Source: Gemmatimonadales bacterium
GTDB lineage: Bacteria; Gemmatimonadota; Gemmatimonadetes; Gemmatimonadales; GWC2-71-9
Assembly (NCBI GenBank): GCA_037189525.1
Contig: JBBCJC010000003.1
Location: 384,001 to 448,000, forward strand
DNA length: 64,000 nucleotides
Direction: 5' to 3'
Made by a program: the position numbers and the translations under genes
Shown here: positions 1-64,000 of the stretch, piece after piece
Position numbering within the stretch: position 1 is the first letter of the stretch
Layout: the number at the start of each line of letters is the position of its first letter
The notes under the pieces: model-generated
Database searches by the model: none
Told to the model about the DNA's origin: nothing
What the model saw: only the letters and a program-made list of their open reading frames with translations

Positions 1-429
1 GAGGTCAATATCGGGATTGCCGTGGCACTCGACTGGGGCTTGATCGTGCCCGTCGTTCGTCATGCCGATGAGCTCAACCTGCTGGGCCTGGCGCGGGCGA
101 TTCAGGATCTGGCCGATCGGGCCCGGAACAAGAAGCTCTCGCCGGATGAAGTGCAGAAGGGCACCTTCACCGTCACCAATCCCGGCGTGTTCGGCACGGT
201 GGTCGGCTTGCCGATCATCAACCAGCCGCAGTCCGCGATCCTGGCCGTCGGCGCCATCGAGAAGCAGCCCGCGGTCATCACGCAGCCGGATGGAACCGAT
301 ACGATCGCGATCCGGACCAAGGGCATCCTGGCCTTGTCGTTCGATCATCGGGTCGTGGACGGAGCGGACGCGGATCGCTTCCTGGCCGATGTGAAGAAGT
401 CGTTGCACACCGTGTCCGACAACGCCTGA
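1..429 (+). CDS. 2-oxoacid dehydrogenase E2 (dihydrolipoamide acyltransferase), C-terminal part; 5' truncated by window edge
   Basis: Frame open from base 1 (EVNIGIAVALDWGLIVPVV); GTFTVTNPG, PIINQPQSAIL and the catalytic LSFDHRVVDG motif. Confidence 0.95.
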   Translation, partial: EVNIGIAVALDWGLIVPVVRHADELNLLGLARAIQDLADRARNKKLSPDEVQKGTFTVTNPGVFGTVVGLPIINQPQSAILAVGAIEKQPAVITQPDGTDTIAIRTKGILALSFDHRVVDGADADRFLADVKKSLHTVSDNA

Positions 430-441
430 GCGGAGGGATTC

Positions 442-702
442 GTGGCCCAGCGTACCATCGAGGTCAACGGCGTTGCGTGGAATGTCGCGCCCAGCGGGCG
501 GCGAACACAGTACGCCAAGGACGAGTTCTCCGTCGTATTTACCCGAACGGACGGCAGCGAGGCCCGGGTGGCCCGCTATTCGCCGCTCGGCTCCAAGGCT
601 CGCGAAGCGTCGCTGGCCGAGCTGACCGATGCGCGGCTGGCGACACTGCTGGCCCGATCACAACCGTCGTGGACTGCGGCGGAGATGGGATATCAGCGCT
701 GA
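442..702 (+). CDS. small hypothetical protein
   Basis: GGAGGG RBS before GTG; 86 aa, coding-like codon usage; packed between neighbours. Confidence 0.75.
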   Translation: MAQRTIEVNGVAWNVAPSGRRTQYAKDEFSVVFTRTDGSEARVARYSPLGSKAREASLAELTDARLATLLARSQPSWTAAEMGYQR

Positions 703-703
703 A

Positions 704-1543
704 TTGAGCCAGGTCGCCGACCTCCACGCGCATAGCACGGCCTCCGACGGGATCAATCGTCCCGCGGAGGTCGTTCGTCTTGCTGCCCGGGCGGGCCTCG
801 CGGCCATTGCCCTGACCGATCACGATACCGTCGACGGCGTGGCCGAAGCTCGCGCCGAAGGCCAACTGCAGGGTATCAAAGTGCTGTCCGGTTGTGAGTT
901 CTCCGTGCTCGGCGACTGGGGCGAGATGCATCTGCTCGCCTACGGGATGCCGGAAGGGCACGCCGAACTGGAAGCCGCCTTCCGGCGAATGCGTACCAAC
1001 CGTGAAGATCGCGGTCGCAAGATGGTAGCGGCGATCGTCAAATGCGGGGTGCCTATCGACTACGCCGAGGTCGAGGGGATTGCGGCGGGAGCGCCGCTGG
1101 GGCGTCCGCACGTTGCGCGCGCGCTGGTCCAGCGCGGGGTGGTCCGGACCATCGACGAGGCCTTCGTCCGTTTCCTGGGCCGCGGTAAGCCCGGCTATGT
1201 CGGGAAGGTACTGCCCTCACTCGAGGAGATCACCGATCTGGTCCGTCGCGTCGGAGGCGTGTCCTCGCTGGCCCACCCGCGCGACCGGGCGAATCGAGCC
1301 ACGCTGCAGAGCTTTCAGGCGCGCGGCCTCGACGGCGTCGAAGTCCGGCACCCGAGCCACAGTCCGAGCATGCGCGCCGAGTTGGAACGGGTCGCGCGGG
1401 ATCTGGGATTGCTGATGACGGGCGGGAGCGATTCGCACGGCGAAACCTCACCGAGTGCCACGCACAACCTGGTCGGCGGGGAGCGGGTTCCGATCGAATG
1501 GGTCGACGCGATCGAACACCTCGCAGCGAGCCGGCGGCACTGA
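704..1543 (+). CDS. PHP-domain metal-dependent phosphoesterase (TrpH/YciV-like)
   Basis: DLHAHSTASDG, ALTDHDT, GRPH, LAHP and GGSDSHG motifs; TTG at 704 directly follows the upstream stop. Confidence 0.92.
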   Translation: MSQVADLHAHSTASDGINRPAEVVRLAARAGLAAIALTDHDTVDGVAEARAEGQLQGIKVLSGCEFSVLGDWGEMHLLAYGMPEGHAELEAAFRRMRTNREDRGRKMVAAIVKCGVPIDYAEVEGIAAGAPLGRPHVARALVQRGVVRTIDEAFVRFLGRGKPGYVGKVLPSLEEITDLVRRVGGVSSLAHPRDRANRATLQSFQARGLDGVEVRHPSHSPSMRAELERVARDLGLLMTGGSDSHGETSPSATHNLVGGERVPIEWVDAIEHLAASRRH

Positions 1544-2322
1544 CCGTCCCGGCCTGTCGCGACATCGTCGTGATCGGCGGCGGGTGTTACGGCTCGTTTT
1601 ACGCTGCGCAGCTGTCGGAGGCGGCGGCCCGCGGCAAAATCAGCTACTCCTCGGTCATCGTGGTGGATCGGGATCGGGCCTGTCAGGCGAACCGGGAGGG
1701 GCGGATTACCGGCGCCGTCACGTTCGCCGAAGCGGAGTGGGGAGCGTTTCTCGATGAGTTCCTCGATCGCCCCGCGCCTGCGCCGGGCCGGCCCGACGAT
1801 GCGATCGTCCCGTCGCCGCTGATGCCGCATCTCATGGCCGAATGGCTGGTCCGGGTCGGACGTCGCGCCGCGCCTGAGCGGTCCTTCGAGCCGGTCGTCG
1901 TCGATCAGCCGGTGGGAACCCCGTACGACCGGCTGGGCCCCGGCGGCAATCGCTACGTCTCGTTTGCCGATTGGCTCTGTCCGACGCATTGCATCGAGCC
2001 GCACATCTGTCCCGTCATCCGGGCGCCGCGCACCTGGGAAATGGGGGACACCATCGCCGCGTATACCGATCGGATCAACCGGGGCCGGCCGACCCTCGGT
2101 CCGGCGCTGTTCGTCACCCGCCACCGGGCCTACGGAGTCGGGATGTTCGACGTGAGCGAGGTACGGGAGGCGCGAGGATGGATGGATCGCGCGCTGGCCG
2201 CTTCCGGAGCCGTCGACCTCGTGGTCGGCACCATTTCGGCCTGCCACGGCGCGGTCGGGCTGGTGCGGTGCGGGGAAGGGACGGCTACAGCGTCAGCGCG
2301 AGGACCGTCAGAACCGCGATGA
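1498..2322 (+). CDS. hypothetical protein with N-terminal Rossmann-like GxGxxG and Cys/His cluster
   Basis: IVVIGGGCYG...VIVVD dinucleotide-binding start; CPTHCIEPHICP and ISACHG; true start uncertain (1498, 1540 or 1570). Confidence 0.75.
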   Translation: MGRRDRTPRSEPAALTVPACRDIVVIGGGCYGSFYAAQLSEAAARGKISYSSVIVVDRDRACQANREGRITGAVTFAEAEWGAFLDEFLDRPAPAPGRPDDAIVPSPLMPHLMAEWLVRVGRRAAPERSFEPVVVDQPVGTPYDRLGPGGNRYVSFADWLCPTHCIEPHICPVIRAPRTWEMGDTIAAYTDRINRGRPTLGPALFVTRHRAYGVGMFDVSEVREARGWMDRALAASGAVDLVVGTISACHGAVGLVRCGEGTATASARGPSEPR

Positions 2323-2821
2323 GCTGCCCGGCAAGCACGTCGCCCGGGTAGTGCACACCAAGCGCTACCCGGCTCCAGCCGACCAGCATACCGAGGGCAA
2401 TCAGCGGCGCCGTCGCGGCGGGAACGATCGTGGCGTAAGCGACCGCGATCGAGAAGCTCGACGCCGAATGTCCGGACGGGAAGGAGAATCGGTCCGGGTC
2501 GGCGACGAGGGAATGATCGGGCCGATAGGTCGATGGCCGGTTACGTACCACCAGCCGCTTGATGATCTGAACGATCCCGTGGGAGATGCCTAACGCAAGA
2601 CCGGCGCGCCAGGCTACCCGCGGTGAGAACGAGCCCGTCAGCAGCGGCAGGATCGCAGCAGCGATGGTGAAGGCGGCGGAGCCAAGGCCGGTGAGGCCCT
2701 TCCAGCAGGTGCGAGCCAGGCGGGAGTGGTCCTGGCCCAGCGACCACCGCAGGAAGAGACGCCGATCGTGGGCATCCAGCCGGCCCAGCAAGCGTGTCGT
2801 CATCTCGAAAATCGCCTCCAT
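2285..2821 (-). CDS. PAP2 family membrane phosphatase
   Basis: KRLVVRNRP, SFPSGH and SRVALGVHYPGD motifs; hydrophobic helices; alternative start at 2803 with GGAGG RBS. Confidence 0.93.
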   Translation of the reverse strand: MEAIFEMTTRLLGRLDAHDRRLFLRWSLGQDHSRLARTCWKGLTGLGSAAFTIAAAILPLLTGSFSPRVAWRAGLALGISHGIVQIIKRLVVRNRPSTYRPDHSLVADPDRFSFPSGHSASSFSIAVAYATIVPAATAPLIALGMLVGWSRVALGVHYPGDVLAGQLIAVLTVLALTL

Positions 2822-2870
2822 ACGACGTGCCTCAACGATGGCGATGCGACATCAACACGCCGCGACCGGG

Positions 2871-2925
2871 ATGTCACGATCGCGTCACGGGGCCGGGTGA
2901 CCGGATCGTGACCGCGCGCTGACGC
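2871..2925. promoter_or_regulatory. Pho-box-like direct repeats on both strands of the divergent PAP2/GT4 promoter
   Basis: + strand GTCAC at 2873 and 2884; - strand GTCAC/GTCAC/GTCAG (GTGAC 2897, GTGAC 2908, CTGAC 2919); all at 11-bp period, as for PhoB/OmpR-family sites. Confidence 0.6.
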
Positions 2926-2956
2926 AGCCATCAGGGACGTTCGCCAGACTTCCCGG

Positions 2957-4153
2957 ATGCGCGCACTGTACTTCACCGACACCTATCCGCCCCAGGTCAA
3001 CGGCGTCTCCGTCGTCACCCACCTTTCGGTCCGCGGTCTTATGGCGCGCGGCTGGGAGGTCGGCGTGGTGGCGCCCGAGTATCCCGAGACCGAGGACATC
3101 TTCGGCGCCGCAGCCGATCAGGTTGTGATGACGCTTCCGAGTGTTCCGTGCCCGGGCTATCCCGACCTCCGGCTTGCGGCGCCGTTGCCCGATCGGATTC
3201 GTCGCCTGGTGCGCGAATTTCGTCCGGATCTGGTGCATTGCTGCACCGAGTTCGTGATCGGCTGGATGGGACGCCGTGCCGCCCGAGCCGAAGGGGTGCC
3301 GATCGTCACCTCGTATCACACGGACTTCGGACGGTATCTGGCCGCCTACGGCGCGCCGATCCTGTCGGGGGCGGTCGACGGGTACCTGACCCGCTTCCAT
3401 CGTGTTGCGCACCAGACGCTGACGCCGTCCGGTGCGGTCCAGCGCGAACTGGTCGAACGAGGGATTCGTCAGGCGCGGGTGTGGGGTTGCGGTGTCGACA
3501 CCGAGACCTTCCATCCCGATCGGGCGACGGCCGAATGCCGGCAGGGGCTGGGCGGTGCGGGACGGTTCGTCTTCCTGCACGTCGGGCGCCTGGCGCCGGA
3601 AAAGAGCGTCGATCGGTTACTCGCGGGGTTTGCCAGGTGCCGCCAGGTGCTCGGCGACGATGTCCGCCTGGTCATCGCGGGTGAAGGACCCTCGCGGTCC
3701 GAACTCGAGCGCGCGGCTCCACCGGGGGTGCAGTTCGTCGGCTTTCTCGACCGGGCGACCAGGCTGCCCGAACTCTATGCCAGCGCCGATGCGTTCATCT
3801 ACGCCTCCGAGACCGAGACGCTCGGCCTGGTGATGCTCGAGGCCATGGCCAGCGGCCTGCCGGTCGTGGCGGTTCCTGCGGGCGGCGTCGCGGATCATCT
3901 GCGCCACGGGGTCAACGGACTGGCCTGGAGCGGCGGCGGGGCGGTGGACCACCTCGCCCGCCATATGATCGATCTGGCGACCACCCCGACTCTCCGAGCC
4001 TCCCTGGCCGCGGGCGCGCTGGCGACGGCAGCCGCGCTCAGCTGGGAGACCGAGCTCGATCGCCTCGACGCGATTTATCGGGGCCTGTTGCCGGCTCGCG
4101 CCCTGCCACCCTCGGCGCTGGTGTCTCCGGCCCCTGCTTCGGTCCGCGCCTGA
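2957..4153 (+). CDS. GT4 family glycosyltransferase (diacylglycerol glycosyltransferase/MgtA-like)
   Basis: FTDTYPPQVNGVS, SYHTDF, VGRLAPEK and ETLGLVMLEAMASGLPVV motifs. Confidence 0.92.
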   Translation: MRALYFTDTYPPQVNGVSVVTHLSVRGLMARGWEVGVVAPEYPETEDIFGAAADQVVMTLPSVPCPGYPDLRLAAPLPDRIRRLVREFRPDLVHCCTEFVIGWMGRRAARAEGVPIVTSYHTDFGRYLAAYGAPILSGAVDGYLTRFHRVAHQTLTPSGAVQRELVERGIRQARVWGCGVDTETFHPDRATAECRQGLGGAGRFVFLHVGRLAPEKSVDRLLAGFARCRQVLGDDVRLVIAGEGPSRSELERAAPPGVQFVGFLDRATRLPELYASADAFIYASETETLGLVMLEAMASGLPVVAVPAGGVADHLRHGVNGLAWSGGGAVDHLARHMIDLATTPTLRASLAAGALATAAALSWETELDRLDAIYRGLLPARALPPSALVSPAPASVRA

Positions 4154-4299
4154 TCCCTCGTTCGGCAATTTTCCCTTCGCTTACCTCTTGATTCCGGAGC
4201 TCGTGCCGGTCGGGCGGGCCCCGTCGAGGCCGGGGTCGACCGGCTTATATTGCAGGCTGGCAATAGTGTGACGGTCCTACGGAATCAGGTCTTCAAATC

Positions 4300-5238
4300 A
4301 TGAACAATTTCGACGTCATCATCGTCGGCGCCGGCCCCGCCGGCATGTGCGCCGGTATGTACGCTGGGCGAGGGATGCTGAACGCGGTTGTCCTCGAACG
4401 GGGATTGCCGGGGGGCGAACTCCTCAACACGGAAAAGATCGAGGATTATCCGGGGTTCGAATCGATCCTTGGCCCCGAGCTCGCGGCCAAGATGGCGAGC
4501 CACGCCGAGAAATTCGGGGCGGATATCCGGCAGGAGAACGTCGAGGGGGTCTATCGTCTGGCTGACGGTACCTTCAAAGTCACCACCGATTCGGGCACGG
4601 ACTATCTGGCGCCTACCGTGATCATGACGGCAGGAGGAACGCCCACCAAACTCGGCGTGCCCGGCGAGTTGGAGTATGCCGGTCGTGGGGTATCGTATTG
4701 CGCGGTCTGTGATGGGGCCTTTTTCAAAGGCGAGACGATTGCCGTGATCGGCGGGGGCGATGCCGCGGTCGAGGAAGCCGATTACCTGACCCGCTACGCA
4801 GCCAAGGTTTACGTCATCCATCGGCGCGATGAGTTGCGGGCCTCCAAGATCCTCCAGGAGCGGGCGTTCAAGAACCCGAAGATCGAGTTCATCTGGAACA
4901 AGCGCGTACTCGAGATGGTGGGCGAACCGTCGGGCCTCAAGTCGCTGCAGCTCGAGGACACGGTCGACGGAACGACGACATCGCTGGCCGTGACAGGCGC
5001 CTTCGTCTTCATCGGCTTCACCCCGAACAGCGGGCTGATCAAAGAGCATGTCGCGCACGATCCGACCGGCTATCTGTTGACGGACGACCGGATGATGACG
5101 TCGATTCCCGGATTGTTCGCAGCTGGCGACCTGCGGGTTCAGTTGGTGCGTCAGGTGACGACGGCGGTGGGTGACGCGACGACGGCGGCGATTGCGGTCG
5201 AGAAGTATCTGACGGAGCGGAAGTCGCAGCCCGCATGA
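4300..5238 (+). CDS. trxB: thioredoxin-disulfide reductase
   Basis: GAGPAG, GRGVSYCAVCDG active site, GGGDAAVEEA, GLFAAGD. Confidence 0.96.
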   Translation: MNNFDVIIVGAGPAGMCAGMYAGRGMLNAVVLERGLPGGELLNTEKIEDYPGFESILGPELAAKMASHAEKFGADIRQENVEGVYRLADGTFKVTTDSGTDYLAPTVIMTAGGTPTKLGVPGELEYAGRGVSYCAVCDGAFFKGETIAVIGGGDAAVEEADYLTRYAAKVYVIHRRDELRASKILQERAFKNPKIEFIWNKRVLEMVGEPSGLKSLQLEDTVDGTTTSLAVTGAFVFIGFTPNSGLIKEHVAHDPTGYLLTDDRMMTSIPGLFAAGDLRVQLVRQVTTAVGDATTAAIAVEKYLTERKSQPA

Positions 5239-5879
5239 GCGCGGGGCTCAGGGTCATCCCGATCCTCAACGGCCAGTTCATGCAGAACTGTTATCTGCTG
5301 GCCGAGGAAGGGTCGGCGGATGCGGTCATCGTCGACCCGGGCGAGGCGCCGGCGCTCTTTCTGGAGACGGCCGAGCGTCATGGGCTAACCATTCGTGAGA
5401 TCTGGCTGACCCACGGGCACATCGATCATGTCTCCGGCGTCGGCGCCGTCAAGGCCGCGACCGGCGCGCCGATTTGGATGCATCCGGCCGACCTTCCGCT
5501 CTATCGCAATCTGGCGCAGCAAGCGGGGTGGTTCGGCCTCGAGTTGGACGATCCGCCTCCCATCGACCATGAACTGAGCCACGGCCAGACGTTGACGTTA
5601 GGCAACACCTCGTTCGACGTGCGGCATACGCCGGGGCATTCTCCCGGGAGCGTCTGCTTCGTGACCGCCGGGACCGTGATCGGCGGCGACGTCCTGTTCC
5701 AGGGGTCGGTCGGGCGGGTCGATCTGCCCGGCGGCGACTGGGAACAATTGCTGAGCAGCATTCGCGACGAGTTGTTCCCGCTGGCCGACGAGACCGTGGT
5801 ACATCCCGGGCATGGCCCGCGAACGACGATTGGCGCGGAGAAGCGCAACAACCCGTTCCTGCGCGGGCTGGGCGACTGA
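5235..5879 (+). CDS. MBL-fold metallo-hydrolase (glyoxalase II/YcbL-like)
   Basis: THGHIDH, TPGHSPG, GDVLF and PGHG motifs; ATGA overlap with trxB. Confidence 0.92.
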   Translation: MSAGLRVIPILNGQFMQNCYLLAEEGSADAVIVDPGEAPALFLETAERHGLTIREIWLTHGHIDHVSGVGAVKAATGAPIWMHPADLPLYRNLAQQAGWFGLELDDPPPIDHELSHGQTLTLGNTSFDVRHTPGHSPGSVCFVTAGTVIGGDVLFQGSVGRVDLPGGDWEQLLSSIRDELFPLADETVVHPGHGPRTTIGAEKRNNPFLRGLGD

Positions 5880-5880
5880 T

Positions 5881-6210
5881 TCAGCGCGCGGGTGGCGGCG
5901 CGAGCGCGACCAGCATGACGGTCCGCTCCAGCGCTTCATCCACTCCATGGGGCACCTCGGCCGGCGCCCAGACCAGTTGGCCGGTCGTGGCTTCGAACTG
6001 GCGGTCGCCGACGGTCATTCTCGCCTTTCCGGAGAGGATCAGATACAATTTGTCCGCACCCCGATGCGTGTGGACGCTCTGGTGTTGTCCCGGCTCGAAG
6101 CAGTTGAGTCCGGCAAAGAGCGTCTCGCCTCGGACGAGATCGGCCTTGGTATATCGGTCGGTTGCAAACACGGCCGAGTCCTCCGGTCGCAACAGATAGG
6201 GGTTCGTCAT
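5881..6210 (-). CDS. cupin domain protein
   Basis: NCFEPGQHQSVHTH...KLYLILSG...APAEVPHGV cupin motifs; start moved to MTNPY (6210) to avoid overlap with the divergent gene. Confidence 0.85.
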   Translation of the reverse strand: MTNPYLLRPEDSAVFATDRYTKADLVRGETLFAGLNCFEPGQHQSVHTHRGADKLYLILSGKARMTVGDRQFEATTGQLVWAPAEVPHGVDEALERTVMLVALAPPPAR

Positions 6211-6244
6211 CGCGATCCCGTCACCTTTCACATCGGTTTCCGTC

Positions 6245-7663
6245 ATGTCGTTCCGAATCGAAAAAGACCCGTTGGGTGAGAAGCAGGTTCCGGCCTCCGC
6301 CCTGTATGGAATCCAGACCCTTCGTGCCGTCGAGAACTTCCCGATCTCCGGTTTGAAGCCCTTGCCGGCGTTCGTCGATGCCGTGATCTGGATTAAGCGT
6401 TCCGCGGCCGTTACGCACAAACAGACCGGGCGCCTCGAAGCCCGGATTGCCGATGCCATCATCGCGGCGGCCGATGAAGTACTGGCGGGCCAGCACCGCG
6501 ATCAGTTCGTCGTGGATGTCTATCAGGCGGGCGCCGGTACTTCGCACAACATGAACTGTAACGAGGTGCTGGCCAACCGGGCCAACGAAATCCTGGGCGG
6601 CACGCGGGGAACGTATCAGCCGGTGCATCCAAACGATCACGTCAATATGGCGCAGAGCACCAACGACGTGATCCCGACGGCCATGCGGCTGGCGACGCTG
6701 GCATCGCTTCCTGCGCTGCTCGAATCGATGGCGGGACTGGCGCAGACGTTCATGAAGAAGGGGGCCGAGTTCGATCACGTCATGAAGTCGGGGCGGACCC
6801 ACCTTCAGGATGCGACCCCGATCCGGTTGGGACAGGAGTTCGCGGCGTACGGTCGGACGGTCGAACGGCATCGGCAGAAGATCGCGGAGGCGGCGCGCTG
6901 GCTCCGTCCGATGAACATCGGCGGAACGGCGGTCGGCACCGGGCTCAACGCCGAACCGGAATATCCCGCGTTGATGGTCGAACACCTGCGGGCGCTGACT
7001 CGGCTCGATCTCGAGGTTGCCGAGGATCGGATCCAGCTGATGCAGTCGATGGGCGATATCGCCACGGTGAGCGGATCGATCCGCGCCTACACGCTCGATC
7101 TCAACAAGATCGCCAATGACATCCGGTTGCTGGCGTCCGGGCCTCGTACCGGGCTCGCGGAGATCCTGCTGCCCGCCGTGCAGCCGGGGTCGAGCATCAT
7201 GCCCGGCAAGGTCAATCCGTCCATTGCCGAGATGGTCAATCAGGTCTGCTATCAGGTCATCGGGCTCGATACCACGGTTGCGATGGCGGCGGAAGCGGGC
7301 CAGCTCGAACTCAACGTCATGATGCCGGTCATGACTCATAACATCGTCTTTGCCATCAATATCCTGGGCAATGCGACGCGGCAGCTCGATGTCGAGTGCA
7401 TTCGCGGCATCGAAGCGGACGAAGCGCAGTGCGCCTACTGGCTCGAGCGCAGTCCGGCGCTCGTCACGGCGCTCGCTCCGAAAATCGGATATGCCGATTC
7501 GGCCAAGCTGGCCAAGGAAGCGATCGCGACGGGACTCACCGTCAAGGCGCTGGTGACGGAAAAGGAGATTTTGACCGGCAAGGAACTCGACGATGTGCTC
7601 GACCTCCGGGCCATGACCGAGCTCGGTGTTCCCGGCGGAAAAGGGTTGCCCGGCGGCGGTTGA
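6245..7663 (+). CDS. aspA: aspartate ammonia-lyase / class II fumarate hydratase family
   Basis: RIEKDPLG, QAGAGTSHNMN, GRTHLQDATP and GSSIMPGKVNP signature; aspA versus fumC not certain. Confidence 0.85.
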   Translation: MSFRIEKDPLGEKQVPASALYGIQTLRAVENFPISGLKPLPAFVDAVIWIKRSAAVTHKQTGRLEARIADAIIAAADEVLAGQHRDQFVVDVYQAGAGTSHNMNCNEVLANRANEILGGTRGTYQPVHPNDHVNMAQSTNDVIPTAMRLATLASLPALLESMAGLAQTFMKKGAEFDHVMKSGRTHLQDATPIRLGQEFAAYGRTVERHRQKIAEAARWLRPMNIGGTAVGTGLNAEPEYPALMVEHLRALTRLDLEVAEDRIQLMQSMGDIATVSGSIRAYTLDLNKIANDIRLLASGPRTGLAEILLPAVQPGSSIMPGKVNPSIAEMVNQVCYQVIGLDTTVAMAAEAGQLELNVMMPVMTHNIVFAINILGNATRQLDVECIRGIEADEAQCAYWLERSPALVTALAPKIGYADSAKLAKEAIATGLTVKALVTEKEILTGKELDDVLDLRAMTELGVPGGKGLPGGG

Positions 7664-7728
7664 GCCGCATCCAGAGCAAGCGGCGTCTCCCCGGTTGACG
7701 CTGCTTGCCGAGCTATGGAGGAACGCCA

Positions 7729-9399
7729 TTGCGCGTCGTCTGGATCATGATTGCCGGAGGCTTTCTGTTCGGTGCCGCAGAGGGCCGGGCGCAGCAGATA
7801 TCGGTCCGCGTAGTGCACGCCGGGGAGGGGACGCCCCTGGCAGGCGCGCTGGTATCGCTGCGCAGCATGGACGGCGTGGTCCAGGTGCGCGCGCTGACGG
7901 GCTCGGAAGGTCGAATCACCTTCCGAGCCCCCGCACCCGGCCGCTACGTTCCGCGCGCCGATGCGATCGGATACCGGGGGGTCGATGGGCAGCCCGTCGA
8001 TCTGGGTGGTGAGGTGCAGACGGTCGAGTTTGCGTTGGAACCCGCTCCGTTTGCGCTCGAAGAACTGGTCGTCGGCGCGAATCGGTCGGTGGTGTGTAAC
8101 ATGCGCGCCGAGTCTGCGCAGCTTACGTCACGGGTCTGGGAGGAGGCGAGGAAGGCGCTCTTCGGGACGGTGTTGACCCGCACGCAGGATCCCCCACGCA
8201 TGGAGATCGAACTCTTTCAGCGGCGGCTCACACCGAGCGGCTGGATTGCCTGGGAGCAGACGGCGCACGGAACGGTCCTGAGCGATCGCCCCTTTACGAC
8301 CGCGGATCCTGCCGAGCTGCACCAACATGGTTGGGTGCGGCCGGACGCGGCTGGTACGGTCTACTACGGGCCTGACGCCGAGATGCTCCTGTCGGATACC
8401 TTTCTCGAGGATCACTGCTTTCGAGCGGTCGCGACGGACGATCAACGCCTCGGTCTCGAGTTCTCACCCAATCGGAACCGCAAGGTGCCCGAGATTGCCG
8501 GCACGCTGTGGCTCGATCCCAAGAGTATGGAACTCCGGTCGCTGGAGTTCCGGTTCGTCAACCTGGAAATCCCTGATCGTATCCTGCGGGATGCGCGGCT
8601 TGGCGGAAGGCTCACCTTCGATCGTCTTGCAACTGGTGGTTGGTACATCCGCGACTGGAACATCCTGACGCCCTTTCTGGAGCGCCGGGTCCGGATCAAT
8701 CGCACGGACTATGTCATCGCCTGGTATCAGGACGTGGGGGGAACGGCTCGGCCGGAGGGCGGGTCGCCTCCGCCCGTGGTCGTCACCGGACAGGTGTTCG
8801 ATTCGCTGGCGGGGCGGCCGCTTGCCGGGGCCGCGATCAGCTTCGGCGGCACGACTGTCGTGGTTTCTGATTCGACAGGAGCGTTCCGCGTCGAACTGAT
8901 GCGAGAGGGCGACTACGTGGTGACCGTGTCGCATCCGGAGCTGACGGTCGTCGGTCTCGAGCCGATGCGCGATTCGGTCCGGGTGCGGGCGCCGGGGGTT
9001 CGTCTGGATCTGACATCGCCGTCGGCCGAAGCGCAGCTGGCGTTGCTCTGCCCTCGAGATGTGCGCCGGCCGGGATTGGGCGCGTTGAGCGCGGTCGGGT
9101 TCGAGGGCGCGGCGGAGCAGGATGTTCATGTCCAGGTCGAGGTTCCGCGCAGCGCAGCGCGCCCGCAGAAGGCGCTTGGCTTCGAGGGCGGTAACACGGT
9201 AACATCCAGAGTACTGCACCGTGAAGACGTGACCGCCGTTCAGGTGACGACCCGACCCGGTCGCCCGTTTTACATCTGCGGGATCGATCGTAACGTGCCG
9301 TTGCAGGTTATCGACTCCGTTCCGGGTCTTCCGCTTCGAGTCCGCGATGTGGGGCCGGGGCGCGCCCGAGTGCATCCGATGCTGCTCGATCGGCCCTGA
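7729..9399 (+). CDS. secreted carboxypeptidase-regulatory-like domain protein (paralog 1)
   Basis: GGAGG RBS before TTG 7729; signal peptide; two prealbumin-like repeats (PLAGALVSL...GRITF; VTGQVFDS...PLAGAAI); PDAEMLLSDTFLEDHCF. Confidence 0.8.
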   Translation: MRVVWIMIAGGFLFGAAEGRAQQISVRVVHAGEGTPLAGALVSLRSMDGVVQVRALTGSEGRITFRAPAPGRYVPRADAIGYRGVDGQPVDLGGEVQTVEFALEPAPFALEELVVGANRSVVCNMRAESAQLTSRVWEEARKALFGTVLTRTQDPPRMEIELFQRRLTPSGWIAWEQTAHGTVLSDRPFTTADPAELHQHGWVRPDAAGTVYYGPDAEMLLSDTFLEDHCFRAVATDDQRLGLEFSPNRNRKVPEIAGTLWLDPKSMELRSLEFRFVNLEIPDRILRDARLGGRLTFDRLATGGWYIRDWNILTPFLERRVRINRTDYVIAWYQDVGGTARPEGGSPPPVVVTGQVFDSLAGRPLAGAAISFGGTTVVVSDSTGAFRVELMREGDYVVTVSHPELTVVGLEPMRDSVRVRAPGVRLDLTSPSAEAQLALLCPRDVRRPGLGALSAVGFEGAAEQDVHVQVEVPRSAARPQKALGFEGGNTVTSRVLHREDVTAVQVTTRPGRPFYICGIDRNVPLQVIDSVPGLPLRVRDVGPGRARVHPMLLDRP

Positions 9400-9435
9400 G
9401 TTCGGTTGCCGTTCCCTTCAGGTTGGAGGTCTACC

Positions 9436-11133
9436 ATGCGCAATCGCTGGTTACCGGCTCTGGTCTGCGGCTTCCTGATCGGTACGGCTATACCGTCCTT
9501 CGCGCAGACCGTGTCGGTCCGGGTCGTGCGCGCCGAAGCGGATGCGCCATTGCCAGGTGCGCTGGTCACGCTGCGCACCGTCGATGGCGTCCTGGTACTG
9601 CGTGCGCTCACGGACGAGCGAGGCCGGCTGTCGGTCCGGGCGCCCTCCGAGGGCAGCTTCGTCGTGCGGGCCGATGCGATCGGCTATCGCGGAGCCTCGT
9701 CGGCGCCGCTGGTGCTCGAAGCCGCACAGGTTCGGGAACTGACCTTTCGGCTGGAGGCGGCGCCGTTTGAAATCCGCGACCTGGTCGTAGCCTCCAATCG
9801 TGCCGCGGTATGCGATCTCGAGTCGGCAGGGGTCGGAGTTACGGCCCGGCTCTGGGACGAAGCTCGCAAGGCCCTGCATGGTGCGGCGATTACCCGGACC
9901 GATGCGCCGTTGCTGCTCGACGTGCAGACGTATGAACGCCGGTTGTCGCTGCAGGGCCGAATCGAACGGGAGCGCCGGGATGCGCGGCTGACGCGGAACC
10001 AGCGGCCCTTCGCGGCGGCCAACCCGGGCGATCTGCATCGGAACGGCTGGGTCCAGCAGCAAGGTGCGCATGCCTGGTACTTCGGCCCCGATGCCGAGCT
10101 GCTGCTTTCGGACGAGTTTCTCGAAGATCATTGTTTCCGCGCCGTCTCTCCCGATACCGCGGGTCAGGTGGGGTTGGCCTTCTCGCCGCATCGTCGTCGC
10201 GACCTGCCCGATATCCAAGGCGTGCTGCGTCTCGACAGTACCACGCTCGAACTCCGGTCCATCGACTTCGGATATGCCAACATCGATCTGCCCAGCGAAG
10301 CGCTCATCCCGGGCAAAGTCGGCGGGCGGATCGAGTTCACCCGACTGCCGAACGGAGCCTGGTACGTCAGCCACTGGAATATTCGAACCCCCTTTCTGAC
10401 TCGGCAGATGCAGCACCGCGGCATGGTGCACAAGGTGGTTGCCTACCAGGATGTCGGAGGCGAGGCCCGGCCGGTGCGTTCGGAAGCCGATCGCGCGGAG
10501 ACTACCGTGGCCGGCGTGGTTTTCGACTCGCTCACCAATCAGCCGCTTGCCGGGGTGGTCGTCACGCTGGGCGGGACGATGGTCGACACCACCGATGCGG
10601 AGGGCCGGTATCGTCTCAGTACGGGAGGGCAGGGGGAGTACCGTTTGACGTTTGCGCACCCTCGTTTCGCCGCGGTGGGAATGCCGCGGATCGAAGACTC
10701 GGTGCGCCTGGTGCGCGGCGTCGATGCGGCGCGCGATATCGGACTTCCATCGGAGGCCACCTTGTTTGGTCGGCTCTGTCCGGCGGATGTCGGTAAGCGC
10801 GACGTCGGGATCTTGAGCGCGGCGCTGGTCGATGCAGAGACTGGAGATCCCGTGCCGTACGCGATGGTGGCCTTGCATACCATCGGGGTCATCAGATTCC
10901 GCGCCGTCCAGAGCTACAATGCGTCGGGACGGCTCTCGACCCGGACCTCGGTTCGAGACGGAACCACGGTGCGGGAGATCACCATGGGTGACGAGCATGC
11001 GTTCTATCTATGTGGAGTGGGCCGGTCGGATGAGATTCGCATGACGGTCGCAGCGCCGGGCAGGGCGTCCTTCGAGTCGGAACTCGAGACGCCTCGTCCG
11101 CCCGTCGAGGCCCTCGTCGTCCGGTTGCCATAA
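9436..11133 (+). CDS. secreted carboxypeptidase-regulatory-like domain protein (paralog 2)
   Basis: GGAGG RBS; signal peptide ending PSFA-Q; same architecture and PDAELLLSDEFLEDHCF motif as the upstream gene. Confidence 0.8.
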   Translation: MRNRWLPALVCGFLIGTAIPSFAQTVSVRVVRAEADAPLPGALVTLRTVDGVLVLRALTDERGRLSVRAPSEGSFVVRADAIGYRGASSAPLVLEAAQVRELTFRLEAAPFEIRDLVVASNRAAVCDLESAGVGVTARLWDEARKALHGAAITRTDAPLLLDVQTYERRLSLQGRIERERRDARLTRNQRPFAAANPGDLHRNGWVQQQGAHAWYFGPDAELLLSDEFLEDHCFRAVSPDTAGQVGLAFSPHRRRDLPDIQGVLRLDSTTLELRSIDFGYANIDLPSEALIPGKVGGRIEFTRLPNGAWYVSHWNIRTPFLTRQMQHRGMVHKVVAYQDVGGEARPVRSEADRAETTVAGVVFDSLTNQPLAGVVVTLGGTMVDTTDAEGRYRLSTGGQGEYRLTFAHPRFAAVGMPRIEDSVRLVRGVDAARDIGLPSEATLFGRLCPADVGKRDVGILSAALVDAETGDPVPYAMVALHTIGVIRFRAVQSYNASGRLSTRTSVRDGTTVREITMGDEHAFYLCGVGRSDEIRMTVAAPGRASFESELETPRPPVEALVVRLP

Positions 11134-11225
11134 CCTGGATTCGACATTGAAAAACTCGGAATTCCACCCGATTCTCGCGTGAGTCGTGGGTGGCTCTCCC
11201 TTCCAGATGGAGCTAAATTGTCAGT

Positions 11226-11690
11226 ATGCGGATTACGACGTGGACGGAATACAGCCTGATCATCTCGATCCATCTCGCCAGACGGGGTGGTCGGGGCAGT
11301 ACACCCGTAGCGGCCCGTGAGCTGGCGGAGATCGAGCGGTTGCCGGCCGACTACGTCGAGCAGATTCTGCTGCGCCTCCGACGCGCCGGAATCGTCGAGA
11401 GTGTCCGGGGCGCCCGCGGGGGCTATTTCCTGGGCCGCGAGGCCGCGACCATCACGGTTCGCGATGTGATGGCCGCCTCGGAGCATCAGACCTTCGAAAT
11501 GAACTGTGACACCCATCCGGTCGACCCCGAGCGCTGTTCCCCCACCAGCGGTTGCGCAATCCGGCCGGTCTGGCAGGCGCTCCAGGTGCGGATCGATGAG
11601 TTTCTCGGCAGTGTGACGCTGGCGGATCTTCTCCGCGACGAGCCGACGCCGGAGTTCGTCTCACTCACCTCGAGTGGTGGCGGCTCGTAA
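11226..11690 (+). CDS. Rrf2 family transcriptional regulator with three C-terminal Cys (IscR-like, probably Fe-S binding)
   Basis: YVEQILLRLRRAGIVESVRGARGGYFL wHTH; C-x9-C-x5-C in MNCDTHPVDPERCSPTSGC. Confidence 0.92.
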   Translation: MRITTWTEYSLIISIHLARRGGRGSTPVAARELAEIERLPADYVEQILLRLRRAGIVESVRGARGGYFLGREAATITVRDVMAASEHQTFEMNCDTHPVDPERCSPTSGCAIRPVWQALQVRIDEFLGSVTLADLLRDEPTPEFVSLTSSGGGS

Positions 11691-11720
11691 ACCCCGGACC
11701 CCGTGGTATCGGGTTCGCCC

Positions 11721-12845
11721 ATGTCGAATCCTGCAGAGTTGATCCGTTACGCCCGGCACCTCACCCTGCCGGGCGTTGGTGTTGCTGGCCAGGACAAACT
11801 CCGGACCGCGCGAGTCCTGATCGTTGGCGTCGGGGGATTGGGCTCTCCGGCGGCGCTGTATCTGGCGGCGGCGGGGGTGGGAACCCTGGGGCTGATCGAT
11901 GCCGACCGGGTCGACCTCACCAATCTGCAGCGGCAGATCCTCCACGGAACCGGCGCCATCGGCCAATCCAAACTCGAGTCGGCCGCGGGGCGCCTCGCCG
12001 ATCTCAATCCGACCACGCGGCTCGAACTACACCCCGTGCGGCTCTCGTCGGCCAATGCAGCCGACCTGATCGACAGCTACGACATCGTGATCGACGGGAG
12101 CGACAACTTTCCGACCCGCTATCTCGTCAATGACGCCTGCATTCTGGGCGGCAAATCCTTCGTCTACGGCAGCATCCTGCGCTTCGACGGTCAGGTCTCG
12201 GTTTTTGGCGCGCCCGGCGGGCCCTGCTATCGATGCCTCTTTTCGGAGCCGCCCCCAGCCGAACTGGTCCCCAATTGCGCCGAAGCCGGCGTACTCGGCG
12301 TGCTGCCCGGAGTGGTGGGGACACTGCAGGCTACCGAAGCTCTCAAACTGATACTCGGTGTGGGCGAGCCTTTAATTGGGCGCCTCCTGCTGTACGACGC
12401 GCTCAAGGCGCGAACCCGCGATGTGGCCATCCGGCGTGATCCGTCCTGCGCGGTCTGCGGTGACCAACCCACGGTGACCGAGCTGATCGACTACGACGCC
12501 TTCTGTGGCGTGAGGGGTCGCGAGGCGGGCAGCGCCGAGGTGGCGCCGACCGAATTGGCGGCCTGGATCGAGTCGGGTGTGCCGCTCGAGCTGATCGATG
12601 TGCGTGAGCCGTGGGAAACCGAGATCGGCACCATTCCGGGCTCCCGCCTGATTCCGTTGGGTGAGCTGCCCGGTCGCTTGGTCGATCTCGATCCGCGACG
12701 CCTCTATGTAACGGTTTGTCACCGAGGCCAGCGTTCGCTGGCGGCGCAGTCCCTCCTCGATGGCGCCGGTTTCGAAGCCAGGAGTCTCCAGGGCGGGGTC
12801 GACGCCTGGTCGACTGAAATCGATCCCGGCCTGCCTCGATACTGA
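11721..12845 (+). CDS. moeB: MoeB/ThiF adenylyltransferase with C-terminal rhodanese (MoeZ/MoeBR)
   Basis: RYARH, GVGGLGSP, NLQRQ, GSDNFPTRYL, PCYRC, CAEAGVLG, CAVC and rhodanese CHRGQRS. Confidence 0.93.
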   Translation: MSNPAELIRYARHLTLPGVGVAGQDKLRTARVLIVGVGGLGSPAALYLAAAGVGTLGLIDADRVDLTNLQRQILHGTGAIGQSKLESAAGRLADLNPTTRLELHPVRLSSANAADLIDSYDIVIDGSDNFPTRYLVNDACILGGKSFVYGSILRFDGQVSVFGAPGGPCYRCLFSEPPPAELVPNCAEAGVLGVLPGVVGTLQATEALKLILGVGEPLIGRLLLYDALKARTRDVAIRRDPSCAVCGDQPTVTELIDYDAFCGVRGREAGSAEVAPTELAAWIESGVPLELIDVREPWETEIGTIPGSRLIPLGELPGRLVDLDPRRLYVTVCHRGQRSLAAQSLLDGAGFEARSLQGGVDAWSTEIDPGLPRY

Positions 12846-13105
12846 CGTCCTCGGGCCGATTTTCGGTCTCCACACCGCAGCACGGTCGAGCCGCTGCTGC
12901 CGCAAATCCTCGACACTGTAGACCGTTGCCCTCGGACCGTTCCTGCACTGCCAGTCCAAGCCTTTGACACCTGGGTGTTCGCTTTCCGAACACCTGATTG
13001 ATGCATTCCAACCATCAGTCCTTCTGTCTCACGGGGGCCAGGGCGGGAAACGTGCTGTTCTTTGCACTCTTCCCGGCATTATAGGGGGAGACGGGCAGTC
13101 GGGTT

Positions 13106-13120
13106 TGGCACCCCGTTTGC
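13106..13120 (+). promoter_or_regulatory. sigma54 (-24/-12) promoter
   Basis: TGGCAC-CCCGT-TTGC matches TGGCAC-N5-TTGC with exact GG-N10-GC spacing, in a 408-bp intergenic region upstream of a three-gene + strand unit. Confidence 0.75.
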
Positions 13121-13253
13121 CTTTCGAAGGGGCAACGCGACCCCTGCGTCCGATCATCCTGATCGGGTCGAACCAGACGCAGTCGTGGCGAGCAGCCGGC
13201 CGAGCTCGCGGTACCGTCGCAAGTCGATAACCTACAATCCGAGGCGTACCACG

Positions 13254-13853
13254 ATGTCTGTTTCACTTCGCTCTCTCCGCTCGACCCTGATCGCCTTGGC
13301 TACGGCGGCGTCGGTCGGTTGTTCCAATGATATGCTCGCGCCCGAACCGGTTGTCGAGTCCACCCCGAATCAGTTGCTCGGCCTGGGTAAGGTCATCGGC
13401 GGTCTCGGTAACACGGTCAACAACACGCTCAACAACACGCTCAATACGTTGAACAACCTGCTCACCGGGCTGGTCGCCTGCACGCCGCTCCAGAATGCGT
13501 CGACGACCAAGACGATTGGTCCGCAGGGTGGGACCCTCTCCGTCGGCCAGTACACGCTGACGATTCCGGCCGGTGCGCTGTCGCAGGCCAAGACCATCAC
13601 GATGCAGCAGGTCGCGGACACGGTCAACTCGGTGCGGTTCACCCCGCACGGGCTCCAGTTCGCGCAGTCGGCCACGCTGACGATGGGCTACTCCAACTGC
13701 CTCCTTGCTTTGCAGACCTCGCAGCCGGTGCGCGTGCTGTACGTCAACGAGGCGCTGCAGCAGCTCGAAGCGCCGCTCTCGGTCGACCATTCGGCGGCCA
13801 ACAAGGTGTCGGCCGAGATCGATCACTTCTCGCGGTACGCGATTGCCTGGTAA
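13254..13853 (+). CDS. hypothetical lipoprotein with Asn/Thr/Leu repeat and ZU5-like beta domain
   Basis: GAGG RBS; lipobox ASVG-C23; IGPQGGTL...LTIPAGAL...FTPHGLQF...IDHFSRYAIAW resembles the ZU5-like pattern; strong codon bias. Confidence 0.8.
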   Translation: MSVSLRSLRSTLIALATAASVGCSNDMLAPEPVVESTPNQLLGLGKVIGGLGNTVNNTLNNTLNTLNNLLTGLVACTPLQNASTTKTIGPQGGTLSVGQYTLTIPAGALSQAKTITMQQVADTVNSVRFTPHGLQFAQSATLTMGYSNCLLALQTSQPVRVLYVNEALQQLEAPLSVDHSAANKVSAEIDHFSRYAIAW

Positions 13854-13867
13854 ACGGCGCTTCGCCG

Positions 13868-14917
13868 ATGTCACCCTTACAACCGGACGGAACCTCGGAG
13901 CGGCGACCAGCCGCTCCGGCGGCGCAAGCGAAGTGGTACTTCGATCGCGCCGCTGAAGACGAACGCGGGGGCAGGACAACGGAAGCGGAGTGCGGCTACC
14001 TCACGGCCGCCGAGTGGGCCCGATCGGCGGCGGTGGCGGAGCTCGAAGCAGAAGCGCTGAGTCGGTTTGCGGTGATCAAGCACCATCAGGGACAACCCGA
14101 AGCAGCCAAACGGGCCGGGCTCCAGAGCTTGGCCGCGGCGCGAACGGCTCCCGACCGCGCCACCGAAGCGCAGACCCTCAACGTGCTGGCGGGTTTGAGC
14201 CTCGAACGGGGAGAACTGGACGATGCGCGCAAGCTGTTCGAGGATGCGCTCATGCTCGCTGCGCATCGCGAGGATCTTCGCGCCAAGATCGAACAGAATC
14301 TCGGCATCGTCGCCAACGTCCAGGGCGACTGGGGCCTGGCCGAGTCGCACTATCGGCGCGCGTTGGAGATCTACCGCCGGCTGGGCGATTGGCGTGGCGA
14401 AGCCATGGCCTGCCACAACCTGGGCATGATGAGCGCGGATCACCGTGACTTTGTCCGGGCCGAGCGGTACTTCTCGGAGGCGATGGCGCTGTCCCGCTTG
14501 CTGCGCGATCGGCGGCTCGAAGCGCTCTGCCTCCTCAACCGCGGCGAGATCCTGGTCGAGCGGCAGGCCTACGCGCACGCCGAACACGACGTCGAAGATG
14601 CCCGGGCGATTTTTCTCACGCTGGAGTCGGTGGTCGAAGAGGCGGATTGCCGGCGGGTGCTCGGCTCCATCACGGCGCAGACCGGCCGTCCGGAGCAGGC
14701 CATCGCGCATCTCACCGCCGCCATCCATCTCGCGATCGATGCGGACACGCCGCTCACCGAAGCGGAGGCCTGGCGTGAACTCGGCTATCTTCGCGCCAGC
14801 CAGGGACGCATCGAGGAGGCCTACCAGGCTCTGGAGGAAGCCGTCGCGCTGTTCGATCGGCTCGGCGCTCGGCACGAAGTGACCGAAGTCAGCCGGCGGT
14901 TGTCCGACCTCGTGTAA
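13868..14917 (+). CDS. tetratricopeptide repeat protein (TPR only)
   Basis: About 8 repeats of ~40 aa (LNVLAG, QNLGIV, HNLGMM, LNRGEI, RVLGSI, RELGYL). Confidence 0.88.
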   Translation: MSPLQPDGTSERRPAAPAAQAKWYFDRAAEDERGGRTTEAECGYLTAAEWARSAAVAELEAEALSRFAVIKHHQGQPEAAKRAGLQSLAAARTAPDRATEAQTLNVLAGLSLERGELDDARKLFEDALMLAAHREDLRAKIEQNLGIVANVQGDWGLAESHYRRALEIYRRLGDWRGEAMACHNLGMMSADHRDFVRAERYFSEAMALSRLLRDRRLEALCLLNRGEILVERQAYAHAEHDVEDARAIFLTLESVVEEADCRRVLGSITAQTGRPEQAIAHLTAAIHLAIDADTPLTEAEAWRELGYLRASQGRIEEAYQALEEAVALFDRLGARHEVTEVSRRLSDLV

Positions 14918-14970
14918 TCTTTGCGTTGTCTGGCGGGTCTGGCCCCGCCATTGCGGTATACCGGCGCGCT

Positions 14971-16611
14971 ATGTCCGGTTCCGCACCACCTCCCGTTCCG
15001 CTGTCGCCCTCTCGACCTCCCAAGCAACTGCTTGGCGATGCGCTCGAGCGTGAGCGCGCCGGTGATATACCCGGCGCGACGGCGCTCTATCGGCACGCGA
15101 TCGAACGAGCCGAACCGGCCGGCGACGCGGTCTCGCACGCCGTAGCGCTCCGGCGCTTGGCGGTGCTGGCCCATTTTGCCAATCAGCCCGACGAGGCGCA
15201 CAGCCTGGCGCAGGAGAGTCACGCGGTGGCTCATCGCGCCGGCGATCCGATCCGTGCCGCCGAGGCGCTCAACGTGCTTGCCGGCTTTGCGCTCGAACGT
15301 GGCGACCTCGACGACGCGGAAGCCCTCTACGGCGAGGCCGGTATGCTGGGCGCCGAAGATCGTCTGCTGGCCGGCCGGGTGGCGCAGAATCGCGGTATCA
15401 TCGCCAACGTCAAGGGCGACTGGGTCGCCGCCACCAACCACTATCGCCGCTCGCTCGACGAGTTCGTCGCGGCTGGCGACGACTCGAGCTGCGCCATTGC
15501 CTATCACAACCTGGGCATCGTCACCGCGGATCACGGCGACCTGAACCGCGCCGACGACTACTATCGGCAGGCCCGCGCCTTAGCCGAGCGCGTCGGCGAC
15601 GTCCGGCTCGGCGCGTCGGTCCAGCTCAATGCCGCCGAGGTCCGGATTGCGCGGGGCGAAGGCGAACACGCGCTCCGCGAGGCAAACGCGGCGCTCCAGG
15701 TCTTTACCAATCTCGGTTCCGAACTCGACAAGGTGGATGCCTACCGGGTGGTCGGTATGGCCTACCGCCTGATGGGGCAGCGGCAGTTGGCCGAGGCGCG
15801 ACTGGTCGACGCCGTCGCGCTGGCCGAACGGACCGGCTCATCGCTGGCGGAGGCCGCTGCGGTTCGAGAACTGTCGTTGCTCTATCACGACCTGGGGCGC
15901 AATCAGGACGCCTTACGTGGCCTGACCCGGGCGCATCGGCTCTTTACCCGGCTCGACGCACGCCGCGAACTGGTCGACATCGCGCAGAAGGTGCGGACGC
16001 TCGAAAACACCTATCTCTCGGTGGTACGGGATTGGGGTCGCTCGATCGAATCGGCCGACAGCTACACCTTCGGCCACTGCGAGCGGGTGGCTCGGTTCGG
16101 CGTGCTGGTCGCCTCAGCGCTAGGTGCGGACGAGATGGCGACCCGGACCGTGCAACTGGGCGCCTACCTGCACGATCTCGGTAAGGTGCGCGTGCCGCAT
16201 GAGATCCTGAGCAAGCCGGGGCGATTGACGGACGAGGAGTTCGCGGTGATCAAACGGCATCCCGAGTGGGGTGAGGAACTGCTGGTCGAGGTGGAGTTTC
16301 CCTGGGACCTCAAGCCGGTGATCCGCTGGCATCATGAAAAACTCGACGGGACCGGGTATCCCGATCGCCTCGCCGGCGATCGGATCCCGCTCAGTGCGCA
16401 GATCATTTGTGTGGTCGATGTCTGGGATGCGCTGACGACGACGCGCAGCTACCGGGCTGCCATGGATCTCGATCGGGCGCTCGGGATCATGGAGGAGAGC
16501 CGTCACTGGTGGCGGCCCGAGGTCTACCAGGCGTTCCAGGCCGCGGTCCCGGCGGCGACACCGGTCGACCCGGCCCGCCGGCAGGACGCGGTCGCGGCGC
16601 CGGGCGGGTGA
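14971..16611 (+). CDS. TPR-containing HD-GYP phosphodiesterase (probably c-di-GMP)
   Basis: N-terminal TPR array; YTFGHCERV, LHDLGK, HHEKLDGTGYP and DVWDALTTTRSYR motifs. Confidence 0.92.
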   Translation: MSGSAPPPVPLSPSRPPKQLLGDALERERAGDIPGATALYRHAIERAEPAGDAVSHAVALRRLAVLAHFANQPDEAHSLAQESHAVAHRAGDPIRAAEALNVLAGFALERGDLDDAEALYGEAGMLGAEDRLLAGRVAQNRGIIANVKGDWVAATNHYRRSLDEFVAAGDDSSCAIAYHNLGIVTADHGDLNRADDYYRQARALAERVGDVRLGASVQLNAAEVRIARGEGEHALREANAALQVFTNLGSELDKVDAYRVVGMAYRLMGQRQLAEARLVDAVALAERTGSSLAEAAAVRELSLLYHDLGRNQDALRGLTRAHRLFTRLDARRELVDIAQKVRTLENTYLSVVRDWGRSIESADSYTFGHCERVARFGVLVASALGADEMATRTVQLGAYLHDLGKVRVPHEILSKPGRLTDEEFAVIKRHPEWGEELLVEVEFPWDLKPVIRWHHEKLDGTGYPDRLAGDRIPLSAQIICVVDVWDALTTTRSYRAAMDLDRALGIMEESRHWWRPEVYQAFQAAVPAATPVDPARRQDAVAAPGG

Positions 16612-16641
16612 GGCCCCACACCGAACGCACCCCAAAACCAA

Positions 16642-16673
16642 ACGCGCCAGGGAACAGAAGTTCCCTGGCGCGT
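16642..16673 (-). terminator. intrinsic terminator hairpin between convergent HD-GYP gene and tRNA-Leu
   Basis: Perfect 14-bp stem ACGCGCCAGGGAAC-agaa-GTTCCCTGGCGCGT; T-rich run follows on the - strand. Confidence 0.75.
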
Positions 16674-16720
16674 CGGTCGATTCGGAGTGGGCGGAGCCCA
16701 CGAAAGCTTGCTGACTGATC

Positions 16721-16805
<85 letters not shown>

Positions 16806-16852
16806 GCGGAACGCAAACCTAGAGGAGCCAAGCAGTTAAGGCAAGTCGTGCG

Positions 16853-16881
16853 TTGCACCTGCCCGACACCCTTCCTATCTT
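16853..16881 (+). promoter_or_regulatory. sigma70-type promoter of smpB operon
   Basis: TTGCAC-17 nt-TATCTT, followed by GAGAGG RBS. Confidence 0.65.
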
Positions 16882-16899
16882 CAAACGGGAGAGAGGTTT

Positions 16900-17385
16900 A
16901 TGGCCAAGGGTGCCACGGAGGCAAAGCGGGCGGACGGGCGGATTCCGGTGGCACGGAATCCGCGAGCCACCCATGACTACCATATCCTGGAAACGCACGA
17001 AGCGGGCATCGTGCTGTCCGGGACCGAGGTGAAGAGCCTTCGGCAGGGCAAGGCCTCGATCAAGGAGGCGTTCGGGGTGGTCCGCAATGGTGAGGTGTGG
17101 CTGGAGGGCATGCACATCACGCCATACGAGCAGGGTAACCGGTACAACCATGTTCCGGTGCGGACCCGAAAGCTCTTGATGCATCGGCAGGAAATCGAAC
17201 GGCTGATCGGGGCGACCGAACAGAAGGGCTGCACCCTGGTTCCGCTCGAGTTGTACTTCAAAGATGGTCGCGCCAAAGTGGCGCTCGCGTTGGGGAAGGG
17301 GAAGAAAGTGCACGACCGTCGGGAAGACCTGAAACGCCGCATTGCCGATCGTGAAATGGCACGCGGCTACAAGGGGCGGGAATGA
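16900..17385 (+). CDS. smpB: SsrA-binding protein
   Basis: EAGIVLSGTEVKSLR, RTRKLLMHRQEI, GKGKKVHDRR. Confidence 0.97.
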   Translation: MAKGATEAKRADGRIPVARNPRATHDYHILETHEAGIVLSGTEVKSLRQGKASIKEAFGVVRNGEVWLEGMHITPYEQGNRYNHVPVRTRKLLMHRQEIERLIGATEQKGCTLVPLELYFKDGRAKVALALGKGKKVHDRREDLKRRIADREMARGYKGRE

Positions 17386-18653
17386 CTCTCGGAGCACTGG
17401 TCTGGCTAGCGGCCTCGGGCTTTGCGGCAACGTCGGCGCCCATGGCGCTGACCGTTGCCACGGCCCGGGGCGAAGCCAAGATCTCGGTGCGGTCCGATCC
17501 GTCCGCCGGCCCGGTCGTGGCGGCCACGGCATTGATTCCGTGGCTCGACGGTCAGGTGCGTGTCGCCGGTGCGTGGGCCGAGGTCGAGGTGGCGCGGCAG
17601 TCGTTCCGGCTGCTGATCGGTGCGCCGTACTATACGGTGGGGCCGGCGGTGAAGCCGCTGGTCGGCGCGGCCGTGGTGCGGCGCGATACCCTGTTCCTGC
17701 CGATCCACTTCGTCACCCACGTCCTGCCGGCCGAACTCAAAACCCGCTATCGCTATTCGGCCGGGGCGGCACGCCTCGAAGATCTCGCCGCGACCCCGAC
17801 GGTGGCGCAGCGGAACGCGCCGGCTCGCGGATCCGCGGCGCCTGCGACTATGCCCCCGTCGACGCCGTCGAACACGGCCAATCGCGACGCTCGCTATCTG
17901 CCTAACGGCCTGCTGCGAGGCCAGGTGGTCGCGATCGATCCCGGGCACGGCGGGGTGGACCCGGGCAACCCGGGCACCTTCTTCCCGCGCGGCCTCAAAG
18001 AAAAAGATGTCGTGCTGCAGATCGGACTCTTGCTGCGAGAGGAACTGCAGAAGCGGGGCGTCGGCGTGATCATGACGCGGACCACCGATACGCTGATCGA
18101 CCTCAGGCATCGGGGATCCTACTGCTCCGATCGGTGCAGCCTGTTCGTCAGCCTGCACGTCAACTCGCTGCCGCGCCGTCCGGGCTATCAGAACGCGCGC
18201 GGTTTCGAAACCTTCTTCCTGGCGGACGCCAAAACGGAAGATGCGGCACGGGTGGCGCGGATGGAGAACGAAGCGGTCCGCTTCGAGACCTCGAACGACG
18301 GTCCGACCGTCGGCGGGCTGGACTTCATCCTGAAGGATCTCCAGCTCAACGAGCACCTGCGGGAATCCGGCCGGCTGGCCGAGCTGATGCAATCGCATCT
18401 GGCCGAAGTGCATAGTGGGCCGAATCGGGGCGTCAAGCAGGCGGGGCTGATGGTGCTCAATACCGCCCGACGGCCGGCCGTCCTGGTCGAGCTCGGCTTC
18501 AGCACCAACCGCGAGGATGCGCGCCTGATGACGACACGAACCGGGCAGCGGAACCTGGCGCAGTCGGTCGCGGATGCGGTGGTGAGTTATCTGCTCGAAT
18601 ACCAGCGTCGGGTCGGCTCGATGGCAGCCGGTACCCCGGGTGCGCGGGAGTGA
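17382..18653 (+). CDS. N-acetylmuramoyl-L-alanine amidase (Amidase_3, AmiA/B/C-like)
   Basis: Signal peptide; IDPGHGG, EKD, FVSLHVNS, ARMEN and VLVELGF motifs. Confidence 0.93.
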   Translation: MTLGALVWLAASGFAATSAPMALTVATARGEAKISVRSDPSAGPVVAATALIPWLDGQVRVAGAWAEVEVARQSFRLLIGAPYYTVGPAVKPLVGAAVVRRDTLFLPIHFVTHVLPAELKTRYRYSAGAARLEDLAATPTVAQRNAPARGSAAPATMPPSTPSNTANRDARYLPNGLLRGQVVAIDPGHGGVDPGNPGTFFPRGLKEKDVVLQIGLLLREELQKRGVGVIMTRTTDTLIDLRHRGSYCSDRCSLFVSLHVNSLPRRPGYQNARGFETFFLADAKTEDAARVARMENEAVRFETSNDGPTVGGLDFILKDLQLNEHLRESGRLAELMQSHLAEVHSGPNRGVKQAGLMVLNTARRPAVLVELGFSTNREDARLMTTRTGQRNLAQSVADAVVSYLLEYQRRVGSMAAGTPGARE

Positions 18654-19537
18654 CGATCACTCACGCTGGCGGCGCGCCCATCGCCCTCTTCGGAACCACC
18701 TTTCAGAACCCGATCATTCTGGCAGCCGGCACGGCGGGGTTTGGTCGTGAGTTGGCCCGGACCATCGATCTCGAGTCGCTGGGCGGGCTCGTGTCCAAGG
18801 CGGTGTCCCTCGACGCCCGGTCGGGCAACCGATCTCCTCGGGTCGGCGAATTTCCCGGCGGGATGATCAATGCGATCGGCCTGGCCAATCCCGGTCTTGC
18901 GCAGGTGACGAGTGCGGAGCTGCCGTGGATGGTCGAGCACCTGAAGCAGGCCCGGTTTTTCGTCAACGTGGTCGGGTTCGTCGAAGACGAATATGTCCGG
19001 GTGATTGCCGGGCTCGACCCGATCGGCGGAATGGCGGGCTACGAGCTCAACCTGTCATGTCCGAACACCTCGGCCGGCGGGATCGAGTTCGGGGCCGATC
19101 CCGAATCGGTGGCCCGGATCGTCGCCGCGTGCCGCGCGGCGACCCGGCGTCCGCTCCTTGCGAAGCTTTCGCCGGCCCTGCCTGATATTCCCGGTATGGC
19201 GGCGGCGGCGGTCGAGGCGGGCGCCGATGGGATCACGGTCGTCAACACCATGCCCGGGCTCGTCTACGAAGACGGCCACCCGCGACTCGGCAACGGCAAC
19301 GGCGGGGTGAGCGGTCCGGCGCTCCTGCCCGTCGGGTTGCTGGCCGTGAGCCGGGTTCGCCGGCGGTTGCCGAATACGCCGATCATCGGCCTGGGTGGGG
19401 TACGAACCATCGACCACGTTCATCAGTATCTTGCGTCCGGAGCCAATCTGGTGGGTATCGGGACCGCCGCTCTGGCGGATCCCCGCTTGCCCGAACGGCT
19501 GGCCCGGGCCTGGAGTCGGCCGCGTCGGGCCGCATGA
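18650..19537 (+). CDS. pyrD: dihydroorotate dehydrogenase, class 1 catalytic subunit
   Basis: NPIILAAGT, NAIGLANPG, ELNLSCPN, KLSP, GGVSGP. Confidence 0.93.
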   Translation: MTITHAGGAPIALFGTTFQNPIILAAGTAGFGRELARTIDLESLGGLVSKAVSLDARSGNRSPRVGEFPGGMINAIGLANPGLAQVTSAELPWMVEHLKQARFFVNVVGFVEDEYVRVIAGLDPIGGMAGYELNLSCPNTSAGGIEFGADPESVARIVAACRAATRRPLLAKLSPALPDIPGMAAAAVEAGADGITVVNTMPGLVYEDGHPRLGNGNGGVSGPALLPVGLLAVSRVRRRLPNTPIIGLGGVRTIDHVHQYLASGANLVGIGTAALADPRLPERLARAWSRPRRAA

Positions 19538-19564
19538 TCTCTTTCTCTCGCGCTGGCGTATGCT

Positions 19565-20242
19565 GTGGCTGATCTGATTCTGGCACTCGATCTGGATGAT
19601 GGCGCGGCGGCGCTGGCGTTGCTTCAACGTCTGCCCGACACGGCCTGGATCAAGATCGGGTCCGTCCTCTTTACCGGTGAAGGGCCGGCACTGGTCCGGG
19701 CGGTCAAAGCGCGGGGCCATCGCGTCTTTCTCGATCTCAAGTGGCACGACATTCCGAACACCGTCCGCGGCGCGGTACGTCAGGCCCGCGGTCTCGGGGT
19801 CGATATGGTGACCGTGCACACCCTGGGCGGCGAGGCCATGATGGCTGCGGCCAAGGAAGAGGCGGGCGACGACCTGGCGGTGGTCGGAGTGACCGTGTTG
19901 ACGTCGCACGACTCGGCGTCGTTCGGCGCGGTGCTGGGCCGGCCGGTCGTCGTGGAGGACGAGGTGGGTCGCCTGGTGGCGACGGCCAAGGCTGCCGGCA
20001 TCGACGGGGTGGTGTCATCGCCGGCGGAGGTTTCGCGCGCGGCGGCGGTCTTTGGTCCCGGGGCGCTCCTGGTGACGCCCGGGATTCGGAGCGCCACGGA
20101 TTCACGGGATGATCAGGCGCGGGTGGCCACGGTGGGAGAGGCCGTTCGGGCCGGGAGCACCCACTTGGTCGTAGGCCGGCCGGTATTGCGGGCGCCGGAC
20201 CCGGGGTTGGCGTGGGCGCGGCTGGCAGAGGAGCTGCCGTGA
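19565..20242 (+). CDS. pyrF: orotidine-5'-phosphate decarboxylase
   Basis: FLDLKWHDIPNTV, VTVLTS, VTPGIR, DDQAR, VVGRP. Confidence 0.96.
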   Translation: MADLILALDLDDGAAALALLQRLPDTAWIKIGSVLFTGEGPALVRAVKARGHRVFLDLKWHDIPNTVRGAVRQARGLGVDMVTVHTLGGEAMMAAAKEEAGDDLAVVGVTVLTSHDSASFGAVLGRPVVVEDEVGRLVATAKAAGIDGVVSSPAEVSRAAAVFGPGALLVTPGIRSATDSRDDQARVATVGEAVRAGSTHLVVGRPVLRAPDPGLAWARLAEELP

Positions 20243-20685
20243 GTTGGGGCACGATGGTGTTGCTGGGGCTCCTGGGGGCGGGCGCTGGGGCCGGAAGCGG
20301 AGCCGTCGGTCAGCCCTCCGATCTGGGACGCCTGATGGAGACGGCCCGGGCCGCGTTCGAGCGCCGGGCCTTCGACGAACTGATCGACGACCGGCGCGCG
20401 GTCCGGCTCAAGCTCCCCGATCGGTCGGCCGGGGGTCTGGTGCGGGGGGCCGTTGCCTCCGCCGCATTGCAGGGGCTGGCCCGCCGGACCGATGATGTCG
20501 AGATCGTGGGGGTCGGCGCCGCCGTGGTGGAGCAGGGACACGGCTATCTGGAGCTCCGCCGCCGATTCCAGGTCCATGGTACGTCGGAAATCCAGACGCA
20601 CCGGATCCTGATCAGCGCCCGCTGGGAGGAGAATACCTGGCGGGTAACCGAGGTCTGGATCGCGCCGCTGGCCCCCATACCGTAG
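20239..20685 (+). CDS. hypothetical exported protein (possible NTF2-like fold)
   Basis: GTGA overlap with the pyrF stop; hydrophobic N-terminus; ends WRVTEVW. Confidence 0.65.
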   Translation: MSWGTMVLLGLLGAGAGAGSGAVGQPSDLGRLMETARAAFERRAFDELIDDRRAVRLKLPDRSAGGLVRGAVASAALQGLARRTDDVEIVGVGAAVVEQGHGYLELRRRFQVHGTSEIQTHRILISARWEENTWRVTEVWIAPLAPIP

Positions 20686-20711
20686 CCGATTCCGTAACGT
20701 TTCCCTGAACC

Positions 20712-20740
20712 TTGCGATAACTCGTGCCCTGGGATAGCTT
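20712..20740 (+). promoter_or_regulatory. sigma70-type promoter of rpmJ-rplQ operon
   Basis: TTGCGA-17 nt-TAGCTT, 36 nt upstream of rpmJ. Confidence 0.6.
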
Positions 20741-20776
20741 TACAAGCTACCCAGAAACCGGCGTTTGAGAGGGACG

Positions 20777-20893
20777 ATGAAGGTACGTTCGAGTGTCAAG
20801 CCGATCTGCGAACACTGCAAGGTGGTTCGCCGCCGGGGTGTGATCCGGATCATCTGCAAGCGCAACCCCAAGCACAAGCAGCGGCAGGGATAA
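20777..20893 (+). CDS. rpmJ: 50S ribosomal protein L36 (zinc-ribbon type); absent from ORF track
   Basis: Translated by hand: [38 protein letters not shown]. Confidence 0.97.
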
Positions 20894-20895
20894 TC

Positions 20896-21276
20896 ATGGC
20901 ACGTATTGCTGGCGTCGACCTGCCGCGGGACAAGCGGGTGGAAACGGCGCTCACCTACATCTTTGGGATCGGGCTTCCCACCAGTCAGCGACTGATCGGG
21001 GAAACGGGCATCAATCCTGACACCCGGGTCCGTGATCTCTCGGACGCCGAGGTGGCCCGGCTTCGCCAGATGATCGAGCGGTCGGTGCGCGTGGAAGGTG
21101 CGCTGCGGACCGAGATCGCCATGAACATCAAGCGGTTGATGGACGTGGGCAGCTACCGCGGCACGCGTCATCGGCGTGGCTTGCCGCTTCGCGGCCAGCG
21201 GACGCATACCAATGCGCGGACCAAGAAGGGACCGCGTCGGGCCATTGCAGGTAAGAAGAAGGCGACGAAGAAGTAA
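20896..21276 (+). CDS. rpsM: 30S ribosomal protein S13
   Basis: [10 protein letters not shown]...ALTYIFGIG...[15 protein letters not shown]. Confidence 0.98.
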
Positions 21277-21279
21277 GCT

Positions 21280-21744
21280 ATGACAGCTCCCGAGACTCCG
21301 ACGCCGGCGGCCGAAGCCGCGGCGCCCGCCGCCGAGAAGGCGGCCGAGAAGCAGGTCGCGCCCGTTGCCAAGGGTGGCAAGCGCGGCAAGAAGGTGGTCG
21401 AGGCCGAGGGCGTTGCCCACGTCTCCGCCACCTTCAACAACACCATCATCACGATCACCGACTCGCGCGGTAACACGGTCGCGTGGGGCACCGCCGGCAA
21501 GGCGGGGTTCAAGGGCTCGAAGAAGTCCACCCCGTTCGCAGCCACGGTGGCCGCTGAAGCGGTCGGTCGCGACGCCATGAACCTGGGCGTGCGGCGGGTC
21601 CATGTGCTGGTGCAGGGTCCCGGGAGCGGGCGGGAGTCGGCGGTCCAGGCGTTGGCGTCGGCCGGCCTCCGGGTCGTCTCGATCAAGGACGTGACGCCGA
21701 TTCCGCACAACGGCTGCCGTCCGCCGAAGAAGCGCCGGGTCTAA
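21280..21744 (+). CDS. rpsK: 30S ribosomal protein S11
   Basis: [43 protein letters not shown]. Confidence 0.98.
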
Positions 21745-21792
21745 GCAGGCTGCCTGGTTGCCACTGCTCCTCGAAGGTAGGGGGTAAGGTCT

Positions 21793-22836
21793 ATGTCTAT
21801 TGATTTGACCGGTTTGGTCCGGCCCCACGTGGTCGAAATGACCCGCCGGGAGGACAACCCGAATGTCGCCGAGTTCCGGCTCCAGCCGTTGGAGCGGGGC
21901 TTTGGTCATACGCTGGGCAATGCGCTCCGTCGCATGCTGCTGTCATCGCTGCGCGGGTCGGCCGTCTGGGCGTTCCGCCTGGAGGGCGTGGTACATGAGC
22001 ACCAGACGGTGCAGGGTGTCCTGGAAGACGTCCATCAGATCGTGCAGCGCCTGAAGGCGCTGACGCTGGTGCTCGACGAGGATACCGACGAGGCGATTCT
22101 CCGGATTCGTCGCGAGGGCAAGGGGCCGGTGTACGCTCGGGACATTCAGCCGAACGCCAACACTCGGATCCTGAACCCGGATCACCTGCTGTTCACCATT
22201 CAGGACGATCGCGAAATCAGCTGCGATCTCTATGTGAACAAGGGCCGCGGCTACGTCGAGTCCGAGCTGCACCCGTCCGATCGGTCGTTGCCGGTCGACT
22301 TGGTGCGCATCGACGCGATCTACAATCCGGTCCGCCGGGCCAACTTCACGGTCAGCGAAACCCGCGTCGGTCAGCGGACCGACTACGACCGGTTGGCGGT
22401 GATGGTCGAGACCGACGGCACGATCACGCCCGAAGATGCGATTGCCTATGCCGCCGCGCTGGCGCAGGAGCACTTCCGGCATTTCGTCGAGTTCGGCAAG
22501 GTCCCGACCGCTCGCGCCTACACGGCGGAGACGGCGGCGGTCCTGGGCGGGCTCGGGGCGCAGCTCGGCCGGTTGATCGATGATTTCGGCCTCACGGTCC
22601 GCACCCTCAATTCCCTCAAGAACTCGAACATCCGGACCCTCAAGGATCTGGTCGAGTACTCGGAGAAGGAACTGCTCGACGTCAAGAACGTCGGGGAGAA
22701 GGCCGTGGCGGAGATCGGGGATTTGCTGCTCCGTGAAGGCCTCAAGTTCGGGATGAGTTTCGAGGAAGTCGACGGCGATCTCCGGGTCGTCAAGAGTGGG
22801 GTGGCCCCGACGATGGGCGCCGCCAACGGGAGTTGA
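21793..22836 (+). CDS. rpoA: RNA polymerase subunit alpha
   Basis: PLERGFGHTLGNALRRMLLSS, RVGQRTDYDRL, alphaCTD LTVRTLNSLK. Confidence 0.97.
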   Translation: MSIDLTGLVRPHVVEMTRREDNPNVAEFRLQPLERGFGHTLGNALRRMLLSSLRGSAVWAFRLEGVVHEHQTVQGVLEDVHQIVQRLKALTLVLDEDTDEAILRIRREGKGPVYARDIQPNANTRILNPDHLLFTIQDDREISCDLYVNKGRGYVESELHPSDRSLPVDLVRIDAIYNPVRRANFTVSETRVGQRTDYDRLAVMVETDGTITPEDAIAYAAALAQEHFRHFVEFGKVPTARAYTAETAAVLGGLGAQLGRLIDDFGLTVRTLNSLKNSNIRTLKDLVEYSEKELLDVKNVGEKAVAEIGDLLLREGLKFGMSFEEVDGDLRVVKSGVAPTMGAANGS

Positions 22837-22839
22837 TAG

Positions 22840-23196
22840 ATGCGACATCGTTCTAAGGGGAGACAGCTCTCCCGTACGTCCGAACATCGGAAAGCCTTGC
22901 TCCGCAACATGGCAATCAGCCTGTTCCGGCACGACGGCATCGAGACCACCGTGGCCAAGGCCAAGGAACTGCGGCCGTACGCCGAGCGGCTGATCACGCT
23001 CGCGCGGCGGGGCGACCTGCATGCGCTCAGGTTGGCGGAGCGGAAGATTCAGGACCGCGCCGTCCTCAAGCGGCTCTTCAGCGAAATCGGCCCGCGCTTC
23101 GCGGCTCGACCCGGTGGCTACACCCGAATTCTCAAGCTCGGTCATCGGGTCGGCGATGGTGCCGACACGGCGCGGATCGAGTTGGTCACGGAGTGA
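22840..23196 (+). CDS. rplQ: 50S ribosomal protein L17
   Basis: MRHR...LSRTSEHRKALLRNM...IETTVAKAKELR...RPGGYTRILK. Confidence 0.98.
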   Translation: MRHRSKGRQLSRTSEHRKALLRNMAISLFRHDGIETTVAKAKELRPYAERLITLARRGDLHALRLAERKIQDRAVLKRLFSEIGPRFAARPGGYTRILKLGHRVGDGADTARIELVTE

Positions 23197-23222
23197 CGGC
23201 GTTGATGCCCGTCGCAGATGTG

Positions 23223-23252
23223 AAGAAGGGGACCTTCGGGTCCCCTTTTTTT
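23223..23252 (+). terminator. intrinsic terminator of the alpha operon
   Basis: AAGGGGACC-TTCG-GGTCCCCTT stem with UUCG tetraloop and T7 tail. Confidence 0.9.
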
Positions 23253-23267
23253 CGGTCGGTTGGTATC

Positions 23268-23309
23268 AAAAAGGCCGGTACGCAGGGGCGTGATGCCCTG
23301 GTACCGGCC
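23268..23309 (-). terminator. intrinsic terminator of rpmB
   Basis: On - strand GGCCGGTAC-CAGGGC...CCCTG-CGTACCGGCC followed by TTTTT. Confidence 0.75.
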
Positions 23310-23318
23310 GATGATGCG

Positions 23319-23534
23319 TCAGGCGACGGCTGCGGCCTGCTTCGTCGGGGCCCGGTGCACTTTGTTGCTGCGGATGCAGCTGGTGCACACTTTGACGCGC
23401 TTCGTCTCGCCGTCCACCAGGACACGGACGGTTTGAAGGTTCGGCATCCAGCGCCGCTTCCGCCGATTATTGGCGTGGCTCACATGATTGCCGGTTGCTG
23501 GTCCCTTACCGCAGACAGTGCAAATCCGTGCCAT
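23319..23534 (-). CDS. rpmB: 50S ribosomal protein L28
   Basis: [10 protein letters not shown]...GNHVSHANN...PNLQ...VCTSCIRS. Confidence 0.97.
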
Positions 23535-23557
23535 GACGATCGTTCTCCACTAGTTGA

Positions 23558-25534
<1,977 letters not shown>

Positions 25535-25551
<17 letters not shown>

Positions 25552-28500
25552 CATCTCTTCGGTGCTCCTGATCGGCTCCGGCCCCATCGTGATCGGTCAG
25601 GGGGCCGAGTTCGACTATTCCGGAACGCAGGCGGCGCGCGCGCTCAAGGAAGAGGGATACCGGGTCATCCTGGTCAACTCGAACCCTGCCACCATCATGA
25701 CGGATCCCGAGGTGGCGGACCGGACCTACATCGAACCGGTGACGCCGGAGTGGGTCGAGAAGATCATCGCGCGGGAGCGGCCCGATGCGCTGCTCCCGAC
25801 GATGGGTGGGCAGACCGGCCTCAACGTCGCGATGGAACTGTATCGCTCGGGTGTGCTCACCAAGTACGGGGTGGAGCTGATCGGCGCCAACGAGCGCGCC
25901 ATCCGGGTGGCCGAAGACCGCGATGAGTTTGCCAAGGCCATGCGCCGAATCGGTCTGGCCACGCCTGAAGGGATGACCGTCCAGTCCGTCGAGGAAGGTC
26001 TGGCCTCGGTCGAGCGCACCGGCTTTCCGGCCATTCTGCGCCCGTCGTTTACGCTGGGCGGTACCGGTGGCGGCATTGCCTACAACCGCGAAGAGTTCGA
26101 GGTGATGCTCAAGCGGGGCCTCGAGGCCTCGCCGGTCGGGTCGGTGCTGGTCGAGCGCAGCATCATCGGCTGGAAAGAGTACGAACTCGAGGTGATGCGC
26201 GACGGCGCCGACAACGTGGTGATCGTCTGCTCGATCGAGAATATCGATCCGATGGGTGTCCACACCGGTGACTCGGTGACCGTCGCCCCGGCGATGACGC
26301 TCTCCGATCGCGAGTATCAGGTGATGCGCGACGCCGCTTGCGCCATCATCCGGGAAATCGGGGTCGAGGCCGGCGGATGCAACGTCCAGTTCGCGGTCGA
26401 TCCCGAGACGGGTGAGCAGTTGGTGATCGAAATGAATCCGCGGGTCTCGCGGAGTTCGGCGCTGGCGTCCAAGGCCACCGGATTTCCGATTGCGCGGATC
26501 GGTGCGAAGGTAGCGGTCGGCTATACGCTCGATGAACTGCCGAACGACATCACCAAAACGACGCCGGCCAGTTTCGAGCCGGTGCTCGACTACGTCGTGG
26601 TCAAGATTCCGCGCTTTGCCTTCGAGAAGTTCCCCGCGGCAGACCCCGGACTCACCACGCAGATGAAGTCGGTCGGCGAGGTCATGGCCATCGGGCGGAC
26701 CTTCAAGGAAGCGTTCCAGAAGGGGTTCCGCGGCCTGGAGATCGGCCGGTCGGGCTGGGTGATCGGCGAAACGCTGGCGGACGATCGGCTGGAGGACCTG
26801 AGCCGCGAGTCGATCCTGGCCGGTCTGCGCAAGCCCACGCCCGAGCGCTTCTTTCAGATCAAACATGCGCTCCTGGCGGGCGAGTCGGTCGAGACGATTG
26901 CCGAATGCTCGCGGATGGATCCCTGGTTCCTCCATCAGTTCCGTGAACTGGTCGAAGCCGAACAGCATTTTGCCGCGGAATGGCCCGGCGTAAGCGGGTC
27001 CGATCCGGCGGCCCGCGCGCTGGTCAGGCGGATGAAGCGGATGGGCTTTTCCGATCGCCAGCTGGGCGACCTGGCCGGCCTGTCCGAGACGGCGATGCGG
27101 CATCGCCGCTGGGCGCTCGGGATCCGGCCGGTCTACAAGATGGTCGATACCTGCGCAGGGGAATTCCCCTCGGCGACGCCCTATCTCTACTCGTGCTACG
27201 ACGAAGAGACCGAAGCCGGCGCCGTCGGCGACAAGACCATCATCATTCTGGGCAGCGGGCCCAACCGGATCGGGCAGGGCGTCGAGTTCGACTACTGCTG
27301 CGTCCGGGCGGTGATGGCGCTTCGCGAGCTGGGCTACCGCACCGTGATGGTCAACTCGAATCCGGAAACGGTCTCGACCGACTTCGACATGTCGGATGCG
27401 CTCTACTTCGAGCCGCTCACACTCGAAGACGTGCTCGAGATCGTCAACCTGGAGCAGCCCCTCGGCGTGGTGGTGCAGTTCGGCGGGCAGACCCCGCTTC
27501 GCCTGGCGCGTGGGCTCGAGGCCGAGAATGTGCCGATCCTGGGCACCTCGCCGGAAGCGATCGACGCGGCCGAAGATCGAGGCCGGTTCGAAGCGCTGGC
27601 GCGAGAACTGGGCGTGGAGCAGCCGCCCAACGGGACGGCCTTGTCGCTGGATCAGGCCCTGATCGAGGCGGAACGGGTCGGCTACCCGGTGCTACTCCGG
27701 CCGTCCTACGTGCTCGGCGGGCGCGCGATGCAGGTGGTCTACGACGCCCAGTCGCTCGAAGAATTCTTTGCGGCGGCCGTGCGGGTGGCACCGGGTCATC
27801 CGGTGCTGATCGACAAGTTCCTCGAAGATGCTTTCGAGGCCGACGTCGATGCGCTGTCCGACGGGACGCGGTGTATCATCGGTGGCGTGATGCAGCACAT
27901 CGAGGATGCCGGTGTCCACTCCGGCGACTCGGCGTGCGTGATGCCGCCCTATCTGATCACCGAAGCGCAGGTCGAAGAGATGCGCGAGTACTCGAGACAG
28001 TTTGCGCTCAAGCTCGGCGTCGTCGGATTGATGAACGTGCAGTATGCCATCAAGGATGGCCGCGTCTACGTCCTGGAAGTGAATCCGCGGGCGTCACGGA
28101 CGATTCCGTTCGTCTCGAAGACCACCGGTGTGCAGCTGGCCAGCCTGGCGGCGCAGGTCATGACCGGGCGGTCGCTCGAAGAGCTGGGTGTGACGGACGA
28201 TGTGCTCCATCCCTATGTCTCGGTGAAGGAAGCGGTCTTCCCGTTCAGCAAGTTTGCCGGCGTCGATCTGGTGCTCGGACCGGAGATGCGCTCGACCGGT
28301 GAGGTCATGGGGATTGCCGACTCCTTCGGGATGGCGTTTGCCAAGGCGCAGGTCAGCGCCGATGGCGGCCTGCCGCTGGGTGGCGCGATCTTCATCACGG
28401 TCAACGATCCCGATAAGCCCGCCGTGGTGCCGATTGCGCGCCGGTTCCACGAGATGGGTTTCCGGATCCTGGCGACCGAAGGCACCTCCCGCTACCTGCG

Positions 28501-28807
28501 CGCGCGCGGGATCTCGGCCGAACGGACCCTCAAGGTGCACGAAGGTCGCCCGAATGCGGTGGATCTGATCGTGTCAGGGCAGGTCCAGCTGTTGATCAAC
28601 ACCCCGCTTGGTAAGCTGACGCATCGGGACGATCTGGTGCTCCGCCGGACCGCGCTGCAGCACAAGGTTCCGTATACGACGACGATGACGGCGGCCGCGG
28701 CGGCCTCGGATGCGATCATCGCCTTGCGGAGCCGAACCGGTGAGGTGCGGGCGCTGCAGGAGTGGCACGCGTTGGCGCAGAGCTTCACGGCGGAGCTCAA
28801 GGCGTGA
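25535..28807 (+). CDS. carB: carbamoyl-phosphate synthase large subunit
   Basis: MPKRTDI...[21 protein letters not shown]; duplicated ATP-grasp; MGS-like C-terminus. Confidence 0.98.
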
Positions 28808-29787
28808 TCACGGCGCGGGACTCCGGCTTCATCGCGACCCTGCGTCAGGCGGTCCGGGGCGAGGTGCGCGCCGAGGAATCGCTGGCGCGTTATTCGACCT
28901 ATCGGATCGGCGGGCCCGCCACAGTGGTGCTGCCGGCCGATCCGGAGGACGTGGTCGCGGCGCTCGGCGTGGCGCATCGGGTTGGGGTTCCGTGGTTCGT
29001 GGTGGGGCTCGGCTCCAATCTCCTCTTTCCCGATGAAGGGTTGGATGCGCTGGTGATCCGGCTGGGGAAGGGGATCGATCGTGCCGACGGCGACGGCGAG
29101 CGCTGGCGCTTCGGGGCCGGATTGCCGGCTCCGCTGGCTGCGCGCAAGACGGCGCAGGCGGGGTTCGGCGGCTTGCATGTCATGGTCGGTGTGCCGGGGA
29201 CAGTGGGTGGCGGGGTCTACATGAACGCCGGGTGTCACGGAGGACAGTGGTCCGACGTGGTCGAGACGGTGGTCGCCGTCGATGGCACGGGCGCGAGCCG
29301 TGTCTTCGCAGCAGGCGAAGTGCCGTTTGCCTATCGTCGGAGCGGGCTCGAAGGATGGATCGTTCTCGAGACCACGGTTCGCCTGACGCCGACCGATCCG
29401 GCCGTCCTGTCCGAACAGGTGGCCGAGCTCTTTGCCTGGCGCCAGAAGGGGACGCCGTTCAACCAGCCCTGTTGCGGCAGCGTCTTCAAGAACCCCGATG
29501 GGGCGGCGGTCGCGGGTCCGGGCGGGACCGTGCTGCGCACGGCGGGACAGCTGATCGAAGGGGCGGGGCTCAAAGGGACCCGTGAAGGCGGCGCGGAAGT
29601 CTCGCCGATGCACGCCAACTACTTCGTCAACACCGGCGGAGCCACGGCCGGTCAGGTCCGGACCTTGATTCTGCGGGCGCGGGACACGGTGGCCGAGCGT
29701 TTCGGCGTTCGGCTCGAACCGGAAGTCAAACTGATCGGGGCGGCGGGCAACTATCTCCCGCTCGATACGGCAGGTACGCATGGCTGA
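28804..29787 (+). CDS. murB: UDP-N-acetylenolpyruvoylglucosamine reductase
   Basis: [48 protein letters not shown]. Confidence 0.95.
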
Positions 29788-30361
29788 TTATTTCGTGCAT
29801 GAATCGAGTTACGTCGACGACGGGGCGGTCATCGGCGCCGGGACCAAGATCTGGCATTTCAGCCATGTGATGCCCGGAGCGGTCATCGGAGAACGCTGCA
29901 ACCTGGGCCAGAATGTCGTCGTGATGCCCGGCACCCGGATGGGGAACAACGTCAAGGTGCAGAACAACGTCTCGATCTATGAAGGCGTCGATCTCGAAGA
30001 TGACGTGTTCTGCGGACCCAGCTGTGTCTTCACCAATGTGCTCAATCCGCGGAGCCACGTGTCCCGGAAAGACGAGTATCGGCGCACGCTGGTGCGGCGT
30101 GGGGCTACCATCGGCGCCAACGCCACGGTGGTGTGCGGCAACACCATCGGCGAGTACGCGTTCATCGGCGCGGGGGCGGTGGTTCGTGGGGATGTACCGG
30201 CGTACGCTCTGATGGTCGGTGTGCCGGCGCGCCGGGTCGGCTGGATGTGCCGCTGCGGTGTCCGGCTCTCGGTGGTCGGGGGGGCTGCGACCTGCCAGAG
30301 CTGCGGCACGGCCTATCGGGAACGGGACGGCAGTCTGTCCCCGGTTGACGCGCCTGCCTAG
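29780..30361 (+). CDS. wbpD: hexapeptide-repeat N-acetyltransferase (WbpD/WlbB-like)
   Basis: [42 protein letters not shown]...CQSCG. Confidence 0.88.
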
Positions 30362-30431
30362 CCCCACCTACGCTACTGGTCCGGATGCCTGACCTGTTCG
30401 CGAGCGTGAGTCTCGCTCGAGCTGCCAATTC

Positions 30432-30476
30432 ACGACCGCGGGCCGCCTTCCGGGGCGGTACCGGTCGTTTCGTTTT
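30432..30476 (+). terminator. terminator-like hairpin immediately upstream of the aminotransferase gene
   Basis: ACGACCG...GCCGCC-ttccgg-GGCGGT...CGGTCGT followed by TTCGTTTT. Confidence 0.55.
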
Positions 30477-30491
30477 CGTGAGGATGTCGTC

Positions 30492-31607
30492 GTGACCGTT
30501 CCGATGCTGGATCTGAAGGCGCAGTACCGCACGATCAAGGACGAGGTCGACCGGGCGGTCGCCTCCGTGATCGAGCGGCAGGAGTTCATCATGGGGCGCG
30601 AGGTGGGCGAACTCGAGCGGGCGGTTGCCGCGCTGTCGGCGGCCAAGCACGGGATCGGCTGCGCCAGCGGGACGGACGCGATCCTGCTTCCGCTCAAGAG
30701 TCTCGGTCTCCAGCCCGGCGACGAGGTCATCGCGCCGAGCTTCACGTTCTTTGCTACCGCCGGGGCGATCCACAATGCGGGAGGCACCCCGGTCTTCGTC
30801 GACATCGATCCCGTCACATACTGTATCGATCCGGACGCCATCGCGGCGGCCATCACCCCGAAGACCCGGGCCATCGTGGTGGTGCATCTGTTTGGTCAGA
30901 TGGCCGCCATGGAGCGGATCCTGGCCGTGGCCCAACGGCACGGGCTCCCGGTCCTGGAAGACGGTGCGCAGGCCATCGGGGCTCGGCGGCAGGTCGAGGG
31001 AACCTGGCGGCTGGCCGGCGAACTGGGCTGGTGCGGGACCTTCTCGTTCTTTCCGAGTAAGAACCTGGGCGGGTACGGCGACGGCGGGATGATGGTGACC
31101 CAGGACGATGCCCTGGTCGACCGGCTTCGGAAGCTCCGCCTCCACGGCGGGGCGAAGCAGTACCACCACGAGGAGGTCGGGACCAACAGCCGGCTCGATA
31201 CCCTCCAGGCCGCCGTGCTGCTGGCTAAGCTGCCGCATCTGGCTGCCTGGAGCGAGGCACGCCGGGGCCGGGCAGCCCGGTACACGGAGGCATTGGGCCA
31301 GCATCCGGCCATTTCCACCCCGGTCATCGATCCGGCCAACGAGCACATCTTCCACCAGTACACCCTGCGGGTGCCGCATCGGGACCAGCTGCTGGCCCAT
31401 CTCAAGGACCGCGGCATTGGATGTGCGGTGTACTACCCCGTGGGATTGCATCTGCAGCCGTGCTTCGCGCACCTGGGGTACCAGGCTGGTAGCTTGCCGA
31501 ATACTGAGGCCGCCATGCGGGAGGTCATCTCGCTACCGGTCTATCCCGAATTGGGCGACGAGGCCCTGGATCGGGTCGTGGCGGGCGTGCGGGAGTTTTT
31601 CGGGTGA
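30492..31607 (+). CDS. wbpE: DegT/DnrJ/EryC1/StrS aminotransferase (WbpE-like)
   Basis: ASGTDAI, VHLFGQ, EDGAQAIG, SFFPSKNLGGYGDGG, NSRLDTLQAA. Confidence 0.88.
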   Translation: MTVPMLDLKAQYRTIKDEVDRAVASVIERQEFIMGREVGELERAVAALSAAKHGIGCASGTDAILLPLKSLGLQPGDEVIAPSFTFFATAGAIHNAGGTPVFVDIDPVTYCIDPDAIAAAITPKTRAIVVVHLFGQMAAMERILAVAQRHGLPVLEDGAQAIGARRQVEGTWRLAGELGWCGTFSFFPSKNLGGYGDGGMMVTQDDALVDRLRKLRLHGGAKQYHHEEVGTNSRLDTLQAAVLLAKLPHLAAWSEARRGRAARYTEALGQHPAISTPVIDPANEHIFHQYTLRVPHRDQLLAHLKDRGIGCAVYYPVGLHLQPCFAHLGYQAGSLPNTEAAMREVISLPVYPELGDEALDRVVAGVREFFG

Positions 31608-32614
31608 GCCGGCTCAAAGTCGGGGTCATCGGGGCCGGGACCTGGGGGCGGAACCACGTTCGGACGCTGGCCACCATGGCCGGGGTCGAGTTGGCAGCGG
31701 TCTGTGATACGTCCGAAGCGGTACGCGCCCGGACGGCCAAGACCTATCCGGGGGCCCTGGTAACGGCCTCGGTATCGGAACTGCTCGACCGGGTCGATGC
31801 GGTAGTGGTGGCCTCGACGGCGCGCACCCATGCCGAACTGGGCATCGCCGCCCTCCGGGCAGGAAAGCCGGTGCTGATCGAGAAGCCGTTTGCGCTGTCG
31901 GGCGCGGACGCGGCGGCGATCGTGGCGGAGAGTGAGCGGGCGCGCGTGCCGGCATTGGTCGGCCACCTGCTCGAGTTCCATCCGGTCATCGATCGCCTCA
32001 AGGTGATGGTGCAGGAGGGCGCGCTGGGCGAGGTGTATTACCTCTATTCGCAGCGGGTCAACCTGGGGCAGGTGCGGCCCGACGAGAATGCGCTGTGGAG
32101 CTTCGGCCCGCACGACATTTCGGTGGCGCTCTATCTGATGGGAGAGGCGCCCGTGTCCGTTTCGGCGCAGGGCCACTCGTACCTGCAGCAGGGTATCGAG
32201 GACGTCGTGTTCATGGTGATGCGGTTCCGGTCCGGAGTCGTCGCCCATGCGCACCTGTCGTGGCTCGACCCCCATAAGGAGCGCAAGCTGACGGTCGTCG
32301 GCTCGAAGCAGATGGCGGTGTTCGATGACATGGCGCCGCGGGAAAAGCTTCGGCTGTACGACAAAGGGATCGATCGACCGCCGGAGTACGGGTCGTACGG
32401 GGAGAGCCTGGCCGTTCGGGAGGGAGACATCTGGATCCCCAAGATTCCGACGGCGGAGCCCTTGGCGCTGGAGCTCGCGCATTTCGTACAGGTTGCCCGG
32501 GGCGAAGTGCCCACCCGCGCCGATGCGCGGGATGGTCTCCGGGTCGTGAGGGTGTTGGAAGCGGCCACTCGCTCGCTTGGGAGCGGGGGCGCACCGGTTT
32601 CCGTGGAGGAATGA
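31604..32614 (+). CDS. Gfo/Idh/MocA oxidoreductase (WbpB-like sugar 3-dehydrogenase)
   Basis: IGAGTWGRNH, EKP and PHDIS motifs; lies between aminotransferase and dehydrogenase. Confidence 0.88.
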   Translation: MSRLKVGVIGAGTWGRNHVRTLATMAGVELAAVCDTSEAVRARTAKTYPGALVTASVSELLDRVDAVVVASTARTHAELGIAALRAGKPVLIEKPFALSGADAAAIVAESERARVPALVGHLLEFHPVIDRLKVMVQEGALGEVYYLYSQRVNLGQVRPDENALWSFGPHDISVALYLMGEAPVSVSAQGHSYLQQGIEDVVFMVMRFRSGVVAHAHLSWLDPHKERKLTVVGSKQMAVFDDMAPREKLRLYDKGIDRPPEYGSYGESLAVREGDIWIPKIPTAEPLALELAHFVQVARGEVPTRADARDGLRVVRVLEAATRSLGSGGAPVSVEE

Positions 32615-32618
32615 ACTG

Positions 32619-33905
32619 ATGTCGTTGGCGGATTCGCTGGTCGAAAAGGCACGAAGCCGAGAGGCCTTGTTTGGCATCGTCGGATTGGGATATGTCGGGC
32701 TCCCGCTGGCCGTGGAACTGGCCAAAGTGGGCTACCGCGTGGTGGGCTTCGATGTCAGCCAGCGCGTCGTAGACGGGCTCAACGCGGGCAAGTCGCACGT
32801 CAAGGACATCAGCGATGCGGACCTGGCGGCCATCAAGGGCAAGTTCACGGCCACCACGGACGGCAACGCGCTCGGGGAGTGCGACGCGATTTCGATCTGC
32901 GTACCGACTCCGCTGTCCAAGTTCAAAGACCCCGACGTGAGCTACATCGTCGCGGCCACCGAGACGGTCAAGGATGTGTTGCGCCCGGGGCAGGCGATCA
33001 TCCTCGAGAGTACGACCTATCCCGGGACGACGCGCGAGATCATGCTCCCTGCGCTGGAAGCGACCGGCCTCAAGGCGGGGCAGGATTTCTTCCTGGCCTT
33101 CAGCCCCGAGCGGGTCGATCCGGGCAATCCGGTCTACCAGACGCGCAACACGCCCAAGGTGGTGGGTGGCATTACGGACGACTGCCGCCGGGTCGTGATG
33201 GAGCTCTATCAGCCGGCCATCGACACCCTGGTGCCAGTGTCGACCACGGAGGCGGCCGAGCTCGTTAAACTGCTCGAGAACACCTTCCGAAGCGTCAATA
33301 TCGGCCTGGCCAACGAAATGGCCATCGTCTGCGATATGCTGGGCGTCGACGTCTGGGAAGTGATCGATGCGGCGGCCACCAAGCCGTTCGGCTTCATGAA
33401 GTTCCTGCCGGGCCCCGGGCTTGGTGGGCACTGCATTCCGATCGATCCGCACTACCTCGCCTGGAAGATGCGCGGGCTCAACTACAAAACCCGGTTCATC
33501 GATCTGGCCGGCGAACTCAACACCGAAATGCCGCTCTTCTGGGTGCGCAAGATCAACGAAGCCCTCAACGACGCCGGTAAGGCGTTCAAGGGGTCATCGA
33601 TTCTGATCGTGGGTGTGGCCTACAAGCGCGACATCGAGGACATCCGGGAGAGCCCGGCGCTCGACATCATCCGCCTGCTGGAAGGGCGCGGCGCCAAGGT
33701 CAGCTATCACGATCCGTACGTGCCGTCGTTCAGCGAAGACGGGCACCAGGCGGTGTCGGTGCCGCTGACCAAGGAAGTCCTTGCGGCCGCCGACTGTGTG
33801 GTCATCGTGACCGACCACGCCAACATCGACTACGGTCTGGTGCGCCGTGAGGCGCGTCGTGTGGTCGACACTCGCAACGCCCTGCGCAAAGGCACCACGG
33901 CGTAA
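32619..33905 (+). CDS. wbpA: UDP-N-acetyl-hexosamine 6-dehydrogenase (WbpA-like)
   Basis: GLGYVGLPLA, CVPTP, ESTTYPGTT, SPERVDPGN, KLLENTFR, GGHCIPIDP. Confidence 0.88.
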   Translation: MSLADSLVEKARSREALFGIVGLGYVGLPLAVELAKVGYRVVGFDVSQRVVDGLNAGKSHVKDISDADLAAIKGKFTATTDGNALGECDAISICVPTPLSKFKDPDVSYIVAATETVKDVLRPGQAIILESTTYPGTTREIMLPALEATGLKAGQDFFLAFSPERVDPGNPVYQTRNTPKVVGGITDDCRRVVMELYQPAIDTLVPVSTTEAAELVKLLENTFRSVNIGLANEMAIVCDMLGVDVWEVIDAAATKPFGFMKFLPGPGLGGHCIPIDPHYLAWKMRGLNYKTRFIDLAGELNTEMPLFWVRKINEALNDAGKAFKGSSILIVGVAYKRDIEDIRESPALDIIRLLEGRGAKVSYHDPYVPSFSEDGHQAVSVPLTKEVLAAADCVVIVTDHANIDYGLVRREARRVVDTRNALRKGTTA

Positions 33906-33908
33906 CCG

Positions 33909-35216
33909 ATGCGGGTCACGGTTATCGGGACGGGGTATGTCGGGCTGGTGGCGGGTGCGTGCCTGGCGGAGACCGGCAACGACGTCATCTGCGCGGATGT
34001 CGACGAAGCCAAGATCGCCCGCTTGAAGGAAAACTGGATTCCGATCTACGAGCCCGGCCTCAAGCCGCTCGTGATTCGGAACCAGACCGAGGGCCGTCTG
34101 GCCTTCACGACCGATCTGGATCAGGCGGTCCGCCACGGCGAAGTCGTCTTCATTGCGGTCGGGACTCCGCCTGGAGAAGACGGCTCCGCCGATCTGCGGC
34201 ACGTGCTCGATGTGGCGCAGGTGATCGGTCGCAATCTCAACGAACCCAAAGTCGTCGTCACCAAGTCGACCGTGCCCGTCGGTACGGCCGAGAGCGTTCG
34301 GCAGGCCATCGCGGCGGAGTCGTCGCAGCCCTTCTTCATGGCGTCGAATCCGGAGTTCCTCAAAGAGGGCGCGGCCATCGACGATTTCATGAAGCCCGAC
34401 CGGGTCGTCGTCGGCGTGGATTCCGACGAGGCGCGCGAGCGTCTGGGCGAGTTGTACGCGCCGTTCGTGCGCACCGGGAATCCGATCCTCTTCATGGACA
34501 TTCCCTCCGCCGAGGTCACGAAGTACGCCGCCAATGCCATGCTGGCGACGCGTATCTCCTTCATGAATCAGATCGCGCTGTTCTGCGAGCAGGTCGGCGC
34601 CGACGTCGGCATGGTGCGCAAGGGCATCGGAACCGATCGCCGGATCGGTCCCGCCTTTCTCTTTCCGGGGCCGGGATACGGCGGGTCGTGTTTCCCCAAG
34701 GACGTCAAAGCGTTGATCCGGTCGGCTGATGAGATCGGCATGGATGCCGATCTGTGGCGGGCGGTCGAAGCGGTCAATCAGCGCCAGAAGAATGTCCTTC
34801 TCGCCAAGCTCGAATACGCGCTCGGCGGCGAGTTGGCCGGCCGGCGGATTGCGGTCTGGGGGCTCTCGTTCAAGCCCGAGACCGACGACATGCGGGAGAG
34901 CCCGTCGATTCCGCTGATCGAAGGGGTGCTCGCTGCCGGTGGTTCGGTCGCTGCGCACGATCCGAAAGCGATGGATGCCGCTCGTCAGGTGTTTGCCGAC
35001 CGGATCCAGTACGCGCGCGACCCGTACGATGCGCTCGGCGGCGCGGACGCCCTGGTGATCGTGACGGAGTGGCTGGTCTATCGCAATCCGGATTTCGATC
35101 GGGTCAAGTCGCTGCTCGTAGCTCCGCTCATCGTCGACGGCCGGAACTTGTTCGATCCGCTTCGGATGCAGCGGGCCGGGTTTCGCTACGCGAGCATCGG
35201 CCGGGTCACGGTATGA
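33909..35216 (+). CDS. ugd: UDP-glucose 6-dehydrogenase
   Basis: [51 protein letters not shown]. Confidence 0.95.
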
Positions 35217-36148
35217 GAGTCGTGATCACCGGCGCGGCCGGTTTCCTGGGGTCGCACCTTGCCGATCGGTTTTTGGCGGAAGGCTATCGGGTCGTCGGTG
35301 TCGACAACTTCCTGACTGGGTCGCGGGAAAACCTGCGACATCTGCTTCAGCAGCCTGAATTCGAGTTTCTCGAGCAGGATGTCTCGCGCGGTCTCGAGGT
35401 GGCCGGGCCGCTCGACGGGGTGCTTCACTTCGCCTCTCCCGCCAGTCCGATCGACTATCTCGAGCATCCTCTCCCGACACTCGAAGTTGGCTCGCTGGGC
35501 ACCCGGAACGCGCTGCTCCTGGCGCAGGCGACAGGCGCCCGGTTTCTGCTGGCGTCCACGTCCGAGGTCTACGGCGACCCGCTGGTCCATCCGCAGCCGG
35601 AGAGCTATTGGGGGAACGTCAATCCGGTCGGGCCGCGGTCGGTCTACGACGAAGCAAAACGCTTCAGCGAGGCCCTGACGATGGCCTTTCATCGTCAGCA
35701 TGGCGTCGAGACGCGGATCGTCCGGATCTTCAATACCTACGGCCCCCGGATGCGGGCCCGGGATGGTCGGGTGGTGTCGAACTTCATCGTGCAGGCCCTG
35801 AAGGGCGAGCCGCTGACGGTCTACGGCGACGGGAACCAGACCCGGTCCTTCTGCTACGTCTCGGACCTGGTCGACGGGATCTACCGGCTGTTCCGGAGTG
35901 ATCGGATCGAGCCGACCAACATCGGGAATCCCAACGAGTTCACCATGCTGGAACTGGCCCGGCTGGTCCAGGAGCTGGTCGGCTCGTCGGTACCCCTTCG
36001 GCACGATCCGCTGCCCGTCGACGATCCGAAGGTGCGCCGGCCCGACATCACCCTCGCCACCACCCAGCTGGGCTGGCAACCCACGGTCGAACTCCGCGAA
36101 GGGCTCGAGCGAACCATCCCGCATTTCCGGGCGGCCCTGACCGCCTAG
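35213..36148 (+). CDS. uxs: UDP-glucuronate decarboxylase (UDP-xylose synthase) family
   Basis: [53 protein letters not shown]. Confidence 0.92.
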
Positions 36149-36362
36149 CCTCGGGGTCCGGCAGGCCGGCCTCCGGGCCGGCAGCGCGCCTCCGCGAGCC
36201 GCGCAAATCCGCCGACCACGCTATCTTACATGCTTGTGCCGGATTCCCGCCGGCCCCCAAATCGGGGCCCGGCGCGACGGTCCGACGGTGCGATTCATCG
36301 TCATCGTCGACGGGGTGAATCGGCCGAGTCGAACCCTCGGAATGACGGGTGGACGGATGGCA

Positions 36363-37070
36363 ATGCAAGTCAGCACCGAGCATCTCCTGCAGCAGGCCAA
36401 TGAACGGTTTGCCGTGCAGGACTACTACGGCGCGGTCCATCTGCTCGATGAGATTCTCGAGTCGGGGCGTCGCTTCGCTGACGTGTATCATCTTCGTGGC
36501 CTCAGCTTGTCGTTGCTCGGCCAGCCGGAAAAGGCCCTCGAGGATTTCGATCGCGCCTTGGGCGTCAATCCGCGGTACATCGATGCGCTGGTGCATCGGG
36601 GCGTCGTCCTGGTGGAGTTGGGACGATCGGGTGAGGCGGATGCTTCGTTTCAGCGCGCAGCGGCCCTGGGACAAACCGGACCGAGCGGCTTTTCGAACCC
36701 GGTGGCGTCGCGATTGGCCAACCTGCACGCCACGGTAGGCGATGCCTACGCCGAGGTCGGCGCGTTGGCGGATGCCATCCGGGAGTATCAGCGCGCGGTG
36801 GGGCTTGGTCCGCATTTCCACGATCTGCGCTACCGGCTGTCGCGGCTCCTGCTCGAGGCCGGGCGGCCGCTCGAGGCGCGCGAAGAACTGGAGCGGATCG
36901 TCGCGGTCCAGCCCAAGTTCGTCGATGCCCAGGCCGCGCTCGGCCTGGCGCACTACTTGTCGGGTGACGCGACAGGTGCGCAGGAAATCTGGGCCCGGTG
37001 CCTGATGCAGCGGCCCGAGAATGCGCGGATCGGTGCCTACCTTGCGATGGCGCGGCGGCTGGTGTCGTGA
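36363..37070 (+). CDS. tetratricopeptide repeat protein
   Basis: Repeated TPR units (YHLRGLSL...ALGVNPRY; VGDAYAEVG; LGLAHYLSG); start 36357 or 36363. Confidence 0.85.
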   Translation: MQVSTEHLLQQANERFAVQDYYGAVHLLDEILESGRRFADVYHLRGLSLSLLGQPEKALEDFDRALGVNPRYIDALVHRGVVLVELGRSGEADASFQRAAALGQTGPSGFSNPVASRLANLHATVGDAYAEVGALADAIREYQRAVGLGPHFHDLRYRLSRLLLEAGRPLEAREELERIVAVQPKFVDAQAALGLAHYLSGDATGAQEIWARCLMQRPENARIGAYLAMARRLVS

Positions 37071-37963
37071 TGCGCGGGTGGCTGCTGCTCGTACTGGCGG
37101 GGCTGGGGTGCAGCGCCGCCGCGGCCGACCATGAGCGGTTGGGCGACCATGCCTATCGCGAAGGACAGTTTGCGCGGGCGCTGAGCGAGTACCAGGCGGC
37201 GCAGCGGAGCGGGGCCCGCAGCCGGGTCTGGGCCAAAGCGGGCGTGGCGGCGCTCAATGCCAGCGACTTTGCGGCCGCGACCGACGCGTTCACCGCGCTG
37301 GTTCGCGACGATCCGACCCGGACGGTCGAGGCGGCCGTCGGGCTCGAGCGGGCGGCGGCCGGGGCGGAGCGCCAGGGGGATGGCGCGACCATGGGGCGAG
37401 CGCTCCTGGCACTCCGGCAGGTGGCGCCGAGCCGACCGCTTGGTCGGCTGGCGCTCGGCCCGGTCGAGTCGCGCGGCGATCCGGCGACGGAGCTCCATCT
37501 GCTCCCCTCGGCCATGGCCATGGCCGAGGGACCGCGAGGCATCGATGCGCTCTTGCTGCGCTATGCCGATGCGCAGCGATCGACGGTGGCGTGTGAAGCG
37601 GCGGCGCGGAGCTACCAGACCCTGCTGCGGCGGACCGGCGATGCGCGGCTCCGGACGGCGGGGCAGGACGGCCTGGCTGAGTGTGCGCTTTTGCTGGGGC
37701 AGGATGCGCTGATTGCAGGAGACGGTTTTGTGGCGGAGCGATGGTTCGATCTGGTGGTGCGGTCCCAGTCGGCCAATGCGCGCGGCCTGGTGGCGCAGAT
37801 CGGCCTGGGCGATGCCCGGGTGTTGCAGGGTGACGCGCTGGGAGCGGCGGTTGCGTACCAGGCGGTACTCGCGGCCCCGGCCGGCTCGGACAGCCTGCGC
37901 CAGGTTGCCACGACCAAGCTGAATAGTCTCGGGGCCGGTTCGCCGCCCCCTACGGATGGGTGA
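37070..37963 (+). CDS. hypothetical helical/TPR-like lipoprotein
   Basis: MRGWLLLVLAGLG-C lipobox; TGATG coupling; Ala-rich helical repeats. Confidence 0.7.
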   Translation: MRGWLLLVLAGLGCSAAAADHERLGDHAYREGQFARALSEYQAAQRSGARSRVWAKAGVAALNASDFAAATDAFTALVRDDPTRTVEAAVGLERAAAGAERQGDGATMGRALLALRQVAPSRPLGRLALGPVESRGDPATELHLLPSAMAMAEGPRGIDALLLRYADAQRSTVACEAAARSYQTLLRRTGDARLRTAGQDGLAECALLLGQDALIAGDGFVAERWFDLVVRSQSANARGLVAQIGLGDARVLQGDALGAAVAYQAVLAAPAGSDSLRQVATTKLNSLGAGSPPPTDG

Positions 37964-37966
37964 CGC

Positions 37967-38758
37967 ATGAATCTGGTTCGAATCGGCCTGATGGCGGCGG
38001 TGGTCTTGTCCGCCGGGTGCTGGCCGTTCAAGGGAAAGCGAAACGACGCGCCGGTGCCGGTGCTGACCAACTCGCCGCAAGCTGTGGATTCGCTCTGGCG
38101 GGAAGGGGAGCAGGCCTTCAACCAGGGGCGGTGGGGGCGGGCGTCGCAGCTGTTCTCGCAGCTCAATGGCGTCATGCCGGTGACCGATGCGCGGATCAAC
38201 CGGATGGCGTTCTACCGGGGAGAAATCGAGCTGGCGCGCGGCAATCAGCTCGACGCCGTGCGCCAGTTCCGGCGCCTGGCCGACGAGCATCCGGATGACT
38301 CGCTGGCGGCAGATGCCTTGCTCCGCGCCGGCGATGCCTATTCGCAACTCTGGAAGCGGCCGGAACTCGACCCGACCTACGGTCAGACCGCGCTGGCGGT
38401 CTACCTCGAGGTGCAGAGCCGCTATCCCAACTCGCTCGCCTCGCAGCGGGCCGAGATCAAGATTCGGGTGCTGCAGGACCTCTTTGCGCAGAAGGATTAT
38501 CTGAGCGCGGTCTTCTACATCAAGTACAAGGCGTACGACTCGGCCGTGCTGATGCTGCGCGATCTGATTGCGCGATATCCCCGTTCGTCGGTGGTACCGG
38601 CGGCGCTGGAACGGCTGGTCGCGGCCTACCGGGCGCTCAAGTACGAAGAGGATGTCCAGGAAACCTGCCAGTACATCGTGCAGTTCCATCCGGATCCCGA
38701 GGGGCCGCGCAAACTCTGTCCCGCCACGGTGGCGACCGACTCGACCGGGCAGCTCTAG
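37967..38758 (+). CDS. bamD: outer membrane protein assembly factor BamD
   Basis: Lipobox LSAG-C; TPR repeats; ELDPTY, RYPNS, FYIKYKAYDSA, ARYPRS pattern. Confidence 0.85.
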   Translation: MNLVRIGLMAAVVLSAGCWPFKGKRNDAPVPVLTNSPQAVDSLWREGEQAFNQGRWGRASQLFSQLNGVMPVTDARINRMAFYRGEIELARGNQLDAVRQFRRLADEHPDDSLAADALLRAGDAYSQLWKRPELDPTYGQTALAVYLEVQSRYPNSLASQRAEIKIRVLQDLFAQKDYLSAVFYIKYKAYDSAVLMLRDLIARYPRSSVVPAALERLVAAYRALKYEEDVQETCQYIVQFHPDPEGPRKLCPATVATDSTGQL

Positions 38759-39324
38759 TGCGCATTGCCGTGCTGGGCGGGTCGTTCGATCCGATCCATA
38801 CCGGCCACCTCGTGATTGCGCAGGTGGCGCTCGAGCTGCTTGGCGCGGACGAGATTCGTTGGATTCCGGTCGGTGAGCAGCCGCTCAAGATCGGCCAGCA
38901 CCGGGCGTCGGGAGCGGATCGGGCCCGCATGGTGGAGCTGGCCACGGCCGGGCAGCCGGGGTTCACGGTCGACCGGGCCGAGATCGACCGTCCGGGGCCG
39001 TCCTATACGGTCGAAACGTTGGACGACCTCCGCCGCCGTTTTCCGGGCGCGGCCATTAGCTTACTTCTCGGGGGCGATGCGGCGGCGTCCTTTACCGCCT
39101 GGAAGTCCCCGGGAGAAATTCGGGCCATGGCGGAGATCGTGGTTTTTGCGCGGGCGGGCGAGTTGCCGCCGGCGGGCATCGCGGACCGGATCATTCCGGT
39201 ACCGCGGATCGACATTTCATCGACCGCCGTGCGCGAGCGGGTGCGGCAGGGGCGGTCGATTCGGTACTGGGTCTCCGATGCGGTGGCCGAGTACATCACG
39301 CAGCACGGTTTGTATCAGGACTGA
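38758..39324 (+). CDS. nadD: nicotinate-nucleotide adenylyltransferase
   Basis: [27 protein letters not shown]. Confidence 0.95.
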
Positions 39325-39326
39325 CG

Positions 39327-42473
<3,147 letters not shown>

Positions 42474-42570
42474 CGGATCTTCGAGGTGACCCGGCGGGGC
42501 CGGGTCATCTCGGCTGATAATTGTCGCTTTTCGGTTATCGGATTCTGCCCGGCCGCCCCATCTTGTCGGG

Positions 42571-43254
42571 GTGCTGCTGCCGCCCTCTGACGCCCATCCT
42601 GGCGATCTCCCGCGCGAACGGCTGATCCGTAATGGACCAGCCGCATTGACGACTGTCGAGTTGCTTGCGATTCTGATAGGTACCGGTCAAGTCGGTGCCG
42701 ATGTGGTTGTGGTGGCCCAGGCCGTCCATCGGTCCGTGGGCGGTTCGCTGCGGCGTCTGGCCCAGACCCCCGACGCGGAGTTGCGTCGGGTGGCCGGAGT
42801 GGGGGTGGCCAAGGCGGCGCGACTGTCGGCGGCGCTCGAGCTGGGTCGGCGGCTGGTCCGGGAGGAACGCCCGCTCCGGCCGCGGATCCGGTCGCCGGAG
42901 GATGTCGCCAGGCTGATCGGCGACCGGCTGCGGGATCTGGAGGTCGAGGAGTTCCACGTCCTGGCCCTGTCGGCCCAGCGGGACGTGCTCCGGGATGTCC
43001 TGGTGTCCCGCGGGGTGCTGACCGGCGCCCTGGTGCACCCTCGCGAGGTCTTCCGCCCGGCTATTGCCGAGGCGGCGGCGGGGATCATCGTGGTACACAA
43101 CCATCCGAGTGGCGATCCGACCCCGTCGCCCGAGGATCGGGCGGTCACCGGTCAGCTGGTGGCGGCAGGGGCTATCGTCGGCATTCCGGTGCTCGACCAT
43201 GTGATCGTTGGTGGAGACCGGTGGGTCAGTTTCGCGACGCAAGGATTGTTGTGA
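42571..43254 (+). CDS. radC: RadC (JAB/MPN domain) protein
   Basis: PRERL, ELLAILIGTG, VHPREVF, HNHPSGDPTPS, LDHVI. Confidence 0.95.
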   Translation: MLLPPSDAHPGDLPRERLIRNGPAALTTVELLAILIGTGQVGADVVVVAQAVHRSVGGSLRRLAQTPDAELRRVAGVGVAKAARLSAALELGRRLVREERPLRPRIRSPEDVARLIGDRLRDLEVEEFHVLALSAQRDVLRDVLVSRGVLTGALVHPREVFRPAIAEAAAGIIVVHNHPSGDPTPSPEDRAVTGQLVAAGAIVGIPVLDHVIVGGDRWVSFATQGLL

Positions 43255-45410
43255 CCGAAGCAGTAGCAGGTGGGAGTACCGATTTCAGGGCGGCACTCGA
43301 GCGCCACGCAGATCGTCTCGATCTCGGGCTGATCGATCGCGCCCTCCAGTTCAGTGCGTCGGCCCATCGCGGCCAGAAACGCATGTCGGGCGAGGACTTC
43401 GTCTCGCACAGCATCGCGGTGGCCACGATTCTGGTCAGCCAGCTGCTGGACACCACCTCGATTGCTGCCGCGCTGCTCCACGATGTGGTCGAGGACTCGG
43501 AAGTCACGGTGGCGGACATCGCGACCGAGTTCGGACCGGAAGTGGCCGGGCTGGTCGATGGTCTCACCAAGATTTCCCATCTGACCTTCCGCTCGCGGGC
43601 CGAAGAGCAGGTCGAGAACTATCGTAAGCTGCTGCTCTCGATTGCCAAGGATGCCCGGGTCATCATCATCAAGCTGGCCGACCGGCTCCACAACATGCGC
43701 ACTCTGGAGCACCTCCCGCCGGAGCGGCGGGAGCGGATTGCGCTCGAGACCCGGGAGATCTACGCGCCGCTGTCGCACCGCTTCGGCATGGCCAAGGTCA
43801 AGGCCGAGCTGGAAGACCTGGCGTTCAAGTTCCTGGAGCCCGAGGAATATGTCGGTCTTGCGCGGCAAGTGGCGGCGAAGCGCGCCGAGCGGGAAGAGAT
43901 GATCGAGGCGCTGCGCAAGCCGCTGGAGGAAGAACTGGTGCGTGCCGGGCTGACGGCCGAGGTGACCGGCCGGCCCAAGCATCTCTGGTCGATCTACCAG
44001 AAGATGCGCAAGCGCGGGATGCCGTTCGAGCAGGTCTACGACATGATGGCGCTCCGGATCCTGGTCGATTCGGTGCCGGCCTGCTATCACGTCCTGGGCA
44101 TCATCCACCACACTTGGACGCCGATTCAGGAGCGGATCAAAGACTACATCGCGTCGCCCAAGTCGAACGGCTATCAGTCGCTGCACACCACCATCTTCGG
44201 GCCGAACGGGCAGCTCTACGAAGTGCAGATTCGTACGCCCGAGATGCATCGGACGGCGGAGTTCGGCATCGCGGCCCACTGGCTCTACAAAGCGGATCGG
44301 GGCGGCCGTGACGAACTCGATCAGCACTTCGAATGGTTTCGTCAGCTGCTGGAGTTGCAGCAGGATGCGCACGGGCAGGAGGAGTTCCTCGAGTTCCTCA
44401 AGCTCGACCTCTATCAGGACGAGATCTTCGTGTTCACGCCGGAGGGCGACGTCAAGCAGCTCCCCAAGGGGGCGACGGCGATCGACTTTGCCTTTCATGT
44501 CCACAGCCAGGTCGGGTTGCGCTGCCAGGGAGCCAAGATCAACGGCCGCATCGCGCCGTTGCATCGCGAACTCAAGAACGGCGACACGGTCGAGATTCTG
44601 ACCTCGCCGAACGCGAAGCCGAGTCGCGACTGGCTCAATCACGTCAGAACCGCCCGGGCCCGTCAGCGAATCAAGTCCTGGGTCCGGCACGAAGAAGAGA
44701 CGATGAGCATCACGCTGGGTCGGGATATCCTGAACCGTGAGCTCAAGCGTCGCCGGCTCGATCCGCCCGATTCGGCCACGATCGAACGGGCAGCCAAGTC
44801 GGTCAGTCTGGCGGATACCCGCGCGCTCGAGGCCGCCATCGGACGGGGCGACCTGGCCATCGGGGCGGTGATGCGGGCACTCTATCCCGATCTGACCGAA
44901 GAAGACCTGCGCGAGCCCAAGCCGACCGTCTTTGGCCGGATGCTCAACCGGATCAGGCTCGGCCGCGGCATCAAGATTCAGGGGGTCGACGGCCTGCTGG
45001 TCCGATACGCTCAGTGTTGCCAGCCGGTGCCTGGCGACACGGTGGTCGGCTATGTGACTCAAGGGCGGGGCATCTCGATTCACCGGGCCGATTGTCCCAA
45101 CCTGCTGTCGATCCAGGAGGGCGACCGCCGGGTCGAGATCGACTGGCAGGAGCAGGAGGGAGAATCCTTTGCAGTCCGGCTGGTGCTGAACGCGGAAGAC
45201 CGGCGGGGACTCTATGCCGACATTCTCCAGGCGGTGAGCGCGTCGGGCACCAATATTCGCCGGGCCGACCTGCACACCAAGGACGGGTCGGCCTTCGGTA
45301 CCATCTTCATCGAAGTCGACAACCTTGCGCACCTTGCGAAGGTGCTGCGGGTGATCCGGCGCGTGAAGGGGGTCGTGTCCGTCGACCGGCGCGAAGTGAC
45401 GACCCACTGA
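43251..45410 (+). CDS. relA: bifunctional (p)ppGpp synthetase/hydrolase (long RSH)
   Basis: Intact HD (LHDVVED), RIKDYI, YQSLHTT; TGS, CCQPVPGD and ACT domains. Confidence 0.96.
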   Translation: MTEAVAGGSTDFRAALERHADRLDLGLIDRALQFSASAHRGQKRMSGEDFVSHSIAVATILVSQLLDTTSIAAALLHDVVEDSEVTVADIATEFGPEVAGLVDGLTKISHLTFRSRAEEQVENYRKLLLSIAKDARVIIIKLADRLHNMRTLEHLPPERRERIALETREIYAPLSHRFGMAKVKAELEDLAFKFLEPEEYVGLARQVAAKRAEREEMIEALRKPLEEELVRAGLTAEVTGRPKHLWSIYQKMRKRGMPFEQVYDMMALRILVDSVPACYHVLGIIHHTWTPIQERIKDYIASPKSNGYQSLHTTIFGPNGQLYEVQIRTPEMHRTAEFGIAAHWLYKADRGGRDELDQHFEWFRQLLELQQDAHGQEEFLEFLKLDLYQDEIFVFTPEGDVKQLPKGATAIDFAFHVHSQVGLRCQGAKINGRIAPLHRELKNGDTVEILTSPNAKPSRDWLNHVRTARARQRIKSWVRHEEETMSITLGRDILNRELKRRRLDPPDSATIERAAKSVSLADTRALEAAIGRGDLAIGAVMRALYPDLTEEDLREPKPTVFGRMLNRIRLGRGIKIQGVDGLLVRYAQCCQPVPGDTVVGYVTQGRGISIHRADCPNLLSIQEGDRRVEIDWQEQEGESFAVRLVLNAEDRRGLYADILQAVSASGTNIRRADLHTKDGSAFGTIFIEVDNLAHLAKVLRVIRRVKGVVSVDRREVTTH

Positions 45411-45504
45411 CCGGTTGCCGGGCAGGAGGGCGGTGAGGTAAAGCGGGGATCGGCGCCGTCAGCGGCGCACGCGGGTGTACTCGAACCGAACCACAGGGGT
45501 TGCC

Positions 45505-45924
45505 GTGGCCAATCGTTGGTTGCTCAAGACCGAACCGTCGACATACTCGTATGCGGACCTCGAACGCGAGGGGCGCGCCGTCTGGGACGGCGTGGCCAAT
45601 GCGGTGGCCCTCAGGAACATGCGCGCCATGGCGGCGGGAGACCTCTGTTTCATCTATCACACGGGTGACGAGAAGCAGATCGTCGGCATCGCGAAAGTGA
45701 CCAAGGCGGCCTATCCCGACCCGAAGGGGAGCGATCCCCGGATGGTCGTGATCGATCTGGAACCAGTTCGGAAGCTGGCTCGGCCGGTGACGCTCGCCGA
45801 GGTCAAGGCCGACCCCCGGTACGCGGACTGGGAACTGGTTCGCCAGGCCCGGCTTTCGGTCATGCCGGTCACGGCCGAGCGGTGGGGCTGGGTCGAAACG
45901 GCGAGCAAAGCCAAGGCGCCGTAG
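45505..45924 (+). CDS. EVE domain protein
   Basis: WLLKTEP, WDGVAN, FIYHTG, AYPDP, RLSVMPV. Confidence 0.92.
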
Positions 45925-45967
45925 AGGGCCGAACAAAAACCGATACCCGTGTTATATTGGGTACCCC

Positions 45968-48040
45968 ATGTCGAGCCCGCCGTTTGAAGTCATTGCGCCG
46001 TTTCTCCCCGCAGGCGACCAGCCCGCCGCCATCGATGCCCTGACGGCAGGGCTTCAGGCCGGGCAGAAGTACCAGACCCTGCTCGGCGTGACCGGATCGG
46101 GCAAGACGCTGACGCTGGCGCACACGATTGCCAACTACGGCAAGCCGACGCTGGTGCTCTCGCACAACAAGACGCTGGCGGCGCAGTTGTACGGGGAACT
46201 GAAGCAGTTCCTGCCCAACAACGCGGTCGAGTACTTCGTCTCGTATTACGACTATTACCAGCCCGAAGCGTACGTCCCCTCGAGCGACCTCTACATCGAA
46301 AAGGACGCCTCGATCAACGAGGACATCGAGTCGCTCCGGCTCCGGGCCACCTCGAGTCTGATGGAGCGCGAGGACGTGGTCATCGTCGCCACGGTCAGCG
46401 CCATCTACGGCTTGGGCGATCCGGCCACCTACCGGAGCATGATGTTCAATCTCCGGGTCGGTCAGGAGCGGGGGCGGGATGCCATCCTGTCCGACCTGGT
46501 GGCCATCCAGTATCACCGGAACGACGTCTCGTTCGATCCCGGATCGTTCCGGGTCCGGGGCGACACGGTGGAAATCTTCCCCGCCTATGCGGAGCAGGCG
46601 GTACGGGTCGAGCTCTGGGGCGACGTGATCGAGCGGATCACCAAGATCCATCCGGTCTCCGGTAAGACCATCGCCCAGCTGGAGCATTGCGCCATCTTTC
46701 CCGCCAAGCACTTCGTGACCGAGCGGCCAGCCATCGAACGGGCCGTGGGGTTGATTCGTGCGGAGCTGGCGGAGCGCCTGATGGAGCTGCGGGTGGCGGG
46801 GAAGTTGCTGGAGGCGCAGCGGCTCGAGTCGCGCACCAATTTCGACATCGACATGCTGCTCGAGATCGGTACCTGCCCGGGCATCGAGAATTACTCGCGG
46901 CTGATTTCGGGGCGCCAGGCGGGCGAGCGGCCAGCCTGTCTGATCGACTACTTCCCGGCGGACTTCCTGGTGGTGGTCGACGAGTCCCACGTCAGCCTGC
47001 CGCAGATCGGCGGGATGTTCAACGGCGACCGCGCCCGCAAGCAGACCCTCGTCGAATACGGCTTCCGGCTACCCTCGGCGCTCGATAACCGCCCGCTGCA
47101 TTTCGACGAGTTCATGGCGCTCGCTCCGCAGATGCTGTCGGTCTCTGCCACGCCCGGAGAATTCGAGTTGGGCTTGTCGGAAGGGCAGGTCGTCGAGCAG
47201 ATCATCCGGCCCACCTTCCTGGTCGACCCGCGGGTCGAGATCCGGCCGGTCCGGGGCCAGGTGGACGATCTGCTGGGCGAGATCCGGGAGCGGGTGCGCC
47301 TCCGCGAGCGCGTCCTGGTGACCACGCTCACCAAGCGGATGGCCGAAGATCTCTCAGACTACCTGCAACAGGTCGGTGTCCGGGTGCGCTATCTCCATTC
47401 CGACATCGATGCCATCGAGCGGATGGAGATTCTTCGCGGGCTCCGGTTGGGTGATTTCGATGTCCTGGTGGGCATCAACCTGCTGCGCGAGGGCCTCGAC
47501 CTGCCGGAGGTGTCGCTGGTTGCGATTCTCGACGCGGATCAGGAAGGCTTTCTGCGGAGCGACCGTTCGCTGATCCAGACCGTCGGCCGGGCCGCCCGCA
47601 ATCTCAACGGGCTCGGCATCCTGTACGCCGATAAGGTGACCGGCTCGATGCGGCGCGCGCTCGACGAGATGGATCGCCGCCGTGCGCGGCAGCTGGCGTA
47701 CAACGCCGAGCACGGCGTCACGCCCCGGTCGATCACCAAGTCGTTCGACGAAGTGCGGCTCTCGACCTACGTGGCGGATGCGCGGACCGAGCGCCCGACC
47801 GGCAAGGACAAGCGGGAAGCGCCGGTGGCGCCCGACCTGCGCGATCCGGCCTCGCGCGCCAAGGCCATGCAGGCGCTCGAACATCAGATGCGGGAAGCGG
47901 CGGCCAATCTCGAGTTCGAGCTGGCGGCAATGCTCCGGGACCAACTCAACGAACTGCGGGCGCTGGACACGGGCAACGTCTCCCGGCCCTCCATGGGGTC
48001 GGGCCAGCCTCGGCGGATGGCCCGGCGGGGGCGGCGTTAG
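45968..48040 (+). CDS. uvrB: excinuclease ABC subunit B
   Basis: [41 protein letters not shown]-terminal UVR domain. Confidence 0.98.
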
Positions 48041-48044
48041 GCCG

Positions 48045-48452
48045 ATGCGCCGCCTCGTGAACGAGTCCCAACTGGCCGCGCTGGGTGAGCAGATCGGACG
48101 CAACCTGACGCGCCATGGCGTGGTCTGGCTCGAGGGAGAAATGGGCGCCGGCAAGACGACGATGGTGCAGAGCCTGGTGCGGGGCCTCGGGGTAGTCGGT
48201 GAGGTGACCAGTCCGACCTACGGGTTGGTCCATCGATATGAGAGCCCGCTTGGTCCGGTCTATCATGTCGATTGCTATCGGCTGTCCCGTCCGGAGGAGA
48301 GCCGGGACATCGATTGGGATTCTCTGGTGCAGGGGCAGGCGCTCCTGGTCGAATGGCCCGAGCGGGCCGCCGGATGGATTCCGGAGCCGAGCCATCGGAT
48401 TCGCCTCGAGTATGCCGACGATCCCGACAACCGCTGGATCTCCATCTCATGA
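48045..48452 (+). CDS. tsaE: tRNA t6A biosynthesis ATPase TsaE
   Basis: GEMGAGKTT, VTSPTY, HVDCYRL, VEWPER. Confidence 0.94.
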   Translation: MRRLVNESQLAALGEQIGRNLTRHGVVWLEGEMGAGKTTMVQSLVRGLGVVGEVTSPTYGLVHRYESPLGPVYHVDCYRLSRPEESRDIDWDSLVQGQALLVEWPERAAGWIPEPSHRIRLEYADDPDNRWISIS

Positions 48453-49162
48453 TCGTGCTTGCGCTTGATGCGGCCACGGATCGTCTCTCGGTTGCTGCGG
48501 GCCAGCCCCGGGGCCGGCAGGCCATGCGCGGGTTGCGGGGTGCGCGCCGGCATGCCGGTGCGTTACCGCAGTTGGTCGACGAGGTGCTGGCCGAAATCGG
48601 GGTGAGCCTGGATCAGGTCGAGGCGCTTGCCGTGAGCGACGGTCCCGGCAGCTTTACCGGTCTTCGGGTCGCCGCCTCGTGGGCCAAAGCGGTCTGGCGT
48701 GTCCGATCGCTGCCGTTCTGGACCGCGTCGACCCTGCTGGTGCGCGCGGCTCGTCATGCGGAGCCGGGGGTGGATCTGATCGGGGTCGGATCGGCGCTCC
48801 GGGGTGAGGTCTATGCGGCGGGATATCGGGTGACGGATCACGGAATCGAGACCATATTCGCCCCATCAGTGGCGAGCCCGGGGCGGGGTCACCTCCAGGA
48901 TCGGACGGTGGACCTCCTGGTCGGCGACCTTCCCGAAGCCGAAATGGCCTCGTGGGGTCTGGCCCGCCGAGTGGTGGCGGGTGAGGAGGGGCAGCCCGAT
49001 GCGCGGACCCTGATCGATCTGGTCGGGGTTCCTGGCGGGGCCCGGTTGATCGACGCGCCGTCGGAGTGGGAGCCGGAGTACGGGCGGCCCGCCGAAGCCC
49101 AGGCAAAGTGGGAGCAGGCCCATGGCCGACCGTTATCGGATTCGACCGGCCGACCCGGCTGA
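48449..49162 (+). CDS. tsaB: tRNA t6A biosynthesis protein TsaB
   Basis: VLALDAAT, GPGSFTGLRV, RGEVY, EPEYGR. Confidence 0.92.
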   Translation: MIVLALDAATDRLSVAAGQPRGRQAMRGLRGARRHAGALPQLVDEVLAEIGVSLDQVEALAVSDGPGSFTGLRVAASWAKAVWRVRSLPFWTASTLLVRAARHAEPGVDLIGVGSALRGEVYAAGYRVTDHGIETIFAPSVASPGRGHLQDRTVDLLVGDLPEAEMASWGLARRVVAGEEGQPDARTLIDLVGVPGGARLIDAPSEWEPEYGRPAEAQAKWEQAHGRPLSDSTGRPG

Positions 49163-49592
49163 TATCGACGCCCTGGCCGGGGCGGAGAAGCGGTCTTTCT
49201 CCGACCCCTGGAGCCGGGCGGGGATCACGGAGCTGTTCGATAACGAAACAGTTCGGGGCTTTGTCGCCGTCGACGATGGTCCGGAAATGCGCCTTGCAGG
49301 ATACGTCTTTGCTCGAGTCGTTGCGGGTGAGGCGGAGATTCTGAACATTGCAGTCGTGCCGGAGGATCGGCGGTCCGGGTTGGGACGGCGCCTGCTCGAA
49401 GTGGTACTCGAAGCGGTGCGATCGGCGGGGGCAGAGTCCGTCTTTCTCGAGGTCAGGGAATCGAACGAGGCCGCCAAGCGCCTCTATGGTGGCCTGGGGT
49501 TTCGCCCGATAGGATTTCGGGCGGATTACTATCGCAAACCACGTGAACATGCCCTGGTTTTGCGACTCGACCTCAAAATGGTGTTGATTTGA
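49122..49592 (+). CDS. rimI: ribosomal protein S18 alanine N-acetyltransferase
   Basis: FSDPWS, EILNIAV, RRSGLG, FLEVRESN, RADYY. Confidence 0.92.
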   Translation: MADRYRIRPADPADIDALAGAEKRSFSDPWSRAGITELFDNETVRGFVAVDDGPEMRLAGYVFARVVAGEAEILNIAVVPEDRRSGLGRRLLEVVLEAVRSAGAESVFLEVRESNEAAKRLYGGLGFRPIGFRADYYRKPREHALVLRLDLKMVLI

Positions 49593-49690
49593 TACATTGT
49601 GCGTAAGTTTGGTAACAGTAATGACTTGTGACGCCGCTACCGTGGTGGTGTCCCCGGTGGTCCTGCCCTGAATCGTTAGGAGAGTTCGCC

Positions 49691-50164
49691 ATGAGCCGCA
49701 GTCTCAACAAAGTCACCCTGATCGGGAATCTCGGTTCGGATCCTGAGGTCCGGAGTACCGCCAACGGAGGCCGGGTTGCCACTTTGTCGGTGGCCACGGG
49801 CCGCCGGTGGAAGGGGCAGAGCGGCGACATGCAGGAAAAGACCGAGTGGCACCGGGTGGTGCTCTGGAACAACAAAGGCTCGAACCTTGCTGACATCGCC
49901 GAGCGGTATTGTAAGAAGGGCGACAAAGTCTACGTCGAAGGGTCCATCGAGTACCGGAGCTGGCAGGACAAGGAGGGGCAGACTCGGTACACCACCGAGA
50001 TCACTGCCCGCGAACTGATCCTGCTCTCCGGTCGGGGTGGTCCCGACGGCGAGTCCTTCTCCCCGGCCCGGGCCAGCGCTGCGGCTCCGGCGGCGGGCAA
50101 GAAGGAGTCGTTTGATGATTTCCCGGAGGCGCTCGATGCCGAGGAAGATGATTTGCCGTTCTAA
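49691..50164 (+). CDS. ssb: single-stranded DNA-binding protein
   Basis: SLNKVTLIGNLGSDPE, TEWHRVV, C-terminal DDLPF; AGGAG RBS. Confidence 0.97.
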   Translation: MSRSLNKVTLIGNLGSDPEVRSTANGGRVATLSVATGRRWKGQSGDMQEKTEWHRVVLWNNKGSNLADIAERYCKKGDKVYVEGSIEYRSWQDKEGQTRYTTEITARELILLSGRGGPDGESFSPARASAAAPAAGKKESFDDFPEALDAEEDDLPF

Positions 50165-51308
50165 GTTGTTCGCAAGCCTGGTTCTGCTGGGCGCCGCGGC
50201 CGTTCCGTTTTCGGCCGCGGTATCCCAGGCGGCCAGCCGTCCGTCCGCGACCTACACGGTCCGGCCGGGCGACACCCTGTTCTCGATTGCCCGGCAGCTG
50301 CTGGGCGACCACCACCAGTGGAGCCGGATCTACGAGCTGAATCGCGATGTGCTCGGCAATCCGAATCGGATCGAACCGGGCCAGGTGCTGCGAATGCCGT
50401 TCGAAGGCGAGACGGCACGTCCCGCCGAACCGGCGCCTGCAGTGGACACGCCCGCGGCAGCTCCGGATGTCAAGCTTCCGACTCCGCAGCGTCCTGCCCG
50501 CGGCGTCGTGGTCTTTCCGAGCGAGCCGACCGAAGCCCAGCAGGATACGACCTTCCGTCGGCGCCGCGCGGTCGATGCGACCTCCGCGCTTCGGACCTAC
50601 CGGGACCAGCCGTACCGCGCCTTGCGGTCGGGGGAGTTCCATTCGGCCGGCTTTCTGACCGAAGATGCCGCGTTGCCCTACGGCACGCTGCTCGGCACCG
50701 TCACGCCGCCGCAGATTCGCAACATGACCAATCGGACCTCGGCCACGCTGCATACCACGGTGGCGGTTCGGGCTCCTGAGGGCGCCACCTACCGGGTTGG
50801 CGACTCGCTGCTCGTGGTGCAGTTGCAGCCCGGGCCGGCCGGGTTCGGCCAGATCGTGTTGCCGACGGGCATGGTCCGTATCACCGAAGAAACCGGGGCG
50901 CAGTTGATCGGCACCGTGGTGGCAGTGTACGGACCGATTCGGAACGAGCAGCTCCTCCTGCCGGTCGAGCCGTTTACGGATGGCGGCAGCAGCCGGGCCC
51001 AGCCGGTGGCCGATGGAGTGACCGGGACGGTCCTGGCGCGCCGCGAACTGCGTGAGCTCGCCCAGCCCCAGCAGTTCCTCTTCATCGACCGGGGCAGCCG
51101 GGATGGTGTTGCGCGCGGCGACCTCTTCGAGATCCGCCGAGCCCCCGACGCCCGAAACGGCGATGCCGGGACCATCGATGAGCTGATGGCCGTGGTTCAG
51201 GTCGTCCACGTCCGCGAGCGGAGCGCGACGGTCCGGATCGTCAACGTGATCTCGCCGGATGTCCCGCCGGGCACCCCCATCAAGCAGGTCGGCAAGCTGC
51301 CAACCTGA
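50148..51308 (+). CDS. LysM peptidoglycan-binding protein (TsaP-like architecture)
   Basis: Signal peptide; YTVRPGDTLFSIA...NPNRIEPGQVL LysM; C-terminal FIDRGSRDGVARGD (FlgT-C-like). Confidence 0.85.
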   Translation: MICRSKLFASLVLLGAAAVPFSAAVSQAASRPSATYTVRPGDTLFSIARQLLGDHHQWSRIYELNRDVLGNPNRIEPGQVLRMPFEGETARPAEPAPAVDTPAAAPDVKLPTPQRPARGVVVFPSEPTEAQQDTTFRRRRAVDATSALRTYRDQPYRALRSGEFHSAGFLTEDAALPYGTLLGTVTPPQIRNMTNRTSATLHTTVAVRAPEGATYRVGDSLLVVQLQPGPAGFGQIVLPTGMVRITEETGAQLIGTVVAVYGPIRNEQLLLPVEPFTDGGSSRAQPVADGVTGTVLARRELRELAQPQQFLFIDRGSRDGVARGDLFEIRRAPDARNGDAGTIDELMAVVQVVHVRERSATVRIVNVISPDVPPGTPIKQVGKLPT

Positions 51309-51340
51309 CCGATCGACCGACAGCAGCAGATTGAATCGCG

Positions 51341-51372
51341 CGGGGCCGTCCATAACGGCCCCGTGTGCTTTT
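51341..51372 (+). terminator. probable intrinsic terminator after the LysM gene
   Basis: CGGGGCCGT-ccata-ACGGCCCCG then TGTGCTTTT. Confidence 0.6.
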
Positions 51373-51488
51373 ATCTTGTTGTCTGTCAACGTCGATGAGC
51401 CTTGGGCGTCTCCCCTCGCCAGGTGCTCGGGACGGCCGCGGTTTCCCCGACAGGGACCGCGGTAAGAGCCTTCAATTGAGGAGAGTGG

Positions 51489-52205
51489 ATGCTTTTCGCC
51501 ATCCAAGGGTCCGACGTCGCTCCAGGGTCCGTGCGAGAACTGCTCGCGATCGCCACGCCGATTACGCTGGTCGTGCTCGCCGTCATTGCCATCCTCTCCC
51601 TCTACTCCTGGTTCGTGATGGGAGTGAAATGGTGGCAGTTCCGTAAAATCCGAAAACAGGCCGACCGGTTCTTCACGGCGATCGAGGGAGCGCCCAAGCT
51701 GCCCGACGCCTATCGCGTCGTGATGAAGCTGCCGCCGTCGCCCTTCAACCGCCTGTTTCGCGAGGCCATGAATTTCTACGGCGAACTGGTGCCAGGCTTC
51801 ACGCGGGAAGGGCCGACCGAAAAGGTCGGGCTCACGCCGACCCAGCTCGATGCGTTCAAGATGATGCTGGCCAAGGAGGTCGGGACCGAGCGGGATGCCG
51901 CGACGCGAAGCGTCTCGTCGCTGGCGACGGTCGGCACGGTCAGTCCCCTCCTGGGTCTGCTTGGTACGGTGCTCGGCGTGATGCACACCTTCGTGGGCCT
52001 GGGTTCCAAGGGAAGCGGGAACATTGCCGCCGTGGCGCCGGGTATTGCTGACGCGCTGATTGCGACCGCGGGCGGCATCGGGGCCGCCATCCCCGCGCTG
52101 ATGGCGTACAACTATTTCGCCAATCGGATTTCGCAGTTCGAGTCCGAGCTCGAAGGGTTTGCCAACGGCCTGGTCGGCTGGATGGCGCGGGAAGGGTGGT
52201 TGTAG
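51489..52205 (+). CDS. tolQ: TolQ (MotA/TolQ/ExbB proton channel)
   Basis: SPLLGLLGTVLGVM, VAPGIADALIATA, AIPALMAYN; heads tol-pal cluster. Confidence 0.9.
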   Translation: MLFAIQGSDVAPGSVRELLAIATPITLVVLAVIAILSLYSWFVMGVKWWQFRKIRKQADRFFTAIEGAPKLPDAYRVVMKLPPSPFNRLFREAMNFYGELVPGFTREGPTEKVGLTPTQLDAFKMMLAKEVGTERDAATRSVSSLATVGTVSPLLGLLGTVLGVMHTFVGLGSKGSGNIAAVAPGIADALIATAGGIGAAIPALMAYNYFANRISQFESELEGFANGLVGWMAREGWL

Positions 52206-52208
52206 CCG

Positions 52209-52640
52209 ATGGCGGGCGGGATCAGCGGAGCCAGCGTCGGGCGCAAACGCCTCGCGGTCAATACCGAAGTCAACATGACGCCGCTGGTCGACGTGGCGCT
52301 CGTGTTGCTCATCATCTTCATGATTACGGCGCCCATCATGATGGGCGGGGTCGACGTCCAGTTGCCTCAGGCCTCGGCGACCCCGTTGGCGGCCAAGGAT
52401 GGCGTGGTCATCACGGTCGATCGCAACGGGCAGGTCTTCGTCGATGACATCCCGGTGTCGGCGGCCGAGTTGCAGGCCACGGTCCGCCGGTTGATGGATC
52501 AGCGGAATGCGTCCGGCGTCTATGTCCGGGGCGATCGGGCGACGCCGTACGGCAACGTGGTGCGGGTGATTGCCGCGCTGCACCAGGCGGGGATCACCTC
52601 CGCCGGGTTGGTAACTGAAGAGGAAGACATCCGACGATGA
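52209..52640 (+). CDS. tolR: TolR (ExbD/TolR)
   Basis: VNMTPLVDVALVLLIIFMITAP, RGDRATPYG. Confidence 0.92.
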   Translation: MAGGISGASVGRKRLAVNTEVNMTPLVDVALVLLIIFMITAPIMMGGVDVQLPQASATPLAAKDGVVITVDRNGQVFVDDIPVSAAELQATVRRLMDQRNASGVYVRGDRATPYGNVVRVIAALHQAGITSAGLVTEEEDIRR

Positions 52641-53332
52641 TCTTTCGGCGCGCGACGGGGTGGTCTCGGGAAGGGGTCCTGGCCGGGGTGGGGGGGACGC
52701 TTGCCGTGCACGCGCTGCTGGTCGCGGTGCTGTTGATCTCGTCGCGCGGGTCCAGTGGTCCGGCGCCGATCGTCTACTCCGTGAACCTGGTCGCGGCGCC
52801 TGCGCCGACCACGTCGACCGCGCGGGTGGTGCCGCCCTCGGTGCCACCGCCGCCGCCGGCGCCGCCCAAGGTGTCGCCGGCTCCCTCACCGGTGCCGCGC
52901 CGCACTCCGCAGCGGACGCCGCCGCCGACGGTCGACCCGAAGGCCACGCCGGCTCCGCCGACACGGACCCAGAATCAGCCGGTCCCGGGGGCCACGCCGA
53001 GCACCGGTACCGACGTGGACAACGTCCGGGTCCAGGGTGTCGCCTTTCCGTATCCGGACTATCTCAACCGGATCGTCAATGAAATATTGCGTCGCTGGGC
53101 GCGGCCGGTCGGGGCCGGGGCGCTCGAGGCGGAGATCAGTTTTACGGTAATGCGGGACGGCTCGGTCAAGGATATCCGAGTGCTCCGGTCGTCGCGCAAT
53201 TACACCTTTGATTTGGAAGCGCAGGGGGCCGTCGAGCAGGCGGCTGAAGACCGGGCGTTTGGTCCGCTGCCAGCAGGGTGGGGATCCGACATACTGCAGG
53301 TGGCGTTTTCCTTCACGCCGAGGAGGCGGTGA
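52637..53332 (+). CDS. tolA: TolA/TonB C-terminal domain protein with Pro-rich linker
   Basis: N-terminal TM with His, Pro-rich spacer, TonB_C-like domain; lies between tolR and tolB. Confidence 0.8.
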   Translation: MIFRRATGWSREGVLAGVGGTLAVHALLVAVLLISSRGSSGPAPIVYSVNLVAAPAPTTSTARVVPPSVPPPPPAPPKVSPAPSPVPRRTPQRTPPPTVDPKATPAPPTRTQNQPVPGATPSTGTDVDNVRVQGVAFPYPDYLNRIVNEILRRWARPVGAGALEAEISFTVMRDGSVKDIRVLRSSRNYTFDLEAQGAVEQAAEDRAFGPLPAGWGSDILQVAFSFTPRRR

Positions 53333-54615
53333 TGCGGCGTTGGTTGCTTCTGATGATGGTCACGCTCGGAGTGAACTCCCTCTGGGCGCAGGATACGGTG
53401 CGGGTGCGCGGGGTCTACGACCCGGGTACGCGAGCTGGTCTGGTCGTGCTGCCGACGACACCGGCACTGGATTCGATCAGGGCAATCATTGCTCGGGATC
53501 TCGACTACAGTGATCTGTTCGACGTGATCACGCTGCCGGCTGTGGGTCCGGTCACCGACCAGGTGCTCACGACGATCAACTATCCATTATATCGATCGTT
53601 GAAGGCCGGGCTCGCAGTCGAAGTCACCGGCGTAGGTGGAAATGTTACGATCAAGATTCACGATCTGGGCACGGAGTCGGTCCGGCACGAGATGACTCAC
53701 CCCCTCGACGCCTCGGGGGTCGGGGAAGCGCGGATGGCGGTGCATCGGGTTTCCGACGAAATCGTGAATGTGACCACGGGGAAGACCGGGATCGCGGCCA
53801 CGCGGATCCTGTTCGTCAACAACAACGACAAGCGGATCTATCGGATCGACAGCGACGGGTATGGGCTCGCGCCGATGAGTCCTGCCAACGTGCTCGCGAT
53901 CTCGCCCGTCTGGTCGCCGGATGGGAGTCGGTTCGCCTATACCCAGATTGGTGGGGAAGGGCCGGGTACGCTGATTCTGCAGTCCACTTCTACGGGAACC
54001 CGCGTGGTGGTGCCGACGACGACCTCGGGCCAGAACATCACGCCGTCATTTTCATCCGATGGGCGCCGCCTCGTTTTCTCCAAAATTACGGAGCAGGCGG
54101 CCAACCTCTACACGGTCAACGTTGCCGATCTCTGCTGCGCGGAACGGATTACTGCCGTTCGGTTTGCAGAAAACCTCTCGCCTGTCTATTCTCCCGACGG
54201 TCGGCGGGTCGCGTTCGTCTCCAATCGAGCCGGTTCGCCACAGATATATGGCATGGCGGCTGATGGTACGAATCAGGAGCTCCTGATTCCGTTCGACTAC
54301 GGTTCTGGCGGAAGTTTTGCTCCTGATTGGTCCGTCGATGGGACAACGATCGTGTTCCATCGAGAATATCAGGGGGCGCCGCAGATCGTCACGTACGATA
54401 TGGGGAGCCGGCAGTTGAAGCAGCAGACGTCGTCTGGACGGAATGAAGATCCCAGTTTCGCGCCGGATGGTCGTCATGTCGTATTCATCTCCAACCGAAC
54501 CGGGCGGGGGCAACTTCATGTCCTCGATCTGGAGACGGCGCGGGTTCGGCAGATCATGACCCCAGGCGTCGCTCGGTTGCCGTCGTGGTCGCGTTCGCTC
54601 GGTCGCGGACGCTAG
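53332..54615 (+). CDS. tolB: Tol-Pal beta-propeller protein TolB
   Basis: Signal peptide; RDLDYSDLF N-domain; PD40 repeats (SPVWSPDG, PSFSSDG, PVYSPDG, PSFAPDG). Confidence 0.92.
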   Translation: MRRWLLLMMVTLGVNSLWAQDTVRVRGVYDPGTRAGLVVLPTTPALDSIRAIIARDLDYSDLFDVITLPAVGPVTDQVLTTINYPLYRSLKAGLAVEVTGVGGNVTIKIHDLGTESVRHEMTHPLDASGVGEARMAVHRVSDEIVNVTTGKTGIAATRILFVNNNDKRIYRIDSDGYGLAPMSPANVLAISPVWSPDGSRFAYTQIGGEGPGTLILQSTSTGTRVVVPTTTSGQNITPSFSSDGRRLVFSKITEQAANLYTVNVADLCCAERITAVRFAENLSPVYSPDGRRVAFVSNRAGSPQIYGMAADGTNQELLIPFDYGSGGSFAPDWSVDGTTIVFHREYQGAPQIVTYDMGSRQLKQQTSSGRNEDPSFAPDGRHVVFISNRTGRGQLHVLDLETARVRQIMTPGVARLPSWSRSLGRGR

Positions 54616-54650
54616 AGGCTACTCACCCAATTTTATCCGAGGTACACCTC

Positions 54651-55205
54651 ATGCGAATTCGGACTTTCGCTCTGGCGCTCGGTGTCATGGTCACGGCTGC
54701 CTGCGGTAAAAAGGAGCCCGAGGTCATTCCGACGCCGACTCCCCCGCCCGCAAGCCCGACCCCGGCGCCGACGCCTCCTCCGCCGCCACCGCCGGCAACG
54801 GACGGTGATGCGGCAGCGGCTGCTGAGCATGCCGAAGTAACCCGCCTGCTGCAGCAGGTGATCTACTTCGAACTCGACAAAGATGAGATTCGGGCCGAGG
54901 ATCGGCCGGTGCTCGAGCAGAAGGCGGCGATTCTGCAAGCCAATCCGTCGTTGCGGATCCGGATTGCCGGACACGCCGACGAGCGCGGCTCCGACGAGTA
55001 CAACCTCGTTCTCGGCACCCGCCGCGCCACCTCGGCCAAGCGGTTCCTCGAGACCCGCGGCATCGACGGCAGCCGGATCGATATCATCTCGTACGGCGAA
55101 GAGCGGCCGGCCAACCCGGCGTCGAACGAAGGCGCCTGGGCCCAGAATCGTCGCGATGAGTTCGAAATCACGAGCGGCGGCGCCCGCCTGGTGAGACCGC
55201 GGTGA
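54651..55205 (+). CDS. pal: peptidoglycan-associated lipoprotein
   Basis: Lipobox TAA-C; GHADERGSDEYNLVLGTRRA, SYGEERP, AQNRRDEF. Confidence 0.95.
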   Translation: MRIRTFALALGVMVTAACGKKEPEVIPTPTPPPASPTPAPTPPPPPPPATDGDAAAAAEHAEVTRLLQQVIYFELDKDEIRAEDRPVLEQKAAILQANPSLRIRIAGHADERGSDEYNLVLGTRRATSAKRFLETRGIDGSRIDIISYGEERPANPASNEGAWAQNRRDEFEITSGGARLVRPR

Positions 55206-55981
55206 ACCGACTGTTGCTGGTGGCCCTCGCGGCCGGCCTGACCGCGGGATGCGCCACCAAAGGCTCAGTGCGCCAGGTCGAGACGCAGGTACTGGTGCTC
55301 CGCGCAGAGACGGCGCGCCAGGACTCGGTGCGGGCTGCGGAGCTGGCGCGCATCATTCGCCTCCAGCAACAGGCCATCGATTCACTCAACGCGTCACGTC
55401 AGGCCATCCGGGTGCTGGAGGCCCGGGTAGGCAGTGACCTGACCGACGTCCAGCGTCAGCTGCTGCAGATTCAGGAGTTGTCGGGCCAGAGTCAGCGGCA
55501 GCTGTCGCTCCTCAAGGCGCAGCTGGATGCCCGTGCCGAGGCGCAGTCGCTGGGGCCGGTAGATTCGACCCGCCCGGTCGATTCGGCGGCCCCGCCGCCC
55601 GCGGCCTCGGCCGAGCAGATGTATGTCGGCGCATTGCAGCAGTATCAGCGGGGAAGTCCGGGCGTGGCCCGCCGGGCGTTCCTCGAATTCCTGCAGCAGT
55701 ATCCGACCCATCCGAACGTGCCGGATGCGATGTACTGGGTGGCGGAATCGTTCGAGGCCGAGTTGCCGGATACGGCTATTGCGCGGTTCCAGCAGCTCCA
55801 TGCGAAGTTCCCCCAGTCCCGGCGCTCACCGACCGCGTTGTACAAGATCGGTTACGTGCTCGAGACGGTAAAGAAATCGCCGGCCCAGGCTCGGGCGGCG
55901 TACCAGCGGCTGGTGACCGAGTATCCTCGTTCGGAAGATGCCGACTTGGCCAGGGCGCGACTCGAGAGCCTCAAACCCTAG
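55202..55981 (+). CDS. cpoB: cell division coordinator CpoB (YbgF)
   Basis: Lipobox TAG-C; coiled coil, then three TPRs (FLQQYP, AMYWVAE, ALYKIG, EYPRS); follows pal. Confidence 0.85.
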   Translation: MNRLLLVALAAGLTAGCATKGSVRQVETQVLVLRAETARQDSVRAAELARIIRLQQQAIDSLNASRQAIRVLEARVGSDLTDVQRQLLQIQELSGQSQRQLSLLKAQLDARAEAQSLGPVDSTRPVDSAAPPPAASAEQMYVGALQQYQRGSPGVARRAFLEFLQQYPTHPNVPDAMYWVAESFEAELPDTAIARFQQLHAKFPQSRRSPTALYKIGYVLETVKKSPAQARAAYQRLVTEYPRSEDADLARARLESLKP

Positions 55982-55996
55982 GTCCGGGTTGGTTGG

Positions 55997-58900
55997 ATGG
56001 CGCGGTCCAGTGGAGAAATGCCGTTCCTCGATCATCTCGAGGAACTCCGATCGCGATTGCTCAAGGCGGTTCTCGCCCTGGTCATCGCGATCGGTATCGG
56101 CATATGGGTAGTCGACCATTTTCAGCTGGTCGACATCCTGCAGCGCCCCATCCTTCCCCTGCTCGAGGGACGCCATCTCGTCATTCAGAGCCCGACCGAG
56201 CAGTTCATGATCCTGCTCAAACTTGGCTTCATCGTCGGGCTGGTGCTCGCGTCTCCCGTCATCATCTGGCAAATCTGGGCCTTCCTGTCGCCGGCCCTCT
56301 ACTCGCGTGAAAAAAAGGCCATCGTTCCGGCCCTGTTCGTCGGCGTGGCGCTCTTCATCACCGGGGCCACCCTGAGCTTTATCTACATCGTGCCCCAGGC
56401 TCTGCGCGTGCTGCTCGGCATGGGGCCTGGCACCTTCGAGATGCTGATCACCTGGCGTTCCTACTTTGCCTTCGTGATGCAGGTGGTGCTGGCGATGGGG
56501 CTCTCGGCCGAGTTACCGCTGCTCATCATCATGCTGGCGGTGCTCGGCGTGGTCACACCGTCGATGCTGGGCCGGTTCCGGCGCTTTGCGATCGTGCTCT
56601 CCTTTGCCGGCGGGGCCATCCTGTCACCGGGTGGGGATGTCTTCTCGATGGTGCTGATGACGGCGCCGTTGATCGTGCTGTACGAGGTCGGCTATCTCGG
56701 AGCCTGGATCGTTCACAAGCGGCGGACCCGGGCGGCGGCCGCCGCGGCGTCGGCCGCGATGTTCGTCTGGTTCCTCCTGCCGGCGCCGTTGGAAGCGCAG
56801 CAACCGCCTCCACCTCCGCCCCGACAGGCCCAGGACACTACCCGGCGGCAGGCAGGCGACTCGGCCGCCGCCAAGCGCATGGGACTCCCGTCGGCGCCGA
56901 AGCGGTCGTTTCCGGCGGCGGATTCGCTGTTGCTCGACCTGCAGGAACTCGAGGGATACGAGATTACCCGGTACCGGGCGGACACGGCGCAGGTCAGCCC
57001 GCGGGACAAGGCGGTTCAGCTGGGCGGCAACGCGATGACCGAGCGCACCGACGCAGTGCTCGAGGCGGATCGCATCTTCTACCGCGAGGGCGATTGCCGT
57101 TTCGAGGCGCAGGGCGAGCCGCATCTCTTCCAGCAGGGTACCGTGGTGGTCGGTCGCACCGTGTTGTACAACACCTGTATCGAGCGCGGACTGGTACAGG
57201 ACGGCCGGACCAGCTTCCCGCAACAGGGAGCCAACTGGATCGTCAGCGGTCACATCGCGATGGACTCGACCGCCAGGCGCGTCTTTGCCAGCGCGCGCGA
57301 AATCACCAGCTGCGATCTGCCCGATTCGCACTATCACTTCCGATCCAAGGAACTGCGCTGGGTCGGAGGCTCGACCATGGTGGCGCGTCCAGCCGTGCTC
57401 TACATCCGCGATGTGCCGATTGCCTGGGTGCCGTTTCTCTTTCAGGACACCAAGCGGGGCCGTCGCTCGGGGATTCTGATTCCCGAACTCGGCTTCAACG
57501 ATATCGTGCGCCCGAGTCGCAACTACAACCGCACGGTGAAGAACCTCGGATACTATTGGGCGGCGAGCGAAAAGGTTGACCTACTCGCCCGCTTCGACTG
57601 GTACTCGAATCGGTACATCGAGTTCGGTGTCGAAGGGCAGTATCGCTGGATCGATCAGTTCATGCGCGGCGCGGTGAGCTTTTCCCGGGCGCAGGAAATC
57701 GGCGGCTCGACCAACACGCGTGTCGTCTGGAATCACAACCAGACCTTCAGTGTCACGACCAAACTGAACGTCAGTCTCGACTACTCGACCAACTCGTCGA
57801 TCATCCGGCGGAACTCGATCGATCCGCGGATGACCACCCAGCAGATCCGAAGTTCCGCCAACCTGAATCGCCAGTTCAGTTGGGGCAACATGGCACTCGG
57901 TGGTACCCGAACACAGAATGTCACGGACGGCAGCGGCCGGATGACGGCGCCCAGCCTAACGCTGTCGCCCAAGCCGATCGACTTCGGCTCGGCGGTAACC
58001 TGGTCGCCGGACATCAATTTCACCAACGACCTCGCCTTCAAGCAGCCGATGCCGTCGGTGCTCGTGCCGCGGGGACCCGGCGGAATCGTCGATACGCTGG
58101 CAGTAACCGGCGGGAGCCGATTGAGCCGGTTCAGTATGAACACGCCGCTCCGCATCGGCAGCTTTCAGTGGACCAACAGCGTCAGTCTGATCGACAGCGA
58201 CTCGACCGGGCTTCGTGAGGAACTGATCACGGTTCCGAATGAGAGTACAGAAGACCCGACCGACTCGGTCACCATCCGCCGGGTGCGCTCCGGTGGGTAC
58301 GGCAGCGAGTTCGATTGGAACACCGGGATCAACTTGCCGATTCTCTTCCGCACCTCGTGGAAGATCACGCCGACGCTGGGGATCACCAACACGACGTCTC
58401 AGGCGCCGTTCGCGGTGCGCAATGCGCGCACGGCGGGCGAGTACGTCCGCCAGGGCAAACGGTTCCAGTTCGGTCTGTCGGCCGCGCCGACGTTCTACGG
58501 ATTTTTCCCGGGCATCGGGCCGTTGGACCGAATTCGTCACACCGTGTCGCCGTCGATCAGCTACAACTATAGCCCGGCGGCGGACATCCCGATCGAGTTT
58601 GCCCGCGCCATCACGCCGGTCGGGCAGCCGCTGGTGCTGCGCAGCATCCCGACCCAGTCGATCAGCCTGACGCTGAACCAGAATTTCGAGGCCAAGACCA
58701 AGCGGCCGGCGGGTGACACGACCGATACGCGCGTCCGGAAGATCCGCCTGCTGAGCATCAGCACCAGCGGTCTCGCCTACGATCTCGAGAAGGCCAAGTT
58801 GCCGGGCCGGACCGGCTGGTCGTCGCCGACGCTGAGCAACTCGATCATGAGCGATCTGGTGCCGGGGCTCAACCTGTCGATGACGCACGATCTCTTTGCC

Positions 58901-59530
58901 GGGGCGTTCGATCCCGCGACGGGCCGGGTAGGGGCGTTCGACAGCAGCACCGCGCGATTCAGCCCGTATCTGTCGGGGGTGACCGCCAGCTTCTCGCTGA
59001 CCGACGGCACTTTCCGGTCGATCGGTCGCTTGCTTGGCTTGGTTTCGGACGACGATCCGCCGGAGCAGCAGCAGCGCCAGGCGTCCGTTCCCGGGGCGCC
59101 CACCACGGTGCCCGGGCAACCGCAGCAGCAGTTCGGCATGATGGATGACATGCGGCGGGGGACGGGCTTTACCAGCAACCAAAACTTCGTGCGCGGACAG
59201 CGGGGCTTCAACGCCAGCGTCAACTACACCTTGAACCGGACTCGTCCGATTCCGGGGGTGGCGGAGGTGCCGAGCCGCAGCAATCTGTCGCTCAACACGA
59301 GCTTTGCGCCGACGCAGTTCTGGCAGGTGAGTTGGAACACGCAGTACGACGTGACCAATCGGACCTTCGAGGCGCAGCAGGTCAATCTGACCCGCGATCT
59401 CCACGACTGGCGGGCCACCTTCTCGTTCCTCCGGTCGCCCAACGGGAACTTCTCGTTCTCGTTCCTGATCACCCTGATCGACCTGCCCGATCTCAAGTTC
59501 GACTACCGCCAGAGCTCGATTCAGCCCTGA
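55997..59530 (+). CDS. tatC: TatC fused to LptD-like LPS-assembly outer membrane protein
   Basis: aa 1-240: MPFLDHLEELRSRL, QIWAFLSPALYSREK, ELPL, LYEVG (TatC). aa ~268-1177: TSCD..HYHF, ARPAVLYIRDVP, RRSGILIP, amphipathic beta strands and RDLHDW (LptD-like). No stop codon between them. Confidence 0.88.
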   Translation: MARSSGEMPFLDHLEELRSRLLKAVLALVIAIGIGIWVVDHFQLVDILQRPILPLLEGRHLVIQSPTEQFMILLKLGFIVGLVLASPVIIWQIWAFLSPALYSREKKAIVPALFVGVALFITGATLSFIYIVPQALRVLLGMGPGTFEMLITWRSYFAFVMQVVLAMGLSAELPLLIIMLAVLGVVTPSMLGRFRRFAIVLSFAGGAILSPGGDVFSMVLMTAPLIVLYEVGYLGAWIVHKRRTRAAAAAASAAMFVWFLLPAPLEAQQPPPPPPRQAQDTTRRQAGDSAAAKRMGLPSAPKRSFPAADSLLLDLQELEGYEITRYRADTAQVSPRDKAVQLGGNAMTERTDAVLEADRIFYREGDCRFEAQGEPHLFQQGTVVVGRTVLYNTCIERGLVQDGRTSFPQQGANWIVSGHIAMDSTARRVFASAREITSCDLPDSHYHFRSKELRWVGGSTMVARPAVLYIRDVPIAWVPFLFQDTKRGRRSGILIPELGFNDIVRPSRNYNRTVKNLGYYWAASEKVDLLARFDWYSNRYIEFGVEGQYRWIDQFMRGAVSFSRAQEIGGSTNTRVVWNHNQTFSVTTKLNVSLDYSTNSSIIRRNSIDPRMTTQQIRSSANLNRQFSWGNMALGGTRTQNVTDGSGRMTAPSLTLSPKPIDFGSAVTWSPDINFTNDLAFKQPMPSVLVPRGPGGIVDTLAVTGGSRLSRFSMNTPLRIGSFQWTNSVSLIDSDSTGLREELITVPNESTEDPTDSVTIRRVRSGGYGSEFDWNTGINLPILFRTSWKITPTLGITNTTSQAPFAVRNARTAGEYVRQGKRFQFGLSAAPTFYGFFPGIGPLDRIRHTVSPSISYNYSPAADIPIEFARAITPVGQPLVLRSIPTQSISLTLNQNFEAKTKRPAGDTTDTRVRKIRLLSISTSGLAYDLEKAKLPGRTGWSSPTLSNSIMSDLVPGLNLSMTHDLFAGAFDPATGRVGAFDSSTARFSPYLSGVTASFSLTDGTFRSIGRLLGLVSDDDPPEQQQRQASVPGAPTTVPGQPQQQFGMMDDMRRGTGFTSNQNFVRGQRGFNASVNYTLNRTRPIPGVAEVPSRSNLSLNTSFAPTQFWQVSWNTQYDVTNRTFEAQQVNLTRDLHDWRATFSFLRSPNGNFSFSFLITLIDLPDLKFDYRQSSIQP

Positions 59531-59648
59531 GCACTCGGGGCGGGGCGAGCGGACCGGCCGGCCGGGGTGGTCAAGTCCGGCCCGTTCCATGCCGATCGTG
59601 AAAGGGATCGACCGCCCCGGCTCCCGGACGGCTCGGATTGGCGGTGCC

Positions 59649-59678
59649 TTGCCCCGGTCCTTCCCGATGGCCTATCTT
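59649..59678 (+). promoter_or_regulatory. sigma70-type promoter
   Basis: TTGCCC-18 nt-TATCTT upstream of the 59729 gene; same -10 as the smpB promoter. Confidence 0.5.
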
Positions 59679-59728
59679 AAGCGCTGGCAAGGTGTTGCTT
59701 CGCTTGGTGCCCCTCACCCGCGAGCCGG

Positions 59729-61927
59729 ATGAATCTCGATAAGCTCAAAGAATCCGCGCGGAAGTACGAGCAAAACGGCCAGTGGCGCCAAGCCATTGAC
59801 GTTTACAAGAAGGCATTGCGCGAATTCGAAGAGTCGGGCGAGGGAGTCCTGGACCCGTCGCTGTACAATCGCATCGGCGATCTCGAGATGCGGGTCAACG
59901 ACACCAGCGCGGCCATCCGGGCCTACGAGCAGGCCTCCGATCTCTACACCGAGCAGGGTTTCTTCAACAACGCCATCGCGCTCTGCAGTAAGATCCTGCG
60001 TGTCAATCCGGGCCGCACCGCAACCTACCTCCGCCTGGCTCAGCTCAACGCCCGCAAGAACTTCGTCGGCGATGCGCGGAAGAATCTGACCGAATACATC
60101 GAACGGATGACGGCGCTGCATCACCCCGCTGAGGCCGTCGACGCCGTCAGGATCTTCGTCGGGCAGTGCGCCGAGAATCCTGATATCCGGGCCATGCTGG
60201 TGGAGTTGCTGCGAGGCGGCTCGTTCGATCCGTCGATGCGGGAGCCGTTCGACCAGCTGATTCGTGAGCTGGAACGCCAGGACACCCCGGACGAGGACGA
60301 CGCGGGCGACGGAGAGGTCGCGGTCGACACCGATGCCGCGCGCCGCGTGGACGCCGCCTCCGGGCTGGTCTTTCTGGATCTGGAGGGCGGCCAGGCACGG
60401 GACACGGGCTACGTCAGTCCGGTCGAGGGACTCGAAGTCATCCACCAGGAGCAGGAGCCCGAAGAGCCCTGGCGCCAGGATACCGACCGCGTCGACGGCT
60501 TCGAGTACACCGGTCTCGACCCGGTTGATACCGAGATCGGGGCTTCGGTCGAGTTCGTGACCGAATCGGCCTTCGAGGTGGGTGAGCCGCTCGATCTCGA
60601 AGGGGAGGACGCCGACCCGCTCGATATCGATTCGTATCCGAGCGTCGAGCTGGACGAGGCATTGGCCGCAGCCAGCGGGGATTCCGAGGTGGAGTCCCTC
60701 GACGAAATCGCCCTCACTCCGACCGCCGGACTCGAGGTGCTCGAGCCGATCGATCTGGAGACGACTCCCGAGGTCGAGTTGCCGCTCGAAGAGGGCGAGG
60801 CGCTGGCGGTCGAGGTGGATCTGGACCTCGACACCGACGAACCGCCGGAAGCAGCCGGCGACCTCGTCTTTCTGGTCGAGAGCGACGACGTGGCAGCGCC
60901 AGCTGCGCAGGAGACGTCGCGGACGGATGGGCTGTCGTTCATCTCGGATGAAGTCGATGAGCCAGAGGCCGAAGCGGAGGCCGAACCGGCTCGGGATCTG
61001 GCGCAATTTGCCGAGGAGCAGGCCCGGGTCTTGTTGACGGTCGGCGACCGTACGGCTGGCATGGCGGCGCTCGACGAAGCGCTCCGCCAGTACGAGGGAT
61101 CGGCGCGGCTGGCCGAAGCGCTCCGGGTGGCCGATGAGTTGATCCGGTTCGAACCGGATGCGATCTATCGTTACCAGAAGCGGGTCGAGATCGCCTACCG
61201 GGCGGGAGACCGCGGCGCCATGCTCGATTCGTATCTGGGCCTGGCCGATGCGCTGGCGCGGAGCGGGGGGCTCGAGCACGCGGTCACCGTCTATCGCCGG
61301 GTGCTCGAACACGATGCCGACAACGTGACGGCGCGCACGGCGCTGATCCGCCTGGAAGCTGCGCTGGCGCCTCCACCGCCGCCGCCTCCGCCCGCCGCAT
61401 CGTTCGTCGATCTGGGCAGCCTGATCCTCGATGAGCCGGCGGTTCGGGACACCCGGATGCGGGTCGACCAGGGCGCGCCGATCGAGAACGAGGACGAGGC
61501 GTTTCACGAGGCGCTGGCCCAGTTCAAGCGCGGTATCGACGAGAACATCGACGCCGAGGACTTCCAGGCGCACTATGACCTGGGCATTGCCTTCAAGGAA
61601 ATGGGGCTGCTCGACGAGGCGATTGCGCAGTTCCAGAAGGCGCTGCGGTCGCCGGATGGCCGCCTCAAGACCTCGGAACAGCTGGGCATTGCCTTCTACG
61701 ACAAATCGCGCTTCGCGATCGCCGAAGCCGTGCTGCGCAGGGCCATCGAGAGCCTGCCGGGCGGCGACGAGGAAAAGATCGGTTCGATCTACTGGCTCGC
61801 GCGGTCACTCGAGGCGCAGCGGCGTTTCGAAGAAGCGCTCCGATTCTATGAACGGGTCCTGGCCGTCGACATCCGCTTCCTGGATGTGGGTGACCGGGTC
61901 CACCGCCTGACTTCGGGCGCCTCATGA
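59729..61927 (+). CDS. TPR protein with long acidic central linker
   Basis: N-terminal TPRs, D/E-rich low-complexity middle, C-terminal TPRs (HYDLGIAFKEMGLLDEAI). Confidence 0.85.
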   Translation: MNLDKLKESARKYEQNGQWRQAIDVYKKALREFEESGEGVLDPSLYNRIGDLEMRVNDTSAAIRAYEQASDLYTEQGFFNNAIALCSKILRVNPGRTATYLRLAQLNARKNFVGDARKNLTEYIERMTALHHPAEAVDAVRIFVGQCAENPDIRAMLVELLRGGSFDPSMREPFDQLIRELERQDTPDEDDAGDGEVAVDTDAARRVDAASGLVFLDLEGGQARDTGYVSPVEGLEVIHQEQEPEEPWRQDTDRVDGFEYTGLDPVDTEIGASVEFVTESAFEVGEPLDLEGEDADPLDIDSYPSVELDEALAAASGDSEVESLDEIALTPTAGLEVLEPIDLETTPEVELPLEEGEALAVEVDLDLDTDEPPEAAGDLVFLVESDDVAAPAAQETSRTDGLSFISDEVDEPEAEAEAEPARDLAQFAEEQARVLLTVGDRTAGMAALDEALRQYEGSARLAEALRVADELIRFEPDAIYRYQKRVEIAYRAGDRGAMLDSYLGLADALARSGGLEHAVTVYRRVLEHDADNVTARTALIRLEAALAPPPPPPPPAASFVDLGSLILDEPAVRDTRMRVDQGAPIENEDEAFHEALAQFKRGIDENIDAEDFQAHYDLGIAFKEMGLLDEAIAQFQKALRSPDGRLKTSEQLGIAFYDKSRFAIAEAVLRRAIESLPGGDEEKIGSIYWLARSLEAQRRFEEALRFYERVLAVDIRFLDVGDRVHRLTSGAS

Positions 61928-62916
61928 CGACTTTCGATACGACGCCTGTTTCGCTTGCCGACCTCCAGGCCGGGCTCGACGAGCCGCTGGCTGCGGTGCG
62001 GGAACAGATTCGCCAGACCATTGCTGCCGACTTCGCCCTGATTGCCGACGTCAATTCGCACTTGCTGCGGATGCAGGGCAAGATGTTTCGTCCAACGTTG
62101 CTCTTGCTCGTCAACCGCGCCTCGGGGGCGCCGGACGAGCGCGCGGTCCGGCTGGCTGCCGTGCTGGAACTGACCCACCTCGCGACGCTGATCCACGACG
62201 ATTCGGTCGATCACTCGGTGCTTCGGCGCGGCATGCCGACGATCAACTCGATCTTCAGCCACCAGGTGTCGGTCATCATGGGAGACTATCTCTACTCCCG
62301 CGCCATGATCGAGCTCGTCAATCTGGGGGATCTCAAGCCGCTCGAAGTGATGAGCCGCGTCACCAACGAGATGACGATCGGCGAGATGCGCCAGCTGCTG
62401 GCCCATGATCCACTGACCTTCAGCGAAGACGACTACGACCTCCTGATTCGCGCCAAGACCGCGTCGTTGATTTCGGGCGCGTGCGAATGCGGGGCGCTCC
62501 GGGCGTCCCCGGAGGTGCGAGCCGCAATGGCGCGGTTCGGTAACGCCCTGGGCATGGCTTTTCAGATCATCGACGACGTGATCGATGTTACGGAAGTCGA
62601 GTCGGTCACCGGCAAGCCCACGGGGCACGACCTTCGGGAGCACAAAGTCACCTTGCCGCTGATCTACGCACTGCCACGTCTCTCTCCCCAACAGCGAAAC
62701 GACGTCAACGTCCTGATGGCCACACCCGAACCGACGGCGGAGCAGGTGTCCGGCGTGGTGGCCCACATTACCGCCGCAGGCGGGATCGAGTACGCCCGGT
62801 CCCGGGCCCAGTCGCTGGCCTCGGATGCGCTGCGGGAGCTCGACTCGTTGCCGTCGGGCTCCGACCGCGAGCGGCTGGAGGCAGCCGTGGCCTTTGTGAC
62901 GGAGCGTCGGAGGTAA
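61924..62916 (+). CDS. polyprenyl diphosphate synthase (IspB/HepT-like)
   Basis: GKMFRP, LIHDDSVD..RRG, GDYL, KTASL, FQIIDD, GKPTGHDL. Confidence 0.95.
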   Translation: MTTFDTTPVSLADLQAGLDEPLAAVREQIRQTIAADFALIADVNSHLLRMQGKMFRPTLLLLVNRASGAPDERAVRLAAVLELTHLATLIHDDSVDHSVLRRGMPTINSIFSHQVSVIMGDYLYSRAMIELVNLGDLKPLEVMSRVTNEMTIGEMRQLLAHDPLTFSEDDYDLLIRAKTASLISGACECGALRASPEVRAAMARFGNALGMAFQIIDDVIDVTEVESVTGKPTGHDLREHKVTLPLIYALPRLSPQQRNDVNVLMATPEPTAEQVSGVVAHITAAGGIEYARSRAQSLASDALRELDSLPSGSDRERLEAAVAFVTERRR

Positions 62917-62918
62917 TC

Positions 62919-63203
62919 ATGGCAGGAGGAGGTGCGCGCGGCCCCCGTCGGCCCAGATTCTACGCTGCGGTACTCACCACCGGGTTCATGCTGGGTGGAT
63001 TCCTGCAGGGTTTTCTGTCGAAGTTCCTGCCCGACAGCCCCGCCAAGGACGTCTTTACCAGCGCGTGGCGTGGCGAATTCGGACCTGTCAAAGTAGATCT
63101 CATGGTTGTAGACTTTACCCTGGGACCGCTCGGCGTCGAGGTATCCGTGCTGAGTCTGTTCGGGGTCCTGATCGCGTACATGATTGCGCGATCGCTCTTT
63201 TAG
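62919..63203 (+). CDS. small membrane protein (DUF4321-like)
   Basis: GGAGG RBS; two hydrophobic segments around a [10 protein letters not shown] hairpin. Confidence 0.7.
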
Positions 63204-63216
63204 TAGGAGCCCTGGT

Positions 63217-63471
63217 ATGATCGGGAATCTGGGTTTTGGCGAGATTCTGGTCCTCGCCGTCATCGTACTGCTCGTGTTCGGCGCGAAGCGCCTGCCGGAA
63301 ATTGGCCAGTCGCTCGGCAAGGGTATTCGGGAGTTCAAGAAGAGCTTCTCGGAAATCGGCGACAACGTGACCAGCGGTCTGAACGAGCCGCCGTCATCCA
63401 ATGCGCGCCAGATCGACTCGGCGCACTCCCAGGCCCCCACTTCGAGCGAGCCGAAGCGGCTGTCGCAGTAA
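63217..63471 (+). CDS. tatA: twin-arginine translocase TatA/TatE
   Basis: [42 protein letters not shown]. Confidence 0.95.
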
Positions 63472-63548
63472 GAGCCCCGAAGGCGGCGCATTGAGCGCTG
63501 ATTCGAGGAGTTGCTGATTCCAGGAGTTGGAGGGGCAGGGCGGAAACG

Positions 63549-63585
63549 AACGGGGCGACCATCGCTGGTCGCCCCGTTGTGTTTT
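63549..63585. terminator. bidirectional intrinsic terminator
   Basis: 13-bp perfect stem AACGGGGCGACCA-tcgc-TGGTCGCCCCGTT with T-rich tail; between convergent genes. Confidence 0.8.
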
Positions 63586-63602
63586 CCGGACTGGCCGGTC
63601 GA

Positions 63603-64000
63603 CTACTGCATCGTCGGGAGCGCCGCCGTCGCAGCGGCCTGCTGGGCCGCCGTGCGGTAGATCTCGCCCCGGCGATCGACGATCTTGGCCGAGCTGCGCA
63701 AGGAGGCCAGGTACGACTGGACTCGGCTCCGCTGGGCCGCCTGGAGGGCCTGCTGGCGGATCACGGCCAGGTTCGACGCGAAGTCGGCCGAGTCGGCCGG
63801 GAACCGCTCGATGCCCTCGAGCAGGTACACGGCATGGTCACCCGACACCGAGTCGCCCTGGGTCGGACGGCTCAGCTGTCCCGGCTGGAGCGCGAACGCC
63901 GCCCCGATCAGGCTCGGTGAGCCGAGCGGGGCCGTGAGCCGGGCAAAGGGGCCCAATTCCTGATACTGGAGCCCGAGGGTGGCGGCCGCTGCGCTCAGCT
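63603..64000 (-). CDS. C-terminus of probable PpiD/SurA-like periplasmic chaperone; 5' truncated by window edge
   Basis: Frame open to window end; IGAAFALQPGQLSRP and YLASLRSSAKIVDRR resemble PpiD-like C-termini. Confidence 0.65.
   Translation of the reverse strand, partial: LSAAAATLGLQYQELGPFARLTAPLGSPSLIGAAFALQPGQLSRPTQGDSVSGDHAVYLLEGIERFPADSADFASNLAVIRQQALQAAQRSRVQSYLASLRSSAKIVDRRGEIYRTAAQQAAATAALPTMQ

What the first reader, a model, noticed from the sequence alone, without database searches (positions are those of the whole stretch)
55997..59530. TatC-LptD polyprotein joined by an internal signal peptide
Seen: one uninterrupted 1177-aa ORF contains a full TatC (aa ~1-240) followed by an LptD-like beta-jellyroll/barrel protein. 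The junction (56717-56800) reads KRRTR-AAAAAASAAMFVWFLL-PAPLEA|QQPPPP. That is a basic n-region, hydrophobic h-region and Pro/L-E-A c-region followed by Gln, matching the signal-peptide ends (A|Q) of other exported proteins here. I see no RBS plus start codon just ahead of it. Established: TatC is a 6-TM inner-membrane protein with a cytoplasmic C-terminus, while LptD is an outer-membrane barrel, so an uncleaved fusion is topologically awkward. Inference: the linker acts as a 7th TM that signal peptidase I cleaves after Ala267, releasing LptD and fixing TatC:LptD synthesis at 1:1. Alternatives are an uncleaved trans-envelope tether, or the RR pair engaging TatC in cis.
Basis: partly seen in the sequence, partly recalled or inferred. 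Interest (0 to 1): 0.9.

Follow-up and report, generated by a model that had tools for sequence, protein, structure and literature searches.

The report
TatC-LptD polyprotein with internal signal peptide
In a large family of uncultured Gemmatimonadales bacteria, an inner-membrane export protein (TatC) and the outer-membrane lipopolysaccharide inserter (LptD) are encoded as one long protein joined by LptD's own retained export signal, so the cell most likely makes one chain and cuts it into two ordinary proteins.

Summary
Confirmed. One 1177-aa ORF holds the genome's only TatC (aa 12-224) and only LptD_2-type protein, joined by a basic/hydrophobic/L-E-A|Q segment. It is not an assembly error: 18 of 20 genus genomes and 52 of 64 family genomes are fused.

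Elsewhere in the phylum tatC and lptD are adjacent, mostly with a 4-nt overlap, and LptD has its own signal peptide. The linker is that peptide, with TatC's basic tail as n-region. It varies freely, yet small-x-Ala|Gln persists (114 of 121 proteins; control 66 of 415). It is the best signal-peptidase site in 119 of 121.

An LptD tree gives about five fusions and three re-splits. That argues against an essential tether and against fusion creating 1:1 control. No Tat motif and no conserved internal start were found. Most likely signal peptidase I cleaves after Ala267 (0.85; not shown experimentally).

The same genome has two more conserved fusions with such a site, FliO-FliP and VWA-TPR (BatB/BatC-like). 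Ten literature searches found no description; the precedent is Bradyrhizobium FbcH (recalled). This scan reported the same fusion before in at least six other genomes.

The parts
55997..59530 (+). tatC-lptD fused ORF, 1177 aa, 130.2 kDa
55997..56716 (+). TatC, aa 1-240, six transmembrane helices; only TatC found in the genome
56717..56731 (+). basic cluster aa 241-245: TatC cytoplasmic tail serving as the signal n-region
   Evidence: all 48 unfused TatC tails carry at least 3 K/R here
56732..56779 (+). hydrophobic h-region aa 246-261; variable among relatives, low AlphaFold confidence
56780..56800 (+). c-region aa 262-267 ending Leu-Glu-Ala, then Gln268; predicted signal peptidase I cut between 56797 and 56798
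   Evidence: Ala267 87%, Gln268 97% conserved in 111 aligned proteins
56798..59527 (+). predicted mature LptD_2-type protein, 910 aa: Pro-rich linker, beta-jellyroll, beta-barrel; only PF19838 gene found in the genome
51489..55981 (+). upstream tolQ/tolR-like, TonB_C, tolB-like (PD40), pal (OmpA), cpoB-like (TPR/YfiO) genes, ending 15 nt before the tatC start
   Evidence: tolQ/tolR named from sequence and order only, not scanned
63184..63471 (+). tatA (PF02416), the only TatA/B/E-family match in the genome

Best explanation
A gene fusion that is undone after translation. The ribosome inserts TatC's six helices co-translationally (established for polytopic inner-membrane proteins). TatC's basic cytoplasmic tail and LptD's inherited hydrophobic core then act as an internal Sec signal, so the LptD chain passes into the periplasm. 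Signal peptidase I cuts after Ala267. TatC stays in the inner membrane with one extra helix (about 29 kDa). LptD (910 aa, new N-terminal Gln, perhaps capped as pyroglutamate) goes on to the outer membrane like any LptD. Shown here: the fusion, its spread, its origin from an overlapping tatC-lptD pair, and selective retention of the cleavage motif. Inferred: topology, cleavage, capping. The fusion is probably close to neutral; it arises easily because only a stop/start overlap separates the genes.
For: (1) Motif retention. Taking simply the first Gln after the most hydrophobic 11-mer, 114 of 121 fused proteins, 43 of 46 fused loci and 44 of 46 unfused LptD signal peptides have A/G/S at -1 and a small or aliphatic residue at -3; later Gln residues pass in 66 of 415. 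A second, non-overlapping set gives 107 of 119, and the 12 misses show such a site at the next Gln. (2) A matrix trained on 246 N-terminal signal-peptide-like sequences of this genome scores Gln268 at 17.1 bits (22nd percentile of the training set; next best site -4.2), and the best site of the whole protein is the linker Gln in 119 of 121. (3) The h-region is variable (mean top-residue frequency 0.47, TatC 0.77) while Ala267 is 0.87 and Gln268 0.97. (4) Gln at +1 is the local rule: 238 of 888 candidate sites in signal-like N-termini against 3.1% background, and a glutaminyl cyclase gene is present. Gln cyclisation needs a freed N-terminus (PMC5837995, PMC10653852, abstracts). (5) Re-split relatives use the same segment as an ordinary N-terminal signal peptide (G002, G009, G135, G034/G081/G305). 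(6) Two signal peptidase I genes are present. An engineered signal peptidase I site after the third helix of a polytopic protein was used to release AmiA in E. coli (PMC5449189, figure legends).
Against: No protein-level evidence. SignalP and DeepTMHMM were not available, and the matrix is home-made and trained on sites chosen for A|Q, so it favours Gln sites. The motif could persist partly by inheritance, although the surrounding columns have turned over. This genome's own linker is Ala-rich and scores in the lower quartile. PF05096-type cyclase was found in only 12 of 61 phylum genomes, so it does not by itself explain phylum-wide Gln. LptE was not found by PF04390, so the LPS-insertion role rests on family and fold. 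Relatives are not independent samples.
Confidence: 0.85

Rival explanations
1. Uncleaved trans-envelope tether: the linker is a permanent seventh helix and holds LptD in the outer membrane above TatC.
For: The mature Pro-rich linker (median 37 residues from Gln to the conserved GLP motif) plus the jellyroll is not obviously too short to cross a periplasm, so length does not exclude it. The fusion is kept across most of a family.
Against: An uncleaved helix gives no reason to keep small-x-Ala|Gln. The linker did not lengthen on fusion (median 37 fused, 32-41 in five split family members). The link was lost in three nested lineages and in four genomes where lptD directly follows cpoB. AlphaFold gives pLDDT under 50 for aa 248-287 and pTM 0.56.
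Confidence: 0.04
2. Internal initiation: LptD is made mainly from a start codon inside the fused ORF, and the read-through product is minor or degraded.
For: 28 of 46 fused loci have an in-frame GTG/ATG/TTG that would give a 15-45-aa signal peptide with a basic residue. Strong Shine-Dalgarno motifs are not evident at the split starts either, so lack of an RBS is weak evidence.
Against: 18 of 46 loci, this genome included, have none; positions scatter from 27 to 45 codons; only 4 have ATG. GTG is 37% of Val codons in that zone against 52% in the rest of tatC, so it is not enriched. TatC would still be made as the long chain, being the only copy.
Confidence: 0.05
3. Tat export in cis: the RR pair binds its own TatC and the Tat system moves the LptD part.
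For: RR is present in 112 of 121 fused proteins just after helix 6, and TatA is encoded nearby. Dual Sec-Tat membrane proteins with an internal RR motif exist (PMC5449189, abstract and passages).
Against: [ST]RRxF occurs in 0 of 121, and the looser RRx[FGAVML][LITMVF] in 0 of 46 fused loci. RR is equally present in 43 of 48 unfused TatC tails. Tat moves folded proteins, whereas beta-barrels cross the inner membrane unfolded (established knowledge).
Confidence: 0.02
4. Cleaved, but selected: the fusion gives LptD co-translational targeting, or the leftover helix has a role in the TatA-TatC translocase.
For: The fusion arose about five times and dominates one family. No SecB was found and only one TatA/B-family gene. 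In the main family the linker is compact (median 22 residues from last K/R to Gln).
Against: Three reversions and four losses of tatC from the site; unfused forms dominate the rest of the phylum (2 of 31 fused in f2, 0 of 41 in f4-f12); the h-region is not conserved as a docking surface would be. SecB was found in only 4 of 14 control genomes, so its absence says little.
Confidence: 0.15

Closest known systems
Bradyrhizobium japonicum FbcH cytochrome b-c1 precursor (Thony-Meyer, James, Hennecke 1991, PMID 1647023; only its title was seen, in a reference list; content recalled)
   Same: One gene gives a polytopic inner-membrane protein, an internal signal sequence and an exported protein; processing yields two proteins.
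   Different: There both products are subunits of one inner-membrane complex. Here they belong to unrelated machines in different membranes, and the second is a 910-aa outer-membrane barrel. Cleavage was shown there (recalled), not here.
Separate, translationally coupled tatC-lptD pair of other Gemmatimonadota
   Same: Same genes, same order, same signal peptide ending small-x-Ala|Gln, same basic TatC tail.
   Different: Stop and start overlap (4 nt in 38 of 48 split loci) instead of read-through.
FliO-FliP fusion of Buchnera sp. APS; FliP signal peptide cleaved between residues 21 and 22 in Salmonella (PMC2947984, passages)
   Same: An upstream inner-membrane protein with a cytoplasmic C-terminus is fused to a protein that normally has a cleavable signal peptide. 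This genome has such a fusion too, with a retained Ala|Gln site.
   Different: FliO and FliP work together. The passages seen do not say whether the Buchnera fusion is cleaved.
Bacteroidetes Q-rule (PMC5837995 passages; PMC10653852 abstract)
   Same: Gln directly after signal peptidase I sites; glutaminyl cyclase gene present.
   Different: Described as specific to Bacteroidetes; 'Gemmatimona' does not occur in the main text of PMC5837995 (its supplements were not read). Pyroglutamate was not shown here.

Membership tests
TatC | Full-length family match over curated cut-off | tested here: met
   PF00902 1-208/208; TIGR00945 187.6 > 132.7
TatC | Six-helix fold and conserved residues shared with solved TatC | tested here: met
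   Foldseek TM to target 0.83, rmsd 3.0 to 4b4a; H13, E16, F96, E105, E172, E230 invariant and D214 in at least 90% of 111 proteins, aligned to the same residues of 4hts/4b4a
TatC | Exports twin-arginine substrates with TatA | not testable with these tools
   tatA present; activity not assayable
LptD (LptD_2 type) | Family match | tested here: met
   PF19838 130.9 bits, cut-off 22.5. The proteobacterial models are not met: PF04453 no match; NF002997 24 bits against 683
LptD (LptD_2 type) | N-terminal beta-jellyroll plus large C-terminal barrel | tested here: met
   Model mean pLDDT 79; the 15 best Foldseek ranks shown are all full-length LptD chains, E 1e-25 to 7e-18, TM to target 0.44-0.55, rmsd about 10-13 A
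LptD (LptD_2 type) | Partners LptE and LptF/G in the genome | tested here: inconclusive
   LptF/G found; LptE not found with PF04390, which may miss a divergent copy
Sec/signal peptidase I signal peptide | Basic n-region, hydrophobic h-region, small residues at -3 and -1 | tested here: met
Sec/signal peptidase I signal peptide | Lies at the N-terminus of the translated chain | tested here: not met
   Internal at aa 241-267; no suitable start codon in this genome
Sec/signal peptidase I signal peptide | Cleavage demonstrated | not testable with these tools
   needs proteomics or expression
Tat signal peptide | [ST]-R-R-x-F consensus (recalled) | tested here: not met
   0 of 121 proteins, 0 of 46 loci
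FbcH-type signal-peptidase polyprotein | One ORF: polytopic membrane protein, internal signal, exported protein | tested here: met
   (definition recalled)
FbcH-type signal-peptidase polyprotein | Both products are subunits of one complex | tested here: inconclusive
   No known TatC-LptD complex (established knowledge); no confident interdomain packing in the model; repeated splitting

The most novel reading that the evidence does not exclude
Gemmatimonadales routinely build envelope proteins as signal-peptidase polyproteins (TatC-LptD, FliO-FliP and a BatB/BatC-like VWA-TPR fusion in this one genome), and the TatC-LptD fusion is selected because TatC acts as a co-translational leader that threads a 910-residue essential barrel straight into the periplasm while leaving a seventh helix on the Tat receptor.
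Probability: 0.15. Interest if true: 0.75.

Novelty: new variant of a known kind. Interest (0 to 1): 0.55.

Why it matters
If cleavage is confirmed, this is a natural bacterial polyprotein whose two products go to different membranes. It shows that a large outer-membrane barrel can be exported from an internal signal behind six transmembrane helices. It extends the one recalled precedent (FbcH) to a fusion held by most of a family and gained about five times. In practice, databases label these 1170-aa proteins only as TatC, so LptD may look absent in such genomes, and N-terminal signal predictors miss the site. The fused, split and re-split series is a ready natural experiment on how operon overlaps turn into fusions and back. 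The mechanism itself uses ordinary parts.

Tried and rejected
Assembly artefact: rejected. Internal start: no conserved codon. Tat motif: absent. Linker length as a test of the tether: not informative; the minimum values printed (15 and 7) come from motif mis-matches, so only medians are used. AlphaFold did not place the extra helix with confidence, which is not evidence either way for docking. No RNA holder was listed. LptE (PF04390), proteobacterial LptD (PF04453) and SecB (PF02556) were not found with those models. Literature: ten full-text searches; those aimed at a TatC-LptD or Gemmatimonadota TatC fusion listed 9, 4 and 3 papers, none about it by title or abstract start. Most subscription journals are not in the library, so absence from print is not proven. 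The FbcH papers could not be read. No supplements were read; the Q-value tables of PMC5837995 may include Gemmatimonadota. G026 was dropped from the signal statistics because its lptD start could not be placed (apparent frameshift). 16 loci with no or under 450 aa of LptD were left out of the first tree. No complex prediction and no formal tree test were run.
Full report
Observation. The ORF at 55997-59530 is open for 1177 codons. It carries a complete TatC (PF00902 aa 12-224, TIGR00945 above cut-off) and an LptD_2 domain. These are the only TatC and the only PF19838 gene found in a genome that is 98% complete. An AlphaFold model on 111 relatives (mean pLDDT 79, pTM 0.56) shows six TatC helices, a low-confidence stretch at aa 248-287, a beta-jellyroll and a barrel. 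Foldseek ranks LptD chains first and also finds TatC chains. The gene follows a tol-pal-cpoB cluster, and tatA lies 3.7 kb downstream. Source names on the closest proteins say Gemmatimonadales.

Is it real? Yes. In the genus, 22 genomes were searched, 20 matched, 18 read through the junction and 2 (G002, G009) are split. In a phylum draw of 141 genomes, the frame holding TatC was at least 1100 codons in 52 of 64 matching family-f1 genomes, 2 of 31 in f2, 0 of 1 in f3 and 0 of 41 in f4-f12 (counted by me from the table; the unpublished G089, fused, and G352, unfused, are left out of these counts). Of the 12 shorter f1 frames, two read through the junction at a contig end (G036, G123), three are true splits, three have tatC elsewhere, three are long but unchecked, and one is a fragment. 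A protein search found 845 TatC-like proteins of 647-2060 aa; all 120 listed carry PF00902 plus PF19838. A second search from an f2 fusion listed 120 more, 119 with both domains. Contigs from two other studies bridge the junction without gaps.

Origin. In unfused genomes tatC is directly followed by lptD: all nine f4-f12 genomes fetched show the pair, and 38 of 48 split loci overlap by 4 nt. I chose those loci (one per genus, enriched for short frames), so they are not a random sample. Each split LptD starts with a signal peptide that nearly always ends small-x-Ala|Gln, and each split TatC ends in a basic tail. The fused linker is the basic tail joined to that signal peptide. Some fusions still carry the whole acidic tail plus LptD's own arginines (G029, G130); most f1 fusions are compact. 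A FastTree tree of 112 LptD sequences rooted on f10-f12 needs 8 changes: about five fusions (f1; G029/G130 clade; P0151; G076/P0188; P0152) and three re-splits inside f1 (G002+G009; G034+G081+G305; G135). Support for f1 as one clade was 0.97 in the first tree and 0.43 in the second. Parsimony cannot exclude that some f1 splits are ancestral, notably in genus g10, where the fused G205 keeps a long tail. G002 and G009 sit beside fused G018 with support 1.0 inside a fused genus, so at least that reversal is likely. Four more f1 genomes have lptD directly after cpoB and a tatC elsewhere; three show a new start and signal peptide, and in G044 the signal-like segment is present but I did not place its start.

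Is the linker a working cleavage signal? Its h-region has turned over (top-residue frequency 0.47 against 0.77 for TatC), but Ala267 and Gln268 are kept at 0.87 and 0.97. With a blind rule, the first Gln after the hydrophobic core, 114 of 121 fused proteins obey the -3/-1 rule, as do 44 of 46 unfused LptD precursors, against 66 of 415 later Gln residues. A second set gives 107 of 119, and the 12 misses have the motif at the next Gln. A matrix from 246 of this genome's own signal-like N-termini picks Gln268 as the only positive site in the protein (17.1 bits, next -4.2) and the linker Gln in 119 of 121 relatives. Only 12 internal sites in 2905 predicted genes passed the threshold, several of them mis-called starts. 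The gene calls and the training set are heuristic, and the matrix favours Gln by construction. Gln at +1 is typical of this genome (238 of 888 candidate sites against 3.1% background) and a glutaminyl cyclase gene is present. In Bacteroidetes such Gln residues are cyclised after signal peptidase I cleavage and stabilise the protein (PMC5837995, passages; PMC10653852, abstract). If the same holds here, the conserved Gln is a mark of a freed N-terminus. That step is inference, and the PF05096 cyclase was found in only 12 of 61 phylum genomes.

Rivals. Internal initiation: 18 of 46 fused loci, this one included, have no usable ATG/GTG/TTG, and GTG is not enriched (37% of Val codons against 52%). 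Tat in cis: no consensus motif in 121 proteins, and the RR is TatC's usual tail. Uncleaved tether: not excluded by length, but it explains neither the motif nor the repeated loss of the link. The 1:1 idea adds little, since the unfused genes are already coupled by overlap.

Mechanism. Shown: fusion, spread, ancestry, motif retention. Inferred: co-translational insertion of TatC, use of aa 241-267 as an internal Sec signal, cleavage by one of two signal peptidase I enzymes, delivery of LptD to the outer membrane (Omp85-family genes present), and a 29-kDa TatC with a leftover helix. An engineered signal peptidase I site after an internal helix was used to release a periplasmic enzyme in E. coli (PMC5449189, figure legends), so internal cleavage is feasible. 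I put cleavage at 0.85 and selection for the fusion at about 0.15.

Wider pattern. The same scan of this genome found two more fusions with the same design. A FliO-FliP fusion keeps a small-x-small|Gln site in 24 of the 25 loci fetched (read by eye); FliP has a cleaved signal peptide in Salmonella and a fliO-fliP fusion is known in Buchnera (PMC2947984, passages). A VWA-TPR protein in a moxR/batA-like cluster (names recalled) has helix-RRR-hydrophobic-Ala|Gln in 23 of the 24 f1 loci fetched, the other being broken earlier in the gene; several f2 copies show a lipoprotein-like Cys site instead. I did not show unfused orthologues for the second case.

Comparison and novelty. It works like the FbcH precursor of Bradyrhizobium (title seen in a reference list; content recalled), but the products are not subunits of one complex and end in different membranes. 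Ten searches of the held literature found no account of a TatC-LptD fusion. This scan's earlier notes report the same fusion and the same reading in six other genomes, and the Gemmatimonadota Q-rule too; these are unchecked AI notes and are not counted as evidence. They held no match for the FliO-FliP query. Verdict: real, widespread, apparently unpublished, mechanistically ordinary; a new variant of a known kind, interest 0.55.

Noticed in passing
G000:C5:298958-300109 (-), locus L115: FliO-FliP fusion (PF04347 + PF00813) with a conserved internal signal-like segment ending Ala|Gln; 24 of 25 fetched relatives keep the site.
   Followed up: partly
G000:C5:77282-78895 (-), locus L114: VWA-TPR protein (BatB/BatC-like, name recalled) with helix-RRR-hydrophobic-Ala|Gln at aa 345 in 23 f1 loci; several f2 copies have a lipoprotein-like Cys site at the same place, a possible internal signal peptidase II site.
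   Followed up: partly
G000 whole genome; cyclase at C2:1274226-1274924: Bacteroidetes-like Q-rule: 234 of 429 signal-like N-termini have a candidate site followed by Gln; PF05096 glutaminyl cyclase present here but in only 12 of 61 phylum genomes.
   Followed up: partly
L116-L119 (G197, G044, G243, G101): tatC is gone from between cpoB and lptD and another tatC lies elsewhere; G077 and G029 carry both the fusion and a second free tatC.
   Followed up: partly
window 63184-63471: Single TatA/B-family gene, suggesting a minimal TatA-TatC system in a diderm.
   Followed up: no
G000 whole genome: No LptE found with PF04390 although LptD_2 and LptF/G are present.
   Followed up: no
P0127: An 813-aa database protein joins a TatC to an Hsp70-like domain; seen once, possibly a chimeric assembly.
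   Followed up: no
G085:C5:105558-106192; L020 (G026); L174 (G010): Single-genome frameshifts (near the tatC start, in the lptD signal region, in the VWA-TPR gene), probably assembly errors.
   Followed up: no
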